Assembly: GCF_036528655.1 (NCBI RefSeq)
Contig: NZ_JAIGND010000006.1
Coordinates: 90,820 to 154,819 of the forward strand
Direction of reading: 5' to 3'
Origin: Chlorobium sp.
GTDB taxonomy: Bacteria > Bacteroidota > Chlorobiia > Chlorobiales > Chlorobiaceae
DNA: 64,000 nucleotides
The translations under genes were made by a program, and so were the position numbers. Positions 1 to 64,000 of this stretch are shown piece by piece (within the stretch, counting starts at the first letter, position 1; each line of letters begins with the position of its first letter). Below the pieces are notes generated by a model. That model was not told the DNA's origin. It did not search any database and worked only from the letters and a program-made list of their open reading frames with translations.

Positions 1-172
1 AACCCTCGGCATATTTGTTTGTCATGACCGAACCGCAGGCCTGCATGACCGCTCGGCTGGTAAAATTCTCCGATGCGATGAGTTCGAGCGTTTCGGTCTG
101 CCTCAGGGTTTCGCCTGCTATTGCCTCGAAAACCTCTTTATCCTGCATTCTCAGGATGTCGGTATCCATCAT
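1..172 (-). CDS. glyA: Serine hydroxymethyltransferase, first 57 codons only (gene runs off the left edge)
   Basis: Not in the ORF track (<60 aa). Reverse-strand translation from the ATG at 172-170 gives [66 protein letters not shown] and TNKYAEG are SHMT N-terminal signatures. It lies 30 nt downstream of the ribBA stop on the same strand. Confidence 0.85.
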
Positions 173-202
173 GGTAGCTATTCCTTTTTCTGCTGTTGAA
201 GG

Positions 203-1477
203 TTATGGTTTGTGTTTTTCGTTTTTCGAATGTCCGGCAACCATCTGATCATAGATATGCTGTTCATTGGCACAGGAACAGACAATCATATGGCCCATCT
301 TGTCGCGCTTGGTTTCCAGATATGTTCTGTTGACTGCATTGGGAGCTATTTCAAGCGACACCCGCTCGACTATTTCAAGCCCGTAGCCCTCGAGTCCGAC
401 AATTTTTTTCGGATTGTTGGTAAGCAGCCTCATCTTATGAACGCCGAGATCCTGGAGAATCTGGGCACCGATGCCGTAATCGCGCAGATCGGCTTTAAAG
501 CCGAGCTTTTCGTTCGCCTCGACGGTATCGAACCCTTCATCCTGCAGATTGTATGCCTTGAGTTTGTTGATCAACCCGATACCGCGACCTTCCTGCATGA
601 GATAGACCAGTACTCCGCGCCCCTCCCTCTCGATCATGGAAAGCGCGGATGCGAGCTGGTTTCCGCAGTCGCAGCGAAGGGAAGCGAAGGTATCCCCGGT
701 GGCGCACTGGGAATGTACCCTCACGAGCACCGGTTCATCAGTCGAAACGTCGCCTTTTACAAAGGCGATGTGATTGTGACCGTCTATAAACGATTCGTAG
801 GCTATGAGACGGAACTCGCCGTGCACGGTAGGCAGCCTCGACTCGACCGCCCTGTGCACAAGCTTCCGGCGCTGCATCTGATAAGCAACAAGATCCTTGA
901 TGGTAATAAGCTTCAGGTTGAACTTCTCCTTGATCTTCATCAGTTCGGGAAGTCTGGCCATGCTGCCGTCCTCGTGCAGGATTTCGCAAAGCAGACCTGC
1001 CGGACTGCTGCCGGCAAGACGGGCAAGATCGACGGCCGCTTCGGTATGGCCCACCCGACGCAGTACCCCGCCATCCATTGCCCGAAGCGGAAAAATATGT
1101 CCCGGACGAGAAAAATCGTCAGCCTTGCAGGAGGGATCTCCAAGCATTTTTATGGTCATGGTTCGATCGTAGACGGAAATACCCGTGGTAACCCCCTCGG
1201 CGATCGCATCGACCGATACCGTAAAATTGGTTTCGTGCTGGGAGGTATTCCGCTGCACCATTGCGTCGAGCTGCAGCTCTTTTGCGCGATCCATTGTAAT
1301 GGCAACGCACAGCAGTCCCCTGGCCTCTCTGGTGATAAAATTCACCATTTCGGTGGTCACATGGTCGGCGGCAGCGATAAAATCGCCCTCATCTTCACGA
1401 TCTTCGTCATCAATCACGATGATCATCCGGCCCTGCCGGATATCCTCAATAGCCGATTCAATCGTATCGAATTTCAT
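203..1477 (-). CDS. ribBA: Bifunctional 3,4-dihydroxy-2-butanone-4-phosphate synthase / GTP cyclohydrolase II
   Basis: ORF 203..1549. I place the start at the internal Met (1477) because [33 protein letters not shown] is the typical DHBP synthase N-terminus. The C-terminal half carries GTP cyclohydrolase II motifs ([39 protein letters not shown]). Confidence 0.95.
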
Positions 1478-1771
1478 ATATGGTTTTCTTACATCGGTTA
1501 TAACGCGAAATACCCCGCTTCCGGAACAGCCTGCAGCGGAGAAAAACACTGTAATGTAAATAAAAATCCCGAACCGCTGACAGGGAAAGCCGCGGAGTGC
1601 ACGAAAAACAGCACCAGCCGGAACTCAGGCTGCCACCCCATAAAAAGATTTGCCCGGGACTTTGTCGAAGAACGGCTTTTTTTATCTTTTACACGGTTTT
1701 TTATCGACCGGTGAATTGCTTACCTTACACAACAATAATATTCAATAGCCTATACAATCCATCAGAACCGC

Positions 1772-3628
1772 ATGACGATACACGTTCCCGACCTGCCTGA
1801 AGAGGTTCGGATCCTCGAGGGCAAACTCCCCAAAGAAACGCTCATAAAAGCAAAAGGACATGGTTTTTCCGATTGTCAGCTTGCCAATATTTTCAGGACC
1901 TCGGAAAACGCAGTCAGGGAGCTGCGCAAAAAATACGGTGTAGAATCGGTATTCAAAACCGTGGATACCTGCGCAGCCGAGTTTGACGCGAAAACCCCCT
2001 ACCACTATTCCACCTACGACGAGGAAAATGAATCGGTCCGTTCCGATCGCAGGAAAGTTCTTATTCTCGGCGGCGGCCCGAACCGTATAGGCCAGGGTAT
2101 CGAGTTCGATTACTGCTGCGTACAGGCTGTTTTCGCTCTGCGCGAAGCGGGATATGAAACCATCATGGTGAACTGCAACCCCGAAACGGTTTCGACAGAT
2201 TACGATATTGCCGACAAACTCTACTTCGAACCGCTGACGTTCGAGGACACTATCCGCATCATCGAGCATGAACAACCTCTCGGAGTCATCGTCAGCTTCG
2301 GTGGACAGACCCCGCTCAAGCTTTCCACGAAACTCGATGAAGCCGGCGTGACGATTCTCGGCACTTCGTCGAAAGGAATCGATCTTGCAGAGGACCGCAA
2401 AAAATTCGGCTCTCTTCTCGAAAAACTCGAGATTCCCCATCCGGACTACGGCACCGCAATCAGTTTCGATGAAGCACAGGCAATTACCTCAAAAATAGGA
2501 TATCCGGTTCTGGTTCGTCCGAGTTATGTGCTTGGCGGCCGGGCGATGAAAATCATCTACAGCGACGACTCTCTGAAAGAATACGTCGATCAGGCACTCT
2601 TCATTTCGGAAAAATACCCGCTCCTTATCGACAGGTTCCTTGAAACAGCCGTCGAGTTCGACATCGATGCTCTTGCAGATACCACTGACTGTGTCATCAG
2701 CGGCATCATGCAGCATGTCGAAGCCGCAGGCATTCACAGCGGAGATTCAACATCGATCCTTCCCTATCGCAATATCAGCCCGGAAGTGATCGCAACCATG
2801 AAGGCCTATACCCGTACCCTTGCCGAACATCTCGGTGTGATTGGTCTTATGAATGTCCAGTATGCAGTTCAGAATGAAAGTGTCTACGTTATCGAGGTCA
2901 ATCCGAGAGCGAGCCGCACGGTGCCTTTCGTCGGCAAGGCCACGGCCGTTCCTGTTGTAAGGATAGCAACACGTATCATGCTCGGAGAGAAACTGTCGGA
3001 TCTGCGCGCCGAATATGACCTGAAGGACTGTGATGAACTCGGATTGAAGCACATGGCCATCAAGGAACCGGTTTTCCCGTTCTCGAAATTCGTTAAATCA
3101 GGGGTCTACCTCGGCCCTGAAATGCGCTCGACCGGCGAAGCCATGAGTCTTGCGGAGCAATTTCCCGAAGCTTTCGCAAAGGCTTACCAGGCTGCCAACA
3201 TGCACCTGCCGCTATCAGGAGCGGTGTTCATCAGCGTAAACGACCAGGACAAGGATCAGCGCATCATCGCAATTGCCAGGGAACTCTACCGCATGGACTT
3301 CGACCTTGTCGCTACCGCAGGAACCTACCAGTTCCTGACGAAGAACGGGATCGACTGCAAGAAGGTCTACAAAGTCGGCGAAGAAGGACGACCGAACATA
3401 TTCGACATCATCAAGCACGGCAAGATCGATTTCGTGATCAACACGCCACGAGGTGAGAAAGCGCTGCATGACGAGGAGGCTATAGGGGCGGCATCGGTGC
3501 AGAGCAACGTACCGTTCGTTACCACTATCGAAGCCGCAGCAGCATCGGTCGAGGCGATAGACTGCATCCGCCGCCAGGAATTCGGCGTAAAAAGCCTTCA
3601 GGAGTACTCCGCTTACCGGAAAAGGTAA
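1772..3628 (+). CDS. carB: Carbamoyl-phosphate synthase large subunit, C-terminal half only (split CarB: second ATP-grasp plus MGS-like allosteric domain)
   Basis: 618 aa. It begins in the oligomerisation-domain region (LIKAKGHGFSDCQLANIF). It then has VLILGGGPNRIGQGIEFDYCCV, the ATP-grasp region (IGYPVLVRPSYVLGGRAM, VYVIEVNPRASRTVPF) and the C-terminal MGS-like domain (AVFISVNDQDK...ATAGTYQFL...INTP). No N-terminal half lies upstream. Confidence 0.9.
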   Translation: MTIHVPDLPEEVRILEGKLPKETLIKAKGHGFSDCQLANIFRTSENAVRELRKKYGVESVFKTVDTCAAEFDAKTPYHYSTYDEENESVRSDRRKVLILGGGPNRIGQGIEFDYCCVQAVFALREAGYETIMVNCNPETVSTDYDIADKLYFEPLTFEDTIRIIEHEQPLGVIVSFGGQTPLKLSTKLDEAGVTILGTSSKGIDLAEDRKKFGSLLEKLEIPHPDYGTAISFDEAQAITSKIGYPVLVRPSYVLGGRAMKIIYSDDSLKEYVDQALFISEKYPLLIDRFLETAVEFDIDALADTTDCVISGIMQHVEAAGIHSGDSTSILPYRNISPEVIATMKAYTRTLAEHLGVIGLMNVQYAVQNESVYVIEVNPRASRTVPFVGKATAVPVVRIATRIMLGEKLSDLRAEYDLKDCDELGLKHMAIKEPVFPFSKFVKSGVYLGPEMRSTGEAMSLAEQFPEAFAKAYQAANMHLPLSGAVFISVNDQDKDQRIIAIARELYRMDFDLVATAGTYQFLTKNGIDCKKVYKVGEEGRPNIFDIIKHGKIDFVINTPRGEKALHDEEAIGAASVQSNVPFVTTIEAAAASVEAIDCIRRQEFGVKSLQEYSAYRKR

Positions 3629-3639
3629 GCGGAAGATAA

Positions 3640-3677
3640 CCGGGAGAAAAAGGCCGCTACCGGTATTTTTCTCCTGG
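3640..3677. terminator. Hairpin between convergent carB and lptE-like genes (candidate bidirectional terminator)
   Basis: CCGGGAGAAAAA (3640-3651) pairs with TTTTTCTCCTGG (3666-3677), giving 11 Watson-Crick pairs plus one G-U. A/T runs flank the stem on both strands. A second 7-bp hairpin, GCTTACC-GGAAAA-GGTAAGC (3611-3630), spans the carB stop codon. Confidence 0.6.
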
Positions 3678-3716
3678 TGCGTTCTCCACCGCAGCCACCC
3701 CTTTACCTGAATCGGA

Positions 3717-4238
3717 TTAACGCCAGTCGGAGACGACTGCGTCGAGTATATCGGCGGCAATCATGTCGAGCGACAGCGAGATCGCATCCTGCTGCGAAGA
3801 AAAACTTCCTGCCGTATAATCGGCAAACCCCGCGAATGTCCGCTCAAAAAGAATGCTTTTTTTAACACGATCCTGAAAAGTCGCCTGGACGGTAATGGTA
3901 ACGCGGTTGGTCAGAGCACGTTCGGTAGAGCTGCTGAGCTGGCTCGGTTCGTCACTGAACGAAAGAATGGTGCCTTCAAGAAGCGCATCGGCAGTAACGC
4001 GAGATGGCGTCAAACGAAGCGGGCTTTGCGATTCGAACTTTTCCGTCAGCTTTCTGGTAAGTTCAGCGCGAAAACGGGCAATACCGGCACGCGACTGATC
4101 CTGGAATACCGGCACCGCAACGGTTTTCATGTGTGGCGGAACCGATCCTCCGCTGAAACTGTAACATCCCTGAAACAGAAATGCCTGAATAAGCAGAACG
4201 AGGCAGATCGAAACACGTTTAAAACGGCCGTATCGCAT
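3717..4238 (-). CDS. lptE: LptE-like lipoprotein (LPS-assembly lipoprotein family)
   Basis: 173 aa with a signal peptide and lipobox (LFQGC). It continues [24 protein letters not shown], the pattern I associate with Bacteroidota/Chlorobiota LptE. It is the last gene of the co-directional RLP array. Confidence 0.6.
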
Positions 4239-4261
4239 GGATCACTCCGCTTGCTGAAAGG

Positions 4262-5086
4262 TTAACAGGTTCTCCGGTCTATCCGGTTGGTCAGTTTACG
4301 GAAGGGATAGGTAAAGAGCAACCTCTTTTTTGCCCACCCGTCAAGCGCGGAAAGGTATAATCCCGTTTTACCGTCACTCCAGCCTGAAGCCATCTTTACC
4401 GCAAGGGATGCTGCGATATCAGGCGGCTGGGCGAAGATATCGAGAATGGTGTTGAAGGTTGCAAGCTGCCGGGATAACTCCGGAGTCGGATTTTCGGCAC
4501 TTACCATGCCGGTGCGGACAAGACCCGGGTGCAGCAGCATTATTGATATCGGCGTCTGTCGATACTCCGCTGCGACAGCGTAGGTAAATCGTGCGATTGC
4601 CGCTTTCGTCGATCCGTATGCGCTGATGAACGGGGTATTCGAGCCCCGATCGGTACCGGAACCAGCCATATTGATGATCTTGCCGGGAACATTCTCACGG
4701 AGAAAATATGCTATAGCCGCACGGCACCCGTAACAGGTGCCTTTCAGGTTTGTATCGACGACCCTGCTCCACAGAACAGGATCACCTGCGCACAATGGAC
4801 CGAAGGGTTCTGATATACCCGCATTGTTAATGAAACAGTCGATCCTGCCGAATCTTTCTACCGATACTTCGACAAGACGCTCCATTTCGCAAAGAGAACT
4901 CACATCACAGGCGTGACCGTAGACGCGGTCCCGGCAAAGTCCCGCAAGAGCCGAATCTACATTCGATTGCGACGATGATGTTATGACCACCGAAGCCCCT
5001 TCATCGAGAAACCTGCAGGCGATAGCTCTGCCGATGCCCCGTGTCGATCCGGTAATGACCGCCACCTTGCCAGAAAGTTTTTCCAT
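4262..5086 (-). CDS. Short-chain dehydrogenase/reductase (SDR) family oxidoreductase
   Basis: 274 aa with the Rossmann motif VAVITGSTRGIGRAIA, NNAG, and the catalytic Y-x3-K in SAYGSTKAA. It lies 35 nt downstream of the RLP gene. Confidence 0.9.
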   Translation of the reverse strand: MEKLSGKVAVITGSTRGIGRAIACRFLDEGASVVITSSSQSNVDSALAGLCRDRVYGHACDVSSLCEMERLVEVSVERFGRIDCFINNAGISEPFGPLCAGDPVLWSRVVDTNLKGTCYGCRAAIAYFLRENVPGKIINMAGSGTDRGSNTPFISAYGSTKAAIARFTYAVAAEYRQTPISIMLLHPGLVRTGMVSAENPTPELSRQLATFNTILDIFAQPPDIAASLAVKMASGWSDGKTGLYLSALDGWAKKRLLFTYPFRKLTNRIDRRTC

Positions 5087-5121
5087 CGGCTGTTCAGTAA
5101 CTTGCGTTCGGTTCCGGCCAG

Positions 5122-6417
5122 CTATCTGCAGGCACCCTCAACCATCTGCTTCAGTTCGGGACGGCCTTCTGCGTAAGACTCAATCGATACTCCCTGCTCG
5201 ATCGCTTCCCATGCCTGACGGATGCTCCTCGCTCCGGCTTTCGGACCACCAGGATGGCCGAATACCCCGCGTCCAGGCACGAAACCGAAATCGACGCTGC
5301 CGACTTTCCGGTAGACCGTGTCGAGCGTCAATGCGGAATCGCTGCCGCCCGGCACGGGAAGCGAACGGCGGATATGGCCGAAATCCTGAAGGCACTCGCG
5401 GATATTGAGTATCACCTCCTCTTCCGGCGTCATCATCCTGTTTCCGAAACCCGGCATGATGACGGAGTCGAGACCGGCAAGACGCTGCAGTTTGGTCATG
5501 ACGCGGGAATGCACCCCGTACTTCTCCATACGACTGAAAGAGGCAATAAAGGGAAAATGACCGATAAGCGGCACTTTTGTATGTTTGGCAAGCATTCGCA
5601 CTCCACTCAGACCGACCGGCAGGGCATTGATGAGCAGCGCATTGGCCCCGTTACGCACTGCCATATCGTGCTGCTGTATAAGACGGTCCACCTCATCGGT
5701 CACGTTTGCAAGATAGATTTTAGGTACCCCGGTCTCCTTTTCGGCCTGCAACCGGGCCACTCCGAGTTCGCGCGAGCGCTCTTCAAGCGTAGACCACTCG
5801 ACATCGGCAAGCATCTCATCATCCTTTGCGATATCGAGACCTCCGAGCCAGCTCTCATAAGCGATATCGGCGAAACATGAGGGCTTCAAACCGATATTGG
5901 GCTTCACCACCCCGAAAAAGATCGGACGATCATATGCCTGCAGAAGATCGCGTATCCCTTCGATACCGAATCTCGGTCCCTCGAACGCATTCAGATAAGG
6001 CTCGGGAAATCCGATATCAAGCAGCTTTACCACGGGGACTCCAGGGGTAAAGAACGTACCCTCCCCGCATACGGCCGTGATAAGATTGGGCAGCTTCGGA
6101 CCGAAATTACGGTACGGATGCGCAATGGTAACCCGGCATGCATGAACCGGACCGGCTTCGGCGTGTTTGACCGGATAACTGAGTCCGGGCAATTCTCCCT
6201 CGACAGTAAGGCCGATAACCTTAGCGCCATAGAGCGGTCTGAAATCTTCATCGAACCCGACTCGTCTCCACTGTGCCGTAGACTGCTCGCTGCAGAAATG
6301 GGCAAGCGCCATCTCGATATCGCCGACACACTCCAGATAGTATTCGAGCGTGAGATAGTCTGCCATATCGAGCTGTTCGGGTGAAGCGAAAAAGCCCTTG
6401 ATGTCCTCAGTATTCAT
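5122..6417 (-). CDS. RuBisCO-like protein (form IV RLP, Chlorobaculum tepidum type)
   Basis: 431 aa. It is colinear with my recollection of the C. tepidum RLP (MN.ED.KGFFAS..., [56 protein letters not shown]). It retains [10 protein letters not shown] (carbamyl-Lys motif) but is not a form I/II enzyme. Confidence 0.95.
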
Positions 6418-6524
6418 AAAATAAACAAAACGTTATTCTCACGACCCCGGATATATGCAAGCCACCAGCCAGGGATCCTGTTTTGAAATGCAATTATTGA
6501 TGAAAAGCCGATTATATCCGGATC

Positions 6525-7406
6525 TCAGCCTTCTGACCGGATGCTCTGAAAATACTCGTAAGCCTCGGCAGGCGCCATATTCTCGTGCACCACACGGTTC
6601 ACCGTCTTCATCATGGCCAGAGGTGCGTCGCTCTGGAAGATGTTGCGGCCCATGTCCACACCGGCAGCACCTTCCTGTATCGCCCGATACGACATGGTCA
6701 GTGCATCGAGTTCGGAAATTTTCTTGCCTCCCGCCATCACGATCGGTACCGGACAGGATGCCACGACCGTTTCGAAATCTTCCGGAACATAGTAGGTTTT
6801 CACGATCTGGGCTCCGAGTTCGGCCGATATACGGCAGGCAAGCCGGAAATATTTTGCATCACGCACCATGTCCTTGCCGACGGCGGTAACCGCCATGGTA
6901 GGAATGCCGTAACGCAGTCCCATGTCGACGAGCTTCGTCATGTTGCGGATAGACCGGGTTTCGAACTCTCCGCCGATGAAAACCTGGAGGGTAATAGCCG
7001 CAACGTTCATCCTGATGGCATCCTCGATATCTACGGCAAGCTGCTCGTCGGAGAGTTCCTTGAGTATGCTCGGACCGCCGCTGCAGCGCATGACAACCGC
7101 CTTTGTAAGCGAAGGAGGCACCGTGGTGCGCAGAATACCCCTGGTGAGCATAATGGCATCGGCATGAGGCATGAGCGGCACAATATTGACGTCGGGACGC
7201 TCAAGACCGGTGGTCGGACCCTGAAAATAGCCATGATCGATAGCGAACATGACGGTCCTGCCGGTATCGGGCCTGAAAATGCGCGAAAGACGGTTTTTCA
7301 TGCCCCAGTCGAGCGAATGCGCTCCTTTCAGAAAGAACCCATATTTCTCGACAGGAATATCGGTATAGTACTCTTTGGCCTGTTTATCCTTGTCATATTC
7401 AGCCAT
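6525..7406 (-). CDS. Class I (DeoC/LacD-fold) aldolase of the LsrF type (3-hydroxy-5-phosphonooxypentane-2,4-dione thiolase-like)
   Basis: 293 aa. Long motif runs match E. coli LsrF as I recall it: [52 protein letters not shown] (Schiff-base Lys context), [22 protein letters not shown]. Confidence 0.85.
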
Positions 7407-7467
7407 GATGGTGTCTCCGGTTTCAGTTTTGATTCAGGTTAACGTCTTGTAATTCGATCAATTCAGC

Positions 7468-9585
7468 TTAACGAAGCGCGGCAGCGATATTGCCGCCGTC
7501 AACCGTGACGATAGAGCCGGTCGTCTTCGTTTCGAGTGCCTGGTGCACAAAGGCCTCTGCAACATCCTCGGCTGTAACCTCAACCTGCAGAAGATTGCCG
7601 GCCATATACTCCCGTTCACTGAGCCCCCGCGCCCTGGAACGGGTTTTTATCATTTCATCGGTCAGAAGTCCTGTACGAATGCGGTCAGCATTGATACCGT
7701 TCGCCCTGATACCGTCGCGTCCGTGATCGAGCGCGTACTGGCGAACAAGAAACATGGTTGCTGCTTTCGGCAGGCCGTAAGGACCGAAATCAGGCCCCGG
7801 ATTTACCGCCTGCTTCGAAACGTTGAAAAGCAGAACCCCTCCCGTTTCCTGCAGACGCATGATCCTGACCGCCTCCTGGGCAATGGACTGGTGCGAAAAA
7901 AAGTTGAGTTCGAAGCTCCGGCGAAGCACATCGTCGGCCACATCGCCGATCCTGCCCTGAAGAGCCACACCGACATTCGACACAACGATATCGACACCTC
8001 CGAACCGGCGACAGACCGAATCGAAGGCGCTTCGCACAGCCTTGCGGTCAGTCACGTCGCAGGCTACGGCAAGCACGCCTTCGCCTATCTCTCTGGCCGC
8101 AAGCTCCAGCGCATCGGGGTTCAGGTCGAGAACCACCAGCTCGGCACCCCGCTGCCTGAATGCCCTGGCAGTGGCCAGTCCGATGCCGCTCGCCGCACCG
8201 GTTACCAGAGCGACCTTTCCGGCAAACACATCGTGACGGATCTTTTTCATCTTGGCCTGCTCCATCTCCCAATATTCGATATCGAAAGCATCTCGCTCGC
8301 TTATGGACTCGAACCGTCCTACCGATTCGGCGTCCAGAATGGCCGATGCGGTACTTGCAGCAATATCGGCATTGACCGCAGCCGCACTGGCAGTCCGGCC
8401 AAGCCCGAAAAGCCCGAGACCCGGAACAAGCACCACCCTCGGCAGAGGATCGAGCATCGTAACCTGCATGCCGGAAGCCTCTTTCTGGCGCTCGAAATAA
8501 GCCCTGTACTCCTCCTTATACCCTTCAACAGCAGCACGGACAACGTTCCTGAACCCCTCGATGTCAGCTGCGTCGGGTGCGGGGACTGCAAGCGGACGAT
8601 TCTTTGTACGGATGATGAAATCGGGCGTCATGGCGCCTCTTCCGCTCACTTCCGCAAGATCAGGCCTGTTCACGTAATCCAGAATATCCGGGGATGAGCG
8701 AAAATCCAGCACGAACTGATCGTACTGCCTGCAGCCCGGACTTCTCTCCTCGGCGACCGCCCCCCTGATTACCGGAGCGACTTCTTCAAGTGAAGCAACG
8801 ACCGGGGGAAGCGGAACTGCCTCATACTGCTTTCTCCCCGACCGGGCTATACGCTCTTCAAGCTTTGTGACGCTTTCTATCATGAACCCGTAGGCCTCGG
8901 CCGCAGAATCGGCAAAGGTGACCAGACCGTGCTTGTGCAGCACCAGACCCCTGATCGCGGAATCGTGCCCGTAAGCTTCGGCGGCAGAATGCGCAAGTCC
9001 GAGACCCGGTTTGATATAGGGAACCATGCCGAACAGATCCCCAAGGGTTTCCCGGCAAAGCGCTTCCCCATCCGGCTGGTTGCTGAGCGTCAGAAGGGCC
9101 GTTGCATGCGTATGAAAAATAAACCTGTGCGGCAGAAAAGCGTGAAGCATGGTCTCGATCGAAGGTGAAAGCGAGTTTTTCACCATGTGATCGGTCAGAT
9201 AGAAGAGATTCAGATAGAGGAAGTTTTTGAACTCCCTTGTCGAGAACTGCTGTATATCGTCGTCGCTATGCCGCTTGCCTGTCGCGTAGAGATGCTGGAG
9301 TTTCCGGAGCGGATCTATGCGGACAGGCGTAAAATCGTGAGCATCGAGAGCGGCAAGATCAACTCCGCTGCCCTTGATGAAAATGACATTCACACTGTTA
9401 CCGATTATGTCGCGCAACTCGCTCTTTACCGAGGTATTGCCGCCGCCGTGCATCACCAGAGAACTTTCGCTCCCGAGCAGGCGGGAGGCATAAACCAGTT
9501 CCGCAAGTTCTGCAGGAATATCGTTATCGCTGAGCTGACGGTCTACGGAGCGCTGAAAATCGGCACTGTTCCAGAGATTTTGCAT
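7468..9585 (-). CDS. Bifunctional class II aldolase (rhamnulose-1-phosphate aldolase-like) / short-chain dehydrogenase
   Basis: 705 aa. The N-terminal ~430 aa is a class II aldolase/adducin-type domain (SLVMHGGGNTS, HTHATALL). The C-terminal ~250 aa is an SDR (VALVTGAASGIGLATA, Y-x3-K in PYGLPKAA). The architecture matches the RhaD-ADH fusion family. Confidence 0.85.
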   Translation of the reverse strand: MQNLWNSADFQRSVDRQLSDNDIPAELAELVYASRLLGSESSLVMHGGGNTSVKSELRDIIGNSVNVIFIKGSGVDLAALDAHDFTPVRIDPLRKLQHLYATGKRHSDDDIQQFSTREFKNFLYLNLFYLTDHMVKNSLSPSIETMLHAFLPHRFIFHTHATALLTLSNQPDGEALCRETLGDLFGMVPYIKPGLGLAHSAAEAYGHDSAIRGLVLHKHGLVTFADSAAEAYGFMIESVTKLEERIARSGRKQYEAVPLPPVVASLEEVAPVIRGAVAEERSPGCRQYDQFVLDFRSSPDILDYVNRPDLAEVSGRGAMTPDFIIRTKNRPLAVPAPDAADIEGFRNVVRAAVEGYKEEYRAYFERQKEASGMQVTMLDPLPRVVLVPGLGLFGLGRTASAAAVNADIAASTASAILDAESVGRFESISERDAFDIEYWEMEQAKMKKIRHDVFAGKVALVTGAASGIGLATARAFRQRGAELVVLDLNPDALELAAREIGEGVLAVACDVTDRKAVRSAFDSVCRRFGGVDIVVSNVGVALQGRIGDVADDVLRRSFELNFFSHQSIAQEAVRIMRLQETGGVLLFNVSKQAVNPGPDFGPYGLPKAATMFLVRQYALDHGRDGIRANGINADRIRTGLLTDEMIKTRSRARGLSEREYMAGNLLQVEVTAEDVAEAFVHQALETKTTGSIVTVDGGNIAAALR

Positions 9586-9642
9586 GAGTAACTGCTGCTT
9601 CTTTATTACCGGTTGCCGGCTGGTTAAATTAGATCTGCTGTA

Positions 9643-9858
9643 TCACGTATTCGATTTTTTCTTCTTATGCCACCCTTCAATGAAAAAACCTGACAGGTAA
9701 ATGACTATGAATCCGGGAATAACGACCGCGAGATAGGTCATCCGGTCGCTGAGGGTCTGCAGTTGCCCGGATGACCAGATCATCCACGCAAGCATGAACC
9801 AGAAAGGTCCTACGAAAAGAAACGTAACGTTCCAGAGGGTAGTGAAAGTGTACTTCAT
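9643..9858 (-). CDS. Small hypothetical membrane protein (two predicted TM helices, Lys-rich tail)
   Basis: 71-aa ORF 44 nt downstream of bchF on the same strand. It has two hydrophobic stretches (TLWNVTFLFVGPFWFMLAWMIW and YLAVVIPGFIVIYLSGFFI) and ends KKKKSNT. I recognise no family. Confidence 0.4.
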   Translation of the reverse strand: MKYTFTTLWNVTFLFVGPFWFMLAWMIWSSGQLQTLSDRMTYLAVVIPGFIVIYLSGFFIEGWHKKKKSNT

Positions 9859-9902
9859 AGGTCGTCTGCCTTATCAATCGGATTATGTTGAAACCGAAAA
9901 AC

Positions 9903-10376
9903 TCAGATATTTCCTTCGAGTCTGAGTTTCCGTTCGTTGTGTTTTTCAAGAATGATGCGCACCAGATACTGAAGCGCGTTGATCACATAGGTGAAATACG
10001 CAAGAAAAGCCTCCCAGATCAGGACATCCTCGGGATAGCCAAGGTAAGCCAGCACAAAATAGAGCAGATGAAATCCCGCCGCTATCGTACTTCCGATATC
10101 CTCCCAGAGGAACTCTTTCGAATAGACCCATTTATCGAAAATCTCCTTTTCGAAAAACATGCCGGTAATGAACAGCAACGCAAAAAAAAGGGTTTTAAAA
10201 AGAATGGCTACGCTGACCCAGTAAAAGTCTGTAACAAAGAGTCCGTTTGCGTAAAGCGCAGTAATGGCCACGCCGGATACGAAAATCAGAAACTGGATGG
10301 GGGCGAGAATGATCTGTATATCGGTCCAGATCGATGCATTTCGTTTAGCAAGCTGTTCGGGAGTATAACGAGGCAT
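9903..10376 (-). CDS. bchF: 2-vinyl bacteriochlorophyllide hydratase (BchF/BchV family)
   Basis: The ORF track gives 239 aa. The conserved protein starts at the internal Met (10376): [32 protein letters not shown]..., which is the BchF family N-terminus. About 158 aa with 3-4 TM helices. It could be the BchV paralog, judging by its neighbourhood to the RLP and a bchQ-like gene. Confidence 0.85.
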
Positions 10377-10684
10377 AAAAACAGTTTCTCTTCGGGTGAA
10401 AAAAATTCGCGCCCGTAATCGAAAACAATCAGGACGCATCAAAACTTGAAGCATGGAATATACTAAAATGAAAGAGAGAGAAAAAGCGGGGTCTCTCCTG
10501 TAAACAATCTTCGAATTCCCGACGTATTTCGGCGGCAGAGGCCAAATGTGTACAGAGAGCGCCTTTTTTTTCCGGAAAATTGACCTATCTTTACAGGCTG
10601 AGCTGAAACAGGAATCCTTCATACATCAATTTGTTATTACCGGGTTCCATCGGAGTTTTATTCAACTTTTGTTCGTTTCTCCGG

Positions 10685-12091
10685 ATGTACATGCTGAAAC
10701 CAGAAGAGACAAGATCTCTGAAAATCCTGCTTGTTTCGCCACAGGGCAAAATGGATGACGACAGCAACCAGAAACCCCTGTTTCACATGGCTCTCGGGGT
10801 TCTTGTCAGTCTGACACCGGCTCAGCATCAAATCGAACTGGTCGACGAGCATTTTCACGATCCGATCAGGTATGACGGCGATTACGATCTTGTCGGCATC
10901 ACATCCCGGACGCTTGAAGCCACCCGGGCATATGAAATCGCCGATACCTTCAGGGCGCATGGAAAAACAGTCGTCCTCGGTGGACTTCATATCTCCTTCA
11001 ATCCCGAAGAAGCCGCAAAACATGCCGACAGCATCGTCATTGGAGAAGCAGACAATCTCTGGACAACGGTGCTCGACGATGTGGCCGCAGGAAGTCTGAA
11101 ACCGGTATACAACTCGAAAGATTTTCCGCCGGTCAAAGAAATCACCCCGATCGACTATGCGCGTATAGCGAAAGTATCCAGACGGGGAAAGGTTGACGGC
11201 ACGAAATCCATTCCCATCTATCTCACTCGCGGCTGCCCTTTCAACTGTTCGTTCTGCGTAACACCGAACTTCACGGGAAAACAATATCGCTCACAGAAGC
11301 CGGAACTGCTCAAGCAGCAGGTAGACGCCGCAAAAAAATATTTCTTCAAGGAAAACGGCCGTTCATCGAAACCCTGGTTCATGCTGACCGATGAAAATCT
11401 CGGCATCAACAAAAAAAAGCTCTGGGAATCGCTCGATCTGCTCAAGGAGTGCAATATTACATTCAGTGTTTTTCTGAGCGTGAACTTCCTTGAAGACCCT
11501 GAAACCGTCAAAAAGCTCGTGGACGCCGGCTGCAATTTTGTGCTTGCAGGTCTTGAATCCATCAAGCAGAGCACCCTCGAAGCATACAACAAGGGGCATG
11601 TAAACTCCGCGGAAAAATACTCGAAAATCATCGAGGATTGCCGGAAAGCCGGCCTGAACATTCAGGGGAACTTCCTGTTCAACCCGGCAATCGACACCTT
11701 CGAGGATATTGACGAACTCGTACAATTCGTCACGAAAAACCATCTTTTCATGCCGATTTTCCAGATCATCACTCCCTATCCTGGAACACAGATGTACTGG
11801 GATTATAAAAACAAGGGTCTGATAACCGACGAAGACTGGGAAAAATACAACGCCCTGCATCTGGTCATAAAATCCGAGCGTTACGATCCCCTGCTCTTTC
11901 AGTACAAGGTACTCAAGAGCTATACCGACATATACTCATGGCGGCATATCTTCGCCAGAACCTGGTACAACCCGAGAAAGCTCATCAACCTGGTTACGAG
12001 CCTCGCTTTCCGCAACCATCTGCGCAACCAGCTCGACGAATTCGAGCGTCATCACGGGCTCAACCCGAAAGTGCTGGAAGGCGTCAGATAA
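10685..12091 (+). CDS. bchQ: Class B (B12-binding) radical SAM enzyme, probable bacteriochlorophyllide c C-8(2)/C-12(1) methyltransferase (BchQ/BchR family)
   Basis: N-terminal B12-binding domain (KILLVSPQG..., [19 protein letters not shown]). Radical SAM CxxxCxxC motif in [13 protein letters not shown]. It is divergent from the bchF/V gene. The start is ATG 10685 or 10691 (the track ORF begins at 10631). The bchQ assignment rests on my recollection of synteny with C. tepidum, not on a specific motif. Confidence 0.6.
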
Positions 12092-12140
12092 TCCCCCATT
12101 TCCGTCGTCCATCCTCAATCAGAAACAGGCTCGATAAATA

Positions 12141-12168
12141 CTGTACCGAAAGCACACTTCCGGTACAG
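12141..12168 (+). terminator. Hairpin downstream of the bchQ-like gene
   Basis: CTGTACCG (12141-12148) and CGGTACAG (12161-12168) form an 8-bp stem with a 12-nt loop, 50 nt after the stop codon. No U-tract follows, so this is weak. Confidence 0.3.
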
Positions 12169-12360
12169 CTATTATGATCCGCATACGGAAATATAAACCT
12201 GCCGAATAAATACACTATTTATCACTTTTTATCACATCGTAAAGCCAGCAGCACTGATCTGCTTATACTCTTTTTTTAATCGGGAGGGTATCGTATATTC
12301 AACCGGTAAATTTATATAAATGAGCCCTATACGGTCTCACACCCATTAAAACGACCCATC

Positions 12361-13104
12361 ATGAGAAACGCTTTCAACCGCGCTGCGGGCATTGTTCTGC
12401 TTTCGGCGGTGACACTGATCACCGGCTGTTCAAAATCTGATAACCCGGTCACCGATGCCGTATCGCAATTATCGTCTGAATCCCGGCCGAAACGGTACGA
12501 GATCAAATCGGGAATCGTACATTTCGAACCGATGAACGTGATGGGCGTTTCCACCACTACCGAAACACTGTATTTCGATGATTACGGCCGAAAAGAAGCG
12601 AAGGAGACCGTTACGGAGACCAATGTCATGGGTATGAAAACCTATGAACACCGTATGGATATTACCGACGGTGATTACGCGCTTTCCTACGAGCTGAAAA
12701 AAACCCTCAACGGCAAAGATGAAACAAGCAAGGAAGCAACGAAAACAGATATGCGCCAGATGCGCGAGATGGCCCTGATGATGAGCAAAGCCATTGACGT
12801 AAATGAACTGAAAAAGAATTTCGATTACCGTGAAGAAGGAACCGAGGAAATCGCCGGAGTTACCGGCAGGAAGTATTCCGTCGCTCTCAATAAGGAACAA
12901 CCCGATGCCCGTGTCTTCGGTGTCATGTACAAGAACATAGTACTGAAGAGCGAGATGGGCGATATTTCCATGAGGGCGTCGAAAATCGAAGAAAATGCCG
13001 CGGTTCCGGCATCAAAATTCGAGGTTCCTGCAGGGTATACCATAAAGGAGGTCAACCTTGCCGAAGAGATGGAAAAGTCCGGTATGGGAGAAACTGAAGA
13101 GTAG
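12361..13104 (+). CDS. Hypothetical lipoprotein
   Basis: 247 aa with a signal peptide and lipobox (LSAVTLITGCS). The mature part is acidic and Lys-rich. I recognise no family with confidence. Confidence 0.6.
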   Translation: MRNAFNRAAGIVLLSAVTLITGCSKSDNPVTDAVSQLSSESRPKRYEIKSGIVHFEPMNVMGVSTTTETLYFDDYGRKEAKETVTETNVMGMKTYEHRMDITDGDYALSYELKKTLNGKDETSKEATKTDMRQMREMALMMSKAIDVNELKKNFDYREEGTEEIAGVTGRKYSVALNKEQPDARVFGVMYKNIVLKSEMGDISMRASKIEENAAVPASKFEVPAGYTIKEVNLAEEMEKSGMGETEE

Positions 13105-13261
13105 GAGAAAAACCCGACATCCAGCATCACGAAAGACCGGTCGCCGTCATCATGCCGAAGGCGTCCGGTCTTCACGCCCTGAAAACAAAACGGTCAATGT
13201 CATATAATCCGTGATGCCGGCAGGCAATCTTCCGGAACACCTCCTTTCTGCGACCACAAAA

Positions 13262-14317
13262 CTATTTACGGAACTTCCAGTACCTGCCCGCGACGGTATC
13301 GACAGGTTCGAGCGAAAACCTTTCCGCGGCGGGCAGCCCGTGATTGATGATGTAGAACATATCTCCAAGCACCGTTCTCGATTGCCCGTAATATGAGTGT
13401 CCGAGAAAACCGTCGCTGGCGTCTGTGACATCGACGGTTTCAATGCCCGGAACAATAACCGGAATCTCCTTCACCTCCCCCGCACGGGGATTACCGTTGA
13501 CGCTTTCGGAAATCCTGAGCGCCTTGTCGGACCGTGAAGCGTAGAGCGTGACCGGCACTCCCTTGCCGGCAAGAGCCGGCCCCACCTCATTGCGGAAACG
13601 CTCCCCGTCGATGTCGGGCGCGGCAAGCACGACGGCCCTGAATCGGCGGAGCAGTTCGGGACGCTCTCTGGCAAGCAGGGCAAAAGCCGCGCTCATGGCG
13701 CGGGTTCCCATACTGTGGGCAAGAAGGCTGATCTCCCCGGGACCTGAACGCTCCGCGATGCCGGCAAGAAAACGGTACAGGTTTCCTTCCGAGGCGGCAA
13801 CGCTCCGTTCGTCTTCACGGTACAGCCTCACGGAACACCCTGAAGGCCAGCTGTAGAGCAACGGAACTCCCCTGAAATCGAGATCGGTGCTTATCTGGGC
13901 CAGGCGCAGGGCCGCTTCCTCGAAACAGATGCTGTACCCGTGGACAAAAACAAGGACGGCAAGCTGCCTGCCGGAACGGCGTAAATGGGCAAGCTCACTG
14001 AAAAAGCTTTGCTGATCGAGCGTATCGAGCGACTGAAGCGTGAAATACCGCTCCGGATGCGACCGTTCGTGCGGCATTTCAAAATTGGCGATGCGATGCC
14101 TCTTCGGTATGGCGACCGTGCAGCTTCCGTACTGCAGGGGACCCCTGTCGGTACCATAGAAATCCGCCGGATGCTGTTCACCGGAGCGGGCACGGTCGGT
14201 AGCATAGAGGAATGAGCGTAACGGCTGAACAAGATCAGCCTGATAAGAGGAACTGCAACCGGCAAGTTCAAGCGCCAGCAGCAGCACCAAAAGAATCGAC
14301 CTGCACGTCTGCATCAT
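13262..14317 (-). CDS. Alpha/beta hydrolase of the DUF900 type, lipoprotein
   Basis: Start at MMQTCRSILLVLLLALELAGCSS (lipobox). Nucleophile elbow AHSMG. It also has FVHGY and YSWPS motifs, typical of DUF900 esterase-like proteins. Confidence 0.75.
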   Translation of the reverse strand: MMQTCRSILLVLLLALELAGCSSSYQADLVQPLRSFLYATDRARSGEQHPADFYGTDRGPLQYGSCTVAIPKRHRIANFEMPHERSHPERYFTLQSLDTLDQQSFFSELAHLRRSGRQLAVLVFVHGYSICFEEAALRLAQISTDLDFRGVPLLYSWPSGCSVRLYREDERSVAASEGNLYRFLAGIAERSGPGEISLLAHSMGTRAMSAAFALLARERPELLRRFRAVVLAAPDIDGERFRNEVGPALAGKGVPVTLYASRSDKALRISESVNGNPRAGEVKEIPVIVPGIETVDVTDASDGFLGHSYYGQSRTVLGDMFYIINHGLPAAERFSLEPVDTVAGRYWKFRK

Positions 14318-14447
14318 TGGATGGCCCTCCGATTCATCAGGAAATGGTTCCGGAACCGGCAACCAGAGCAAGGTTTATATCAACAACCACCCTGCCATCC
14401 GCCACGAGTCCTGGCGTCAATATTTTCAGGAGCAATGACCGCATTCA

Positions 14448-16250
14448 TCATTTTCTCCGGGCACATGCCCGATAGAGGCGATAGAATGCGACCACTGCGC
14501 GACGTATGTCTCGATCGGCTGCGAGTGCAAGAACCTGACAGGGTTTAACGGAAGAATTGTAGCGCATAAGCTCTTTTCTGTACAGAAAACGCATAACAAC
14601 CTCCGCCGACACAGATACCGTAGCCTCGACAGCCGCCCTGATGTTCACAACCGGCCCGACACCCGGGACACTTCCGGAAACCTCCCGGATAGTGAGCGCC
14701 CGCCGATCGGCCTCCTGGGTCATGCGAAACTCGATACACCGGCCACCACTCTCTTCGAGAAAAACAGAAACCGGCTCTTTCAGCCTCCTTCCGGAGGGAT
14801 AGTCGATGCGGGGTTCCGTACTCGCGAAACGTTCGTACGCTTCATAGATCGTCGACTCAATCTCCTGTGTGGTCAGACTCCGGTTAACAAGTGTCAGAAA
14901 AACGAACTGACAGAAATCCCTCAGGAATATCCGCAGTATCCCCCTCTCGCTCTCCTCCTGCATCATGGTTCGGTAATTGAAGAAAGCTACATAGCAGTAT
15001 AGCATCATCGTCATCAATCGGGCATTACTCATTCCCTCGGTCTTCACCACCGGACAGAAGTTGTTATAGAGGTCCCAGTTGAAAGAGGTAATATTGTCCT
15101 GACTGCGGTACTCCTCATAAATATTCGTACCTGGATAGGGCGTCATTGCCATGAACAGCGCATTCCTGAGGCTGAGTGCCCGGGCAAAACCCGGATAAAC
15201 CATCGTATCGGCTTCGGTCTCGCTGTGGTGCCCGACAATGAAATAGCCTTCGACGCCGATATCGTGTTTTCCAAGCAGTTCTATAGCCCTGGAAATATCG
15301 TCGAGAGTATTCTGCTTGTTCATCAACTCGAGAGTTGCAGGGTTCGGACTCTCGATACCGAGTCCTACCTTTCTCAGTCCGACCTTATGCAACTTGCCGA
15401 GAATACGTTCAGACCTGATCACATCCCTGGCACGGGTCTCGGTGACAATCCTGAAATTGGTCAACCCCTGCTCGATCATGAGGTCGCAAATCCGCTCGAC
15501 CCGTTTGATGTTGGTCAGAAAGTTGGCGTCCCAGATTTTCAGCAGCTTTTTCTTCTTCGGATCGTGAATCAGGGCAATCTCCTCAACCACATTCTCCGCA
15601 CTCCGGCCACGCCACTGTTTGTGCATCCTGTCATTGGCGCAGAACGAACACTTCCAGGGGCAGCCACGCGAAGTGTATATTGTCTCGATAGTATAGTCAT
15701 GACTCTTCTCTCCGAACCGCTCGGGCCGGATCGAGCGGAGCGGAAAGCGGATCGAATCCACATCCCTGATCAACTCCCGAATTCCGGTATGGACAAATGT
15801 GCCGTTCTCTTTCCAGCAGAGCCCTTTCACGTCGCGCGACGGCCCTTTCTCGACCAGTTCCCGGAAGGTTGCCTCCCCCTCGCCGATCACCACCAGATCA
15901 GCAAATCCATGATCGAGCGCTTCCTCGGGCATCGCCGTCGGATGAAAGCCGCCCATCACCACCGTGACGCCGTATTTTCTGGCAATCCGCGAAAGCTTCA
16001 CCGCGTTGTTGAAGCCGCCGGTCATCGAGGAGATGGCCGCAAGATCGAACGGCCGCTCCTGCAGCAGCCGCTCGAAACTGTCGAAAATCCCTTCGTTGTA
16101 ATAGTTATCGGGCATCGCCATGCTTTCGGCGATATCCTCCACAGCGCTGGCGAGATAGCAGACGCCGATACAGTCGCTGATGAATCGGGGAAACGGCGTC
16201 ACAATCGCCTGCGGAGCCTCGACGAAGCAGATGTTCCTGTAATACGCCAT
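14448..16250 (-). CDS. Class B (B12-binding) radical SAM protein of unknown function with a ~170-aa C-terminal extension
   Basis: Start at Met-51 of the track ORF (MAYYRNICFVEAP...). B12-binding domain (DLAAISSMTGGF, VVMGGFHPT). Radical SAM motif YTSRGCPWKCSFC. It has a long C-terminal tail beyond the core, and it differs from the bchQ-like protein. Confidence 0.8.
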   Translation of the reverse strand: MAYYRNICFVEAPQAIVTPFPRFISDCIGVCYLASAVEDIAESMAMPDNYYNEGIFDSFERLLQERPFDLAAISSMTGGFNNAVKLSRIARKYGVTVVMGGFHPTAMPEEALDHGFADLVVIGEGEATFRELVEKGPSRDVKGLCWKENGTFVHTGIRELIRDVDSIRFPLRSIRPERFGEKSHDYTIETIYTSRGCPWKCSFCANDRMHKQWRGRSAENVVEEIALIHDPKKKKLLKIWDANFLTNIKRVERICDLMIEQGLTNFRIVTETRARDVIRSERILGKLHKVGLRKVGLGIESPNPATLELMNKQNTLDDISRAIELLGKHDIGVEGYFIVGHHSETEADTMVYPGFARALSLRNALFMAMTPYPGTNIYEEYRSQDNITSFNWDLYNNFCPVVKTEGMSNARLMTMMLYCYVAFFNYRTMMQEESERGILRIFLRDFCQFVFLTLVNRSLTTQEIESTIYEAYERFASTEPRIDYPSGRRLKEPVSVFLEESGGRCIEFRMTQEADRRALTIREVSGSVPGVGPVVNIRAAVEATVSVSAEVVMRFLYRKELMRYNSSVKPCQVLALAADRDIRRAVVAFYRLYRACARRK

Positions 16251-16456
16251 AGCCAGGTTTGGATTAAGATCAGGAAGGTGATGGAAGGAAATGCTAAGTT
16301 CCCCGGACTGGCGGATCCATCGTATACAGGTAAAATATACGCGATTCATATGACAAAAGAAGCTATCCCGGCACAATACCCCTTCATTGTGAAACATCAA
16401 GGGTTCGATGTCGCCTTGAACGGTATATCAAAACCCTTGCTTTGGCTCAGTAACTG

Positions 16457-16497
16457 AAAAAAAAAGCCGCCCCGGCAAACCACACCGGAACGGCTTC
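16457..16497 (-). terminator. Rho-independent terminator of the hcp operon
   Basis: The minus-strand RNA is GAAGCCGUUCCGGUGUGGUUUGCCGGGGCGGCUUUUUUUUU. It forms a GC-rich stem (AGCCG/CGGCU and CCGG/CCGG) followed by a U9 tract, about 30 nt after the hcp stop. Confidence 0.85.
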
Positions 16498-16529
16498 GAT
16501 GAACTGGCTATTGTAATACTGCCAATCGC

Positions 16530-18158
16530 TCAGTTCCCGGCCATCATGGCCTCAACGTCAGCTTCAACCGTATCAATCGGTTTGATACCGAACTTCTCCA
16601 CAAGAACGGCGGCAACGTTGGGCGTAAGGAACTGCGGCAGCGTCGGCCCGAGACGGATGCCTTTGACGCCGAGATAGAGCAGGGCGAGCAGCACGGTCAC
16701 GGCTTTCTGCTCGTACCAGGCGATGTCGAAGGAAATCGGCAGGTCGTTGATGTCCTCAAGACCGAACACCTCCTTGAGCTTCAGCGCAATCACCGCCAGC
16801 GAGTAGGAGTCGTTGCACTGGCCTGCGTCGAGCACGCGCGGAATGCCGCCGATATCGCCGAGCTGCAGCTTGTTGTAGCGGTACTTCGCGCAACCTGCAG
16901 TGAGGATGACGGTATTATCCGGCAGCGCGCCTGCAACGTCGGTGTAGTACTGGCGCGAGTTGTGCCGTCCATCGCATCCGGCCATCACCACGAACCGCTT
17001 GATTGCACCTGACTTGACGGCATCAACCACCTTGTCGGCAAGTGCAAGCACCTGGTTGTGCGCGAAACCGCCCACAATCTCTCCGTTCTCGATCTCTTTC
17101 GGCGCAGGGCAGGTTTTTGCCTGTTCGATAAGGGCCGAGAAGTCCTTCTGGCCGCCTTCAGGACGTGCCTCGATATGCTTCAGGCCGGGATACCCGGCCA
17201 TGCCGGTGGTGTACATTCTGTTGCGGTACGACTCGCGAACCGGCACGATGCAGTTGGTGGTCATGAGTATAGGGCCGTTGAACGACTCGAACTCGCGATC
17301 CTGCGCCCACCATGAGTTGCCGTAGTTGCCGACGAAGTGGCTGTACTTCTTGAATGATGGATAGTAGTGTGCCGGCAGCATCTCGCAATGGGTATAGACG
17401 TCCACACCGGTGCCTTCTGTCTGTTTGAGCAGATCCTCCATGTCGCGGAGGTCGTGTCCGGAGATGAGAATACCGGGATTCGTACCCACACCGGTCTTCA
17501 CTGTCGTGATTTCAGGGTTCCCATAGGTTTCGGTATTGGCCTTGTCAAGCAGCGCCATGGCTTTCACGGCGACGGCTCCGGTTTCGAGCACCAGTGCGGT
17601 AAGCCGGTCGGCATCGAGATCCTTCAGAAGCGATGCAAGACCTTTCACATAGAACGAGTAGATCTCCTGATCCTCGTAGCCGAGCACGGCGGCATGGTCG
17701 GTATAGGCGGCAAGCCCCTTGATGCCATAGAGCACAAGGCTTTTGAGCGAACGCAGGTCTTCGTTTTCACTGAGAGCTTCGATACCGCAGGTGACGGCCT
17801 TCTCCAGGAACTCATCCCTCGTGCGCCCGTTCCAGTTTGCGGCGTCGTGCGACGGAACCGACGTCAGCATGGCGTTCAGTTCATCGCGCTTGTCGAGCGT
17901 CCGGCATATCTGGCTGACGATGGCATCGTCGTCGAAATTGGTGTTGGTGACCGTCACGAAAAGCGACTCGCTGACGAGGCGGCCGTACTCTGCCGGAACC
18001 GGTCCTTCGAGCGCTTCAGCACAGAGCGCGAGCCCCTCGGCAGCATAAACCAGCACGTCCTGCAGTTTCGCGGTCATATCGTCCTTGCCGCACACGCCGC
18101 GCGCTATGCAGCCTGTACCCCGGACGCTTTCCTGACATTGATCGCAATACATTCCCAT
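16530..18158 (-). CDS. hcp: Hybrid cluster protein / hydroxylamine reductase
   Basis: 542 aa. N-terminal Cys cluster [23 protein letters not shown]. Colinear Hcp motifs include [15 protein letters not shown] and GCDGRH. Confidence 0.95.
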
Positions 18159-18203
18159 AGTCTTATCCTCCGTTGTGTTGTTTTCGGGAAAGTTCCCTGT
18201 TTT

Positions 18204-18611
18204 TTAATTACGGGGACACAGAAGATCGGCTATCGTCCTGTCACCTGCCGCGCCCTCACTGTCCCCTTTCTTCTCTTTCAGTAAAGCCCTTTGCATGAAC
18301 GCCGTACAGAGCAGGCGTTTGTTGTTCGGACGGCGATCTATGATCGCCGTGCAGTCCTCGATGGCGCCGTCGATCTCTCCAAGCTCGGCCCGTGCGATTG
18401 CCCTGTTGCCGTAAGCGGCAATCGCCTCCCGGAACCGCAATCCAAGCTTCAGCGCCATGGTATAATCCGCCTCGGCGCCCCCATAGTCGCCCGTGCTGCT
18501 GCGCGCATTGGCTCGATTATACCAACCTTCGGCATCTTCCGGGCGACGAGCGATTACCTTCGTAATCTCGTCAGCTGTGCCGCGATACCCTCCAAGTGCG
18601 TCCTTCAGCAT
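18204..18611 (-). CDS. Tetratricopeptide repeat protein
   Basis: 135 aa with three TPR-like units (WYNRANARSSTGDYGGAEADYTMALKL, AYGNRAIARAELGEIDGAIEDCTAII). Its start codon is 1 nt after the stop of the upstream ferredoxin gene. Confidence 0.7.
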   Translation of the reverse strand: MLKDALGGYRGTADEITKVIARRPEDAEGWYNRANARSSTGDYGGAEADYTMALKLGLRFREAIAAYGNRAIARAELGEIDGAIEDCTAIIDRRPNNKRLLCTAFMQRALLKEKKGDSEGAAGDRTIADLLCPRN

Positions 18612-18612
18612 T

Positions 18613-19515
18613 TCACACCCACTCCTCTCCCAGCGTGTCGCCCTGCACGCCGATCACTATTTTCCTGACCGGAACCTTGCGCTTTGCGCGCTTCAGCGCT
18701 TCGGACACAATCGACATAAGCCCTCCGCAGCATGGCACCTCCATGATGGCGACAGTGATGGTGTTGATGCGCGCATGATCGATCATGGCAGCAAGCTTTT
18801 CGACATAGACATCCATGCCGCTGTCGAGCTTCGGACATGCAACGGCAAGCGTTCTGCCGCGAAGCAGCCTGCGGTGGAAATCACCCGCAGCGAAGGCCGT
18901 GCAGTCGGCGGCGAGCAGCAGATCAGAACCCTCGTAATAAGGCGCCAGGGGGGAGACAAGGTGCAGCTGAACCGGCCACTGACGCAGTTCGCCGGACACC
19001 GGCATATCGCGTTCAGCAGGTGTTGCCGAAGCCTGTCCGTTAGCGGAACGGAAGTCCATGGTCCTGCTGCCGGGACATCCCCCGCCATGATGGCGATGTG
19101 CAGATGGCGCATGTTCCGTCTGATGACACGACGCAGCATGCGAAGCTTCGATAACATGCTCAAGCGGATTCCCGATACCCTCTTCTTCGAGACATTCGAT
19201 CGCCTCACGCAGAAAATCGTGAGCCCCATGATCGCGAAGATGGACAAGATGGGCGGCGATCACGTTTGCCCCCCCCCTGATGATGCTCTCGCGCATGACG
19301 CGTTTCTCGTCGTAAGGCTCCGCCTCCCTTGTCTCGATCCTCATGGCCCCTGTCGGGCAATGCCCTATGCAGGCCCCGAGCCCGTCGCAGAAAAGGTCGC
19401 TCACAAGCCTCGCCTTGCCGTCGATAAGCTGCAGCGCCCCTTCGGGACATCCCGGAATACAGTCGCCGCACCCGGTGCATTTCCTTTCATCTATGGTGAT
19501 TATCTGTCGTTTCAT
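18613..19515 (-). CDS. 4Fe-4S dicluster ferredoxin-domain protein with a Cys-rich C-terminal domain (hcp-associated Fe-S protein)
   Basis: Start at MKRQIITIDERKCTGCGDCIPGCPEGAL. The second cluster is CDGLGACIGHCPTGAM. The C-terminal domain has ACPKLD and VPCCGG motifs. It overlaps the Rrf2 gene by 4 nt (ATGA). Confidence 0.8.
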   Translation of the reverse strand: MKRQIITIDERKCTGCGDCIPGCPEGALQLIDGKARLVSDLFCDGLGACIGHCPTGAMRIETREAEPYDEKRVMRESIIRGGANVIAAHLVHLRDHGAHDFLREAIECLEEEGIGNPLEHVIEASHAASCHQTEHAPSAHRHHGGGCPGSRTMDFRSANGQASATPAERDMPVSGELRQWPVQLHLVSPLAPYYEGSDLLLAADCTAFAAGDFHRRLLRGRTLAVACPKLDSGMDVYVEKLAAMIDHARINTITVAIMEVPCCGGLMSIVSEALKRAKRKVPVRKIVIGVQGDTLGEEWV

Positions 19516-20039
19516 GCCTGTGTCATCCTTTGTGGTTCGTTCTTCATATCCCTTTCTTTCCCTGCAATCGCTCCGTTCTCCCCTGCCGCAGCGGCTGCCG
19601 GAATGCATCCGTGAGCACTCCTTGTGTTGGCTGCATCCAGATCGCGCATCAGTTTGCCTATCGTGATGCTGTCGAACTCCCTCCCGAACACCTGCCCGAT
19701 ACGCATGATCTCATGACGCAGCACGCAGCGTGCGCGATTTGAGCATATCTGCCTGCGGAACATGCACTCCGAGACCTGCACCCTGCCCTGAAAAATCTCT
19801 ATCAGCTCCCTGATCCGTATTTCGTCCGGATCTTTTGCCAGCTTGAAGCCGCCGCTCGCGCCCTCTTTCGAAACCACAAGATCATGGCGGATCATCTCCT
19901 GAAGAAGGCGGCGAAGAAACTGGTAGGGAATATCATGCTCCCGGGAAATAGCCCTCGCCGAGAGATAGCCACCTCTGGCAGCGCCAAGGGTGAGCAGGGA
20001 CCGGATTGCGTAATCAGTATTTTTGGTCAGTACTTTCAT
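19512..20039 (-). CDS. Rrf2 family transcriptional regulator (NsrR/IscR-like, three-Cys cluster motif)
   Basis: Start at MKVLTKNTDYAIRSLLTLG (Rrf2 wHTH). Cys ligand pattern CMFRRQICSNRARC. First gene of the hcp operon. Confidence 0.9.
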   Translation of the reverse strand: MKVLTKNTDYAIRSLLTLGAARGGYLSARAISREHDIPYQFLRRLLQEMIRHDLVVSKEGASGGFKLAKDPDEIRIRELIEIFQGRVQVSECMFRRQICSNRARCVLRHEIMRIGQVFGREFDSITIGKLMRDLDAANTRSAHGCIPAAAAAGENGAIAGKERDMKNEPQRMTQA

Positions 20040-20050
20040 GGCAGCCTCCT

Positions 20051-20080
20051 TAATTGATACCAATTTAGTATCAGTTAATT
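20051..20080. promoter_or_regulatory. Imperfect palindrome upstream of the Rrf2 gene (candidate Rrf2 operator)
   Basis: TAATTGATAC-CAATTTA-GTATCAGTTAATT. The core is TGATAC (20055-20060) N7 GTATCA (20068-20073), flanked by AATT on both sides. It lies 12-41 nt upstream of the rrf2 start codon (20039), just beyond the GGAGG RBS. Confidence 0.5.
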
Positions 20081-20224
20081 GAAAACAAAAATCTTTTTTA
20101 AAAATTCCCATAACCCACTCCCCCGAAAAAAAATGCTTTTCGGACGCATACCGGAAACTGCGGACTTACAGAACAACTTCATTCAGGAGAAACGAAGCCG
20201 GCTGAACTTTCCGCATCCGGCTTC

Positions 20225-21244
20225 ATGTTCTTATATTATCAGAACGCCGAACAGTATGACCCTCGGCACAACCCGATATTCCTGCACATCATGCTGCAAC
20301 TAAGAACCGCTGGTTACATGGCGCTCGATCTGCTCCGTGAAAGCAGGGCATTACCACCGTCATGGAACGATACCTCCGAGCTCGGAAGGAAGACGGACAA
20401 CCTCATGCGACGGTTTTATGCAGAACGATCTGCCGTATCGAAAAAGCTTGGGGGAAGTTTTTTTATCGAGGATCTGCTTGACAGAAGCCTGCGTACCGAT
20501 GAAACTGAAATCATGGACAGCCTTTCAGTTCCAATGCCAGAGAGACTCGAACTGGTCCGCGCGCTTGACCGCCAGAACAGATTCATGGGGCTGTATACCC
20601 ATTATGCGAAACTGATTTTTCCGCTGGTTCGCGAACTCTCATCGAAAAAGCAACGGAAGATCCGGCTGATCGAAATAGCCTGCGGATCAGGCGGACTCGC
20701 CCTGGCCCTTGCCGCAGAAGCCGCCAGGCAGAATCTGCCCCTGTCGGTGACCGCCTCGGATATCGTTCCGCTCTACATCGAGCAAGGCGAAAATGAGGCT
20801 CGCCGAAGGGAACTCCCGGTGCAATTCCTTCTGCTTGACGCCTGCAGACTGGATGAATCCTGTAAAGAGGAATTCGACATCACGCTTATCTCCCACAGCC
20901 TCCACCATTTCTCGCCGGGAGAAATTGCCGTCATGATAGCTGCTTCGGCTGCAAGAGGATCATCGGCATTCATTGGCATCGACGGATATCGAGATCTTCT
21001 GCTCGGCATCGGCATGCCACTGGTGGCCGCATTGCAATCCATTCCGGCTTTCGCCATGGACGGACTGACCTCGGCAAGGAAATTCTACTCGGAACCGGAG
21101 CTGAGCCTGATAGCGGAATCAGCCGCAGGATCAGGATGCCACACAATCAATCACTCATGGCCGACAAGCGTTCTGACCGTCCGTTTCGACACAGCAAAAA
21201 CAATACCATCGAAAACAACAAGCCAGAGGAGAACGGATCAATGA
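20225..21244 (+). CDS. Class I SAM-dependent methyltransferase
   Basis: SAM-binding motif [17 protein letters not shown], followed by ASDI and LISHSLHHF. The start is uncertain (ATG at 20225, 20291 or 20318). An 8-bp hairpin, GAAGCCGG...CCGGCTTC (20194-20224), abuts the first ATG. Confidence 0.7.
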
Positions 21245-21693
21245 ACATCGGAAAACTTGCAACCGGGGCGATTATCGTCTTTGCCGCAATTCAGGTCATA
21301 CCATATGGCCGCGATCACCGGAATCCCCCTGTCACCAGCGAACCATCCTGGGATTCGCCGGGAACCCGTGAACTGTTCTTCCGGGCCTGCAGGGACTGCC
21401 ACTCGAACGAAACCGACTGGCCATGGTACAGCAACATCGCCCCTGCATCATGGCTTGCACAGATCGATGTGAACATCGGGAGAGAGAAATTCAACGTATC
21501 CGAATGGGGACGCAAAGGGAAAAACGAAGGCGATGAAGCGGCCGAAGAGGTTCGCCGCGGAAAAATGCCCCCGTGGTTCTATCTGCCGGCCCACCCCGAA
21601 GCGAAACTTGACGATACCGAAAAAGAGGATCTGGTTCGCGGGCTTGTTGCAACTTTCGGAGAAAAGAAGCAGAAGAACGACGAAAAACACTGA
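21241..21693 (+). CDS. Haem-binding-domain protein (PF14376-like), N-terminally membrane anchored
   Basis: Start at [23 protein letters not shown]. It has a CRDCHSNET...WPWYSNIAP motif and MPPWFY. It overlaps the methyltransferase stop by 4 nt (ATGA). Confidence 0.7.
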
Positions 21694-21889
21694 GAACGAA
21701 AACATAACGATCACATCCGGCAGGTTCCGGGCTGGCTGACGTGCCGCCGGTCCGGCGCCGTCAATCAAAAGCGGAAAATCGCTTCCCGGCTGATATCCCG
21801 TTTTTGTTTCTTCACGAAAGCATATACCTTACACCAGGTACCTGTGCCTGCTTCCCAGGCTCGGCTTTAATCCGGATTATCCGCCCTAT

Positions 21890-22918
21890 ATGAGTTCTTC
21901 AGTGCATATCAGAAGTTCGATACTCGCCGAACAGCGATATTTTCTTCACATCAGCCTGTTTATCGCCACCGCTTTCTGCACGCTCTGGGCCGGAGCGTTC
22001 TGGTCGGGCCATCCCGTAAGGCTCGACAACCCTGCAATATTTCTCTCCGACCTCGCAAAGGGGGCACCCTATGCGGCATCGCTGCTTCTTTTCCTCGGCG
22101 TACACGAGTTCGGCCATTTTTTTGCGGCTCTTCACCACCGGATACGGGCAACCCTGCCGTTCTTCATTCCCGTTCCTCCGTTGCCATTCCTGCTCAATCT
22201 CGGAACCATGGGCGCGGTCATTAAAATCAGGGAACGGATACCCGATACGAAGTCGCTGTTCGATACCGGAGCCGCCGGCCCGCTCGCGGGCTTCGCGGTA
22301 TCCCTCGGCCTGCTGGTTTATGGATTTCTCAATCTTCCGCCGGAAAGCCATATCTATACTGTTCATCCGGAATACATCGCTATGGGAGGCATCCCGGACA
22401 ACCCTCCGGAAGGCACCCTTTATCTGGGTAAAAACCTGCTCTGGATGCTGCTCGAACAGTCGATCCGTCCGGATCGGCTGCCCCCGATGACTGAAATGTA
22501 CCATTACCCCTTCCTCTTTACAGGATGGATCGGCTCGTTCGTGACGGCCCTCAACCTGCTGCCCGTCGGACAGCTTGACGGCGGCCACATCATCTACGCC
22601 ATGTTCGGCAGAAAAGGTCACCTGAAAGCCGCCTCGGTTTTTTTATGGTTCATCTTTCTGCTCGCCCTTCCCTCGTTTATCGAACTGACAGGAGCGCTCT
22701 TCCTTCCCGAACTGCGTCTGCCGATTCCCGAAACCATCATGCAGTGGTCATGGCCCGGGTGGATGTTCTGGTTTATCATACTCTGGAGGGTAATCCGCAC
22801 CGGACACCCGCCGACCGCGTTCGATCATCGGCTCGACAGCCGGAGAATGGCTGTCGGCTGGATAGCCATTCTCATTTTCATGCTCTCATTCACACCTGTA
22901 CCGTTCGGCATAACATGA
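21890..22918 (+). CDS. Site-2 protease family (M50) membrane metalloprotease
   Basis: 342 aa, polytopic. HExxH in GVHEFGHFFAAL. The downstream LNLLPVGQLDGGH motif is typical of M50. Confidence 0.85.
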   Translation: MSSSVHIRSSILAEQRYFLHISLFIATAFCTLWAGAFWSGHPVRLDNPAIFLSDLAKGAPYAASLLLFLGVHEFGHFFAALHHRIRATLPFFIPVPPLPFLLNLGTMGAVIKIRERIPDTKSLFDTGAAGPLAGFAVSLGLLVYGFLNLPPESHIYTVHPEYIAMGGIPDNPPEGTLYLGKNLLWMLLEQSIRPDRLPPMTEMYHYPFLFTGWIGSFVTALNLLPVGQLDGGHIIYAMFGRKGHLKAASVFLWFIFLLALPSFIELTGALFLPELRLPIPETIMQWSWPGWMFWFIILWRVIRTGHPPTAFDHRLDSRRMAVGWIAILIFMLSFTPVPFGIT

Positions 22919-23817
22919 AACACTCCGGTCAGGAACATTACCTGCTCGACTGCAGGGACACCATGCTCGACCTGCGCAAAAGCCCGGCCGTCATGGGAAT
23001 TGTCAACCTCACTCCCGACTCGTTTTCCGACGGCGGAAAATTCGGCGACCAGGCCGGTTTGCCTGATATCGATCTGGCGGTAGAGCACGCCCTGCAGATG
23101 GTGCGGGAAGGAGCTGCCATTATCGATATCGGCGGAGAATCAACCCGTCCCGGCGCGGAACGCATCGCTGCAGTCGATGAAATACGGCGTACTCTCCCGG
23201 TCATCGCCAGGCTGCGGAAGCAAACCGACGTGCTCATTTCCATCGACACATACAAGGCCGAAGTCGCCGAAGCCGCTCTAAAGGCCGGAGCCCAGATCGT
23301 CAACGATATTTCAGGATTCAACTTTGATCCTCTCCTTCCTGCTGTCTGCCGGAAACACCGTGCTGCCGCTGTGCTCATGCACACCCCCGTCACACCGCAG
23401 GCCATGAAATGGAGCCAGGAAACGACAAGCACTGAAAACGATGTGACTGCAACCGTGATGGAATGCCTGAAGGAAGCCGCAATAAGGGCACGAAATGCCG
23501 GAGTCGAAAGCATAGTACTCGATCCCGGATTCGGTTTCGGCAAGAGCGTCGATGAAAACTTCATGCTGCTCGGCAACCTTTCAAGGCTGCGGAAACTCGG
23601 CTATCCGATTCTTGCCGGAGTATCCAGAAAGTCTTTTCTCGGCGAGGCGATCAGAAAAAACGGCAAAACGCCGCCTCCGGAAGAACGGCACGAAGCCACA
23701 ACTGCAGCGCAAACCATCGCGCTCCTGAACGGAGCCTCCATCATAAGGGCTCACGATGTAAGGGCAGCCACACAGGCGCTCGCTGTAGTCGAAACCATGA
23801 AACACAGTCACTTATAA
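22915..23817 (+). CDS. folP: Dihydropteroate synthase
   Basis: Start at ATG 22915, overlapping the M50 stop (ATGA). Motifs: VMGIVNLTPDSFSDGG, IIDIGGESTRPG, DPGFGFGK, ASIIRAHDV. Confidence 0.92.
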   Translation: MKHSGQEHYLLDCRDTMLDLRKSPAVMGIVNLTPDSFSDGGKFGDQAGLPDIDLAVEHALQMVREGAAIIDIGGESTRPGAERIAAVDEIRRTLPVIARLRKQTDVLISIDTYKAEVAEAALKAGAQIVNDISGFNFDPLLPAVCRKHRAAAVLMHTPVTPQAMKWSQETTSTENDVTATVMECLKEAAIRARNAGVESIVLDPGFGFGKSVDENFMLLGNLSRLRKLGYPILAGVSRKSFLGEAIRKNGKTPPPEERHEATTAAQTIALLNGASIIRAHDVRAATQALAVVETMKHSHL

Positions 23818-23909
23818 AGGGCCGCAAAGGGTATTTCCGGTTTACCCCGTATTATATTACCCTGCTGTTCCTATCCGCCTGAACGGAATTGTAAAACAAG
23901 AGCGAATGC

Positions 23910-26900
23910 ATGTACCTTTCTAAAATCGAGCTCTTCGGGTTCAAGAGTTTCGCGCACAGGATAAGAATATCCTTCGACAAAGGACTCACTGCCATCGTAG
24001 GACCGAACGGTTGCGGAAAAACCAATGTCGTTGACGCCATACGCTGGGTGCTCGGCGAGCAGCGCACATCCCTGCTCCGTTCGGCAAAAATGGAGAACAT
24101 CATTTTCAACGGCTCGAAAAACCTGAAACCTCTCAGTCTGACCGAGGTATCCATCACTATCGAGAATACCCGCAATGTCCTGCCTGTGGAATATACGGAA
24201 GTTACGGTAACGCGCCGGCTTTACCGGAACGGGGAGAGCGATTACCTGCTCAACCAGGTTCCCTGCCGTCTCAAGGATATACTCGACCTGTTTACCGATA
24301 CCGGCATGGGCAGCGATGCCTATTCGGTGATCGAACTGAAAATGATCGAGGAGATCATCAGCAACAAAAGCGAGGAACGTCTGAAACTCTTCGAAGAAGC
24401 CGCCGGCATAACCCGTTATAAACAGCGAAGAAAACAGACCTTCAAACAGCTTGAAAGCGCATCGAGAGACCTTTCCAGGGTCGACGACGTGGTGGCCGAA
24501 GTCGAAAAAAAGGTACGCAGCCTTAAACTGCAGGTAAAAAAAGCCGAAAAACTCAGGGAGATCAGGGAGGAGATAAGGAAACTCGACCTTCTGCTCGGGG
24601 GGATCGTCCTGCATGAACAACTCGAAAAACTCGGTCCTCTTAAAAAGCGGATCGAACGCGAAGAAGCCTTGTGTCACGAGCTTGCCGCGACCATCGCACT
24701 GAGCGACAGCAGATTACAGGCAAACGAACTGCTGCAGCTCCGGCGCGAAGAGGAGCTCTCCCTCGCCCGGAAACGTCTCAATGCAGGCAATACGGCGATT
24801 CATGATCTTGAAAAAAAACTGCTGCAGCTCGAGGAAAAACAAAAAAACCTCGCGGCCGCGTATGGCAGCAGCCGTCTTTCCCTTCAGGAGAAGCAGGAAA
24901 AAACCCTCACGATCGAACGTCGGCTGAAGGAACTCGACGAACGGAAACTGCCGCTTGAAATCTCCTGTAACGCGAAGCTGGAAGAATATCGCCTGCTCCT
25001 GTCGGAACATGACCGGCTGAACGCCGAACTGCAGGAACAGCGCAATGCAATCGCAGGAAAAAGACGGAATGCCGCCGATATCGAAAAAACCGTCGGCAGG
25101 CTTCTGCTGGCTCGACAAAACCTTGAAAACCGCAGCGAACACCTTCGCTCGTCGCTGCAGCGGGCAGGGATTTCCAAATCCGCTGCCGCCGCTCATATAG
25201 GCAACCAGCAGGCCCTCCGAAAAAACATCGAAGGAGAGATAGCGCTTCAGAAATCCCGGATAGCGGCAGCAAAGGAGAAAGAAGCCCGACTGAACAGTGA
25301 GATGGAGAACATCTCGGCTGCTATAGAGACCCATCGGGAAGAGATGCTTTCAATGAAAACCGAACGCAGCCATATCGATAACAGTATCGCTCTGTTCAAT
25401 GCCGTTCTCCAAAATTTCGAAGGGCTGCCGGAAGGAATCGCCTTTCTCGAAAAGCATAAAGCCGGAGAAACTGCGCCCGGCTGCCTTTCGGACCTGATCG
25501 CACTCGATGCCGCCCACAGGAAAGCTGTGCATGCCGCACTTGGTGAAGCGCTCAGTTATTATGTCTGCCGTTCTCCTGAAGAAGCCCTGAAGGCAATGAA
25601 ACTCCTGCAGCAATCGAAAAAAGGCAAACTGCACTTTCTGGTACTCGATCTGGTCAGAACCCCTGAAGACAGCTCGAAAATAGCGCCTGAAGGCACCATG
25701 AGGCTGATCGATCTGCTGAGCTTTCCTGAAGAACTCGCCCCTTCGCTGGAACTGCTGATCGGTAACTGCTGTCTGGTCAACACCCTTGAAGAGGGGGAAA
25801 GACTCTCGAAACATTGTATGGAATCGGTATTCGTAACCCCGGATGGCGACAAGTTCAACGCAAAAGGCATCATCTACGGAGGCAGTCCTCAAGACAGCGA
25901 GATACTCCGGCTCGGAAAAAAGGCCGAACGGGACCTTCTGATGAAAAAAAAGTCCGAAATAAGTGATCAGATCGACAAAGCCGAATCGGTACTGATCGGG
26001 CTCCGAAGCAAATCGGAATCCATCGCCTCCGAAATAAAACTGCTGGAGATCGAACCGCTGCTCTACGCACTCACGCATCTTGAAAAAAAACTTGCCCTTG
26101 CCGAGGCTGAAGAAAACTCTCGCAGGGAGATGCTCAAACAGGCCGAGCAGGAGATTGCCGAATTCGCTTCGCGCCATGAAGAACTCGAACGGGAAACCCA
26201 GGCGCTTGAACCGGAAATAGCACATCACGAACAGCAGCTCCGGCTCATGCAGCAATCCATCGGAAAAGCCCAGGAAATACTCGCCGAGTTCGAATCAAGG
26301 CACCACCGGTCAAGCCATGAACTGCAATCCCGTCAGAGTCTGCACCGTGACGCGGTGCTTGAACTTGAAAAACTGCAGTTCAGCATCAATGCTTCGCGTC
26401 AGACCCTCAAAGCCGTTGAGGATGATATCAGAAAGCTTGAACGTAACGCTGCGGATACCCGAAAAAGCATCGGAGAAACAGAACGGACATCTGCGGAACT
26501 GAAAAACGAACTGGAACAACATCTCGTAAGAGCCGCAGAAGAACAGGAATCGCAAAAAACACTTGAAACAATCTGCCGCGAACTGCAGGCAGGCAATCAG
26601 GAAGCCCGGAACGCACAACGAGAACTGCGAAGAAAACACGACATAAGCCGGGAACTGGTTACAGAACTTCAGAATGAACAGATCCGATCCGAACAGCTGC
26701 TCGATCATCTTCTGACCGCTGTCAAGGTCCGCCATAATTGCGATCTCGATGCCGTCGACCCTTCGGAACTGCCCGGCGGTTTTAACCGGCCGGAGGAGGA
26801 AAAACGTCTCGAAACCCTTCAGAAACAACGGGAGCAGTTCGGAGCGGTCAATGAACTCGCGCTCGAAGAATACGAAACGGAAAAAGAGAGGCTCGATTTC

Positions 26901-27446
26901 CTCCTGGCCCAGAAAGCAGACCTGCTCTCGGCGGAAAATCAGCTGCGCAGCACTATTGAGGAAATTAACAAAACCGCGCTCCAGAAATTCAGGGAAACCT
27001 ATGCCGCGGTAAGAAAAAACTTCATCACTATCTTCCATGAGCTTTTCGATCCTGAAGACGAAGTCGATCTGCTCGTCAGCAGCTCCGAAGACCCGCTCGA
27101 AGCGCATATCGAAATCGTAGCGAAACCCAGAGGCAAAAAGCCGCTCTCGATCGAACAGCTCAGCGGAGGCGAAAAAGCCCTGACCGCGCTTTCGCTCCTC
27201 TTCGCGATCTATCTCGTCAAACCCAGTCCATTCTGTATTCTCGACGAAGTGGACGCTCCCCTCGACGACGCCAATGTGGGGAGGTTCATTAAACTCTTGA
27301 AAAAATTTGAGAATAACACTCAATTTATTATTGTTACGCACAACAAGAAATCCATGGCATCATGCCAGGCACTGTATGGCGTAACCATGGAGGAAGAAGG
27401 GGTGTCGAAACTCATTCCCGTCCGCCTTGAAAAATCGGGGCTCTGA
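23910..27446 (+). CDS. smc: Chromosome segregation protein SMC
   Basis: 1178 aa. Walker A FDKGLTAIVGPNGCGKTN. Long coiled-coil arms with a central hinge. C-terminal signature LSGGEKALTALSLLFA and Walker B ILDEVDAPLD. Confidence 0.97.
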   Translation: MYLSKIELFGFKSFAHRIRISFDKGLTAIVGPNGCGKTNVVDAIRWVLGEQRTSLLRSAKMENIIFNGSKNLKPLSLTEVSITIENTRNVLPVEYTEVTVTRRLYRNGESDYLLNQVPCRLKDILDLFTDTGMGSDAYSVIELKMIEEIISNKSEERLKLFEEAAGITRYKQRRKQTFKQLESASRDLSRVDDVVAEVEKKVRSLKLQVKKAEKLREIREEIRKLDLLLGGIVLHEQLEKLGPLKKRIEREEALCHELAATIALSDSRLQANELLQLRREEELSLARKRLNAGNTAIHDLEKKLLQLEEKQKNLAAAYGSSRLSLQEKQEKTLTIERRLKELDERKLPLEISCNAKLEEYRLLLSEHDRLNAELQEQRNAIAGKRRNAADIEKTVGRLLLARQNLENRSEHLRSSLQRAGISKSAAAAHIGNQQALRKNIEGEIALQKSRIAAAKEKEARLNSEMENISAAIETHREEMLSMKTERSHIDNSIALFNAVLQNFEGLPEGIAFLEKHKAGETAPGCLSDLIALDAAHRKAVHAALGEALSYYVCRSPEEALKAMKLLQQSKKGKLHFLVLDLVRTPEDSSKIAPEGTMRLIDLLSFPEELAPSLELLIGNCCLVNTLEEGERLSKHCMESVFVTPDGDKFNAKGIIYGGSPQDSEILRLGKKAERDLLMKKKSEISDQIDKAESVLIGLRSKSESIASEIKLLEIEPLLYALTHLEKKLALAEAEENSRREMLKQAEQEIAEFASRHEELERETQALEPEIAHHEQQLRLMQQSIGKAQEILAEFESRHHRSSHELQSRQSLHRDAVLELEKLQFSINASRQTLKAVEDDIRKLERNAADTRKSIGETERTSAELKNELEQHLVRAAEEQESQKTLETICRELQAGNQEARNAQRELRRKHDISRELVTELQNEQIRSEQLLDHLLTAVKVRHNCDLDAVDPSELPGGFNRPEEEKRLETLQKQREQFGAVNELALEEYETEKERLDFLLAQKADLLSAENQLRSTIEEINKTALQKFRETYAAVRKNFITIFHELFDPEDEVDLLVSSSEDPLEAHIEIVAKPRGKKPLSIEQLSGGEKALTALSLLFAIYLVKPSPFCILDEVDAPLDDANVGRFIKLLKKFENNTQFIIVTHNKKSMASCQALYGVTMEEEGVSKLIPVRLEKSGL

Positions 27447-27463
27447 ACCCGCAGTAGGTTTTT

Positions 27464-28156
27464 ATGCTGAAAAAACTCGTGTTATTTGATATAGACGGAA
27501 CGTTGCTCAAGGTGGGCAACATCAACAGGCGCATCCTCATGGAAGCGCTCGTTGAAATCTACGGCACCGAAGGCAGTGCCGCAACACACGATTTTTCGGG
27601 CAGGATGGACAGCACCATCATTTATGACGTACTCGGCGATACCGGAATCGCAAGAGAAAAAATCGAAGAAAAGTTCGAAGCGGCAAAGCAATCCTACATC
27701 AGAAGATTTCGAAAAGAGACGCAAAAATCGGACATCACCCTTCTGTCAGGTGTACCTGAACTGCTCAGGAACCTTGCCGGACGCGCTGACATCCTTCTGG
27801 GTCTGCTCACAGGCAATTTTGAAGCATCCGGAAGGCACAAACTCCATCTTCCGGGTATCGACCACTACTTTTCATTCGGTGCATTTGCAGACGACGGCAT
27901 GCATCGAAACGATCTCCCGCCTGTAGCGGTCGAACGCGCTTACCGGATAACCGGCAGACGGTTCACCGGCTCAGACATCGTCATCATCGGCGACACCGTC
28001 CACGACATAACCTGCGCCCGCGTGCTCAACGGACGCTCCATCGCTGTTGCAACCGGGAACTTCTCCATAAACGATCTCCGGAAACACAATCCTTCCGAAC
28101 TGTTTGAAAACTTAAGCCGGACGGAATACGTTATCCATTCGATACTCAAACCGTAA
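27464..28156 (+). CDS. HAD superfamily hydrolase (phosphoglycolate phosphatase-like)
   Basis: 230 aa with LFDIDGTLL (motif I), LLTGN and IIGDTVHDI (motif IV). Confidence 0.8.
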   Translation: MLKKLVLFDIDGTLLKVGNINRRILMEALVEIYGTEGSAATHDFSGRMDSTIIYDVLGDTGIAREKIEEKFEAAKQSYIRRFRKETQKSDITLLSGVPELLRNLAGRADILLGLLTGNFEASGRHKLHLPGIDHYFSFGAFADDGMHRNDLPPVAVERAYRITGRRFTGSDIVIIGDTVHDITCARVLNGRSIAVATGNFSINDLRKHNPSELFENLSRTEYVIHSILKP

Positions 28157-28177
28157 CACTCAATCGACCGCTCTTAT

Positions 28178-28672
28178 ATGAAAACCTATCGACGCCAGAT
28201 CAGGGAAAAAATATTACAGGCACTCTACACCATCGAACTCCGCGACACCGATATAGATTCCGCAGCCGGATGGCTCCTGACCACGGAAATAATCGAGGAC
28301 GCCAACGCCATGAAGTTCTTCAACCTGCTCATCGGGAGCATAAAGGAGCATATGCATGAGATCGACCGCTATATCGCCGATCATACCTTCAACTGGGACA
28401 TGAACCGGATTGCCATTATCGATAAAAACATCCTCCGGATGGCCCTTGCAGAAATCCTCTATTGCGAGGACATACCGCCGAAAGTCTCGATAAACGAAGC
28501 GATAGAGATTGCAAAAAAATTCAGCAGCACAGACAAAAGCAGCAAATTCGTGAACGGTATTCTCGACGCGATTTTCAACGATCTCAAGGCACAGGGAAAA
28601 ATCCATAAAAACGGCAGGGGGCTGATCGATCATTCGACCGCGAAACTGCAGAAAACCGCACCGGAAAAATAA
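28178..28672 (+). CDS. nusB: Transcription antitermination factor NusB
   Basis: 164 aa. [45 protein letters not shown] and KFVNGILD are NusB family motifs. Confidence 0.9.
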
Positions 28673-28701
28673 CCTGTCAGTTGAACAGACCGAACAGACA
28701 G

Positions 28702-29394
28702 ATGCAGAGCATACCTTCTGAAAACAACAGGATCATTGCCATCGGAGATATTCACGGTTGCCATCGCTCCCTGCTGAACCTGCTTGACACTATCGGACCG
28801 CAGGCTTCCGATCAGCTTGTTTTTCTCGGAGACTACATCGACCGGGGTCCAGGCTCGAAAGAGGTGATCGAAACCCTCATCGAACTCCACAGATGCCATA
28901 CCTGTTTTTTTCTCATGGGAAACCATGAACTGATGTACCTGGATTACCTTGATACACGGGACCCTGTAAGCTGGTTCTATAACGGAGGACAGGCCACCCT
29001 GTTTTCGTACGGCAGCGACGACGGACTCGACCTTCCCGAAAAGCATGTCGATTTCATGCGGAACTGCCGCCCTTTTCTGGAAACCGAGAACTATTTCTTT
29101 GCCCACGGAGGGCTGGACCCCGAACTGTCTGTCGCGGACAACCTGAAGTATTACAAACCCGAAGAGTTCTGCTGGCAAAGGGTGCATATGAGAACGTCGT
29201 TTCTTGAAAGCAGAAGCTACCGGTGGGAAAAAACCCTGGTCTGCGCACACACGCCTGTCCCCAAACCGGTGATGCTCGACCGGCTCATAGCCATAGACAC
29301 CGGTTGCGTCTATAACGAAAATCCGCTCCTTGGCAAACTGACGGCAGTCCTGCTTCCGGAACGGAAAATCATGCAGACCGACAACATCGACTGA
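28702..29394 (+). CDS. Metallophosphoesterase (Ser/Thr phosphatase / ApaH-like)
   Basis: GDIHGC, GDYIDRG, GNHE and AHGG motifs in order. ATG at 28702 (the track ORF uses TTG at 28681). Confidence 0.85.
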   Translation: MQSIPSENNRIIAIGDIHGCHRSLLNLLDTIGPQASDQLVFLGDYIDRGPGSKEVIETLIELHRCHTCFFLMGNHELMYLDYLDTRDPVSWFYNGGQATLFSYGSDDGLDLPEKHVDFMRNCRPFLETENYFFAHGGLDPELSVADNLKYYKPEEFCWQRVHMRTSFLESRSYRWEKTLVCAHTPVPKPVMLDRLIAIDTGCVYNENPLLGKLTAVLLPERKIMQTDNID

Positions 29395-29400
29395 ACACAC

Positions 29401-30039
29401 ATGACCATCGCCGCAGAGAAAAAAATCGCCGTCATAAGGGAAATACTCGGACGGGTCTACCCGGACCCGAAAAGCGAACTTGTTTACGAAACCCCTTTCC
29501 AGCTGCTTATCGCAACCATTCTTGCGGCACAGTCAACTGACAAACAGGTCAACATCCTTACAAAAGAGCTTTTCAGAGTCTGCCCCGACGCGACGGCGAT
29601 GAGCAGGATGGATCTCGATTCGATCACAAGCCTCGTCCGCTCTATCAACTATTTCAACAACAAGGCGAAAAACATCCTTGCCGTCAGCCGGAAACTTGTC
29701 GAAGAGTATCAGGGAGAGGTGCCCGCATCGAGAGAAGCGCTGGAAAGCCTGCCGGGGGTCGGCAGAAAAACGGCAAACGTGGTGCTCAGCAATGCCTTCC
29801 GCCAGCCGGTCATGCCGGTCGATACCCATGTGCACCGGGTATCGAACCGTCTCGGACTGGTGCATACGTCAAAACCCGAAAATACTGAAGCAGGACTCAT
29901 CGCCATCATTCCCGAGGAGTGGGTCATCGATTTCCACCACTACCTCCTGCTGCACGGCCGCTATACCTGCAAGGCAAAAAAACCCGAATGCGGGAAGTGC
30001 CAGCTCCGGGATATCTGCGACTGGCCGGATAAAGATTAA
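29401..30039 (+). CDS. nth: Endonuclease III
   Basis: 212 aa. HhH-GPD motif LPGVGRKTANVVL, catalytic PVDTHV, C-terminal 4Fe-4S loop CKAKKPECGKCQLRDIC. Confidence 0.95.
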   Translation: MTIAAEKKIAVIREILGRVYPDPKSELVYETPFQLLIATILAAQSTDKQVNILTKELFRVCPDATAMSRMDLDSITSLVRSINYFNNKAKNILAVSRKLVEEYQGEVPASREALESLPGVGRKTANVVLSNAFRQPVMPVDTHVHRVSNRLGLVHTSKPENTEAGLIAIIPEEWVIDFHHYLLLHGRYTCKAKKPECGKCQLRDICDWPDKD

Positions 30040-30485
30040 CCCAGCTCTATCTTACGATCCACGGCGTAGATCCACTCGCCTTCGGGACGCTGGCGGTTTC
30101 CTGCCCAGAGTTCAAGCGTTATGCCTTTCGACTCGGAAACGGGAGAGGTGAATATCTCGATCTGATAGAACAACTCGTCGAACAGATCGGCCCAGGCGCT
30201 CTCCTCTTTGCCGGAGAATGCCGGCATGGGCACAAGCGACATTTCGCCTGCAAGAAAGTAATCGGTGATGTAAACAAAACTGTCAGGCATCAGAAACCCG
30301 CCTCGAAAGGTCCCTCTCGAATGCTTCACGCCGGGCACTTCTACCCAGAATTCGAGCAGCGAATCAGCGCCAAGCTTTCCATCCGCAGCGAGTTTTTCGA
30401 GCAGCTGCCGAACGGTCCCGGCAACAAGCGCCTTATTGGAGCCGGACAGCTCATGCATTTTAAAATCGGGAGTATGATCTCTCAT
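30036..30485 (-). CDS. Hypothetical protein (no family recognised), directly downstream of pabBC
   Basis: The ORF 30036..30560 begins with TTG overlapping the pabBC stop. The first ATG gives MRDHTPDFKMHELSG... (about 149 aa). I recognise no motifs. Its 3' end overlaps the nth stop by 4 nt on the opposite strand. Confidence 0.5.
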   Translation of the reverse strand: MRDHTPDFKMHELSGSNKALVAGTVRQLLEKLAADGKLGADSLLEFWVEVPGVKHSRGTFRGGFLMPDSFVYITDYFLAGEMSLVPMPAFSGKEESAWADLFDELFYQIEIFTSPVSESKGITLELWAGNRQRPEGEWIYAVDRKIELG

Positions 30486-30556
30486 AAAAGGCGTGGTATT
30501 ATGGTGGATGAAAGCTGTGACCTTAGCTGTAAATATAAACCTGTTTCGTTTTCTTA

Positions 30557-32446
30557 TCAACCGTTACCCTGAAGAACCTCGCCATTGTATACGGCCCGGC
30601 GCATTCCCCTGACAGAATTGCAGAGATAGATGAGGTCTGCGGAGACGAGATCTTCGGGAAAGAGCGGCTGCTCCCGGCAATCGGTACGCGTATCGAGAAA
30701 ATAATTCCTGCAGATACCGGCAAGCAGCCCGGAAGAGCGCGGAGGCGTGCAGTAGCGCCCGTCTTTGCGGACGATCACATTGGCAATAGCCGATTCGGCA
30801 ACTTCCCCCCGTTCATTGAGAAACAGGACGTCGTCATAACCGCGTTCCTGCGCCATACGGAAAAAGCGGTCCGGGAATGTCCTTGCAGTCGTCTTATGAT
30901 ACCTAAGGATATCGGATGAATCGACAGGTTCCCCGCAAAGACAGAGCCTGAGCGGCTCCAGGGAAGGAGATGCGGGAACCTGTTCATGCGTAACCCTCAT
31001 GGATCCGTCAACCGAAAGCTCCAGCCGAACCTTGTAACGCCCTCCTCGATCGGCAAGTTCGCCATCAAGATCCTGCAGAAGGCGTTCGGCAAGCCCGACA
31101 TCAAAACAAATGCCGAGGCCAGCAGCCGATGCTCGCATCCTTTCGATATGTTCGGAAGCCCAGAGCATGCGACCGTTCCAGAGCAGACTCTCGAAAATCC
31201 CGCAGCCTGCGCCAGCTGCGCCGGTCAGAATACGAGCTTTGAGCAGGCATTCGCCATACTCCTGCTGCGGATCGGAATCCCAGACGATACCGCTTCCCGA
31301 ACCGTACATACCATGGCCTGCGACAAGTTCGAGAGTACGGATGGCTACGCTGAACACCATATCCCGATCGGGCTGCATGAAGCCGATGGCTCCGGTATAT
31401 ATTCCTCTCGATGAGGGTTCAAGCCTGTCGATCAGTTCCATTGCCCGGATCTTGGGTGCCCCGGTCACGGAACCGGATGGAAAAAGCGCCCTGAAGATAT
31501 CGAACAGTTCCACCTCATTCCCGAGCTTTCCCCGAACGGTCGATACCATCTGGTGGAGGGTGGGGTATGTTTCCAATGCAAACAGATTCTCCGTAACAAC
31601 GGAACCAGGGACACAGATCCGGCCAAGATCGTTGCGCAGCAGGTCAACGATCATGAGATTCTCGGCGCGGTTCTTCTGGCACGATACGAGTTCCTGACGC
31701 TTCAGAGCGTCCTCTCCGGAGGTCGAGCCCCTCGGAGCCGTACCCTTCATAGGCTTCGTTTCGATGAATCCATCTCCGCACCGGAAGAACAGTTCAGGCG
31801 AAAGAGAGAGAACCGTCCGCTCGCCGGTATTGAGAAAAGCCGAATAGGCGGCCGGCTGGCTGCGGCGCAGCTCGGTAAAAAGCGCCGAAGGAGATCCTTC
31901 GAACGGAAAACGGAACCTGCCCGTCAGATTGACCTGATAGACGTCGCCTGCTGCAAGACGTTCCCTGATGGCAGCGACAAGTTCGGCATATTCCTGCCTG
32001 TCGTAGCCGAACGGGATGGATTCAGGCAGCGAAAACCCGCCGCGATCCTCCCCGGCAAGAAACGCTTCGAGCGCATCTCCGGCAAAACGCCCGGGTTCAC
32101 CATAGACTCCGAACCAGGCCAGCGGCTCATCCGGAGCGACCTTGCGCAAACAGTCCGCCGAATTCCTTTCGAATCCGTAACCTGCCTCGTAACCGATCCA
32201 GCCCGCCAGAAAAAAACCCGCATCAAGCCTTGATTCAAGCTCCGAAAAAAAATCGCGCAAACCGGAAAGCGAACGAAGTTCCAGTATGTCCACCGGATCG
32301 GTGAACAACAGGGCCTTTCCGCCGCCGGCAGCATCCTGACCGGGAGTTTCGAACCAGATCGATCCGTAACCGGCAAGAACGCCTCCAGGGAATGACCTGC
32401 CTGAATCGGACTCAATCATGAGCGGAAAATTCGAAAACGATGACAC
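30557..32446 (-). CDS. pabB: Fused aminodeoxychorismate synthase component I (PabB) / aminodeoxychorismate lyase (PabC)
   Basis: 629 aa. Chorismate-binding domain (SGSVTGAPKIRAMELI, YTGAIGF, GSGIVWDS), followed by a ~200-aa class IV aminotransferase-fold domain. The start is 32446 or 32419; either overlaps the ppx stop. Confidence 0.88.
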   Translation of the reverse strand: MSSFSNFPLMIESDSGRSFPGGVLAGYGSIWFETPGQDAAGGGKALLFTDPVDILELRSLSGLRDFFSELESRLDAGFFLAGWIGYEAGYGFERNSADCLRKVAPDEPLAWFGVYGEPGRFAGDALEAFLAGEDRGGFSLPESIPFGYDRQEYAELVAAIRERLAAGDVYQVNLTGRFRFPFEGSPSALFTELRRSQPAAYSAFLNTGERTVLSLSPELFFRCGDGFIETKPMKGTAPRGSTSGEDALKRQELVSCQKNRAENLMIVDLLRNDLGRICVPGSVVTENLFALETYPTLHQMVSTVRGKLGNEVELFDIFRALFPSGSVTGAPKIRAMELIDRLEPSSRGIYTGAIGFMQPDRDMVFSVAIRTLELVAGHGMYGSGSGIVWDSDPQQEYGECLLKARILTGAAGAGCGIFESLLWNGRMLWASEHIERMRASAAGLGICFDVGLAERLLQDLDGELADRGGRYKVRLELSVDGSMRVTHEQVPASPSLEPLRLCLCGEPVDSSDILRYHKTTARTFPDRFFRMAQERGYDDVLFLNERGEVAESAIANVIVRKDGRYCTPPRSSGLLAGICRNYFLDTRTDCREQPLFPEDLVSADLIYLCNSVRGMRRAVYNGEVLQGNG

Positions 32447-33968
32447 ACTGCAGCACCTCTTCGAGCCAGGACTTCATAAGCTCCGCTGCCCAGATTTCGA
32501 TATCGGGCTCATCTCTGCCCTGCAAGGCTATGACGATCTTCCCGGAACCGGCAGAGGCCTGCAGCGACAGGATATTCTGGCGATGGCCCCGTTCGAGCCC
32601 GTTTGCCACCCGAAGGATTCCCGAAAGCACATCGACGGCTTTCCGGGAAGCAGGCCTGAGCTGGGCGTACAGAGAGTGCTTTTCGGAAGGGGGGGATTTC
32701 CGGTGGTAACGAGCCACATTGCCTATGATGAGGGTCTCTGCAGGAGTGAACCCCCTGAGATCGGCGTTCATGATGATATACTGACTGTGCTTGTGATGCG
32801 AGGAAATCGAAATGAAGGTGCCGACATTGTGCAGCAGCGCCGAATATTCGAGCAGTTCGCGGTACCTCCCGTCGAGACCATGCGCCGCACGAAGCTGATC
32901 GAAAAGCTGCAGACAGAGCATGGCCACCTGCTCCGAATGCGCCCGGTTCCAATTGCATCGGAAACCAAGTTCGTAGACGCTCTCCCTGCGTATATCGAGT
33001 TCGGTCTGCCGTGAGCCGTCATCCATCTGCTGCAGATAGTGCAGCACCATTCCTTCACGCAATGCCGATCCCGATATGATGATTTCGCCGAGATCGAATG
33101 TCCTGAAGATGGCGTCGAAAAGGACAAGACCCGGCACGATCAGATCGACGCGTTTTTCGTCAAGACCGGTCAGCTTTCTCCGTTCAGCAGAACGAAGCGG
33201 CAGCACGGTCCTGTACAGGCGATTGAAATCCCTGCGACTCAGGGACATATTGTTCAGAGGAGATTCGGCTTCATCACCGTTCATCGACCGGATCATCCGG
33301 GCAATATTCTCGGCAGTTCCCGACGATGCGATGCCCCGTCTGACCCCAAGCTCGGAGGCCTTGTCGGCCGCAGAAACCATCTCGGCGGCAAAGAACTGTC
33401 TGAGCAGGCTGATCTCATGTTCGGAGACCGGATCGGACATGACGAAACGCTCGAACATTCTTGCAACGCCTATCTTACGGCTTTCAAGCAGCTTGACGCC
33501 GAAACGATCGGCAATGACAAACTCGACAGAACCGCCGCCTATATCGAAAATCAGATCCGGAACGGTTCCGAGCCGAACCGCGTTTCTGACGCCGTAATAG
33601 ATGAACTCGGCCTCTTCCCTGCCGGAAATGACCCTGATCCGCAAACCGGTCTCTTCCCGTACCCTGCGAATGAATTCGTTCTGGTTTCTCGCTTCGCGGA
33701 TTGCGCTCGTGGCAAAAGCGATGATATTTTCCGATGCCACCCCATGCTGCCGGGCAAGCACGAGAAAATTTTTCAGCGCGGCGACGCCCGCCTGCATGGC
33801 TTCCTCGCCAAGCAGTTTCGAGGAAATGCTCCCCTTGCCGATGCAGATCATGTCCTTCACCCGGTCGATCTCCACAATCCCTTTCTGCAGACTCTCCTCG
33901 ACGATCACCATGTGAAAGGAGTTGGTGCCGAGGTCTATAGCCGCCACCCGAAGCGCATTCGATGCCAT
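32412..33968 (-). CDS. ppx: Exopolyphosphatase / guanosine pentaphosphate phosphohydrolase family protein with HD domain
   Basis: 518 aa. The N-terminus AAIDLGTNSFHMVI and DIGGGSVEF are ASKHA-fold motifs. The C-terminal half is HD-type (LHNVGTFIS..HHKHSQYII). Confidence 0.9.
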   Translation of the reverse strand: MASNALRVAAIDLGTNSFHMVIVEESLQKGIVEIDRVKDMICIGKGSISSKLLGEEAMQAGVAALKNFLVLARQHGVASENIIAFATSAIREARNQNEFIRRVREETGLRIRVISGREEAEFIYYGVRNAVRLGTVPDLIFDIGGGSVEFVIADRFGVKLLESRKIGVARMFERFVMSDPVSEHEISLLRQFFAAEMVSAADKASELGVRRGIASSGTAENIARMIRSMNGDEAESPLNNMSLSRRDFNRLYRTVLPLRSAERRKLTGLDEKRVDLIVPGLVLFDAIFRTFDLGEIIISGSALREGMVLHYLQQMDDGSRQTELDIRRESVYELGFRCNWNRAHSEQVAMLCLQLFDQLRAAHGLDGRYRELLEYSALLHNVGTFISISSHHKHSQYIIMNADLRGFTPAETLIIGNVARYHRKSPPSEKHSLYAQLRPASRKAVDVLSGILRVANGLERGHRQNILSLQASAGSGKIVIALQGRDEPDIEIWAAELMKSWLEEVLQCVIVFEFSAHD

Positions 33969-34072
33969 ACCGCAAATGCTGGATAAGGTTGAAAAGCAGC
34001 TGTAAAGTAACGGATTTGCAGGGCAATATGCAACAAAGGCAGAAAGAAGCGCAGCCGGAAAACCCTGAACTG

Positions 34073-34101
34073 AAAAACCCTGCCGGATCGGCAGGGTTTT
34101 T
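34073..34101 (-). terminator. Rho-independent terminator after the small OMP gene
   Basis: AAAAACCCTGCCG-GAT-CGGCAGGGTTTTT is a perfect 8-bp GC-rich stem (CCCTGCCG/CGGCAGGG) that extends to 13 bp through the flanking A5/T5 runs. It lies 58 nt after the stop at 34159. Confidence 0.85.
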
Positions 34102-34158
34102 CAGCTCTCCGGGCTTCATGCGAAGCGCCGGAACAATGAGCATGCGTGAAACCGCAGC

Positions 34159-34734
34159 TTAGAAGTAGTAGTGTGCGCCGAGAGATACGAAGGTACCGTC
34201 AAGGTTGACATCGAAATCAAAATCATCCTCTTCATAGCTCACATTGTGGAATTTATAGCCGACCTCGAAGTTCAGGCCAAGTTCCGGAAGCTCGGTGAAG
34301 TTGTACTCTGCGCCAAAGAAAGGATTGATGGTATAGACAGTGATATCACCATCAAGAACATCCACATCATCAGCTTCTGCGTTGACGCTGCCGATACCGC
34401 CCTCAAGACCGACATAAAAACGGCTGTTCTCCTTGACGATCGGAGAGTACATGAGCTTCAGGGTGCCCAGAAGGAGATCGCCGTGGCCGTCAAAAACCTC
34501 TGTTCCTGATTCCTCAACATCGAAACCAGCTCTGCCGTAGAAAAGGTTGAGCTCACCGCCGAAATTCTCGGTAGCCCAGTAACGGCCGCTGATACCCTGA
34601 AGGATATCACCGGCGAAAACGCCCTGATAACCAAGTCCGAATTTTCCGGTCATGGGATTCTCAGCAGCAACTGCCGAACCTGCACCAAGCATGACAGCAA
34701 GACCTGCTGCTACAACTGCTTTTGTCATTTTCAT
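34159..34734 (-). CDS. Small outer-membrane beta-barrel protein (OmpA-like/OmpW-like porin family)
   Basis: Start at MKMTKAVVAAGLAVMLGAGSAVAA (signal peptide). It has alternating hydrophobic beta-strand periodicity and a terminal aromatic residue (...GAHYYF). Confidence 0.8.
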   Translation of the reverse strand: MKMTKAVVAAGLAVMLGAGSAVAAENPMTGKFGLGYQGVFAGDILQGISGRYWATENFGGELNLFYGRAGFDVEESGTEVFDGHGDLLLGTLKLMYSPIVKENSRFYVGLEGGIGSVNAEADDVDVLDGDITVYTINPFFGAEYNFTELPELGLNFEVGYKFHNVSYEEDDFDFDVNLDGTFVSLGAHYYF

Positions 34735-35132
34735 GATTGTCTTTCTCCGTTTTTTTCTTCGTGATAGTAAAAGAAACGATATCGCCGCAGCAGAAGGGGG
34801 CAACCGTCTACCGGAATCTGCCGCTTCCGTCGCCGATATTCGATAGAAATAATAATGATCTTTTTTCTTTTCCGGCAATATTTTTATCACTTATTCGATA
34901 ATCGTCTTTATAATAAGCACTTACAGACACACCCCCCGCGAATTTCAGCCGATAGCGCGCTGATTCACCGATCCGACACGCACTGCGCTTCCTCATCAAT
35001 GGTTTTCGCTGTATATTGACCCGGAAAGCCGATCGACAACGCACTGGAACCCTGACGGACGTGACCGACAAACCCTGCAGACAACCCGGCAACACGGAAC
35101 ACCGTTCCGACCGCCTTGGACTCAGAGCGGAA

Positions 35133-35753
35133 GTGGCCCGAAAAGCCATTCATCTGTCGTCGATTTCAATCGCCGTAATCTACTGCCATATCAGCCGCGA
35201 TCTCGCGCTGCTGCTGCTTGTGCCGCTCTTTTCCGGCTTCTTTCTGGTCGATCTGCTGAAAAACGTTTCGGCGCCGGTAGCAGCATGGTACCATCGCAGC
35301 TTCGGAGCCATGCTCCGGGAACACGAACTTGAAAAAGATCATCTGCACCTCAACGGAGCGACCTGCATAACGCTTTCGGCTCTGCTGCTGGTGCTTTTTT
35401 TTCCAAAAGTTATCGCTGTTGCTGCTTTTTCGATGGTCGCGGTTTCGGATACCGTTGCCGCACTCGCAGGAAAAGTGTTCGGCCGGCACCGGTTCGGCCA
35501 TAAAAGCCTCGAAGGCAGCGGCGCTTTCCTGCTCTCGGCAATCGCCATCGTCGTGCTCGTCCCCAATCTCAACCTGCAGGCCGGACTGCTGATGGCGGTT
35601 ACTGCAACACTGACCGAAGCGTTCGTGATCCGCATAGGGGGCTTCAAGCTCGACGACAACCTGACGATTCCGCTTGTCAGCGCTGCGTCGGGCATGATCT
35701 GTTACCTGTTTTTTTTTCCCGAACAAGTTGCGGCGCTCTCGTTCTGCCGTTGA
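35133..35753 (+). CDS. Polyprenol/phytol kinase family membrane protein (CTP-dependent, DGK/dolichol kinase-like)
   Basis: The conserved part starts at (V)ARKAIHLSS. It has about six TM helices, and SDTVAALAGKVFGRHRF...KSLEGSGAF is the family signature. No in-frame ATG is available: a GTG at 35133 is proposed, and the track uses TTG at 35016. Confidence 0.7.
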   Translation: MARKAIHLSSISIAVIYCHISRDLALLLLVPLFSGFFLVDLLKNVSAPVAAWYHRSFGAMLREHELEKDHLHLNGATCITLSALLLVLFFPKVIAVAAFSMVAVSDTVAALAGKVFGRHRFGHKSLEGSGAFLLSAIAIVVLVPNLNLQAGLLMAVTATLTEAFVIRIGGFKLDDNLTIPLVSAASGMICYLFFFPEQVAALSFCR

Positions 35754-35766
35754 ACCCCGACCATTC

Positions 35767-36729
35767 ATGCAGACTATCGTAACCGATTCTCCGGAGGAGG
35801 CCGCCGGATACCTGAACGCAGGCGGAATCGTGGCGTTTCCCACCGAAACCGTCTACGGCCTCGGAGCCGGCATCTGCCATCCCGAAGCCGTGAAAAAGAT
35901 TTTCCGGGCGAAAGGAAGGCCTGCGGACAACCCGCTGATCGTGCATATCCCGAAACCGGAGGATATCGACACCGTAGCAAGGGAGATCGGAGAGGCGGCG
36001 AGAAAACTGATCCGGCATTTTTTTCCCGGCCCGCTCACCCTCGTTCTGAAAAAAAGCGGCATGGTTCCCCCCGAGGTAACCGCCGGTCTCGATACCGTGG
36101 GCATTCGGTGCCCTTCAAGCATAATTGCGAAAAGTTTTCTCGGCTTCTGCCATTGTCCGGTAGCTGCACCTTCGGCAAATATCTCCGGGCGGCCGAGTTC
36201 AACGAGCTGGAAAGCCGTGCTGTACGACCTGGAAGGAAAGATAGACTGCATTCTGAAGGGAGATCCGAGCGACATCGGCCTCGAATCGACTATCGTCGAT
36301 TGTACGGGCGCACAACCGCTGCTTCTGAGAACAGGTGCTGTTACCATCGAGGAGTTGCAGTCCGTCGTCCCGGAAATCGGAACCGCCGTAATCAGCAGCA
36401 ACGACGACGAACCGCCGAAAAGTCCGGGGCTGAAGTACCCGCATTATGCGCCTGTAGCCCGTATCCGGCTCTGTGCGACCGACGGACCCTTCGCGCCGGA
36501 AGCGGACACCTCATCCGCATGGATTGGCCTTACGCAACCGCATGCTTCAGCAGCTTTCGCGATTGTACGGCAGTGCGGTACGACCGGGGAATATGCGCGG
36601 ATCCTTTTCGATTTTTTCAGGCAGTGCGACGCACTGGGCATCGACACCATCTACTGCGAACTGCCTCCTGACGAGGGAATCGGACGAGCCATCAGGGACA
36701 GGCTCACGAGGGCCGCAGCCGGTCGCTGA
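35767..36729 (+). CDS. tsaC: L-threonylcarbamoyladenylate synthase (YrdC domain plus Sua5 C-terminal domain)
   Basis: Start at MQTIV. GGIVAFPTETVYGLGA, KGRPADNPLIVHI and APSANISGRPS are YrdC/Sua5 motifs. Confidence 0.9.
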   Translation: MQTIVTDSPEEAAGYLNAGGIVAFPTETVYGLGAGICHPEAVKKIFRAKGRPADNPLIVHIPKPEDIDTVAREIGEAARKLIRHFFPGPLTLVLKKSGMVPPEVTAGLDTVGIRCPSSIIAKSFLGFCHCPVAAPSANISGRPSSTSWKAVLYDLEGKIDCILKGDPSDIGLESTIVDCTGAQPLLLRTGAVTIEELQSVVPEIGTAVISSNDDEPPKSPGLKYPHYAPVARIRLCATDGPFAPEADTSSAWIGLTQPHASAAFAIVRQCGTTGEYARILFDFFRQCDALGIDTIYCELPPDEGIGRAIRDRLTRAAAGR

Positions 36730-36741
36730 AAAACGGGACTG

Positions 36742-38769
36742 TCAGAACTTCAGGGAACAGCCGAAATGGAAGGTGCCCGGAGCGCTTGTATTTCGCTGAT
36801 CGTCGCCGCTGCTGTATACTTCCCGATCGTCATACCAGGTAGTCTCGAACTTGCCGCCGACTTTCAGATTTTTCGTCACATCCCAGGAAACCAGCACGAA
36901 AAACGCCTTTCCCCTTCCGTTGAAACCGGTCGTATTGAACACCAGCGGCAGATCGTCTTCGTAAACATAGATGGCGGCATCGTAATCGTCGGTATTGAAC
37001 ATGGTGAACCGGCCTTTCAATCCGAACCGTCCGGCTTTGTATCCCGCCTGCTGATAGACAAGCCACCCGTAACAGGTTTCATCTCCGGCAAGAAAATCCT
37101 TGACGACCCGCTTGACCTCACTCCTGGTTCTCAGGGTAATCCTTCGCGAAGCATCGATATCGCAGTCAAGACGAATCCGGTCTGTAACCTTCGGCAACGG
37201 TGCATATATTTTCTCCTTATCATTGCATGCAAGTGAGCCATCGGGACACTGCCTGAGAGCGACCTCCTTTTCCCTGTGCTGCATCTGCAGGTTCCATGTT
37301 ACCGAACGGGATTGCTTCCAGGCAAAGAAAAGACGGGAATCATGCCCTGACGAAGGATAGGGATCGTCCTTTGTATCGAGTTTCGGGAACCGGAACCGGT
37401 CATGATAGGCGCCAACGGAAACTGTTTTACTCAGGGCGGCATCGATACCGATATAAATTCCCTGCTCGTTCGAACCGCCCTCTCCCCTTTCGGCGAAGGC
37501 TCCGGCAAATGGAGAATAATACCCCTCTGCATAGTCCCTGACGGCAAGGAGCAGGTTTACTTTCGGTAACAGCCGATATTCAGCACCGGCGATCCAGGAT
37601 ATGCTGCCTTCAGGCCTTTCCGACCACGCCGCCTCGCCGAAAAGACCGAGGCGGCCGACGCTGACATCTGCCTCGATGCTGCCGAGCGCCGACGATCCGT
37701 GGCCATCACCGAGAACATTCAGTGTCTCACCGTAATCATAGCGAAGCAAGGTACCCCCGGCAGTTCCCTTTACCGCTCCAGCAGCAAAATGGTAGAGCAC
37801 GCTTGCTCCGTAAACACTTTCAGTCACGTTGTCTTTGCGATCACGCTCTGAATCGGTCCGATGATAGCCTGATTCATCGAAACTCGTGATCGGTCCTGTC
37901 GAATTGCGCGCATCGACCTTGTTCGCGGAATAAAAAGCGGTCACTTCGAGCGGAGCAAGATCGAGCGTAGCCGCAACTCCCTGGAAGAAACCGTACTCCG
38001 AACTCGACGCATATGGAGTGAGCCGTTTCGATGCAAGTCTGACGCTGTTTGAGGGTTCAGAGCCTTTCGACAGAAAACGGCTCTGCCCTATGAGAAGACC
38101 CTGCCCGGCATTGATTTCGTAATTGCCCAATACGGCGGTTTTCACGATTCCAAGATCCGACGCGGCGAGGCTCAGCGAAAGGAAATCCGCGGCATCGGGT
38201 TCTCCGATATCCTTGTCGTGCACAAGGCTGACGCGGTAATTTGCATAATTGAGCTGAAGCCGGTTATAGAGCTTGTACTCGTCGCCCGGATAGCGCGGTA
38301 CCGGATTTTTTGCAGTCGGAAACAGCCCATTGCGCGGAGTGGTGTCCCAGAGAATCCTGCCGGTATAGCTGCCGCTCACGACGTCCGGCACTGCTGACTT
38401 CTTATCGGCAAGTCCCCGTTCTTCTGCGCTGAGGAATGAAATGTAGGGAATGATGGATTCGGCTTTATCCCGACCAATAACATCACTCAACGTCTGAACC
38501 GTTACAAAGGGACCTTTCGAACGCCGGTAGTCGATGATGGCCTGCACATCACCGCCGTTGAGCCATGGCAACTCGCGCAACGCATCAGGCTCCGCCTCAT
38601 TGATATCTATCTTTCTCTCTTTCAGCTCTTCGAGGCGCACCTCCAGTTGTTCGACGTTACCCGAGATACGCTCCTGATCGAACAGATCCTCCAGACTCTC
38701 CGCATGAGCTTGCGGGATACCGTCGCGGAGAATAAAAAACAGGGAAATAAACGCCACAACCCGATGCAT
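36742..38769 (-). CDS. Large outer-membrane beta-barrel protein with N-terminal ComEA-like helix-hairpin-helix domain
   Basis: Signal peptide MHRVVAFISLFFILRDGIPQAHA (an alternative start at 38814 would add 15 aa). A coiled segment is followed by DINEAEPDALRELPWLNGGDVQAIIDYRRSKGPFVTVQTLSDVIG, a ComEA-type HhH pattern. Roughly 550 aa of Gly/Tyr/Ser-rich beta-strand sequence follows, ending ...GCSLKF. Confidence 0.7.
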   Translation of the reverse strand: MHRVVAFISLFFILRDGIPQAHAESLEDLFDQERISGNVEQLEVRLEELKERKIDINEAEPDALRELPWLNGGDVQAIIDYRRSKGPFVTVQTLSDVIGRDKAESIIPYISFLSAEERGLADKKSAVPDVVSGSYTGRILWDTTPRNGLFPTAKNPVPRYPGDEYKLYNRLQLNYANYRVSLVHDKDIGEPDAADFLSLSLAASDLGIVKTAVLGNYEINAGQGLLIGQSRFLSKGSEPSNSVRLASKRLTPYASSSEYGFFQGVAATLDLAPLEVTAFYSANKVDARNSTGPITSFDESGYHRTDSERDRKDNVTESVYGASVLYHFAAGAVKGTAGGTLLRYDYGETLNVLGDGHGSSALGSIEADVSVGRLGLFGEAAWSERPEGSISWIAGAEYRLLPKVNLLLAVRDYAEGYYSPFAGAFAERGEGGSNEQGIYIGIDAALSKTVSVGAYHDRFRFPKLDTKDDPYPSSGHDSRLFFAWKQSRSVTWNLQMQHREKEVALRQCPDGSLACNDKEKIYAPLPKVTDRIRLDCDIDASRRITLRTRSEVKRVVKDFLAGDETCYGWLVYQQAGYKAGRFGLKGRFTMFNTDDYDAAIYVYEDDLPLVFNTTGFNGRGKAFFVLVSWDVTKNLKVGGKFETTWYDDREVYSSGDDQRNTSAPGTFHFGCSLKF

Positions 38770-38838
38770 GGTCAGGCGTTTGCGAAAAAAGCGGAAATCG
38801 GTCATGTTCAGCAATGTTTTTCATGACCGCATGCCATC

Positions 38839-39588
38839 TCAGACAGTAATGCCTGCCTGCTGATGGAGCTGCTGAACCTCCTTTCGGCTGAGATACCTCC
38901 AGTCGCCACGCCTGAGGTCCCCGGCCGCAAGGCCGGCATAGGCAACGCGATCGAGCCGTTTAACCTCGAAGCCGAGGGTTTCGAACATCCTGCGAACCTG
39001 ATGATTCTTGCCTTCGTGAATACTCAGCCATATCTGCAGACCGTCGTCGAGTATCCTTGCCTGGCAGGGCATCACTTTTTCACCGGTATCTTTCAGTCGC
39101 ATCCCTCCCGTAAGCTGAAGAAGCAGCGCATGCGGAAATTTGTTATCCAATACCGCAATATACTCCTTTTTCACACGAGACGAAGGATGCATTAATTTAT
39201 TTGCAAGATTTCCGTCATTTGTCAGCAACAGCACCCCTGTGGTTTTCCTGTCCAGCCTGCCGACAGGGTATACCCGCTCCTTGACGATAACGTGATCGAT
39301 AACAGTATCCCGATTCTTCTCGTCACGATTTGTCGATATGACATTTCTGGGTTTATTGAAAAGAATATACACTTTTTTTGCTTCCGGCAGCGCGAGCATG
39401 CGGCCGTCGACAATGATTTCATCGGCAGAAGGATCGATTTTCAGGCCGGCTTCCGCCGTCACCCTGCCGTTCACCATAACCCTGCCCGCCGCTACGATCT
39501 CGTCTGCCATGCGCCGTGAAGCGATACCGCACATGGCCAGATATTTGTTTATCCTGACTGTCTGCTTTTCTTCGATCTGTTTTCTCAT
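38839..39588 (-). CDS. Pseudouridine synthase (RsuA/RluB family) with S4 domain
   Basis: Start at MRKQIEEKQTVRINKYLAMCGIASRR (S4). The catalytic motif is YPVGRLDRKTTGVLLLTNDG. Confidence 0.9.
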   Translation of the reverse strand: MRKQIEEKQTVRINKYLAMCGIASRRMADEIVAAGRVMVNGRVTAEAGLKIDPSADEIIVDGRMLALPEAKKVYILFNKPRNVISTNRDEKNRDTVIDHVIVKERVYPVGRLDRKTTGVLLLTNDGNLANKLMHPSSRVKKEYIAVLDNKFPHALLLQLTGGMRLKDTGEKVMPCQARILDDGLQIWLSIHEGKNHQVRRMFETLGFEVKRLDRVAYAGLAAGDLRRGDWRYLSRKEVQQLHQQAGITV

Positions 39589-39598
39589 GTAAACAAGC

Positions 39599-40207
39599 TT
39601 ATAATAATGTATGAGTCGGGGCTCCTTCTTCCCGTCCGGTTCCGGCCAGATATTCCGACTCCTCTTTTTCCTGAAGAATCTCCCGGATCTCCCGAAGCCG
39701 CGGAAGATCACGAAGCGAGTGCAGGCCGAAAAGGTCGAGAAACTCTCTGGTCGTTCCGTACTGGAGAGGCCTACCCGGCGAATCGGCCCTTCCGGATACG
39801 GTAATGTAGCCGCGTTCGAGAAGTCGTTCTACCGCATAATCGGGGCTGGTGCCCCGAAGCTGCTGTATCTCTCCTTTGGTGACGGGCTGACGATAGGCGA
39901 TAACCGACAGCACTTCGAGTACCGGCTGAGAAAGTTTTCTTCGGATTTTCGGAGCAATCAGCCGCTTCAGAAGAGCGGCATATTGCGGCTCGGTAAGAAA
40001 ACGATACCCGCCGGCGACAGGGCGTATGCGAAAGGTCAGGCCTGCTGCGGCATAGTCTGCATTCAGACCGGCGACGATTGCGTCGAGCTGGCCGGCCGTC
40101 AGATCCGCCCCGGTCGCCTGCCTCAGCATCGAAAGGGTTGCGGGATCCTCGGAGGCAAAAACCACTGCCTCTACCTGCTGCTGTATCGGCAATCCGGGTT
40201 CGTGCAC
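39599..40207 (-). CDS. scpB: Segregation and condensation protein B
   Basis: 202 aa. VEAVVFAS, LSQPVLEVLSVIAYRQPVTKGEI, RGTSPDYAVERLLERGYI and GRPLQYGTT are ScpB motifs. Confidence 0.9.
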   Translation of the reverse strand: MHEPGLPIQQQVEAVVFASEDPATLSMLRQATGADLTAGQLDAIVAGLNADYAAAGLTFRIRPVAGGYRFLTEPQYAALLKRLIAPKIRRKLSQPVLEVLSVIAYRQPVTKGEIQQLRGTSPDYAVERLLERGYITVSGRADSPGRPLQYGTTREFLDLFGLHSLRDLPRLREIREILQEKEESEYLAGTGREEGAPTHTLL

Positions 40208-40265
40208 TGCAGTATTTTATCCGCGCTTGTTGAACGAGAAGGCCGTAAAACTGCTCCCGAAAGGA

Positions 40266-41036
40266 TTAACGGGTTCTGGCCGTTGAAAAATTGCGGTCAA
40301 GGCAAATTCCTCCCTCGTAGTTGTACCATATCTCCTGGCAGGGAAAATTGCACTCGTAGAGAGCCTTGCCGATAATGACGGAATCAACGCCGTACTGCTG
40401 AAGCTGCACGAGCCGCCGGAGATCTTCCGAGCTCGTCACGCCTCCGGAAGCGGTTATTTTCATGCCCGCTTTCCCTGCAAAACGCTTCGTGCTTTCGTAA
40501 CCGAACCCCTGCATCATGCCATCGCGGGAGATATCGGTATAGATGATCCGTTCGATACCGATTTTCTTCATCTCAAGGGCAAGTTCGTAATCCTGCATGC
40601 CGCTGCTTTCCGTCCACCCCTTTATTCTGGGAATGCCATTCTCGGCATCGATGCCGACCACGATACGCGAAGGGCGGTAACGGGTCAGCAGGTCGGCGAT
40701 CAGCTCAGGATTTGTCACGGCGGCAGAACCGATCACTACCCGACTCACGCCGATATCCAGATACCTCTTTACCGCTTCGAGCGAACGAATGCCTCCGCCG
40801 ACCTGGATTGGAATATCGAGCGCCTCGACGATCTCCCTGATCTTGTCGAAATTGACCGTCTCGCCGGTCAGGGCAGCATCGAGATCGACGACGTGCAGCA
40901 TTTTGGCATTCTGCTTGCGCCAGATGATTGCCATATCGAGAGGGTTGTCGAGGTAGATTTTCTGCTGGTTGAAATCTCCCCTCGTAAGACGGACACATTT
41001 TCCGTCCCTGATATCTATTGCAGGAATAATCAGCAT
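40266..41036 (-). CDS. hisA: 1-(5-phosphoribosyl)-5-[(5-phosphoribosylamino)methylideneamino]imidazole-4-carboxamide isomerase
   Basis: 256 aa with MLIIPAIDIRDGKCVRL, VQVGGGIRS and YTDISRDGM. Confidence 0.93.
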   Translation of the reverse strand: MLIIPAIDIRDGKCVRLTRGDFNQQKIYLDNPLDMAIIWRKQNAKMLHVVDLDAALTGETVNFDKIREIVEALDIPIQVGGGIRSLEAVKRYLDIGVSRVVIGSAAVTNPELIADLLTRYRPSRIVVGIDAENGIPRIKGWTESSGMQDYELALEMKKIGIERIIYTDISRDGMMQGFGYESTKRFAGKAGMKITASGGVTSSEDLRRLVQLQQYGVDSVIIGKALYECNFPCQEIWYNYEGGICLDRNFSTARTR

Positions 41037-41071
41037 GTCTGTAAACGCATAAAGAGCTGAATCAAAAAAAC

Positions 41072-41677
41072 CTAACAGGAAGCGAAATTCTTGAGCACCT
41101 GCAAACCTGCCCCGGAGCTTTTCTCCGGATGAAACTGTACAGCGAAAATACCATTTTTTTCAATGGCCGAACAGAAATTTTTACCGGCAAACCAGGTCGT
41201 GGCCACGCTATCCTCGGGATTGCCCGGTTCACAATAGTAGGAATGCACAAAATAAAAAAAAGTGTGGTCGGGTATACCCCTGAACAGAACGCACTCTTTT
41301 TTCATGTCAACAGAGTTCCAGCCTATCTGGGGAATCTTGTCGGTTTCGCTTCTGAAATGCAGTACGTTGCCGGGAACAAGATTCAATCCCTTGTGCCTGC
41401 CCATCTCTTCGCTTTCGCCGAGAAGCAGCTGCATTCCAAGACAGATGCCGAGAAGGTGTCGCCCCTTGTCCATATGTTCGAGCAGGGCATCGGTAAAACC
41501 GGAACTGTTCAGCGAATCGATTGCCTGGCCGAAAGCTCCAACTCCCGGAAGCAGGACCTTTCTGAAATCTCCGAGCTCGCGGGGATCGCTGCTTACGACT
41601 GCCCTGATACCGAGATATTCGAATGCTTTCCGCACCGAATGAAGGTTTCCTGCGCCGTAATCGGCTATAAAAATCAT
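41072..41677 (-). CDS. hisH: Imidazole glycerol phosphate synthase, glutamine amidotransferase subunit
   Basis: Start at MIFIADYGAGNLHSVRKAF. Catalytic motifs GICLGMQLL and FVHSYY; ends VQFHPEKS. Confidence 0.93.
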   Translation of the reverse strand: MIFIADYGAGNLHSVRKAFEYLGIRAVVSSDPRELGDFRKVLLPGVGAFGQAIDSLNSSGFTDALLEHMDKGRHLLGICLGMQLLLGESEEMGRHKGLNLVPGNVLHFRSETDKIPQIGWNSVDMKKECVLFRGIPDHTFFYFVHSYYCEPGNPEDSVATTWFAGKNFCSAIEKNGIFAVQFHPEKSSGAGLQVLKNFASC

Positions 41678-41855
41678 AGACGTAGCGTTTGACTGATGAC
41701 GAGAGAGCAGGAAAAACCGCAACAATTATCCCGAATTCTTTTCCCGACGAATCGTTTTTTTATTCGACTTTTATTGTTTATAATAACCTTCCTTTTGTCC
41801 TTACCTGAACGATCAGCAGTTCTCCTTAACCATACATAGCCAAAAAAAAGAACAA

Positions 41856-42701
41856 ATGTACAATATTGTTTCTGCTATTTTTTTAGCTGAAAATATCAAA
41901 AAAATAGAAATACAGGCTCCCCGCATCGCCAAAAAAAGAAAAGCAGGGCAGTTTGTGATGATAAGAGTAAGCGAACACGGCGAAAGAATTCCGCTGACCA
42001 TTGCCGGCTCGGATCCGGAGAAGGGAACCATCACCATCATCGTTCAAGGCATGGGCAAATCCACCCGAGAGTTGAACATGAAAGCCGCCGGTGACACCAT
42101 CAACGATATCGTCGGGCCGCTTGGCACCCCTTCGCATATCGAAAAATTCGGCACAACCGTCGTCATCGGAGGCGGCGTCGGCTCAGCCATCGCATATCCG
42201 ACAGCCGTTGCGCTCAAGGAAGCCGGAAACCACGTCATCACCATCAATGGCGCCCGAACGAAGGATCTCGTGATTCTTGAAGAGGAGATGAAAGCGGTAA
42301 GCGACGAAGCATACATCACCACCGACGACGGATCTTACGGATTCCATGGATTCGTCACCCGGAAACTGCAGGAACTGCTCGAATCCGGCAGAACCATCGA
42401 TTACGTCCTGGCCATCGGACCTGTTCCCATGATGAAAGCGGTAGCCGAAGTGACCAGACCGAACGGAATTCATACGGTCGTAAGTCTCAATCCGGTTATG
42501 GTGGACGGCACCGGCATGTGCGGCGGCTGCCGTGTCACTGTTGACAATGAAATCAGGTTCGCCTGCGTCGACGGCCCCGAATTCGATGCCCACAAGGTCG
42601 ATTTCAGGAATCTTTCCGACAGGAACCGTATGTACCTCGAAGAAGAGAAGCAATCTGCCGAAGAGTTTTCGCACAAGTGCCGCATCGGCCTGCTCGAGTA
42701 A
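41856..42701 (+). CDS. PyrK-like FAD/NAD(P)-binding [2Fe-2S] subunit (NfnA / SudB type)
   Basis: 281 aa. FNR-like fold (GQFVMIRV, RIPLTIA, VVIGGGVGSA) and a C-terminal cluster motif CGGCRV...FACVDGPEF. It is paired with a GltD-like gene downstream. Confidence 0.8.
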   Translation: MYNIVSAIFLAENIKKIEIQAPRIAKKRKAGQFVMIRVSEHGERIPLTIAGSDPEKGTITIIVQGMGKSTRELNMKAAGDTINDIVGPLGTPSHIEKFGTTVVIGGGVGSAIAYPTAVALKEAGNHVITINGARTKDLVILEEEMKAVSDEAYITTDDGSYGFHGFVTRKLQELLESGRTIDYVLAIGPVPMMKAVAEVTRPNGIHTVVSLNPVMVDGTGMCGGCRVTVDNEIRFACVDGPEFDAHKVDFRNLSDRNRMYLEEEKQSAEEFSHKCRIGLLE

Positions 42702-42812
42702 AAAGCACCTTTCATAAAGACCATTACATCAACCGGGTCTGCCGGACCACCGTGCAGATATGCCTGGTTTGCTGTCATTCACAATCAGAATACCTTTCAG
42801 CGGGAAATCACT

Positions 42813-44261
42813 ATGGATGTAAAACCTATGACGACCAAAGAACGCCTTGCTATACCGCGCCAGCCCATGCCGGCACAGGATCCGGGCGAACGCGTACACA
42901 ATTTCAAAGAGGTCAACCTCGGCTACACTCCGGAACTGGCACAGAAGGAAGCCATGCGCTGCATCCAGTGCAAGGATCCGGTATGCATCAAGGGCTGTCC
43001 GGTCAATATCAAAATCGACAAGTTCATCAAACTGATAGCTGATGGCAATTTTCTCGGAGCCGCAAAAAAGATCAAGGAGGACAACATCCTTCCGGCAATC
43101 TGCGGAAGGGTATGCCCGCAGGAAGACCAGTGCGAAAAGGTATGCGTGCTCACAAAGAAGTATACGCCTGTAGCCATAGGAAATCTTGAGCGGTTCGTTG
43201 CGGATTACGAGCGCGAATATGGTGAAATCGAGCTTCCCGATGTAAAACCAGCAACAGGGAAGAAAGTCGCCGTTATCGGCAGCGGGCCCGCTGGGTTGAG
43301 CTGTGCGAACGATCTTGCCCGTCTCGGCCATGCCGTTACGGTTTTCGAGGCCCTGCATGAACTCGGCGGCGTGCTGATGTACGGCATTCCGGAGTTCCGT
43401 CTCCCCAAGGATATCGTCAAAACGGAAATCGACAGCCTGAAAAAACTTGGCGTAGAATTCGTGACCAACACCGTCGTCGGACGCTCGGTCACCATCGACG
43501 AACTGATGCAGGAAGAAGGGTTCGACGCGATCTTTATCGGAGTCGGAGCGGGTCTGCCCTGGTTCATGGGCATACCGGGCGAAAACCTTCTCGGGGTGTA
43601 TTCGGCAAACGAGTTCCTCACCAGAGTCAACCTGATGCAGTCATATACCTTTCCTGAAAACGACACGCCGGTCTTCGACTGCAAGGGAAAGAGCATCGCA
43701 GTGTTCGGAGGCGGAAATACCGCCATGGACGCGGTACGAACAGCCAAACGTCTCGGAGCCGAACATGCCTATATCGTTTACCGCCGTTCCGAAGCTGAAA
43801 TGCCGGCCAGAGCCGAAGAAATCCACAACGCGAAAGAGGAGGGAATCGAGTTCCTGCTGCTCATGAACCCCGTAGAATTCATCGGCAACGAACAGCAGTG
43901 GCTGACCGGAGTGAAATGCCTCAGAATGGAGCTCGGCGAACCTGACGATTCCGGCCGCCGCAAACCGGTTCCGGTAAAAGGTTCGGAATTCGTGCTGCCG
44001 ATCGACATGGCAGTAATATCCATCGGCAACGGCTCGAATCCGCTCATCAAGCAGACGACGCCTGAAATCGAGGTCAGCAAGCGCGATACGATAGTCGTGG
44101 ACATCAATACCATGGCAACATCGAAAGATGCAGTCTATGCCGGCGGCGACATCGTCACCGGCGGCGCAACCGTCATCCTTGCCATGGGAGCCGGACGCAC
44201 CGCGGCACACGCCATACATGAAAAGCTCACGGGAACCGCACCTCATTTCGACGAATGGTAG
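42813..44261 (+). CDS. Glutamate synthase small-subunit-like NADPH oxidoreductase (NfnB / SudA type)
   Basis: 482 aa. N-terminal Fe-S motifs (RCIQCKDPVCIKGCP and ICGRVCPQEDQCEKVC), then VAVIGSGPAGLSCA and VFGGGNTAMD dinucleotide folds. Confidence 0.88.
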   Translation: MDVKPMTTKERLAIPRQPMPAQDPGERVHNFKEVNLGYTPELAQKEAMRCIQCKDPVCIKGCPVNIKIDKFIKLIADGNFLGAAKKIKEDNILPAICGRVCPQEDQCEKVCVLTKKYTPVAIGNLERFVADYEREYGEIELPDVKPATGKKVAVIGSGPAGLSCANDLARLGHAVTVFEALHELGGVLMYGIPEFRLPKDIVKTEIDSLKKLGVEFVTNTVVGRSVTIDELMQEEGFDAIFIGVGAGLPWFMGIPGENLLGVYSANEFLTRVNLMQSYTFPENDTPVFDCKGKSIAVFGGGNTAMDAVRTAKRLGAEHAYIVYRRSEAEMPARAEEIHNAKEEGIEFLLLMNPVEFIGNEQQWLTGVKCLRMELGEPDDSGRRKPVPVKGSEFVLPIDMAVISIGNGSNPLIKQTTPEIEVSKRDTIVVDINTMATSKDAVYAGGDIVTGGATVILAMGAGRTAAHAIHEKLTGTAPHFDEW

Positions 44262-44280
44262 TATATTCCTGAAACACCAT

Positions 44281-44305
44281 ACGGACCGGCATCGAGCCGG
44301 TCCGT
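44281..44305 (+). terminator. Perfect 10-bp hairpin after the gltD-like gene
   Basis: ACGGACCGGC-ATCGA-GCCGGTCCGT, 20 nt after the stop. No U-tract follows. Confidence 0.45.
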
Positions 44306-44336
44306 AAACTGCAAGGTTTAACAGCAGACACCAGGA

Positions 44337-44741
44337 ATGAGTGAATTGTACCGCTTTGGCGTCTCTCTTGAAAAAGAGCTGATCGACGCATTCGACCGTC
44401 ATAGAGAAGAACAGCACTACAACAGCCGCTCCGAAGCATTGCGCGATCTTATCCGCGAAGAGCTGCTTAAAAAAAAATGGCTGGAAGGAGGCACGGTAGC
44501 CGGTGCCATCGTCATGACATACGACCACCACAAACGGGAACTTGTCAACCAGCTGATCGACATCCAGCACGATTTTCAGGAGGTCATCATCTCCACCCAG
44601 CATGTCCATCTCGACCACAGCCACTGCCTCGAAATCATTGCCGTCAGGGGCTCCGCTTCGGATGTTCAGAAACTCGCCTCGATACTGAAAGCAAAAACAG
44701 GCGTAATCAACCTCAGTCTTGGCATATCCTCGGCCGGTTAA
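44337..44741 (+). CDS. nikR: Nickel-responsive transcriptional regulator NikR
   Basis: 134 aa. Ribbon-helix-helix N-terminus (RFGVSLEKELIDAFD) and a C-terminal metal site pattern (HVHLDHSHCLE). Confidence 0.92.
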   Translation: MSELYRFGVSLEKELIDAFDRHREEQHYNSRSEALRDLIREELLKKKWLEGGTVAGAIVMTYDHHKRELVNQLIDIQHDFQEVIISTQHVHLDHSHCLEIIAVRGSASDVQKLASILKAKTGVINLSLGISSAG

Positions 44742-44750
44742 CAATTGTTG

Positions 44751-44787
44751 TTGACAATCCGTAACACTATTCGTATTTTTGTGCTAC
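44751..44787 (+). promoter_or_regulatory. Sigma70-like promoter overlapped by a GTAACAC-N13-GTGCTAC palindrome (candidate NikR operator) upstream of the Ni/Co transport operon
   Basis: TTGACA (44751-44756), 17 nt, then TATTTT (44774-44779). The inverted heptamers GTAACAC (44761-44767) and GTGCTAC (44781-44787; the reverse complement GTAGCAC matches 6 of 7) are separated by 13 nt. Confidence 0.45.
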
Positions 44788-44827
44788 GACCGGATTGCAA
44801 TAAATAACATATTCACACAACCGGAGC

Positions 44828-45625
44828 ATGTCCATGAAACGGATACCACTGATTGCAGTAGCGCTGTCACTTGCATCGACGCCTTCATTCGCCGCCCATC
44901 CGCTCATTACCGATGATACCGGCACGCAAGGAAAGGGCAAGTTCCAGATAGAATGGAATAACGAGTTCGCCTGGAACAATACTGATGACGGGGGGGTAAT
45001 AACAGAAGAAACTGCTGGCGAAAGCGCCGTCGCCATTTCGTATGGTCTGACGGAGCATATCGACCTGGTCGCAGCCATGCCGTTCCAATGGTATTCGATT
45101 GAAGAAAACGGCGTGAGGGTCGGTGACGACAGCGGTATCGGAGATATGAGCATCGAGTTGAAATGGCGGGTTCTTGAACAGCAAGATGAAGGATTCAGCC
45201 TTGCCGTCAAACCCGGTATTTCAATCCCGTCCGGGGACGAAAAGCAGGGATTCGGCAGCGGAGCGGTTTCTCCCGGCATCATGCTCATTGCAACCAAAGA
45301 GGGCGATTTCGGAGCATTGCACTGCAACGCGGGCTATAGCCGAAACAACTATCGCGACGATGCTGCCGACGAAGCGACAAGAGACGATATCTGGCACGCT
45401 TCGGTTGCAGTCGAAATCAACATGTCGGACAACCTTCGCGCGGTTGCAAACATCGGCATGGAAACCAGTGAGGAGCATTCGAACGACAGCCATCCGGCAT
45501 TTCTCATCGGAGGCATGATCTGGGGAGTGTCGGACAATCTTGATCTCGACCTGGGCGTGAAATGCGGCCTGAACGATGCGGAAACCGATACCGCACTGCT
45601 TGCAGGACTTGCCGCAAGATTCTGA
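44828..45625 (+). CDS. Outer-membrane beta-barrel transporter-like protein (MetA-pathway/PF13557-like)
   Basis: 265 aa. Signal peptide MSMKRIPLIAVALSLASTPSFAA followed by HPLITDDTGTQGKGKFQIE. Alternating strand pattern, ends ...LAARF. First gene after the NikR-type operator. Confidence 0.7.
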   Translation: MSMKRIPLIAVALSLASTPSFAAHPLITDDTGTQGKGKFQIEWNNEFAWNNTDDGGVITEETAGESAVAISYGLTEHIDLVAAMPFQWYSIEENGVRVGDDSGIGDMSIELKWRVLEQQDEGFSLAVKPGISIPSGDEKQGFGSGAVSPGIMLIATKEGDFGALHCNAGYSRNNYRDDAADEATRDDIWHASVAVEINMSDNLRAVANIGMETSEEHSNDSHPAFLIGGMIWGVSDNLDLDLGVKCGLNDAETDTALLAGLAARF

Positions 45626-45648
45626 ACAAAATCAAAGGAGAAAGAACC

Positions 45649-46680
45649 ATGCACATGTCAGACGCACTGCTCTCGCCTGCAGTAGGGGGAGCATTCTGGG
45701 CTGTGAGCGGAGGACTCATCGCCTGGTCGATAAAAAAAAGCTCCATGGATCAGGACGGAAGAAAAACTGCACTCATGGGCGTGCTCGGAGCTTTCGTCTT
45801 CGCGGCACAGATGATCAATTTCACCATTCCCGGCACCGGATCCAGCGGTCACCTTGGCGGGGGACTTCTTCTGACGGTACTGCTCGGCCCACATCGCGCA
45901 TTTATAGCCCTTGCATCGGTTCTGGTCATCCAATCCCTTTTCTTTGCGGACGGCGGACTGCTCGCCCTCGGATGCAACATCTTCAATCTCGCCTTCTTTC
46001 CGGCATTTGTCGCCTATCCGTTTCTGTACCGCACCATTGCAGGCAACTCACTCACTTCCGCCCGCCTGGGTGCTGCCAGCATGACGGCGGCAACGGCAGG
46101 ACTGCTCATGGGCGCATGCTTCGTTGTGCTCCAGACAACCGTCTCGGGCATAAGTGAACTGCCGTTCGGCACCTTTATGCTCTTCATGCTCCCCATTCAT
46201 TTCGCCATCGGAATCGTAGAAGGTCTGGTCACATGGGCCGTCGTTGCTTTCGTTGCAGCAACGGACCCGACACTTCTGAGCATGCAGCATGAATCGGATA
46301 AAAAACGATCCCTGACACCTGCCGTATTCATACTTATCGCGCTTGTAACCGGAGGCACACTGGCCTGGTTCGCATCGCCATATCCGGACGGGCTTGAATG
46401 GTCGATGGCCAGAACATCGGGACAGGAAGAAATCGAAGGGCGCCCTGAACCTGTGCACGGCACGCTCTCGTCGATTCAGGAAAAAATCGCGTTTCTGCCG
46501 GATTACGGATTCAGATCGACCGGAGACGGACCTTCTGAATCAACCGATCCTGCATCTCCGGTAAACACCGGCACATCGGTATCCGGTATCGCAGGCAGCC
46601 TTATGGTGCTTATCCTCGCTGGAGTAATCGGCCTGTTTACCGGAGCCGGGATGCGCAAAACGGAAAAAACCGGTGAGTGA
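45649..46680 (+). CDS. cbiM: ECF transporter substrate-capture component CbiM/NikM fused to a PDGLE (CbiN/NikN-like) C-terminal module
   Basis: Start at MHMSDALLS (metal-binding Met-His N-terminus), preceded by an AAAGGAG RBS. The CbiM core includes GSSGHLGGGLL. The C-terminus has ASPYPDGLEWS (PDGLE motif) plus a final TM helix. Confidence 0.85.
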   Translation: MHMSDALLSPAVGGAFWAVSGGLIAWSIKKSSMDQDGRKTALMGVLGAFVFAAQMINFTIPGTGSSGHLGGGLLLTVLLGPHRAFIALASVLVIQSLFFADGGLLALGCNIFNLAFFPAFVAYPFLYRTIAGNSLTSARLGAASMTAATAGLLMGACFVVLQTTVSGISELPFGTFMLFMLPIHFAIGIVEGLVTWAVVAFVAATDPTLLSMQHESDKKRSLTPAVFILIALVTGGTLAWFASPYPDGLEWSMARTSGQEEIEGRPEPVHGTLSSIQEKIAFLPDYGFRSTGDGPSESTDPASPVNTGTSVSGIAGSLMVLILAGVIGLFTGAGMRKTEKTGE

Positions 46681-47419
46681 GCCGAAGCATCATGCAAACC
46701 GGCCAGAGCATGCTCTTCCGGCAGGAGACAGGGCATCTCTTGGCATCCTAGCCATCTTCATTATCTTCGTGGTCGCTGTACCGAAAAACAACCTTCCCGC
46801 TGTGATAGCATACGGGGCCTTTACCCTGTTCGTGATCACAGCCTCAAGGCTTTCCCTGCGGCTGATCATGAAAAGGCTGCTTGTTATCTCTCCCTTCGTC
46901 CTGTTCATGGCTGCGGGAAACCTCTATTTCGACCGTCAACCGATTTTCGATGCGTGGAACTTCGCTGTAACCGGAGGCATGATCTCCGCGGGAGTCATTG
47001 CAGCAAAATCCCTTGTTACAATCTCGGCACTGCTCGTCTACTCTCACTCGGTTCCCTTCCACCGATTCGGTAACGCTCTGCGTGCCTTCGGGGTACCGGA
47101 ACTGTTTGCAACCCAGCTGCAGCTGGTCTACCGGTACAGTTTCATGCTTGGCGATGAAGCCCGATCCCTTCAGAAGGCACGCGACCTTCGCTCATTCGGA
47201 CATAAGGGAAAGGATATCCGCGCCACTGCGCAACTGATCGGCTCTCTGCTGGTAAGATCATCGTTACGGGCCGAAAAGATTTACATGGCCATGAGCGCGC
47301 GGGGATTCGGCAACAACCTTGCCTTGCAGCAGAAAGAACCATTTACGAAGCGTGACGCAATAACGGTCCTCCTGACGACATGGTATTTCCTGGCAGTCCG
47401 GATAGTGTTCATACCATAA
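46673..47419 (+). CDS. cbiQ: ECF transporter transmembrane (T) component CbiQ
   Basis: 248 aa, polytopic. ARSLQKARDLR is the conserved CbiQ coupling motif region. The GTG start overlaps the cbiM stop by 8 nt. Confidence 0.8.
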   Translation: MSEPKHHANRPEHALPAGDRASLGILAIFIIFVVAVPKNNLPAVIAYGAFTLFVITASRLSLRLIMKRLLVISPFVLFMAAGNLYFDRQPIFDAWNFAVTGGMISAGVIAAKSLVTISALLVYSHSVPFHRFGNALRAFGVPELFATQLQLVYRYSFMLGDEARSLQKARDLRSFGHKGKDIRATAQLIGSLLVRSSLRAEKIYMAMSARGFGNNLALQQKEPFTKRDAITVLLTTWYFLAVRIVFIP

Positions 47420-47436
47420 CAATAACAAAAGGCAGC

Positions 47437-48156
47437 GTGATCGAGACAGAACGGCTTTCATTCGCCTATAATGACGGAACGAAAGCACTGCGGAATATTA
47501 CACTCAGGGTACGGGAAGGGGAATCGGCAGGAATCATCGGCACGAACGGGGCGGGAAAATCGACACTGCTGAACCATCTGAACGGCTGGTTCACACCACA
47601 GAGCGGAACCGTAACCGTCGATAGCATCCCGTCTACGAAAAAAAGTCAGGAAACCCTCCGCCGCAAGGTCGGCCTGGTATTCCAGAACCCGGATGATCAG
47701 CTTTTTATGACCCGGCTGTACGATGACATCATGTTCGGGCCTGACAACCTCGGCATGCACAGAACGGAAAGCGAAGCGGAAGCAGAACGGCTGCTCAGGA
47801 ATTTCGGCCTGTGGGAACTGCGCGAAAAACCGCCATCGAAGCTTTCGCAAGGACAGAAACGGTTTGCAGCCTTTGCTGCGGTACTTGTCATGCGCCCCCC
47901 GATACTTGTTATGGATGAACCGACATCGGACCTTGATGCGCGTAACAGGAAAAAGCTCATTTCGCTTATCCGGTCACTATCGTCAACAAGAATAACGGTA
48001 TCGCACGATCTCGATTTTATCTGGGACACCTGCGACAGAGTCTTCGTCATGAACTCCGGCCGGATAAGCGCGGAGGGTACGACAACGGAAATTCTTGCCG
48101 ACAGACAATTGCTCGAGGAAAACGGGCTCGAACTTCCCATCAGACTTCAGCATTGA
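47437..48156 (+). CDS. cbiO: ECF transporter ATP-binding protein CbiO
   Basis: GTG start giving (M)IETERLSFAY. Walker A GTNGAGKSTLL, signature LSQGQKRFAAFA, Walker B LVMDEPTSDLD. Confidence 0.9.
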   Translation: MIETERLSFAYNDGTKALRNITLRVREGESAGIIGTNGAGKSTLLNHLNGWFTPQSGTVTVDSIPSTKKSQETLRRKVGLVFQNPDDQLFMTRLYDDIMFGPDNLGMHRTESEAEAERLLRNFGLWELREKPPSKLSQGQKRFAAFAAVLVMRPPILVMDEPTSDLDARNRKKLISLIRSLSSTRITVSHDLDFIWDTCDRVFVMNSGRISAEGTTTEILADRQLLEENGLELPIRLQH

Positions 48157-48192
48157 ATATCCCGGAACATACGGGAAAAATCCGAATCCGGT

Positions 48193-49020
48193 TCAGGTGA
48201 GAGCCTTGACCCGTCTTTCGAGTTCTTCCGACATCGTCCGGTCGACGAGTTTCACGGTAATCTGTGGCACATCATGCGCGATATCGACATCAAACACCGT
48301 CACTTCGAACCGGTCATCCATCCTGATTAGGGAATAAAGGTCGGTGATACGCTCAACCACGCCAAGAAAACTCAGGGGAAGGAGGCACTTGACGCGGTAT
48401 GGATTGACAAGAAAAATGCCGTATGGCTTTACAGACAGTACCGAACCGGTAAAACGATCACCGGTTGAAGGCAATCCTGTAAAAACATGTGCATCGCCGC
48501 TGTTGAGTTTACCGGTTTCCGACTGAGCGATTTCCGTTTCCAGCAAGGATATATCGTGAAAATCGATGCCGGATGCGCTGTAGAGTTCATGTGCGCTTAT
48601 ACCTCGTGTCGAATAGACGGAAACCTCTTTTCCTTTTTTCTGCAACGCCCGGATCAGGGGCAGAAAATCGCTGTCGCCGCTGAAAAGGATGAACCGCTCA
48701 TACACATTCTCCATGAGCATCGCATCAACGGCAAGTTCGATATCGAGATTGCCTTTCATGATCAGTTCGCCGGTATCCCGATTCACGATTTTCTTGACCG
48801 GTTTGGAGATGATATGCATTCCGTGCGTCGTGAGCACTCGTCCGAATGCGGACTGATCTTCTGAAGACGGCTCCTGCAATGGCACATAATAACGGGCTGA
48901 AACCACATCGAAGCGTTTCATGAAATAACGCATGAACCGGGAAAAATCGATCTGCCATCCAAGATGGCGCTGCGTATAGAAAAGGTTAGCCCCGTCAATG
49001 AAAAGCGCCGCTCGCTGCAT
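48193..49020 (-). CDS. NYN (LabA-like PIN-fold) nuclease domain protein with C-terminal S1/OB-like domain
   Basis: 275 aa. AALFIDGANLFY and LFSGDSDFLPLIRAL are NYN/LabA motifs. The C-terminus GDRFTGSVLSVKPYGIFLVN resembles an S1 RNA-binding fold. Confidence 0.75.
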   Translation of the reverse strand: MQRAALFIDGANLFYTQRHLGWQIDFSRFMRYFMKRFDVVSARYYVPLQEPSSEDQSAFGRVLTTHGMHIISKPVKKIVNRDTGELIMKGNLDIELAVDAMLMENVYERFILFSGDSDFLPLIRALQKKGKEVSVYSTRGISAHELYSASGIDFHDISLLETEIAQSETGKLNSGDAHVFTGLPSTGDRFTGSVLSVKPYGIFLVNPYRVKCLLPLSFLGVVERITDLYSLIRMDDRFEVTVFDVDIAHDVPQITVKLVDRTMSEELERRVKALT

Positions 49021-49125
49021 TCCTGAATGCCCTCTTGTCCTTCGATTTACATATCCCTTAAAAAAAGCTGATTATCTGCAAGAACGCGAAAAGGTTACTA
49101 ACCATTTCCGGTTTCCCTCAGGAGT

Positions 49126-50031
49126 CTATGCCGCCCCCAGAACATACCACCAGAAAAAGAGCGTTATGAACGAGAGAGGAATGCCCAGCGAAACCATAAG
49201 CGAAGCAAGAGGAGGATTGATGCCTCTTGCGGAAGCAATAATGCCTGCCGTAATCATCGGAGGCATCGCAGCCTCGAACAGGGTAACCCGTACAGGGAGA
49301 CCATGGAGGCCGAAAACGCCGGTATAAAGCAATGCAATGATGAAGGGGGCAAGCAGCAGTTTGAAAGAAAGACCAAGAGCAAGCTCTCTGAAGTTTCCCC
49401 GCAGATCTCCCGGCAGAAATTGAAATCCGACAGACAGCAGCGCAACCGGAGCGAGCGTATCGCCAAGCCGCCTCAGCAGTATTTCAAGCCATTCCGGATA
49501 ATCGCAGGAAATGAAGAGCACTGCAGCAACCATGGCAAGAAACGGCGGAAAAGCAACAATTGTTCGGGCGATACCGGCAAAAGAGGATTTCTCTCCCGAG
49601 TAAAGACCTGCAGTAAAAAGGCCGGCGGTCGAGAGCACCATGAAGGAGCCGAGCTGATCGACCGCAATACCGTAAACAAGCGCTTCTTTCCCGTAAAAGG
49701 CCTCTATCATCGGCAGACCGACAAACGAAGTATTGCCAAGTCCTCCGGTCAGAATCAGCGCCCCGATGGTTTGACGGGAAAACCCGAAAAGTTTGCCGGC
49801 CAGAAGAAAGAAGCCTGCGGCTATGCCGAAATGAATCCAGGGCATCGCCGCCATGACAGCAACTTCGGCAGACAGCTCGATATCATGAAAATAAAGCAGG
49901 ATAAGCGCGGGCAGCGACACATGGATAATAAAACCGTTCAGCACCGCAGGAGTTTCTTCAGGCATCCGGCCCATCCGACGGAGCAGCGCTCCTGCGAGAA
50001 AACAGACGCCGAGAAGAACCAGGTTCTGCAC
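49126..50031 (-). CDS. AEC (auxin efflux carrier) family permease
   Basis: About 10 TM helices. The GTG start at 50031 gives (M)QNLVLLGVCFLAGALLRRMG, the usual AEC N-terminus. The ATG at 50157 would overlap the upstream gene by 98 nt. Confidence 0.75.
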   Translation of the reverse strand: MQNLVLLGVCFLAGALLRRMGRMPEETPAVLNGFIIHVSLPALILLYFHDIELSAEVAVMAAMPWIHFGIAAGFFLLAGKLFGFSRQTIGALILTGGLGNTSFVGLPMIEAFYGKEALVYGIAVDQLGSFMVLSTAGLFTAGLYSGEKSSFAGIARTIVAFPPFLAMVAAVLFISCDYPEWLEILLRRLGDTLAPVALLSVGFQFLPGDLRGNFRELALGLSFKLLLAPFIIALLYTGVFGLHGLPVRVTLFEAAMPPMITAGIIASARGINPPLASLMVSLGIPLSFITLFFWWYVLGAA

Positions 50032-50059
50032 GATATGAGAGCATTGATCGTTGAAAAAG

Positions 50060-51088
50060 TCACGAACCGTCGGCAGAAGGAAACGGAAGATGCATGATTT
50101 GCGATACCGCTGCGGCAACTTTATGACCGAGATAACGGATAAATGCGTCCGAATCATTGAGACAGGAAATGGTTCGGATAGAACTGTCTTTCAGAACAGT
50201 ACGAAGTTCACGTTCGCGACCGACGGTTTCATTGCCGTCGGCAAAATAGCCTGCGGCAAAAAGAGCCACATTTCCGGCCCCGCTATCACGCAGCAGCCGC
50301 CCGACATCCTCAAAGGACGGACTGGTCCATGTACCGCCGACATCATGATTGAGAAAAGCCGTCATCACGCGACCATACGGGTGCCTGCCGTCCGCACCGA
50401 TAAGCTTTGCAAGGCTGTCGGCCAGGAAACCGGCTTCATGCAGCCCTGTACGGAATCCGGGAACTTCTCCCCGGGTGTCACGCACAAGCGTCCCGTGATA
50501 GAGCAGAAGAAGCACATTGTCCTCGCTCCGGCTGAGTCCGTGGGCCGCGCTCTCTGTGGAAACATGATCGGCGCAGAGCTCATGCAATGCAGGATCGCAC
50601 CAGAACCGGCTGACAACCTTTATCCTGCCAAGTTCATCCTCCTTGCCCCTCGCAGCGAGATATCCGCAAATCTGACCGCAGGTCAGTTCATTATCGAACG
50701 GAGACATCGACAGGATGATCTGCCCGTCACATCCGCGCGTTGCTTCGATGATCTCCTCGACAGCGGGATCCGATGCCGCATATGCGGCATGCACATCAAA
50801 ATCGTAACCGGATACTCCCGGAAGGGTATCGAGGAAAGCCTGAAGTCGTGCTGCCTGATCTCTTGCAATCCGGTTATGAGGAGAACCGGCGAACATTGCC
50901 GGCTTGAACTGTTTTTTCAGTGACGAAATCATGGAAATGCCGATCTGCAGAAAAGAGGGCATTTCCATGACCGACGCCGCATGCCGGAGAGTCCTGCGGC
51001 TTACACGGTAGTTCTCCAGAAAACCCGAGCTTTCGGCTTCGCCATGAGCAGCCAGAATAACCGCTATTTTTTTTTCGCGACTCAGCAA
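50060..51088 (-). CDS. Ferrochelatase-fold protein (divergent; possibly hemH)
   Basis: 342 aa, colinear with the ferrochelatase layout: IAVILAAHGEAES (N-terminal strand), SMSPF, LLLLYHGTL (catalytic His position), GGTWTSP, GYFADGNETV (acidic ET motif). It departs from the canonical SAHGLP / FQSR.G..WL.P motifs. Confidence 0.6.
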   Translation of the reverse strand: MLSREKKIAVILAAHGEAESSGFLENYRVSRRTLRHAASVMEMPSFLQIGISMISSLKKQFKPAMFAGSPHNRIARDQAARLQAFLDTLPGVSGYDFDVHAAYAASDPAVEEIIEATRGCDGQIILSMSPFDNELTCGQICGYLAARGKEDELGRIKVVSRFWCDPALHELCADHVSTESAAHGLSRSEDNVLLLLYHGTLVRDTRGEVPGFRTGLHEAGFLADSLAKLIGADGRHPYGRVMTAFLNHDVGGTWTSPSFEDVGRLLRDSGAGNVALFAAGYFADGNETVGRERELRTVLKDSSIRTISCLNDSDAFIRYLGHKVAAAVSQIMHLPFPSADGS

Positions 51089-51099
51089 CGGCTTTACGA

Positions 51100-52188
51100 T
51101 TATTGATGAGTCAAACTTTTTTTCTGAACCCTTGCGTCCATTCCGTCCCTGAAACGTTCTTCAGGAACACCGACGACCTGATCGCCTTTCCGCAGGCCAT
51201 CGAGCACCTCGACGAACGCGAGGTCTCCGGCTCCGGTTTTCAACGGTTGCTTCCTGAGCTTTCCGTCTTCGACTTTCCATACATAACTCACATGGTTCTC
51301 CTCGAATACCGAACTTTTCCTGACGAGAAGCGAACCGGCCTTGACGTTATAGACAATGTTTGCCGTAGCGGTCATACCGGCCTGTATACGGGAAACGGGT
51401 GTCAGGAAACGAAGATAAACCCTCGATGTCTTCGTCACGGTGTCGGTCTGGGGCACAACTCGCCAGACTGACGCCTCGTAACGCTTTTCCGGCATGGCAT
51501 CGAGCACGACCATTGCTTTCTGGCCCTTGCGTATACGGGGTACGTCCAACTCGTCAACTTCGACATTGACCGCATAACCCGTCGTGTCGATAACCCGTGC
51601 CACGACACTGCCGGCCGATACATAATCGCCGGCCTTTACACTCTGCAGCGCAAGAACACCTGCAAAAGGCGCCCTGACGGCAACTTTTTTCAGCTCGTCC
51701 TCCTGTATTTTCATGCGCATCCGTTTCTGTTCGAGCAATTCGCCTGCCTGTCGCATATTCTTTTCGGCATCATCGAGATCCTGGCGCGAAACAGCGCCTT
51801 CTGCGTACAGGTTGCGGATTCTCCCGTATCTGAGCTGCCGCTCTGAAAACACAGCCGACTGCTCATCGTAAGCTGCTCTGGACTCGCGAACTGCGAGTTC
51901 CGGCTGCGACGACTCGAAAACGATGATCGGCTGACCTGCCGAAACCCGATCACCCTCTCTTGCACCCACCGACCTGACCGTTCCGGAAAACTCGGCGCTC
52001 AGACTTGCCGCGTTATCAGCTTCAATAAAACCCGTCGCATACACCGCCTGAACCAGTTCGGCGTCGGAAACCGTCACGGCATCGACATCGACGGTATTTC
52101 CGCGAGTGAACAGATAGACAACCGTTACAAGAAAAATCAGTGACAGGGCAATGGAATATTTCGGAAGAATTTTCTGAAGGGTCTGCAT
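51100..52188 (-). CDS. Efflux transporter periplasmic adaptor (HlyD/membrane fusion protein family)
   Basis: 362 aa. N-terminal TM anchor, lipoyl-like hairpin halves, a central coiled coil (AVSRQDLDDAEKNMRQAGELLEQKRMRMKIQEDELKK) and a beta-barrel C-terminus. Confidence 0.85.
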   Translation of the reverse strand: MQTLQKILPKYSIALSLIFLVTVVYLFTRGNTVDVDAVTVSDAELVQAVYATGFIEADNAASLSAEFSGTVRSVGAREGDRVSAGQPIIVFESSQPELAVRESRAAYDEQSAVFSERQLRYGRIRNLYAEGAVSRQDLDDAEKNMRQAGELLEQKRMRMKIQEDELKKVAVRAPFAGVLALQSVKAGDYVSAGSVVARVIDTTGYAVNVEVDELDVPRIRKGQKAMVVLDAMPEKRYEASVWRVVPQTDTVTKTSRVYLRFLTPVSRIQAGMTATANIVYNVKAGSLLVRKSSVFEENHVSYVWKVEDGKLRKQPLKTGAGDLAFVEVLDGLRKGDQVVGVPEERFRDGMDARVQKKSLTHQ

Positions 52189-52354
52189 GATCTCTGGCTT
52201 TAATGATTCAGCTCAGGGAAGTTACGTGTTTTGAACTTTTTCTCCATTCCGACCTTGGTTTTTCCATTATTTTATGAATCTTTAAACACGATTTGTGCCG
52301 CTGTCTGAGCTGCCGGCCATTACTCAGTAAAATAAACTTAACGACAACGAACAA

Positions 52355-52768
52355 ATGAACGAAAACGAAGGTATTGATAAAAGTTTTCTGGAAACTGTCA
52401 AGTTCGATGACAAGGGTCTTGTTCCTGCAATCGTGCAGGATCATGAAACCGGAAAAGTACTGATGATGGCCTGGATGAACCGTGAAAGCCTTGAGATGAC
52501 GCTTGAACGAAAGAAAGGATGCTACTGGAGCAGGAGCCGTCAGAAACTTTGGCTTAAAGGCGAATCCTCCGGAAACATGCAGGATGTTCACGACATACTT
52601 ATCGATTGCGACGGAGACACGCTCCTTCTGAAAGTTTCACAGAAAGGCGGTGCCTGCCATGTCGGATATCACTCCTGCTTCTACAGAAAGGCGAAGGACG
52701 ATCTTTCCATGGAAATCTGCGATACACTCATGTTCGATCCTGAAGAAGTTTACGGTAAAAAAAGCTGA
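52355..52768 (+). CDS. hisI: Phosphoribosyl-AMP cyclohydrolase
   Basis: 137 aa with [39 protein letters not shown] and [11 protein letters not shown]. Confidence 0.93.
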
Positions 52769-52778
52769 CAGAGTATCA

Positions 52779-53504
52779 ATGAGTCAAACGAAAAAAACGG
52801 CAGAATCGCTGAACAAAACGAAATCGCGCTCCTCGATCCGCAGCATGTTCGATGAGGTAGCGCCTACCTATGATTTTCTGAACCATCTGCTGAGCCTTGG
52901 CATCGACAACTACTGGAGGGCAACGGCAACAGCAAAAGCAAAAAAGCTGCTGGAAGGCATACCATCATCGAAAATTCTCGATGTCGCAACAGGCACCGGC
53001 GACCTTGCGGCGTCCATGGCGAAAATTCCGGGAACGAAAGTCAAAGCTCTCGATCTGTCGCCAGAGATGCTCGCGATTGCACGTAAAAAATATCCCGGCA
53101 TAACATTTCTTGAAGGATATGCCGAAAAGCTTCCGTTCGAAACGGCAAGTTTCGATATCGTCAGCGCAGGTTTCGGCGTCAGAAATTTCGAACATCTCGA
53201 TCTGGGCATGCAGGAATTCTCTCGCGTACTCAAGCCAGGCGGCCATGCCATCATCATCGAACCGATGATTCCCCGGAACCCTCTGATAAAAAAACTCTAT
53301 CTGGTTTACTTCAAGAAGGTGCTGCCGAAAATCGCAGCGCTTTTCAGCAAATCGTCCTTCGCATACGACTATCTTCCCCACTCGGTCGAACAGTTCCCCC
53401 AGGCGGAAGCCTTCGTTGCGGTTCTGAAAAAGAACGGCTTCCGTAATGCCGATTATTTTCCTATGACGTTCGAGACCTCCATTCTTTACGTGGCATGCAA
53501 ATAA
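52779..53504 (+). CDS. ubiE: Demethylmenaquinone / ubiquinone C-methyltransferase
   Basis: Start at [31 protein letters not shown] and [12 protein letters not shown] are UbiE/MenG motifs. Confidence 0.9.
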
Positions 53505-53525
53505 CCTTGCCGGTCAGCATGCAGC

Positions 53526-53906
53526 CTATGCCGACCAACGTTCCCTGACAAACGGAATCCTTTTCAGCAGCGGTATCGATCCCAGATAGGCCGCAATCCC
53601 GGCCGCGTCTGCGGCGATATCGCCGAAAGAACATGTCCGGTAGGGAAAAAAGGACTGCGCCACCTCTATTGCTACACCGTAACCAATAAGACAGCCCATC
53701 TTAAGCGCATTGAACGGGGTTTTCTGAAACGCAAAATCAACAAGCAGCGAGAGGCAATAAAATGCAAGAAAATGGAGCACCTTGTCGGAAATAACTTCAG
53801 GCATGGCCGCGTTGACCGGCAGCATCGCCTGCCTGCTGATCAGGATGATGCTGGCCACGAGCAGAATGCGGCCTTCTATGGCAAGAAACCGTTTGATTCG
53901 TTTCAT
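53526..53906 (-). CDS. VanZ-like family membrane protein
   Basis: 126 aa with four TM segments. The SDKVLHFLAFYCL and FGDIAADAAG patterns are typical of VanZ-like proteins. Confidence 0.65.
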   Translation of the reverse strand: MKRIKRFLAIEGRILLVASIILISRQAMLPVNAAMPEVISDKVLHFLAFYCLSLLVDFAFQKTPFNALKMGCLIGYGVAIEVAQSFFPYRTCSFGDIAADAAGIAAYLGSIPLLKRIPFVRERWSA

Positions 53907-53923
53907 TTAAGCGGTGTTATGAC

Positions 53924-54541
53924 CTATGCCTGTAATTCTATCCGGTATTTTGAAAAATTCTTGCATGCATGTTCTTCGGTAAGCCGGTCCTGATGAATTT
54001 TCCTGACAAGCGTGACGACCTGTACGGGATCGTTGACATGAAATATCATATGCATATCGGTTCTCTGGAAGAGACCTTGCGCAAGCACCTCGGTCTCCAG
54101 CCATAAAAGCAGGTTTGACCAGATCCCGCCATACAGAATTATCGGTGTATCGCAGATATGCTCTACCTGTACAAGCTGCCAGGCATAGAACAGTTCAAGC
54201 AGGGTGCCTATACCGCCGGGAGCGACAACGACAGCATCCGATAAAGACATGAAGGTATCGAGCCTCTGGCTGAAACGTGAAAACTCATGCTTGATATCGA
54301 GATAGGCGTTTGCTCCCTGTTCATGAGGAAGCCTGATATTCAGGCCGATTGAGTGAGTGCCCGATAGCGCTGCTTTCGAGCCGGCATTGGCTGCCTGCAT
54401 GAGTCCCGGTCCGCCGCCGGTCACAATATCGAATCCGGCCTCGGCCAATCCCCTGGCAATAGAGAATACATCCTGATAGTCACGGTCGCCCTCACGAATC
54501 CTGGCAGACCCGAAAATAGCCACTTTGTAATGGGGATCCAT
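53924..54541 (-). CDS. LOG family protein (TIGR00730; nucleotide 5'-monophosphate nucleosidase-like)
   Basis: [21 protein letters not shown] and [11 protein letters not shown] motifs. A start at 54541 (MDPHYKV) avoids overlap with ligA; the track ORF starts at 54568. Confidence 0.85.
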
Positions 54542-54551
54542 ATCTGCAGTA

Positions 54552-56573
54552 TTACAACATTGTTTCAAATTCCTCTTCGCCGATCACCCTGACGCCAAGC
54601 TGACGGGCTTCTTCAAGCTTGCTGCCAGCCTCTTTGCCTGCAACCACCAGACTGGTTTTCCGGCTCACCGAGCCGGTCACCTTACCGCCTCTTGCCCTTA
54701 CAAGCTCCGAAGCCTGGCTGCGTCCATACCGTTCGAGTGCTCCGGTAAAAATAACCGTAAGTCCTTCGAATGTCCGGTTCGCAGGCTCTTCGGGTTCCTC
54801 TTCCCTGAAAGAAAAACCGGCCGCCTGCAGCTTGCGGAGTGTTTCTGTTGCAGAAGGCCTTGCAAAAAAATCGACAATGCTTCGGGCAACCACCGGTCCG
54901 ATATCCGGTACCGATGCAAGCGCAGCTTCATCCGCCCGCTGCAGATCTTCGAACAGAGGGTAAGCTCGAGCCAGCTCCCTGGCTGTCGCCTGGCCGACAT
55001 GCCGGATCCCGAGCGCATAGAGCAACCGGTCGTAGCTCCGTTTGCGACTCTCATCGAGTGCATGGAGAAGATTCAATGCGGATTTTTCCCCCATGCGGTC
55101 AAGCTGTACAACCTGATGCATCTCGAGCGAATAAAGATCGCCTGCATCCCTGACCAGACCGCTGACCACAAGCTGGTCGACCAGCGCACTGCCGAGCGAC
55201 CGTATATCCATGGCATTGCGGGAAGTGAAATGCAGAATCCTTCCCCGTATCTGTGCCGGGCACCCTTGTTCGTTAGGACAGTACCAGCTTACCTCGCCTT
55301 CCGGTTTTACGAGTTGCGTACCGCATGAAGGACAACTTGAAGGCACCTGTATTGGCTCGCTGAAAAGGGTTCGCTTTTCGGGAAGGGCGCGGATTATTTT
55401 AGGAATCACCTCGCCGGACTTCTCTATCACGACACGGTCATGCAGCTGTACGCCGAGCCGTTCGATCTCGTCGAAATTGTGAAGGGTAGAACGCGAAACG
55501 GTGGAACCGGCCAACCTTACGGGCTCGAGTTCCGCAACAGGAGTGATGGTACCGAGCCTTCCCACCTGAAAAACGACGCCAAGCAGTTCGGTTTCGGCCT
55601 GCTGAGCCGGATACTTGTATGCGATGGCCCATCGGGGGCTTTTAGAAGTGGCTCCGATACGGTCCCACAGATGCACGGCATTGAGCTTCAGCACCACGCC
55701 ATCGGTTTCATACGGAAGCTTCCAGCGTTTTTCTGACCACTCGTCAATAAAGCTGTCTATTTCCTTGAGATCGGAACAGAGACGATAGTGACCACCGGTA
55801 AAGAAACCAAGTTTTTCAAGCAGCGAGAGCCTCTCGAAATGCAGTGCGCTCTCATCGGCAATACCTTTGAGGTAATAAGCCACAAAGGTCATGCTCCTGC
55901 GGGCAACCTCGGCAGAATCCTGCAGCTTGAGTGTACCTGCTGTGGCATTGCGGGGGTTGGCAAATCTGTCCTCTTCGGGACGTCCCTCGTTCAATCGTTC
56001 GAAATCATCCTTCCTCATGAAAACCTCGCCCCGTACCTCTATCTCCCGATCATCTCCCTGCAGTCCGGCACAAGAACCGGAATCGAGGCGAAGGGGAATC
56101 GTGCCGATTGTACGAAGATTGACCGTAATATCGTCACCTCGAAGACCGTCTCCACGAGTGGCGCCCTGTACAAACAAGCCATCCCGATAGACAAGGCTGA
56201 CTGCGACACCGTCGAATTTCAGTTCGGCAACCACATCCCGCTCTTCGACTCCCTCCTCCCTGAGCAGTTTCCCCAGCCGGTTGTAAAAATCCATAACCTC
56301 GCCCTGGGAGTAGGTATTGGCAAGACTCAGCATCGGTTCGCGGTGCCGGACAGAAGAAAATTCCTTTGTAATCTGTCCCCCTACACGCTGTGAGGGGCTG
56401 TCCGGCGTGACGAGATCGGGAAACTGACGTTCAAGTTCCAGAAGCCTTTCCAGCAGTCTATCGAACTCGAAATCGGAAATGACCGGATTGGCCTCTACGT
56501 AATAGAGATAGTTGTGACGATCGATCTCTACCCTGAGCCTCTCGATCTCGACGGCGGCTTTTTCTCTTTCCAT
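54552..56573 (-). CDS. ligA: NAD-dependent DNA ligase
   Basis: Start at [26 protein letters not shown]. Adenylation motif [11 protein letters not shown], Zn finger [25 protein letters not shown], HhH region and C-terminal BRCT. Confidence 0.96.
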
Positions 56574-56587
56574 CTTCCGCTCTCCTG

Positions 56588-58129
56588 TCATTTCGTCGAT
56601 GAAAATGCCCATCCCGCAATATTTTTAAGAAAGCCCGCAGAACCCTGTACACCAAGCTTCTGCCAGGTTGCCAGAAGAATTTTCGGATAACGCATCGCGA
56701 CCCGCATCATAACCGTCATCAGTTCGTCAAGGCGAAGTTCATCGCGGAACATCGCCTCCCGGTAACGGGGAGGAAGCTGATCGAGAACGATCATCACCTC
56801 GTTCATCATTTCGTTGACGAAATTCGGTTCATCGGTCCCGGGATTGAAGCACATATACTTCATGAGATTGGCCATCGATGCGACATTCGGTTCGTAGGCG
56901 CTCACTTCGGCAAGATCGTCTTTTCCAAGAGAATCCTCCCGCAAAGCCTTGTCAAGCCCCTCAGTCAGCCGCTGCATGTTCCGCACCATCGAACCGAAAC
57001 CACAGAAGGTCAGCGGAGAGGCAAGCGAAGCGGAATCGCCCAGCAGGACGATATGGTCGTCGGCGATCACCCTTGTCCGGTTGAAGCCGTCATGAAAATA
57101 AGCCGGTATGATGCCGTAGACCGGGCGATGAAAGACGAACGATTTTCCGGGACGCTTGTACTCCGGAAGTATGCGAAAATAGGTTTCGAAAAGGCCGAGC
57201 AACGACTTGTCATTGGGCGAATCGACTTCATCATAAAAAAACAGGTAGGTGATATACTCCTCTCCCCTGGCGGGAAAACCTTCCCATATCAACTGGCGGC
57301 ACCGGCCCTCGGCAGTTTCTGCAGGACCGGTACTGGCGAGAATCTCGCCGGTATCGAAATCAGCATTATCGAAACCGCTGGCAATGGTACCCACTGTCGG
57401 ACAGACATGGGTCTGAGGACGGCCTTCATTGAGCTGTCGGGCAACCGGAGAGAGAACGCCCATGACATCGACCAGAACTTTGGCTTTGTAGTAGAATCTC
57501 CTGCCCTGACTGTCTTCGACTTCAACCACCACGTGACCGGGAAAGCGATAACAGCCGAGAAAGGTCGTGCCGTCAAGCACGCTGTTACGAACGCCCGACA
57601 GCACCTTCTCTCTGGACATGCAAAGCAGGCGGTCGGCATCCACAGCGCAGTCGAGCACATTCTGCATATAGAGCCGTTTCTGGCTTCCATCCGGCTGGAA
57701 AAACTCCACCCACCCGGTTTTGTATTTCCGTACGATTACCGAATCGAGTTCGGTGCCCGTGTAGACCCCGGTTTCGGCAAGCCGCTGCAATTCGTTGCGT
57801 GAAATATTCCAGTCCCTTGTAGAGCGCGCCGCGATATGCCGGTCGAACACAAGCACCTTTCGTCCATACCGTTTGGCCATCACCGCGGCATGCAGCAGGC
57901 CCAGCGTGCCTCCGGCATAGACAAGATCGTACTCCCCGCTCAATACCGCCTCCGGAGGCAATTCGGATCCGGGCTTGATGACCGGATGGGCAGTATCCGG
58001 AGGCATCTCCCAGTACCGATCGAGTTCCATGATACGCTGCAGATGACGCTCGCCGTCTGCAAGCCCCCTGAAAACCTTGCAGACATTGGGGTGGGAGCTC
58101 TCGATACGTTCGAATACAGAAGAAGACAT
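56588..58129 (-). CDS. cruA: FAD-dependent oxidoreductase, probable CruA/CruP-type lycopene cyclase family
   Basis: 513 aa. The dinucleotide fold [30 protein letters not shown] comes after a ~65-aa N-terminal region. Size and layout fit the CruA family known from green sulfur bacteria. The assignment rests on family recollection, not a diagnostic motif. Confidence 0.5.
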
Positions 58130-58155
58130 GGCAAAATTGTTAGATTACTGACGAA

Positions 58156-58872
58156 TTATACGCAAAGCGCCCGGTCCTTCAGCAGGCGGTCGCTCTCGAT
58201 CATGCCGTCAACCAGATGAATTCTTCGCCCGGCCCTGTTGGCGAACTCCTCGTCATGCGTCACCACGATCACGGTCTGATTCAGCTCCCTGTTCAGCCTG
58301 TCAAACAGATCGTAAACGTTGCGAGCGGATTTCGAATCGAGGTTGCCTGTCGGTTCGTCGCCAAGCAGTACCTTCGGCTCGTTTGCCAGCGCCCGGGCAA
58401 TGGCCACGCGCTGCTGCTGTCCGCCTGAAAGCTGGCTCGGTTTGTTGGTGTTCTTGTTTTCCAGACCGACCGTATCGAGCAGCATTCTGGCACGATCGCG
58501 GATCTGCGGTTTCGTCAGGCGTCCCCCGATCATCATCGGCATACTGACGTTCTCCAGGGCATTGAACTCCGGCAGGAGAAAATGGAACTGGTAGATGAAC
58601 CCGATCTTTTCGTTGCGTATGCGGGTCATCTCTTTTTCGTTTTTTTCCGTGATCTCCTCTCCGTCGAGCCATACCTTGCCATAGGTCGGCTTGTCGAGTC
58701 CGCCCATGATATAAAGCAGGGTAGACTTTCCGGAGCCGGAAGGTCCGGTGATGGCCACAAACTCGCCGGCCATGATTTCCATGGAGAGATTCGGAATGAT
58801 AGTCTGGCGCACATCGCGCGAAAGTTCGAGTTCCCTGCGGATATTTTCAAGCCTGAGAATTTCTGTTGGCAT
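58156..58872 (-). CDS. lolD: ABC transporter ATP-binding protein, LolD/MacB-ATPase type
   Basis: 238 aa. Walker [12 protein letters not shown], signature [15 protein letters not shown], Walker [12 protein letters not shown]. Confidence 0.85.
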
Positions 58873-59053
58873 CGCCGGATCGATTCGTCGATTGTTTCAT
58901 GAATCATGCACACCCTGCAAGTATACTAAAAAAGCGCCCAAAGAGGGAGTTGAAAACCCCTGGCCATTGATAAATGGTTTCAACCAAGAACTTAATAACA
59001 AGGTTCGATATTGTATATGATCGACATGAAACCGACCGCAACATCCTCTTGCC

Positions 59054-59713
59054 ATGACCATTCCGATACGCAGGACCGGCCTTCTGCGAAGCTCCCTGTT
59101 CGGCTTCACCTGTAACCGTTGTCGGCATTGCTGCACCAACAAGAAAATACAGGTCAATCCCTATGAAATCGCACGCATTGCAGATCGGCTGGGCATTCCG
59201 ACAACGGAGTTCATAGAACGCTTTACCGCAGAAAACGGTTCGTTCCTGAAATTCACCGACAGAGGATCCTGCACGTTTCTCGGACCGGAAGGCTGCACGG
59301 TGCATAGCGACCGTCCGCTTGTCTGTCGCCTCTACCCGCTCGCCCGGCATGTCGGCGAAAAAGGCGAGGAATGGTTTTCGGAGCTTGAACCGGAACCCTC
59401 CTGCAGGGGCACTTACGGTATTGAAGGTACGATTTCAGAATACCTCGCCGGACAGGATGCCCTGCCATACATGCAGGCAGCGAACATCTATCTCAACCTG
59501 CTCTGGAAGTTGATTGGCGCGCTTGAAAGCCAGGAAGAAAGCGAACTGGTTGAGGGCTCGATCGAAGAAGCTGTCACTCCGGAAAACTGGATGGATATGG
59601 ATGCCGTCGTAACGGAATACTGCCGGCTGAACCGTCTCGAAAAGCCCCAAACAGTAAGCGAAAACATGCACCTGCACATCGAGGCGCTGGAACAATGGAT
59701 CAAACCAACATAA
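59054..59713 (+). CDS. YkgJ family Cys-cluster protein (CxxCxxCC zinc/iron-chelating domain)
   Basis: 219 aa with FTCNRCRHCCT followed by CTFL...GCTVHSDRPLVCRLYP, the UPF0153/YkgJ pattern. Confidence 0.8.
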   Translation: MTIPIRRTGLLRSSLFGFTCNRCRHCCTNKKIQVNPYEIARIADRLGIPTTEFIERFTAENGSFLKFTDRGSCTFLGPEGCTVHSDRPLVCRLYPLARHVGEKGEEWFSELEPEPSCRGTYGIEGTISEYLAGQDALPYMQAANIYLNLLWKLIGALESQEESELVEGSIEEAVTPENWMDMDAVVTEYCRLNRLEKPQTVSENMHLHIEALEQWIKPT

Positions 59714-59727
59714 AAGGAGGGAACATC

Positions 59728-59967
59728 ATGAACAAACACACAAAAAAAGCCCTTGCACTTGCTGCTGCCGCAACCGTTCTCGGAACATCTCTCGGCGTCG
59801 CACCTGTCACAACCGAAGCAGCGGTGGTTCAGAACCCGGTTGATTCCCTGAAAAAATCCAATCAGGTAAAAATATCCACCCAGGGAAAAGTTGAAACACA
59901 AACGCAGACACCGGTTTCAAACCAGGGCAAGGTCTCCAATCAGATCAAATGGACGAATACCAGGTAA
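59728..59967 (+). CDS. Small secreted protein with hexapeptide repeats
   Basis: 79 aa. A strong RBS (AAAGGAGGG) sits 8 nt upstream of the ATG at 59728. Signal peptide MNKHTKKALALAAAATVLGTSLG. The mature part contains four [NT]Q[VGI]K[IVW][STE] units (NQVKIS, TQGKVE, NQGKVS, NQIKWT). Confidence 0.6.
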   Translation: MNKHTKKALALAAAATVLGTSLGVAPVTTEAAVVQNPVDSLKKSNQVKISTQGKVETQTQTPVSNQGKVSNQIKWTNTR

Positions 59968-59982
59968 GAGCCCTGTCTCGCA

Positions 59983-60025
59983 GATCATGGCAGCAGAAGG
60001 AGCAGAATCCTCTGCTGCCATGATC
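59983..60025. terminator. Perfect 15-bp hairpin between convergent genes (bidirectional terminator candidate)
   Basis: GATCATGGCAGCAGA (59983-59997) and TCTGCTGCCATGATC (60011-60025) are exact reverse complements with a 13-nt loop. The hairpin sits between the small secreted gene (+) and acr3 (-). Confidence 0.6.
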
Positions 60026-60034
60026 ATCGCCTGC

Positions 60035-61087
60035 TCATGCAGCGGAGTCGCCGAACCACTTTTCCCTGAACCAGAGGGAAACGTTCACCAGACCGATAAG
60101 CGCCGGAACCTCGACCAGCGGGCCGATGACGGCAGCGAATGCCTCTCCCGAATCGATACCGAACACCGCCACGGCTACGGCAATGGCAAGCTCGAAGTTA
60201 TTGCTCGCCGCAGTAAAGGAAAGCGTGGCAGTTTTCGAATAATCCGCTCCGACCTTTCGTCCCATATAAAAGGAGACGAGAAACATGATGACGAAGTAGC
60301 AGAGCAGCGGTATGGCGATGCGCACCACATCCATCGGAATTTTCACGATATACTCGCCCTTGAGCGAGAACATCACCACGATGGTGAAAAGCAGCGCGAC
60401 GAGTGTCATGGGACTTATACGCGGCACGAAAACGCTTTCGTACCACTCCCTGCCTTTTAAGCGAAGCATGAAAAACCGGGTAAGAAAACCCGCAATGAAA
60501 GGTATACCGAGATAGATGAAGACCGACGAAGCGATTTCGGCGATGGTGATATCGACCCTGAACGACGAAAGGCCGATCCAGCCGGGCAGCACCGTGAGGA
60601 AAACCCAGGCGTAAACGGAAAAGAACAGCACCTGGAAGACCGAGTTGAAAGCCACGAGACCCGCTGCGTACTCCGTGTCGCCTTTTGCAAGCTCGTTCCA
60701 GACGATCACCATGGCGATGCAGCGGGCAAGACCTATGAGAATAAGACCGGCCATGTAGTGCGGCATATCGGCAAGAAAAAGAACGGCGAGCACGAACATG
60801 AGCACCGGCCCGATCACCCAGTTCTGCACGAGCGAAAGGCCAAGCACTCTCGTGTTGCGGAACACGTCGCCAAGCTCCTCGTATTTCACCTTGGCCAGCG
60901 GCGGATACATCATGACGATAAGCCCTATGGCGATGGGAATATTGGTGGTACCTGACTGAAAGGAGTTCCAGAACACCGCCATGCCGGGAATGAGCCAGCC
61001 GGAAAGCACGCCAATACCCATGGCAAGAAAGATCCAGAGCGTGAGATAGCGATCGAGAAAGGATAGCTGTTTAACTGACATGCCCAT
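60035..61087 (-). CDS. acr3: Arsenite efflux transporter, ACR3 family
   Basis: Start at [50 protein letters not shown] and LVQNWVIGP are ACR3 motifs. Confidence 0.93.
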
Positions 61088-61091
61088 GCTC

Positions 61092-61523
61092 TTACCCTCC
61101 CGACTGCATATCGTTATAGAAACTCCTGAACCCATCGCGGATCTCGTCGCGTACCCGACGGAAGACGGCAAGCACCTCTTCGCGGCTCCCTTCGGCTTCA
61201 GCAGGATCATCGAACCCGATATGCACCCGATGCCTGACCTCTCCGGTAAAGACGGGACAGCTCTCCATTGCTCCGGAACAGACCGTCACGACCCGGTCGA
61301 ACGGCCTCGAAGTGAATTCCTCGACGCTTTTCGGCCTGTGGCCGCCAATGTCGATCCCCGCTTCCCGCATCACCGCTACAGCAAGCGGGTGCACCTTTTC
61401 GGCCGGCTTCGTGCCTGCAGAAAAGACCTCGAGTTCCGGATCGAACGAACGCAGGAACCCCTCGGCCATCTGGCTACGGCAGGAGTTTCCCGTACAGAGA
61501 ATGAGAATCGATGACGATGACAT
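61092..61523 (-). CDS. arsC: Arsenate reductase, LMW-PTPase (thioredoxin-coupled) type
   Basis: Start at [22 protein letters not shown] (CX5R P-loop). It has downstream Cys residues ([12 protein letters not shown]). Confidence 0.9.
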
Positions 61524-61548
61524 TGCTTCTGACAGATTAAGATTAAGG

Positions 61549-62598
61549 TTACAGGATAAGGTTGAAAACAAAACCGACGACGACGATGCCCGAAGCCACG
61601 ATGCCGGCAAACACGGCGATCAGGCGGGGCTTGAGCACTTTGCGAAGAATGATCATCTCGGGCGCCGAAAGGGCGATAACGCTCATCATGAAGGCCATGA
61701 CCGTGCCGATGGCCGCTCCCTTGCCGATAAGCGCTTCAGCTACGGGCAGCACGCCGACGATGTTCGTATACATGGGCACGCCCAGCGCCACGGCAGCGGG
61801 AACCGACCACCAGGCATCCTTCCCCATGATCGACACCATGAACTCCTCGGGAACATAACCATGTATACCGGATCCCAGGCCTACGCCGAGAACAATGAAG
61901 AGCCAGACCTTCCCGACGATCGAACGGACCGATGCGAGGCCCTCCCTGAAACGGTCACTGAAGGTGAAAACGGCTCTGTCATCATGGGCCGAAGCATCTC
62001 CCTTCTGCAGCTTCTGCACCCATTCCTCCAGATCCCCTTCCATACGCAGGCGCTCAATCACCAGACCGGAAACGACTGCGATAAGGAAACCGAGCAGCAC
62101 ATAGGCAAGAGCGATCTGCCATCCGAACGTGCCGAGCAGCAGAAAGAGGGCGACCCCGTCGACCATCGGCGCCGCAATGAGGAATGAGAAGGTCACCCCG
62201 AGCGGAACGCCCGCCTGCAGGAAACCGATAAAAAGAGGAACGGCGGAGCAGGAGCAAAACGGAGTCACCATACCAAGCAGAGCCGCCAGAGCGTTGCCCG
62301 TCCCGATTCTGCGTCCCGAGAGCAACGCCCTCGTGCGCTCAGGAGAAACGAACGTGTGCACCACTCCCATCACGAACACCACTGCCGTAAGCAGCAGCAG
62401 AACCTTTGGCACTTCGTAAATGAAAAAGTGCAGGGCTTCACCGAAATGCGTAGCTCTGCTGATCCCCGCTATTGCCAGCATCAGATCGGCAAGCGGTTCG
62501 AGGTTGCCGTAGAGGGCTATCCAGGCAACCGCAGCCGCAACAGTCATGGCCGCAGCCTTAAGACTGGATGTGGTCTGTTCAGACTGATTCATATTCAC
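61549..62598 (-). CDS. arsP: DUF318/UPF0718 permease, ArsP-like
   Basis: 349 aa, about 8-10 TM helices. The TPFCSCSAVPLF motif (vicinal Cys pair) is characteristic of the permease family found in ars operons. Confidence 0.75.
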   Translation of the reverse strand: MNMNQSEQTTSSLKAAAMTVAAAVAWIALYGNLEPLADLMLAIAGISRATHFGEALHFFIYEVPKVLLLLTAVVFVMGVVHTFVSPERTRALLSGRRIGTGNALAALLGMVTPFCSCSAVPLFIGFLQAGVPLGVTFSFLIAAPMVDGVALFLLLGTFGWQIALAYVLLGFLIAVVSGLVIERLRMEGDLEEWVQKLQKGDASAHDDRAVFTFSDRFREGLASVRSIVGKVWLFIVLGVGLGSGIHGYVPEEFMVSIMGKDAWWSVPAAVALGVPMYTNIVGVLPVAEALIGKGAAIGTVMAFMMSVIALSAPEMIILRKVLKPRLIAVFAGIVASGIVVVGFVFNLIL

Positions 62599-62617
62599 TC
62601 GCTTGACGGAAAATCAC

Positions 62618-62923
62618 TCAGCAGCAGCGACCCGCGCCGTTCGAACTGCCGGACTGGGAGCCGCAACAGCATCCGCCCTTTTTTACCGGATCTGCAAGCA
62701 GTTTCTTCAGCTCGTCGAACTCCGGCACACGACCCTTCGAGCGCACTTCCCCATCGACGACAAGCGCGGGAGTCGAAAGTACGTTGTAGGCCATGATCTT
62801 CTGGATATCCTCCACTTTTTCCACCTCAGCATCAATGCCTTCCGAAGCGATAACCGCCTTGACGGCATCGGCAAGCTGATTGCACTTCGCACAACCCGTA
62901 CCGAGAATCTTCACCTGTTTCAT
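62618..62923 (-). CDS. Thioredoxin-fold protein (redox-active disulfide protein 2 type) with Cys-rich C-terminal tail
   Basis: 101 aa. MKQVKILGTGCAKCNQL (CxxC) plus STPALVVDG. An extra ~20-aa tail reads KKGGCCCGSQSGSSNGAGRCC. Confidence 0.8.
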   Translation of the reverse strand: MKQVKILGTGCAKCNQLADAVKAVIASEGIDAEVEKVEDIQKIMAYNVLSTPALVVDGEVRSKGRVPEFDELKKLLADPVKKGGCCCGSQSGSSNGAGRCC

Positions 62924-62944
62924 GATCTCCCCTTGTTAATAGTT

Positions 62945-62962
62945 TATCGCAAATAAACGATA
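62945..62962. promoter_or_regulatory. Palindromic motif TATCGCAAATAAACGATA between arsR and the thioredoxin-like gene (candidate ArsR operator, copy 1)
   Basis: Inverted arms TATCG/CGATA with an 8-nt AT-rich spacer. It is near-identical to the motif at 63351-63366. Confidence 0.45.
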
Positions 62963-62998
62963 CTTATAAAAAACACAGCAACACTCACCGACTTTTGT

Positions 62999-63331
62999 TC
63001 AGCAATTACATCTTTCCTTGCATCCCTCTGAAAAAAAAAACCCGAAAAGCCGCTCCGCGCGTTCCCAATTCTGCCGGTTGATACAATATTTCACTTTCGG
63101 CGGATCGATCTCCCCCTGAATCAGACCCGAGTCAAGCAGCGCCTTGAGATGCTGCGAAATAGTCGATTGAGCCATCGGTATCACCTCCGTCAACTCGCCG
63201 GTAAAACAGCAACTCTCTCCTGCAAGCAGCCTGAGAATTTTTACCCGTACCGGATGACTGAGCGCCTTGGCCATACCGGCAAGAGCCTGCTCATCGTCGC
63301 TATAGGTTACATCGGATAACGTTCTTTGCAT
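62999..63331 (-). CDS. arsR: ArsR/SmtB family metalloregulator
   Basis: 110 aa. wHTH region LSHPVRVKILRLL...STISQHLKAL, a metalloid-site-like ESCCFTGEL, and a Cys-rich tail EGCKERCNC. Confidence 0.9.
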   Translation of the reverse strand: MQRTLSDVTYSDDEQALAGMAKALSHPVRVKILRLLAGESCCFTGELTEVIPMAQSTISQHLKALLDSGLIQGEIDPPKVKYCINRQNWERAERLFGFFFSEGCKERCNC

Positions 63332-63350
63332 TGAGTTCCAGAGTTAGTTC

Positions 63351-63366
63351 ATCGCAAATATACGAT
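63351..63366. promoter_or_regulatory. Palindromic motif ATCGCAAATATACGAT upstream of arsR (candidate ArsR operator, copy 2)
   Basis: Arms ATCG/CGAT with an 8-nt AT spacer, 20-35 nt upstream of the arsR start codon. It shares 15 of 16 positions with copy 1. Confidence 0.45.
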
Positions 63367-63473
63367 TAATAATTGAGAGCGAAAAATTTTTTTACCTCTC
63401 TGCTCTTTCAGGAACAAACGCATATAACCGATTGTTGATTTTTCAATTACTGACTAATGAAAAATATACGTCC

Positions 63474-63899
63474 ATGAAAATAAATCTTTATCTCATCCTC
63501 ACTGCGGTGCTGCTGACTGCCGTTTCGGCCTCTGCGGATGCGAAATGCCCGAAAGCGGAACTTGCCGTCGAACATAAAACCGGAACCGGCAACTATCTTG
63601 CCGACGAAGACGGCATGACGCTCTACTGGTTTACCAAAGACTCTCCGGGAACAAGCACCTGCGCCGGACCATGTGAAGAAAAGTGGCCGGTATATTACCG
63701 TGATGTTTTTCGTATTCCGAAAAGCATGAACGGTTCCGATTTCGCTTCCATCCTTCGAAACGACGGAAAAAAACAGCTGACCTTCAGGGGATATCCGCTC
63801 TACTACTGGGCAGGCGATAAAAAAGCCGGCGATACCGGAGGACAGGGCGTGAACAATGTCTGGTTCGTAGTAAATCCGGACAACTTCCCGCCGAAATAA
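63474..63899 (+). CDS. Secreted protein of the COG4315 / Lipoprotein_15 repeat family
   Basis: Start at MKINLYLILTAVLLTAVSASA. Two repeats of the G..LY.F..D and W.P / YPLYYWAGDKKAGDTGGQGV pattern are typical of this family. Confidence 0.7.
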   Translation: MKINLYLILTAVLLTAVSASADAKCPKAELAVEHKTGTGNYLADEDGMTLYWFTKDSPGTSTCAGPCEEKWPVYYRDVFRIPKSMNGSDFASILRNDGKKQLTFRGYPLYYWAGDKKAGDTGGQGVNNVWFVVNPDNFPPK

Positions 63900-63909
63900 A
63901 AAACATCAG

Positions 63910-63944
63910 GCCGGGGGCGGAGACACAACTATCCAGCCCCCGGC
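63910..63944 (+). terminator. 9-bp GC hairpin after the COG4315 gene
   Basis: GCCGGGGGC (63910-63918) and GCCCCCGGC (63936-63944) with a 17-nt loop. No U-tract follows. Confidence 0.35.
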
Positions 63945-64000
63945 ATAACACCCTCTCATTCAGCACTCCCCACTACTCATTGACCCCTTAAACTTGACCT

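Follow-up and report, generated by a model that had tools for sequence, protein, structure and literature searches.

What does the RuBisCO-like protein (RLP) of green sulfur bacteria do, and do the enzymes encoded beside it act in the same pathway? Both questions are raised by a block of five genes in a 64,000-nucleotide stretch of Chlorobium DNA, hereafter the window (Table 1). Green sulfur bacteria have long been known to carry this RLP locus, and the block is its version in Chlorobium limicola; the RLP encoded here was identical (100%) to one C. limicola protein. A 2024 genome paper still termed the role of RLP unelucidated. The initial annotation of the window was aware of no reaction assigned to this clade, and we found none in the searchable literature.

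Table 1. Genes of the RLP block and of its upstream flank, with positions in the window.
Feature	Position	Strand	Basis
AldSDR, class II aldolase–SDR fusion, 705 aa	7468-9585	minus	ORF list and domain profiles
LsrF-type thiolase homologue, 293 aa	6525-7406	minus	ORF list and domain profiles
RLP, form IV, IV-Photo, 431 aa	5122-6417	minus	ORF list; RuBisCO_large
SDR2, classical SDR oxidoreductase, 274 aa	4262-5086	minus	ORF list; adh_short
LptE-like outer-membrane lipoprotein, 173 aa	3717-4238	minus	ORF list; Pfam LptE
71-aa ORF, two transmembrane segments, between hydratase gene and AldSDR	9643-9858	minus	read from sequence
BchF/BchV-type 3-vinyl bacteriochlorophyllide hydratase, 239-aa ORF	9903-10622	minus	Pfam BCHF

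The five minus-strand genes first described, with intergenic gaps of 61, 107, 35, and 23 nt, matched the ORF list exactly. The co-directional run is not limited to these five, as the hydratase gene and the 71-aa ORF lie upstream on the same strand. No riboswitch was found at the cluster, and terminator and promoter matches there were not above chance level. The window holds 60 non-overlapping ORFs, and the largest 52 were searched for Pfam domains.

The RLP was placed in the IV-Photo clade by its scores to the crystallized C. tepidum RLP (1TEL/1YKW; 77% identity, 758 bits) and to R. palustris RLP2 (2QYG; 67% identity, 658 bits); all other solved RuBisCOs and RLPs scored at most 173 bits. The ten-residue carbamyl-Lys context noted earlier was present in the translation at residues 192-201. 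Retained RuBisCO positions were K175, the carbamylated K201, D203, E204, and H294 (in the RLP's own numbering K172, K198, D200, E201, and H287), as well as N123 and E60. Substitutions, in RuBisCO numbering, were K177 to N, R295 to F, H298 to I, H327 to I, S379 to G, and G404 to R; the K334 position was variable and was followed by an invariant R. The active-site equivalents were identical across the Chlorobiaceae RLPs and two further clades, one linked to YjbQ and one to RpiB.

The 293-aa protein was as LsrF-like as originally described. A member of the DeoC family, it aligned without gaps to E. coli LsrF (PDB 3GKF/4P2V) over 288 residues (60% identity, 388 bits), contained GAQIVKTYY, the form here of the Schiff-base Lys context GAQI(V/I)KTYY common to both proteins, and scored 512 bits against the NCBIfam model NF006081, 'P-HPD thiolase' (cutoff 297). 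Judged by its sequence, it is an LsrF-type homologue of the class I aldolase-fold, CoA-dependent thiolases, and its gene was the best conserved of the block (82-99% identity among Chlorobiaceae). Such identity, and a score above the equivalog cutoff, would suit a route in which phospho-DPD-type diketones arise from pentose phosphates or DXP, spontaneously or enzymatically; RLP would take the place of LsrG as the isomerase of P-DPD to P-HPD, leaving canonical thiolysis to the LsrF homologue. RLPs such as the MtnW enolase are known to enolize 2,3-diketone phosphates. We nevertheless hold this route to be very unlikely: it leaves the AldSDR fusion without a role, the Pfam scan found no LsrK, LsrG, or Lsr transporter genes among the 52 largest window ORFs, other IV-Photo carriers lack an LsrF-like neighbor, and the LsrF-like modules of other phyla include ribulose-phosphate 3-epimerase together with an SDR, not an LsrG analogue.

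That the 705-aa protein fuses an aldolase to an SDR was borne out by Pfam (Aldolase_II, residues 29-237; adh_short, residues 457-642) and by TGAASGIG and YGLPK in the translation; the N-terminal aldolase part spans about 445 aa and the SDR part is C-terminal. In an alignment to PDB 3M4R, the motifs for metal binding and catalysis (PSIET, HTH, and KHG) were retained in the N-domain. The fusion scored 1380 bits against NCBIfam NF006193, 'bifunctional aldolase/SDR' (cutoff 1213). It shares its domain architecture with the RhaD_aldol-ADH family, and might, like RhaEW, combine a rhamnulose-1-phosphate aldolase with a lactaldehyde dehydrogenase to degrade or recycle L-rhamnose or another 6-deoxyhexose; at 19-25 of 58 other loci of Chlorobiaceae, the genes downstream of LptE are those for dTDP-rhamnose (rmlA, rmlC, and rmlD). 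We find this explanation scarcely credible, as the score against the corresponding equivalog, TIGR02632, was 458, below the cutoff of 567.75, genes for rhamnose isomerase, rhamnulokinase, and a transporter were not found in the window scan, the rml genes are biosynthetic and missing from the window, and the RLP and thiolase would be left without a role.

Downstream of the RLP, the second SDR was confirmed as a classical SDR (SDR2; adh_short, 143 bits; TGSTRGIG and YGSTK in the translation). No NCBIfam model scored above its cutoff, and the closest solved relatives were generic (e.g., glucose 1-dehydrogenase, 106 bits). SDR2 followed the RLP in every Chlorobiaceae locus (median gap 33 nt) and was not found beside RLP outside the family. 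The LptE-like protein (Pfam LptE, 57 bits), with an N-terminal signal peptide and the lipobox LFQGC, had its gene after that of SDR2 at every complete Chlorobiaceae locus (48-93% identity, median gap about 8 nt). On the other flank, tblastn located the conserved 71-aa ORF at the corresponding position in 58 of the 80 Chlorobiaceae loci (56-93% identity). The BCHF domain of the hydratase (183 bits) covers residues 86-224, and homologues align to about 66% of the ORF, which probably begins upstream of the true start.

Within Chlorobiaceae, the five-gene order was kept in 65/65 genome loci complete for all five genes, and all Chlorobiaceae-type metagenome loci showed the same order as far as each contig extended. 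The flanks varied: the upstream neighbor, the hydratase gene, was kept in 51 of 61 informative loci and the downstream neighbor in 39 of 58. The arrangement is beyond chance. It also represents a single evolutionary event, because all Chlorobiaceae RLPs form one clade, and conserved order within the family says little about a common function, because LptE, presumably unrelated, is as syntenic as the enzymes. The earlier suggestion that LptE is a passenger was judged reasonable; though syntenic, LptE is probably a passenger in function, and the hydratase and the 71-aa ORF may be passengers of the same kind.

Outside Chlorobiaceae, the four-enzyme neighborhood was absent from all 34 RLP loci examined, including that of Chloroherpeton, a green sulfur bacterium outside the family. 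The expectation that it would extend to other carriers of this RLP type thus failed, while its universality in Chlorobiaceae stood. At non-Chlorobiaceae IV-Photo loci, the gene immediately upstream of RLP instead encoded YjbQ (UPF0047) in 29 of the 32 informative cases (Chloroherpeton among them), most often with 3-9 nt between the two genes; no aldolase, LsrF, or SDR neighbor occurred at any such YjbQ-type locus examined. Conversely, LsrF-like, SDR, and class II aldolase genes formed a module without RLP in Actinobacteria and Planctomycetes; three non-Chlorobi LsrF-like contexts were examined, with an SDR in 3/3, an aldolase in 2/3, and RLP in 0/3. By these comparisons of gene content, the locus unites two enzyme modules that are separate in other lineages. 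Module A would comprise the aldolase-SDR fusion and the LsrF-type thiolase, and module B the IV-Photo RLP followed by the lineage-specific SDR.

The two modules may therefore be neighbors without sharing a pathway, the RLP serving a YjbQ-associated process beside an unrelated module A since the Chlorobiaceae ancestor and the pair being inherited vertically, as were LptE and BchV. The YjbQ pairing, the occurrence of module A without RLP in other phyla, the equal synteny of LptE, and the single RLP clade all suit this explanation, as does the position of the widest and most variable gap of the block, between the LsrF-like and RLP genes (median 110 nt, range 21-470 nt). We consider it possible but doubtful. 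The block persisted in every complete locus despite rearrangement of both flanks, searches of the window and up to 8 kb from each of the 80 Chlorobiaceae genome loci revealed no YjbQ gene, and RLP and AldSDR-type aldolases have co-localized independently in the RpiB-linked clade.

That sister clade has RLPs adjacent or fused to RpiB, an enzyme that converts ordinary aldose phosphates to ketose-5-phosphates; RpiB-RLP fusion proteins were found. Its members sit in sugar operons with an AldSDR-type class II aldolase. One locus (L167) carries RLP, RpiB, and a convergent 702-aa AldSDR, the N-domain of which is 38% identical to that in the window and the SDR domain 54% identical to the SDR adjoining an LsrF-like gene in an actinobacterial contig. 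Two others (L173 and L174) have an operon of RpiB, RLP, ABC transporter, phosphomutase, FGGY kinase, and a class II aldolase with its best match to the N-domain of bifunctional aldolase/SDR models. The clade ties the RLP family independently to sugar-phosphate and aldolase chemistry, which partly rescues the proposal of a single four-enzyme pathway; that proposal holds up only in part, being also favored by the universal Chlorobiaceae block and weakened by the separability of the modules and the YjbQ pairing.

The substrate first proposed fared less well. The four enzymes were proposed to salvage 5-deoxy- or 5-methylthio-ribulose-1-phosphate from the SAM by-products 5'-deoxyadenosine and MTA; 5-deoxyribulose-1-phosphate would either pass via P-HPD and the thiolase to DHAP and acetyl-CoA or be isomerized to 1-deoxyxylulose-5-phosphate. 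By chemical inference, oxidation of 5-deoxyribulose-1-phosphate at C4 would yield the known substrate of LsrF; the substitutions at positions 295, 298, and 327 would make the distal pocket of the RLP hydrophobic; two B12/radical-SAM genes (10631-12091 and 14448-16400) lie within 7 kb; an IF-2B (MtnA-family) gene lies 0.9 kb away at one non-Chlorobi locus; and the DHAP shunt offers the precedent of a class II aldolase with a dehydrogenase (PMC6079011). We regard this salvage as unlikely. In the 52 largest window ORFs, Pfam revealed no mtnP, mtnN, mtnK, mtnA, or drdK/drdI and no other substrate-supplying kinase, phosphorylase, isomerase, or transporter, and the RpiB-fused clade sits in sugar-uptake rather than nucleoside-salvage operons. 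An origin of the substrate in MTA is further contradicted by R. palustris, in which deletion of the Photo RLP2 gave no MTA phenotype and the enzyme had negligible activity (PMC5893883).

Our preferred reading, to which we give a probability of about 0.4, is that the RLP isomerizes a C5 ketose monophosphate by enolization and its neighbors cleave a ketose-1-phosphate to DHAP and a C2 unit. The carbamyl-Lys/Mg2+ site would enolize a singly phosphorylated C5 ketose and shift the carbonyl along the chain, interconverting pentulose-5-phosphate and pentulose-1-phosphate; the hydrophobic residues at the distal phosphate site of RuBisCO would favor a non-phosphorylated tail, possibly deoxy. In favor of this reading, slow conversion of methylthioribulose-1-phosphate to methylthioxylulose-5-phosphate by R. 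palustris RLP2 in vitro is cited in PMC5893883. The ketose-1-phosphate, with its DHAP-like head group, could then be split in either of two ways: the class II aldolase domain would free an aldehyde for the fused SDR to oxidize or reduce, or an SDR would oxidize the sugar to a beta-diketone phosphate, from which the LsrF-type enzyme and CoA would form an acyl-CoA. As the initial annotation held, DHAP-yielding precedents on ketose-1-phosphates exist for all three enzyme types. The reaction proposed for the first step would be of the same type as that of the R. rubrum RLP, which acts there on the methylthio analogue.

The gene for the RuBisCO-like protein (RLP) lies in a block of five minus-strand genes with gaps of 61, 107, 35, and 23 nt in the ORF list. 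Coordinates and gaps are exactly those of the initial annotation, and all of the motifs quoted there were found in the translations. The co-directional run is longer than the five genes then described, since a gene for a BchF/BchV-type hydratase and a conserved ORF of 71 aa lie upstream on the same strand. The real start of the hydratase gene is probably internal to its ORF, because Pfam matches only part of the predicted protein.

Features of the RLP locus and its flanks, in positions of the window
Feature	Position (nt)	Strand	Description
AldSDR, class II aldolase-SDR fusion	7468-9585	-	705 aa; Aldolase_II + adh_short (Pfam); NF006193, 1380 bits (cutoff 1213)
LsrF-like protein	6525-7406	-	293 aa; DeoC fold; NF006081, 512 bits (cutoff 297)
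RLP	5122-6417	-	431 aa; PF00016, 162 bits, residues 151-427
SDR2, SDR following the RLP	4262-5086	-	274 aa; classical SDR
LptE	3717-4238	-	173 aa; PF04390, 57 bits; N-terminus ending LFQGC
BchF/BchV-type hydratase	9903-10622	-	Pfam match to residues 86-224 only; upstream in the co-directional run
Conserved 71-aa ORF	9643-9858	-	Two predicted transmembrane helices; between the hydratase gene and AldSDR
B12/radical-SAM gene	10631-12091	+	BchQ/BchR-like; divergent; bounds the co-directional run
Carbamoyl-phosphate-synthase-like gene	1772-3628	convergent	Bounds the co-directional run on the other side
B12-binding radical-SAM protein	14448-16400	-	BchQ/BchR-like

The 71-aa ORF, not mentioned in the initial annotation, recurs in place in 58 of the 80 Chlorobiaceae loci compared, at 56-93% identity. 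With the hydratase and two BchQ/BchR-like B12-binding radical-SAM proteins nearby, the RLP cluster sits amid bacteriochlorophyll c genes. Near the start of the window, ORFs of 500 aa (212-1714, plus strand) and 448 aa (203-1549, minus strand) overlap on opposite strands; the former has no Pfam match but is retained at 46-79% identity in the closest relatives, where it lies downstream of the carB-like gene. No riboswitch or other RNA element was detected with Rfam, either at gathering thresholds across the whole window or at E <= 1 between 3300 and 10800. Our scan returned no promoter-like sites, and the 8 terminator-like sites, against 7.8 expected, are uninformative on operon structure. Pfam was run on the 52 largest of the window's 60 non-overlapping ORFs and identified no mtnP, mtnA, mtnK, sugar kinase or isomerase, lsrK, or lsrG.

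One genome per species was scanned for relatives of the RLP; 383 were found, and the best 80 were all from Chlorobiaceae. The order AldSDR, LsrF-like, RLP, SDR2, LptE was observed in every locus complete for the five genes (65 of 65); the other 15 of the 80 end at contig ends and are consistent as far as each extends. Identity to the window proteins was 82-99% for the LsrF-like protein, 76-96% for the RLP, 66-97% for AldSDR, 61-96% for SDR2, and 48-93% for LptE. The flanks vary more: 51 of 61 loci have the hydratase upstream, and the most frequent downstream ORF is found in 39 of 58. Median gaps were 55 nt between AldSDR and LsrF-like, 33 nt between RLP and SDR2, and about 8 nt between SDR2 and LptE; the junction between LsrF-like and RLP is the loosest in the block, having the widest median gap (110 nt, range 21-470). 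In 19-25 of 58 other Chlorobiaceae loci, LptE is followed by the dTDP-L-rhamnose genes rmlA, rmlC, and rmlD (for example, L014 11005-12051, L038 12025-12759, and L009 12989-13888); in the window, the convergent carbamoyl-phosphate-synthase-like gene stands there instead. The window carries, in another species, the RLP cluster already known from Chlorobiaceae.

A Chlorobium limicola protein matches the window RLP at 100% identity. Against solved structures it scored 758 bits with the C. tepidum RLP (1TEL/1YKW; 77% identity, gapless) and 658 bits with R. palustris RLP2 (2QYG; 67% identity), as compared to at most 173 bits with all other solved RuBisCO or RLP chains, and on these scores it is therefore an IV-Photo protein. 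In a neighbor-joining tree, the window RLP falls within a Chlorobiaceae clade, with a clade linked to the UPF0047-family protein YjbQ as its sister, and a third clade, linked to RpiB-family isomerases, is sister to the two together. Membership in three other families was rejected on scores below the model cutoffs: the DK-MTP-1-P enolase MtnW/YkrW (TIGR03332, 151 bits against 513.6; NF007095, 188 against 409), the OiaX decarboxylase (NF042437, 207 against 700), and form III RuBisCO (TIGR03326, 211 against 497). The C. tepidum orthologue reportedly lacks RuBP carboxylase activity, according to literature that the initial annotation relied on.

Active-site positions were mapped via alignments to form III RuBisCOs. 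The RLP keeps the equivalents of K175, carbamylated K201, D203, E204, H294, N123, and E60 (the metal-site residues being K198, D200, and E201 in its own numbering) and carries six substitutions: K177 to N, R295 to F, H298 to I, H327 to I, S379 to G, and G404 to R. None of the six varies among the 96 Chlorobiaceae sequences, and in the other two clades they are invariant or nearly so. In RuBisCO, R295, H298, and H327 bind the distal (C5) phosphate; their hydrophobic replacements imply a substrate that would be singly phosphorylated, with a non-polar or small distal end. Since the active-site equivalents are the same or nearly so over 241 sequences from the three clades, one reaction class is to be expected in all of them, and probably one type of substrate.

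Outside Chlorobiaceae, the RLP keeps different company. Six IV-Photo RLPs from other lineages, including Thiorhodococcus drewsii, Chloroherpeton thalassium, and Ectothiorhodospira sp. PHS-1, are each preceded on the same strand by a YjbQ gene of about 142 codons, and no aldolase, LsrF-like, or SDR neighbours were found at these six loci. A metagenome scan added 80 RLP loci: those with an RLP at least 76% identical to that of the window always had the Chlorobiaceae arrangement, and those at 69% or below never did. YjbQ lies directly upstream of the RLP in 29 of 34 non-Chlorobiaceae loci, or 29 of the 32 that are informative (two end at contig ends), mostly with a gap of 3-9 nt. YjbQ was missing from the window and from the 8-kb flanks of all 80 Chlorobiaceae genome loci. 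The initial annotation had read the four enzymes as a possible self-contained route and had itself proposed conservation of the neighbourhood beyond close relatives as one measure of that claim; in the loci examined the neighbourhood is restricted to Chlorobiaceae, and the claim is therefore weakened.

The YjbQ genes occupy 7569-7997 in L081, 7569-7994 in L082, 7568-7996 in L083, 7567-7995 in L084, and 7567-7992 in L085, with 24 more among loci L086-L169. The family is annotated as 'secondary thiamine-phosphate synthase' (TIGR00149). The YjbQ-RLP pair of purple sulfur bacteria comes after the puf reaction-centre operon at L081 and at eight other loci, with NUDIX and lipoyl synthase genes behind it. 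At the YjbQ-type locus L086, on a contig shared with L132, genes for an IF-2B/MtnA-family isomerase (10215-11333, minus strand) and a HAD hydrolase are found on the strand opposite the RLP, some 0.9 kb downstream of it; of all the RLP loci examined, only this one hints, through its MtnA-family gene, at a nearby isomerase of the methylthioribose type. In the searchable full texts we found no paper describing the YjbQ-RLP pair or linking an RLP with LsrF or with CT177x locus tags, and a prior description is possible. The pairing may be the first functional context for YjbQ.

The other half of the Chlorobiaceae block also occurs by itself. Aligned with E. coli LsrF, the LsrF-like protein shows 60% identity across 288 gapless residues. 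It passes the equivalog model NF006081 for LsrF, the 3-hydroxy-5-phosphonooxypentane-2,4-dione (P-HPD) thiolase, whose CoA-dependent reaction gives DHAP and acetyl-CoA, and it keeps the motif of the Schiff-base Lys (K203 in E. coli), GAQIVKTYY aligning with GAQIIKTYY. Metagenome-assembled genomes of Phycisphaerae, Planctomycetes, and Actinobacteria encode proteins 80-82% identical to it, and three such contexts were examined. The first combines the LsrF-like protein with a ribulose-phosphate 3-epimerase and an SDR; the second adds a long class II aldolase to the same three; the third consists of a Lactamase_B protein, the LsrF-like protein, an SDR, and a class II aldolase of 395 aa. No RLP was found in any of the three, and neither these contexts nor the 52 largest window ORFs (by Pfam) contained lsrK, lsrG, or lsrACDB. 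The SDRs that partner LsrF in these phyla are closer to the C-terminal domain of AldSDR (31-36% identity, 100-117 bits) than to SDR2 (26-28%, 53-59 bits), and the stand-alone aldolases resemble the AldSDR N-terminal domain and are assigned by NCBIfam to 'bifunctional aldolase/SDR' models. RLP-free contexts with AldSDR-like SDRs and aldolases thus mark AldSDR and the LsrF-like protein as a recurring module independent of the RLP. The LsrF-like protein is 79-82% identical to P0218, P0221, P0225, and P0227, against 25-36% for the SDRs and aldolases that accompany it; such a disparity would mean that the thiolase is under extreme constraint or has been transferred horizontally.

AldSDR joins a class II aldolase to an SDR, as do the RhaD_aldol-ADH/RhaEW proteins (Pfam Aldolase_II and adh_short). 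Its N-terminal domain aligns to PDB 3M4R and retains the Glu/His metal motifs PSIET, HTH, and KHG. Membership in the RhaD_aldol-ADH/RhaEW group itself was rejected, with scores below the equivalog cutoffs (TIGR02632, 458 against 567.75; NF006189, 426 against 634), and no gene for rhamnose isomerase or rhamnose kinase was found in the window. SDR2 had no informative close relative among NCBIfam models or solved structures; orthology with the LsrF-associated SDRs of other phyla was considered and dismissed, those being nearer to the AldSDR C-terminal domain. The 173-aa protein at the end of the block has both an LptE domain and a lipoprotein signal. An omega-cassette mutant of the C. tepidum RLP is reported to show a sulfur-metabolism and oxidative-stress phenotype. 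RLP, SDR2, and LptE are separated in the window by 35 and 23 nt, and no terminator-like site lies between them (3717-5121, minus strand); such an insertion could therefore be polar on SDR2 and on the LPS-assembly gene LptE, and polarity may contribute to the pleiotropic stress phenotype of the mutant.

Taken together, the dominance of YjbQ pairing, the existence of LsrF modules without an RLP, and a synteny of LptE no weaker than that of the enzymes favour the main rival to a joint function, namely that the RLP serves a process associated with YjbQ and is simply adjacent to the other module in Chlorobiaceae. Set against this are the chemistry of the neighbours and independent links between the RLP family and aldolases outside the Chlorobiaceae block. 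On balance we consider adjacency alone less likely than not, and only somewhat less likely than a joint function. The claim of one compact ketose-phosphate pathway in the initial annotation stands in part: chemistry and the independent aldolase links speak for it, while the lineage-restricted synteny, the YjbQ pairing, and the RLP-free LsrF modules speak against it.

The independent links come from the third clade. At the metagenomic locus L167, an RLP 59% identical to that of the window precedes an RpiB-family isomerase and, in convergent orientation, an aldolase-SDR fusion of 702 aa, whose N-terminal domain is 38% identical to that of AldSDR and whose SDR domain is 54% identical to an actinobacterial SDR adjoining an LsrF-like gene. 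A search with the L167 RLP recovered a large clade with representatives from Desulfobacterales, Anaerolineae, and the Olavius delta-1 symbiont; several of its proteins are RpiB-RLP fusions of 608-614 aa. A single operon (L173/L174) encodes RpiB, RLP, an ABC transporter, a phosphomutase, an FGGY kinase, and a class II aldolase of the AldSDR N-terminal type. The RpiB-clade loci examined are sugar-utilization regions, which also contain GntR or SorC regulators and a lactonase-like metallo-hydrolase. RLPs of this clade are 57-65% identical to the window RLP and have active-site residues in common with it, with RpiB adjacent or fused (P0331, P0333, P0341, P0348, P0349, and P0350; L172 9001-10827, L173 8324-10111, L167 321-2116). 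The Lactamase_B protein beside the LsrF-like gene at L089 was compared with those of the RpiB-type loci L172 and L173; at 25-26% identity they are not a common orthologue.

RpiB enzymes convert aldose phosphates to ketose-omega-phosphates; LsrF, like class II aldolases of the FucA/RhaD type, uses ketose-1-phosphates whose head group resembles DHAP. To our knowledge, the sole enzyme type that interconverts the omega- and 1-phosphate forms of a ketose is an RLP, the 5-methylthioribulose-1-P 1,3-isomerase of R. rubrum. A study of R. palustris reports a trace of 5-methylthioribulose-1-P isomerization in vitro for the Photo RLP2 (PMC5893883). The most economical hypothesis is isomerization of a pentulose phosphate by the RLP, coupled to DHAP-yielding cleavage by its neighbours; we assign it a probability of roughly 0.4. 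The proposed order of events is as follows: the RLP family would isomerize a pentulose monophosphate through enolization, and in Chlorobiaceae the neighbouring enzymes would split the ketose-1-phosphate form to DHAP and a C2 unit. Cleavage might proceed through the aldolase, the aldehyde being handled by the fused SDR; or an SDR might first oxidize the sugar phosphate to a beta-diketone, which would then be split thiolytically with CoA.

The initial annotation had gone further, deriving the substrate from SAM by-products, such that the four enzymes would act on 5-deoxy- or 5-methylthio-ribulose-1-P formed from 5'-deoxyadenosine or MTA. Chemically the idea is appealing: oxidation at C4 of 5-deoxyribulose-1-P would yield the known substrate of LsrF, 1,3-isomerization would give 1-deoxyxylulose-5-P, and two radical-SAM genes are close by. 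The case against this version is nevertheless substantial, and we regard it as improbable: deletion of the Photo RLP2 in R. palustris left growth on MTA and methanethiol release unaffected, and the enzyme is reported to have a negligible role (PMC5893883); no nucleoside phosphorylase, kinase, or MtnA-type gene was found among the scanned window ORFs; and the sister clade is found in sugar-uptake rather than nucleoside-salvage operons. An MTA origin in particular sits poorly with this published work, which reports no part in MTA metabolism for the R. palustris Photo RLP2 (PMC5893883).

A broader version of the isomerase hypothesis is that the whole IV-Photo-type RLP family is one pentulose-phosphate 1,3-isomerase, feeding a new CoA-dependent cleavage in Chlorobiaceae. 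The enzyme would shuttle a carbonyl between 5-phosphate and 1-phosphate forms in the Chlorobiaceae, YjbQ-linked, and RpiB-fused clades alike; an SDR would make a beta-diketone phosphate, which the LsrF-type thiolase would convert to DHAP and acetyl- or glycolyl-CoA. As a joint claim, this entire reading is a long shot. If true, sugars such as the 5-deoxyribose released by the numerous radical-SAM enzymes that make bacteriochlorophyll could be cleaved thiolytically, in place of the aldolase reaction of the DHAP shunt; in reverse, the route would offer a DXS-independent entry to 1-deoxyxylulose-5-P; and the UPF0047/YjbQ family would gain a first physiological context.

RLPs are central to ideas on RuBisCO evolution, and what the green-sulfur-bacterial RLP catalyses has reportedly been an unanswered question since 2001, crystal structures and knockouts notwithstanding. 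The searchable full-text literature yielded no assigned reaction for the IV-Photo clade, and the neighbourhoods may have been described before; a genome paper from 2024 still describes the role of the RLP as not elucidated. The present comparison narrows the question to a short, testable list of substrates. One active site occurs in three contexts, with AldSDR, LsrF-like, and SDR genes in Chlorobiaceae, with YjbQ in other phototrophs and relatives, and with RpiB, fusions included, in Desulfobacterales and Anaerolineae. The three contexts jointly suggest a pentulose with a single phosphate as substrate and a cleavage that yields DHAP. Confirmation would bring a new RLP reaction, a role for LsrF-type thiolases outside quorum sensing, and a functional assignment of YjbQ; should the modules turn out to have nothing to do with each other, a tempting but misleading argument from guilt by association will have been removed for the RLP cluster. 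The chemistry stays inferential here, and the comparison of the three contexts makes an old and real question directly testable.

Several known systems resemble parts of the cluster. RhaEW proteins have the two-domain architecture of AldSDR and overlapping family models, but AldSDR belongs to subfamily NF006193, scores below the RhaEW cutoffs, and has a gene context unrelated to rhamnose utilization. E. coli Lsr offers full-length LsrF similarity (60%) with the catalytic Lys kept; it differs in the kinase LsrK, the isomerase LsrG, and LsrACDB, none of which was found among the scanned window ORFs, and the LsrF-like gene has the RLP and AldSDR as neighbours instead. Bacillus methionine salvage (MtnB-MtnW-MtnX) likewise combines a class II-aldolase-family enzyme (the dehydratase MtnB) with an RLP (the enolase MtnW) and a small downstream enzyme, whereas the window aldolase falls in the bifunctional-fusion branch and is accompanied by no other mtn genes. 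The DHAP shunt and 5-deoxyribose salvage employ MtnP or MtnK/DrdK, MtnA/DrdI, the class II aldolase Ald2/DrdA, and an alcohol dehydrogenase. They share with the window cluster a class II aldolase coupled to a dehydrogenase, a ketose-1-phosphate substrate (predicted for the window cluster), and the expectation of DHAP. In contrast, no such phosphorylase, kinase, or isomerase gene (MtnP, MtnK/DrdK, MtnA/DrdI) is clustered with the aldolase among the scanned window ORFs, the window aldolase is of the long RhaD-ADH type (about 445 aa), and the shunt has neither the thiolase nor the RLP that the window cluster contains. The closest system is the RLP locus of C. tepidum, with an RLP 77% identical and a reaction unassigned there and here; the gene order of the window is also that of the Chlorobaculum-type loci L061 and L080, each ending at a contig end. 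Only the species differs, the window matching C. limicola and the published mutant phenotype coming from C. tepidum. Finally, the DeepYkr RLP of the MTA-isoprenoid shunt in R. rubrum and R. palustris shares the RuBisCO superfamily, a small adjoining partner gene, and an Mg-dependent enolization of a ketose-1-phosphate of the kind proposed for the window RLP. It belongs to a different clade (the window RLP scored 100 bits against the RLP-like chain 3QFW), and its partner is a cupin methylsulfurylase, whereas that of the window RLP family is YjbQ, an SDR, or RpiB.
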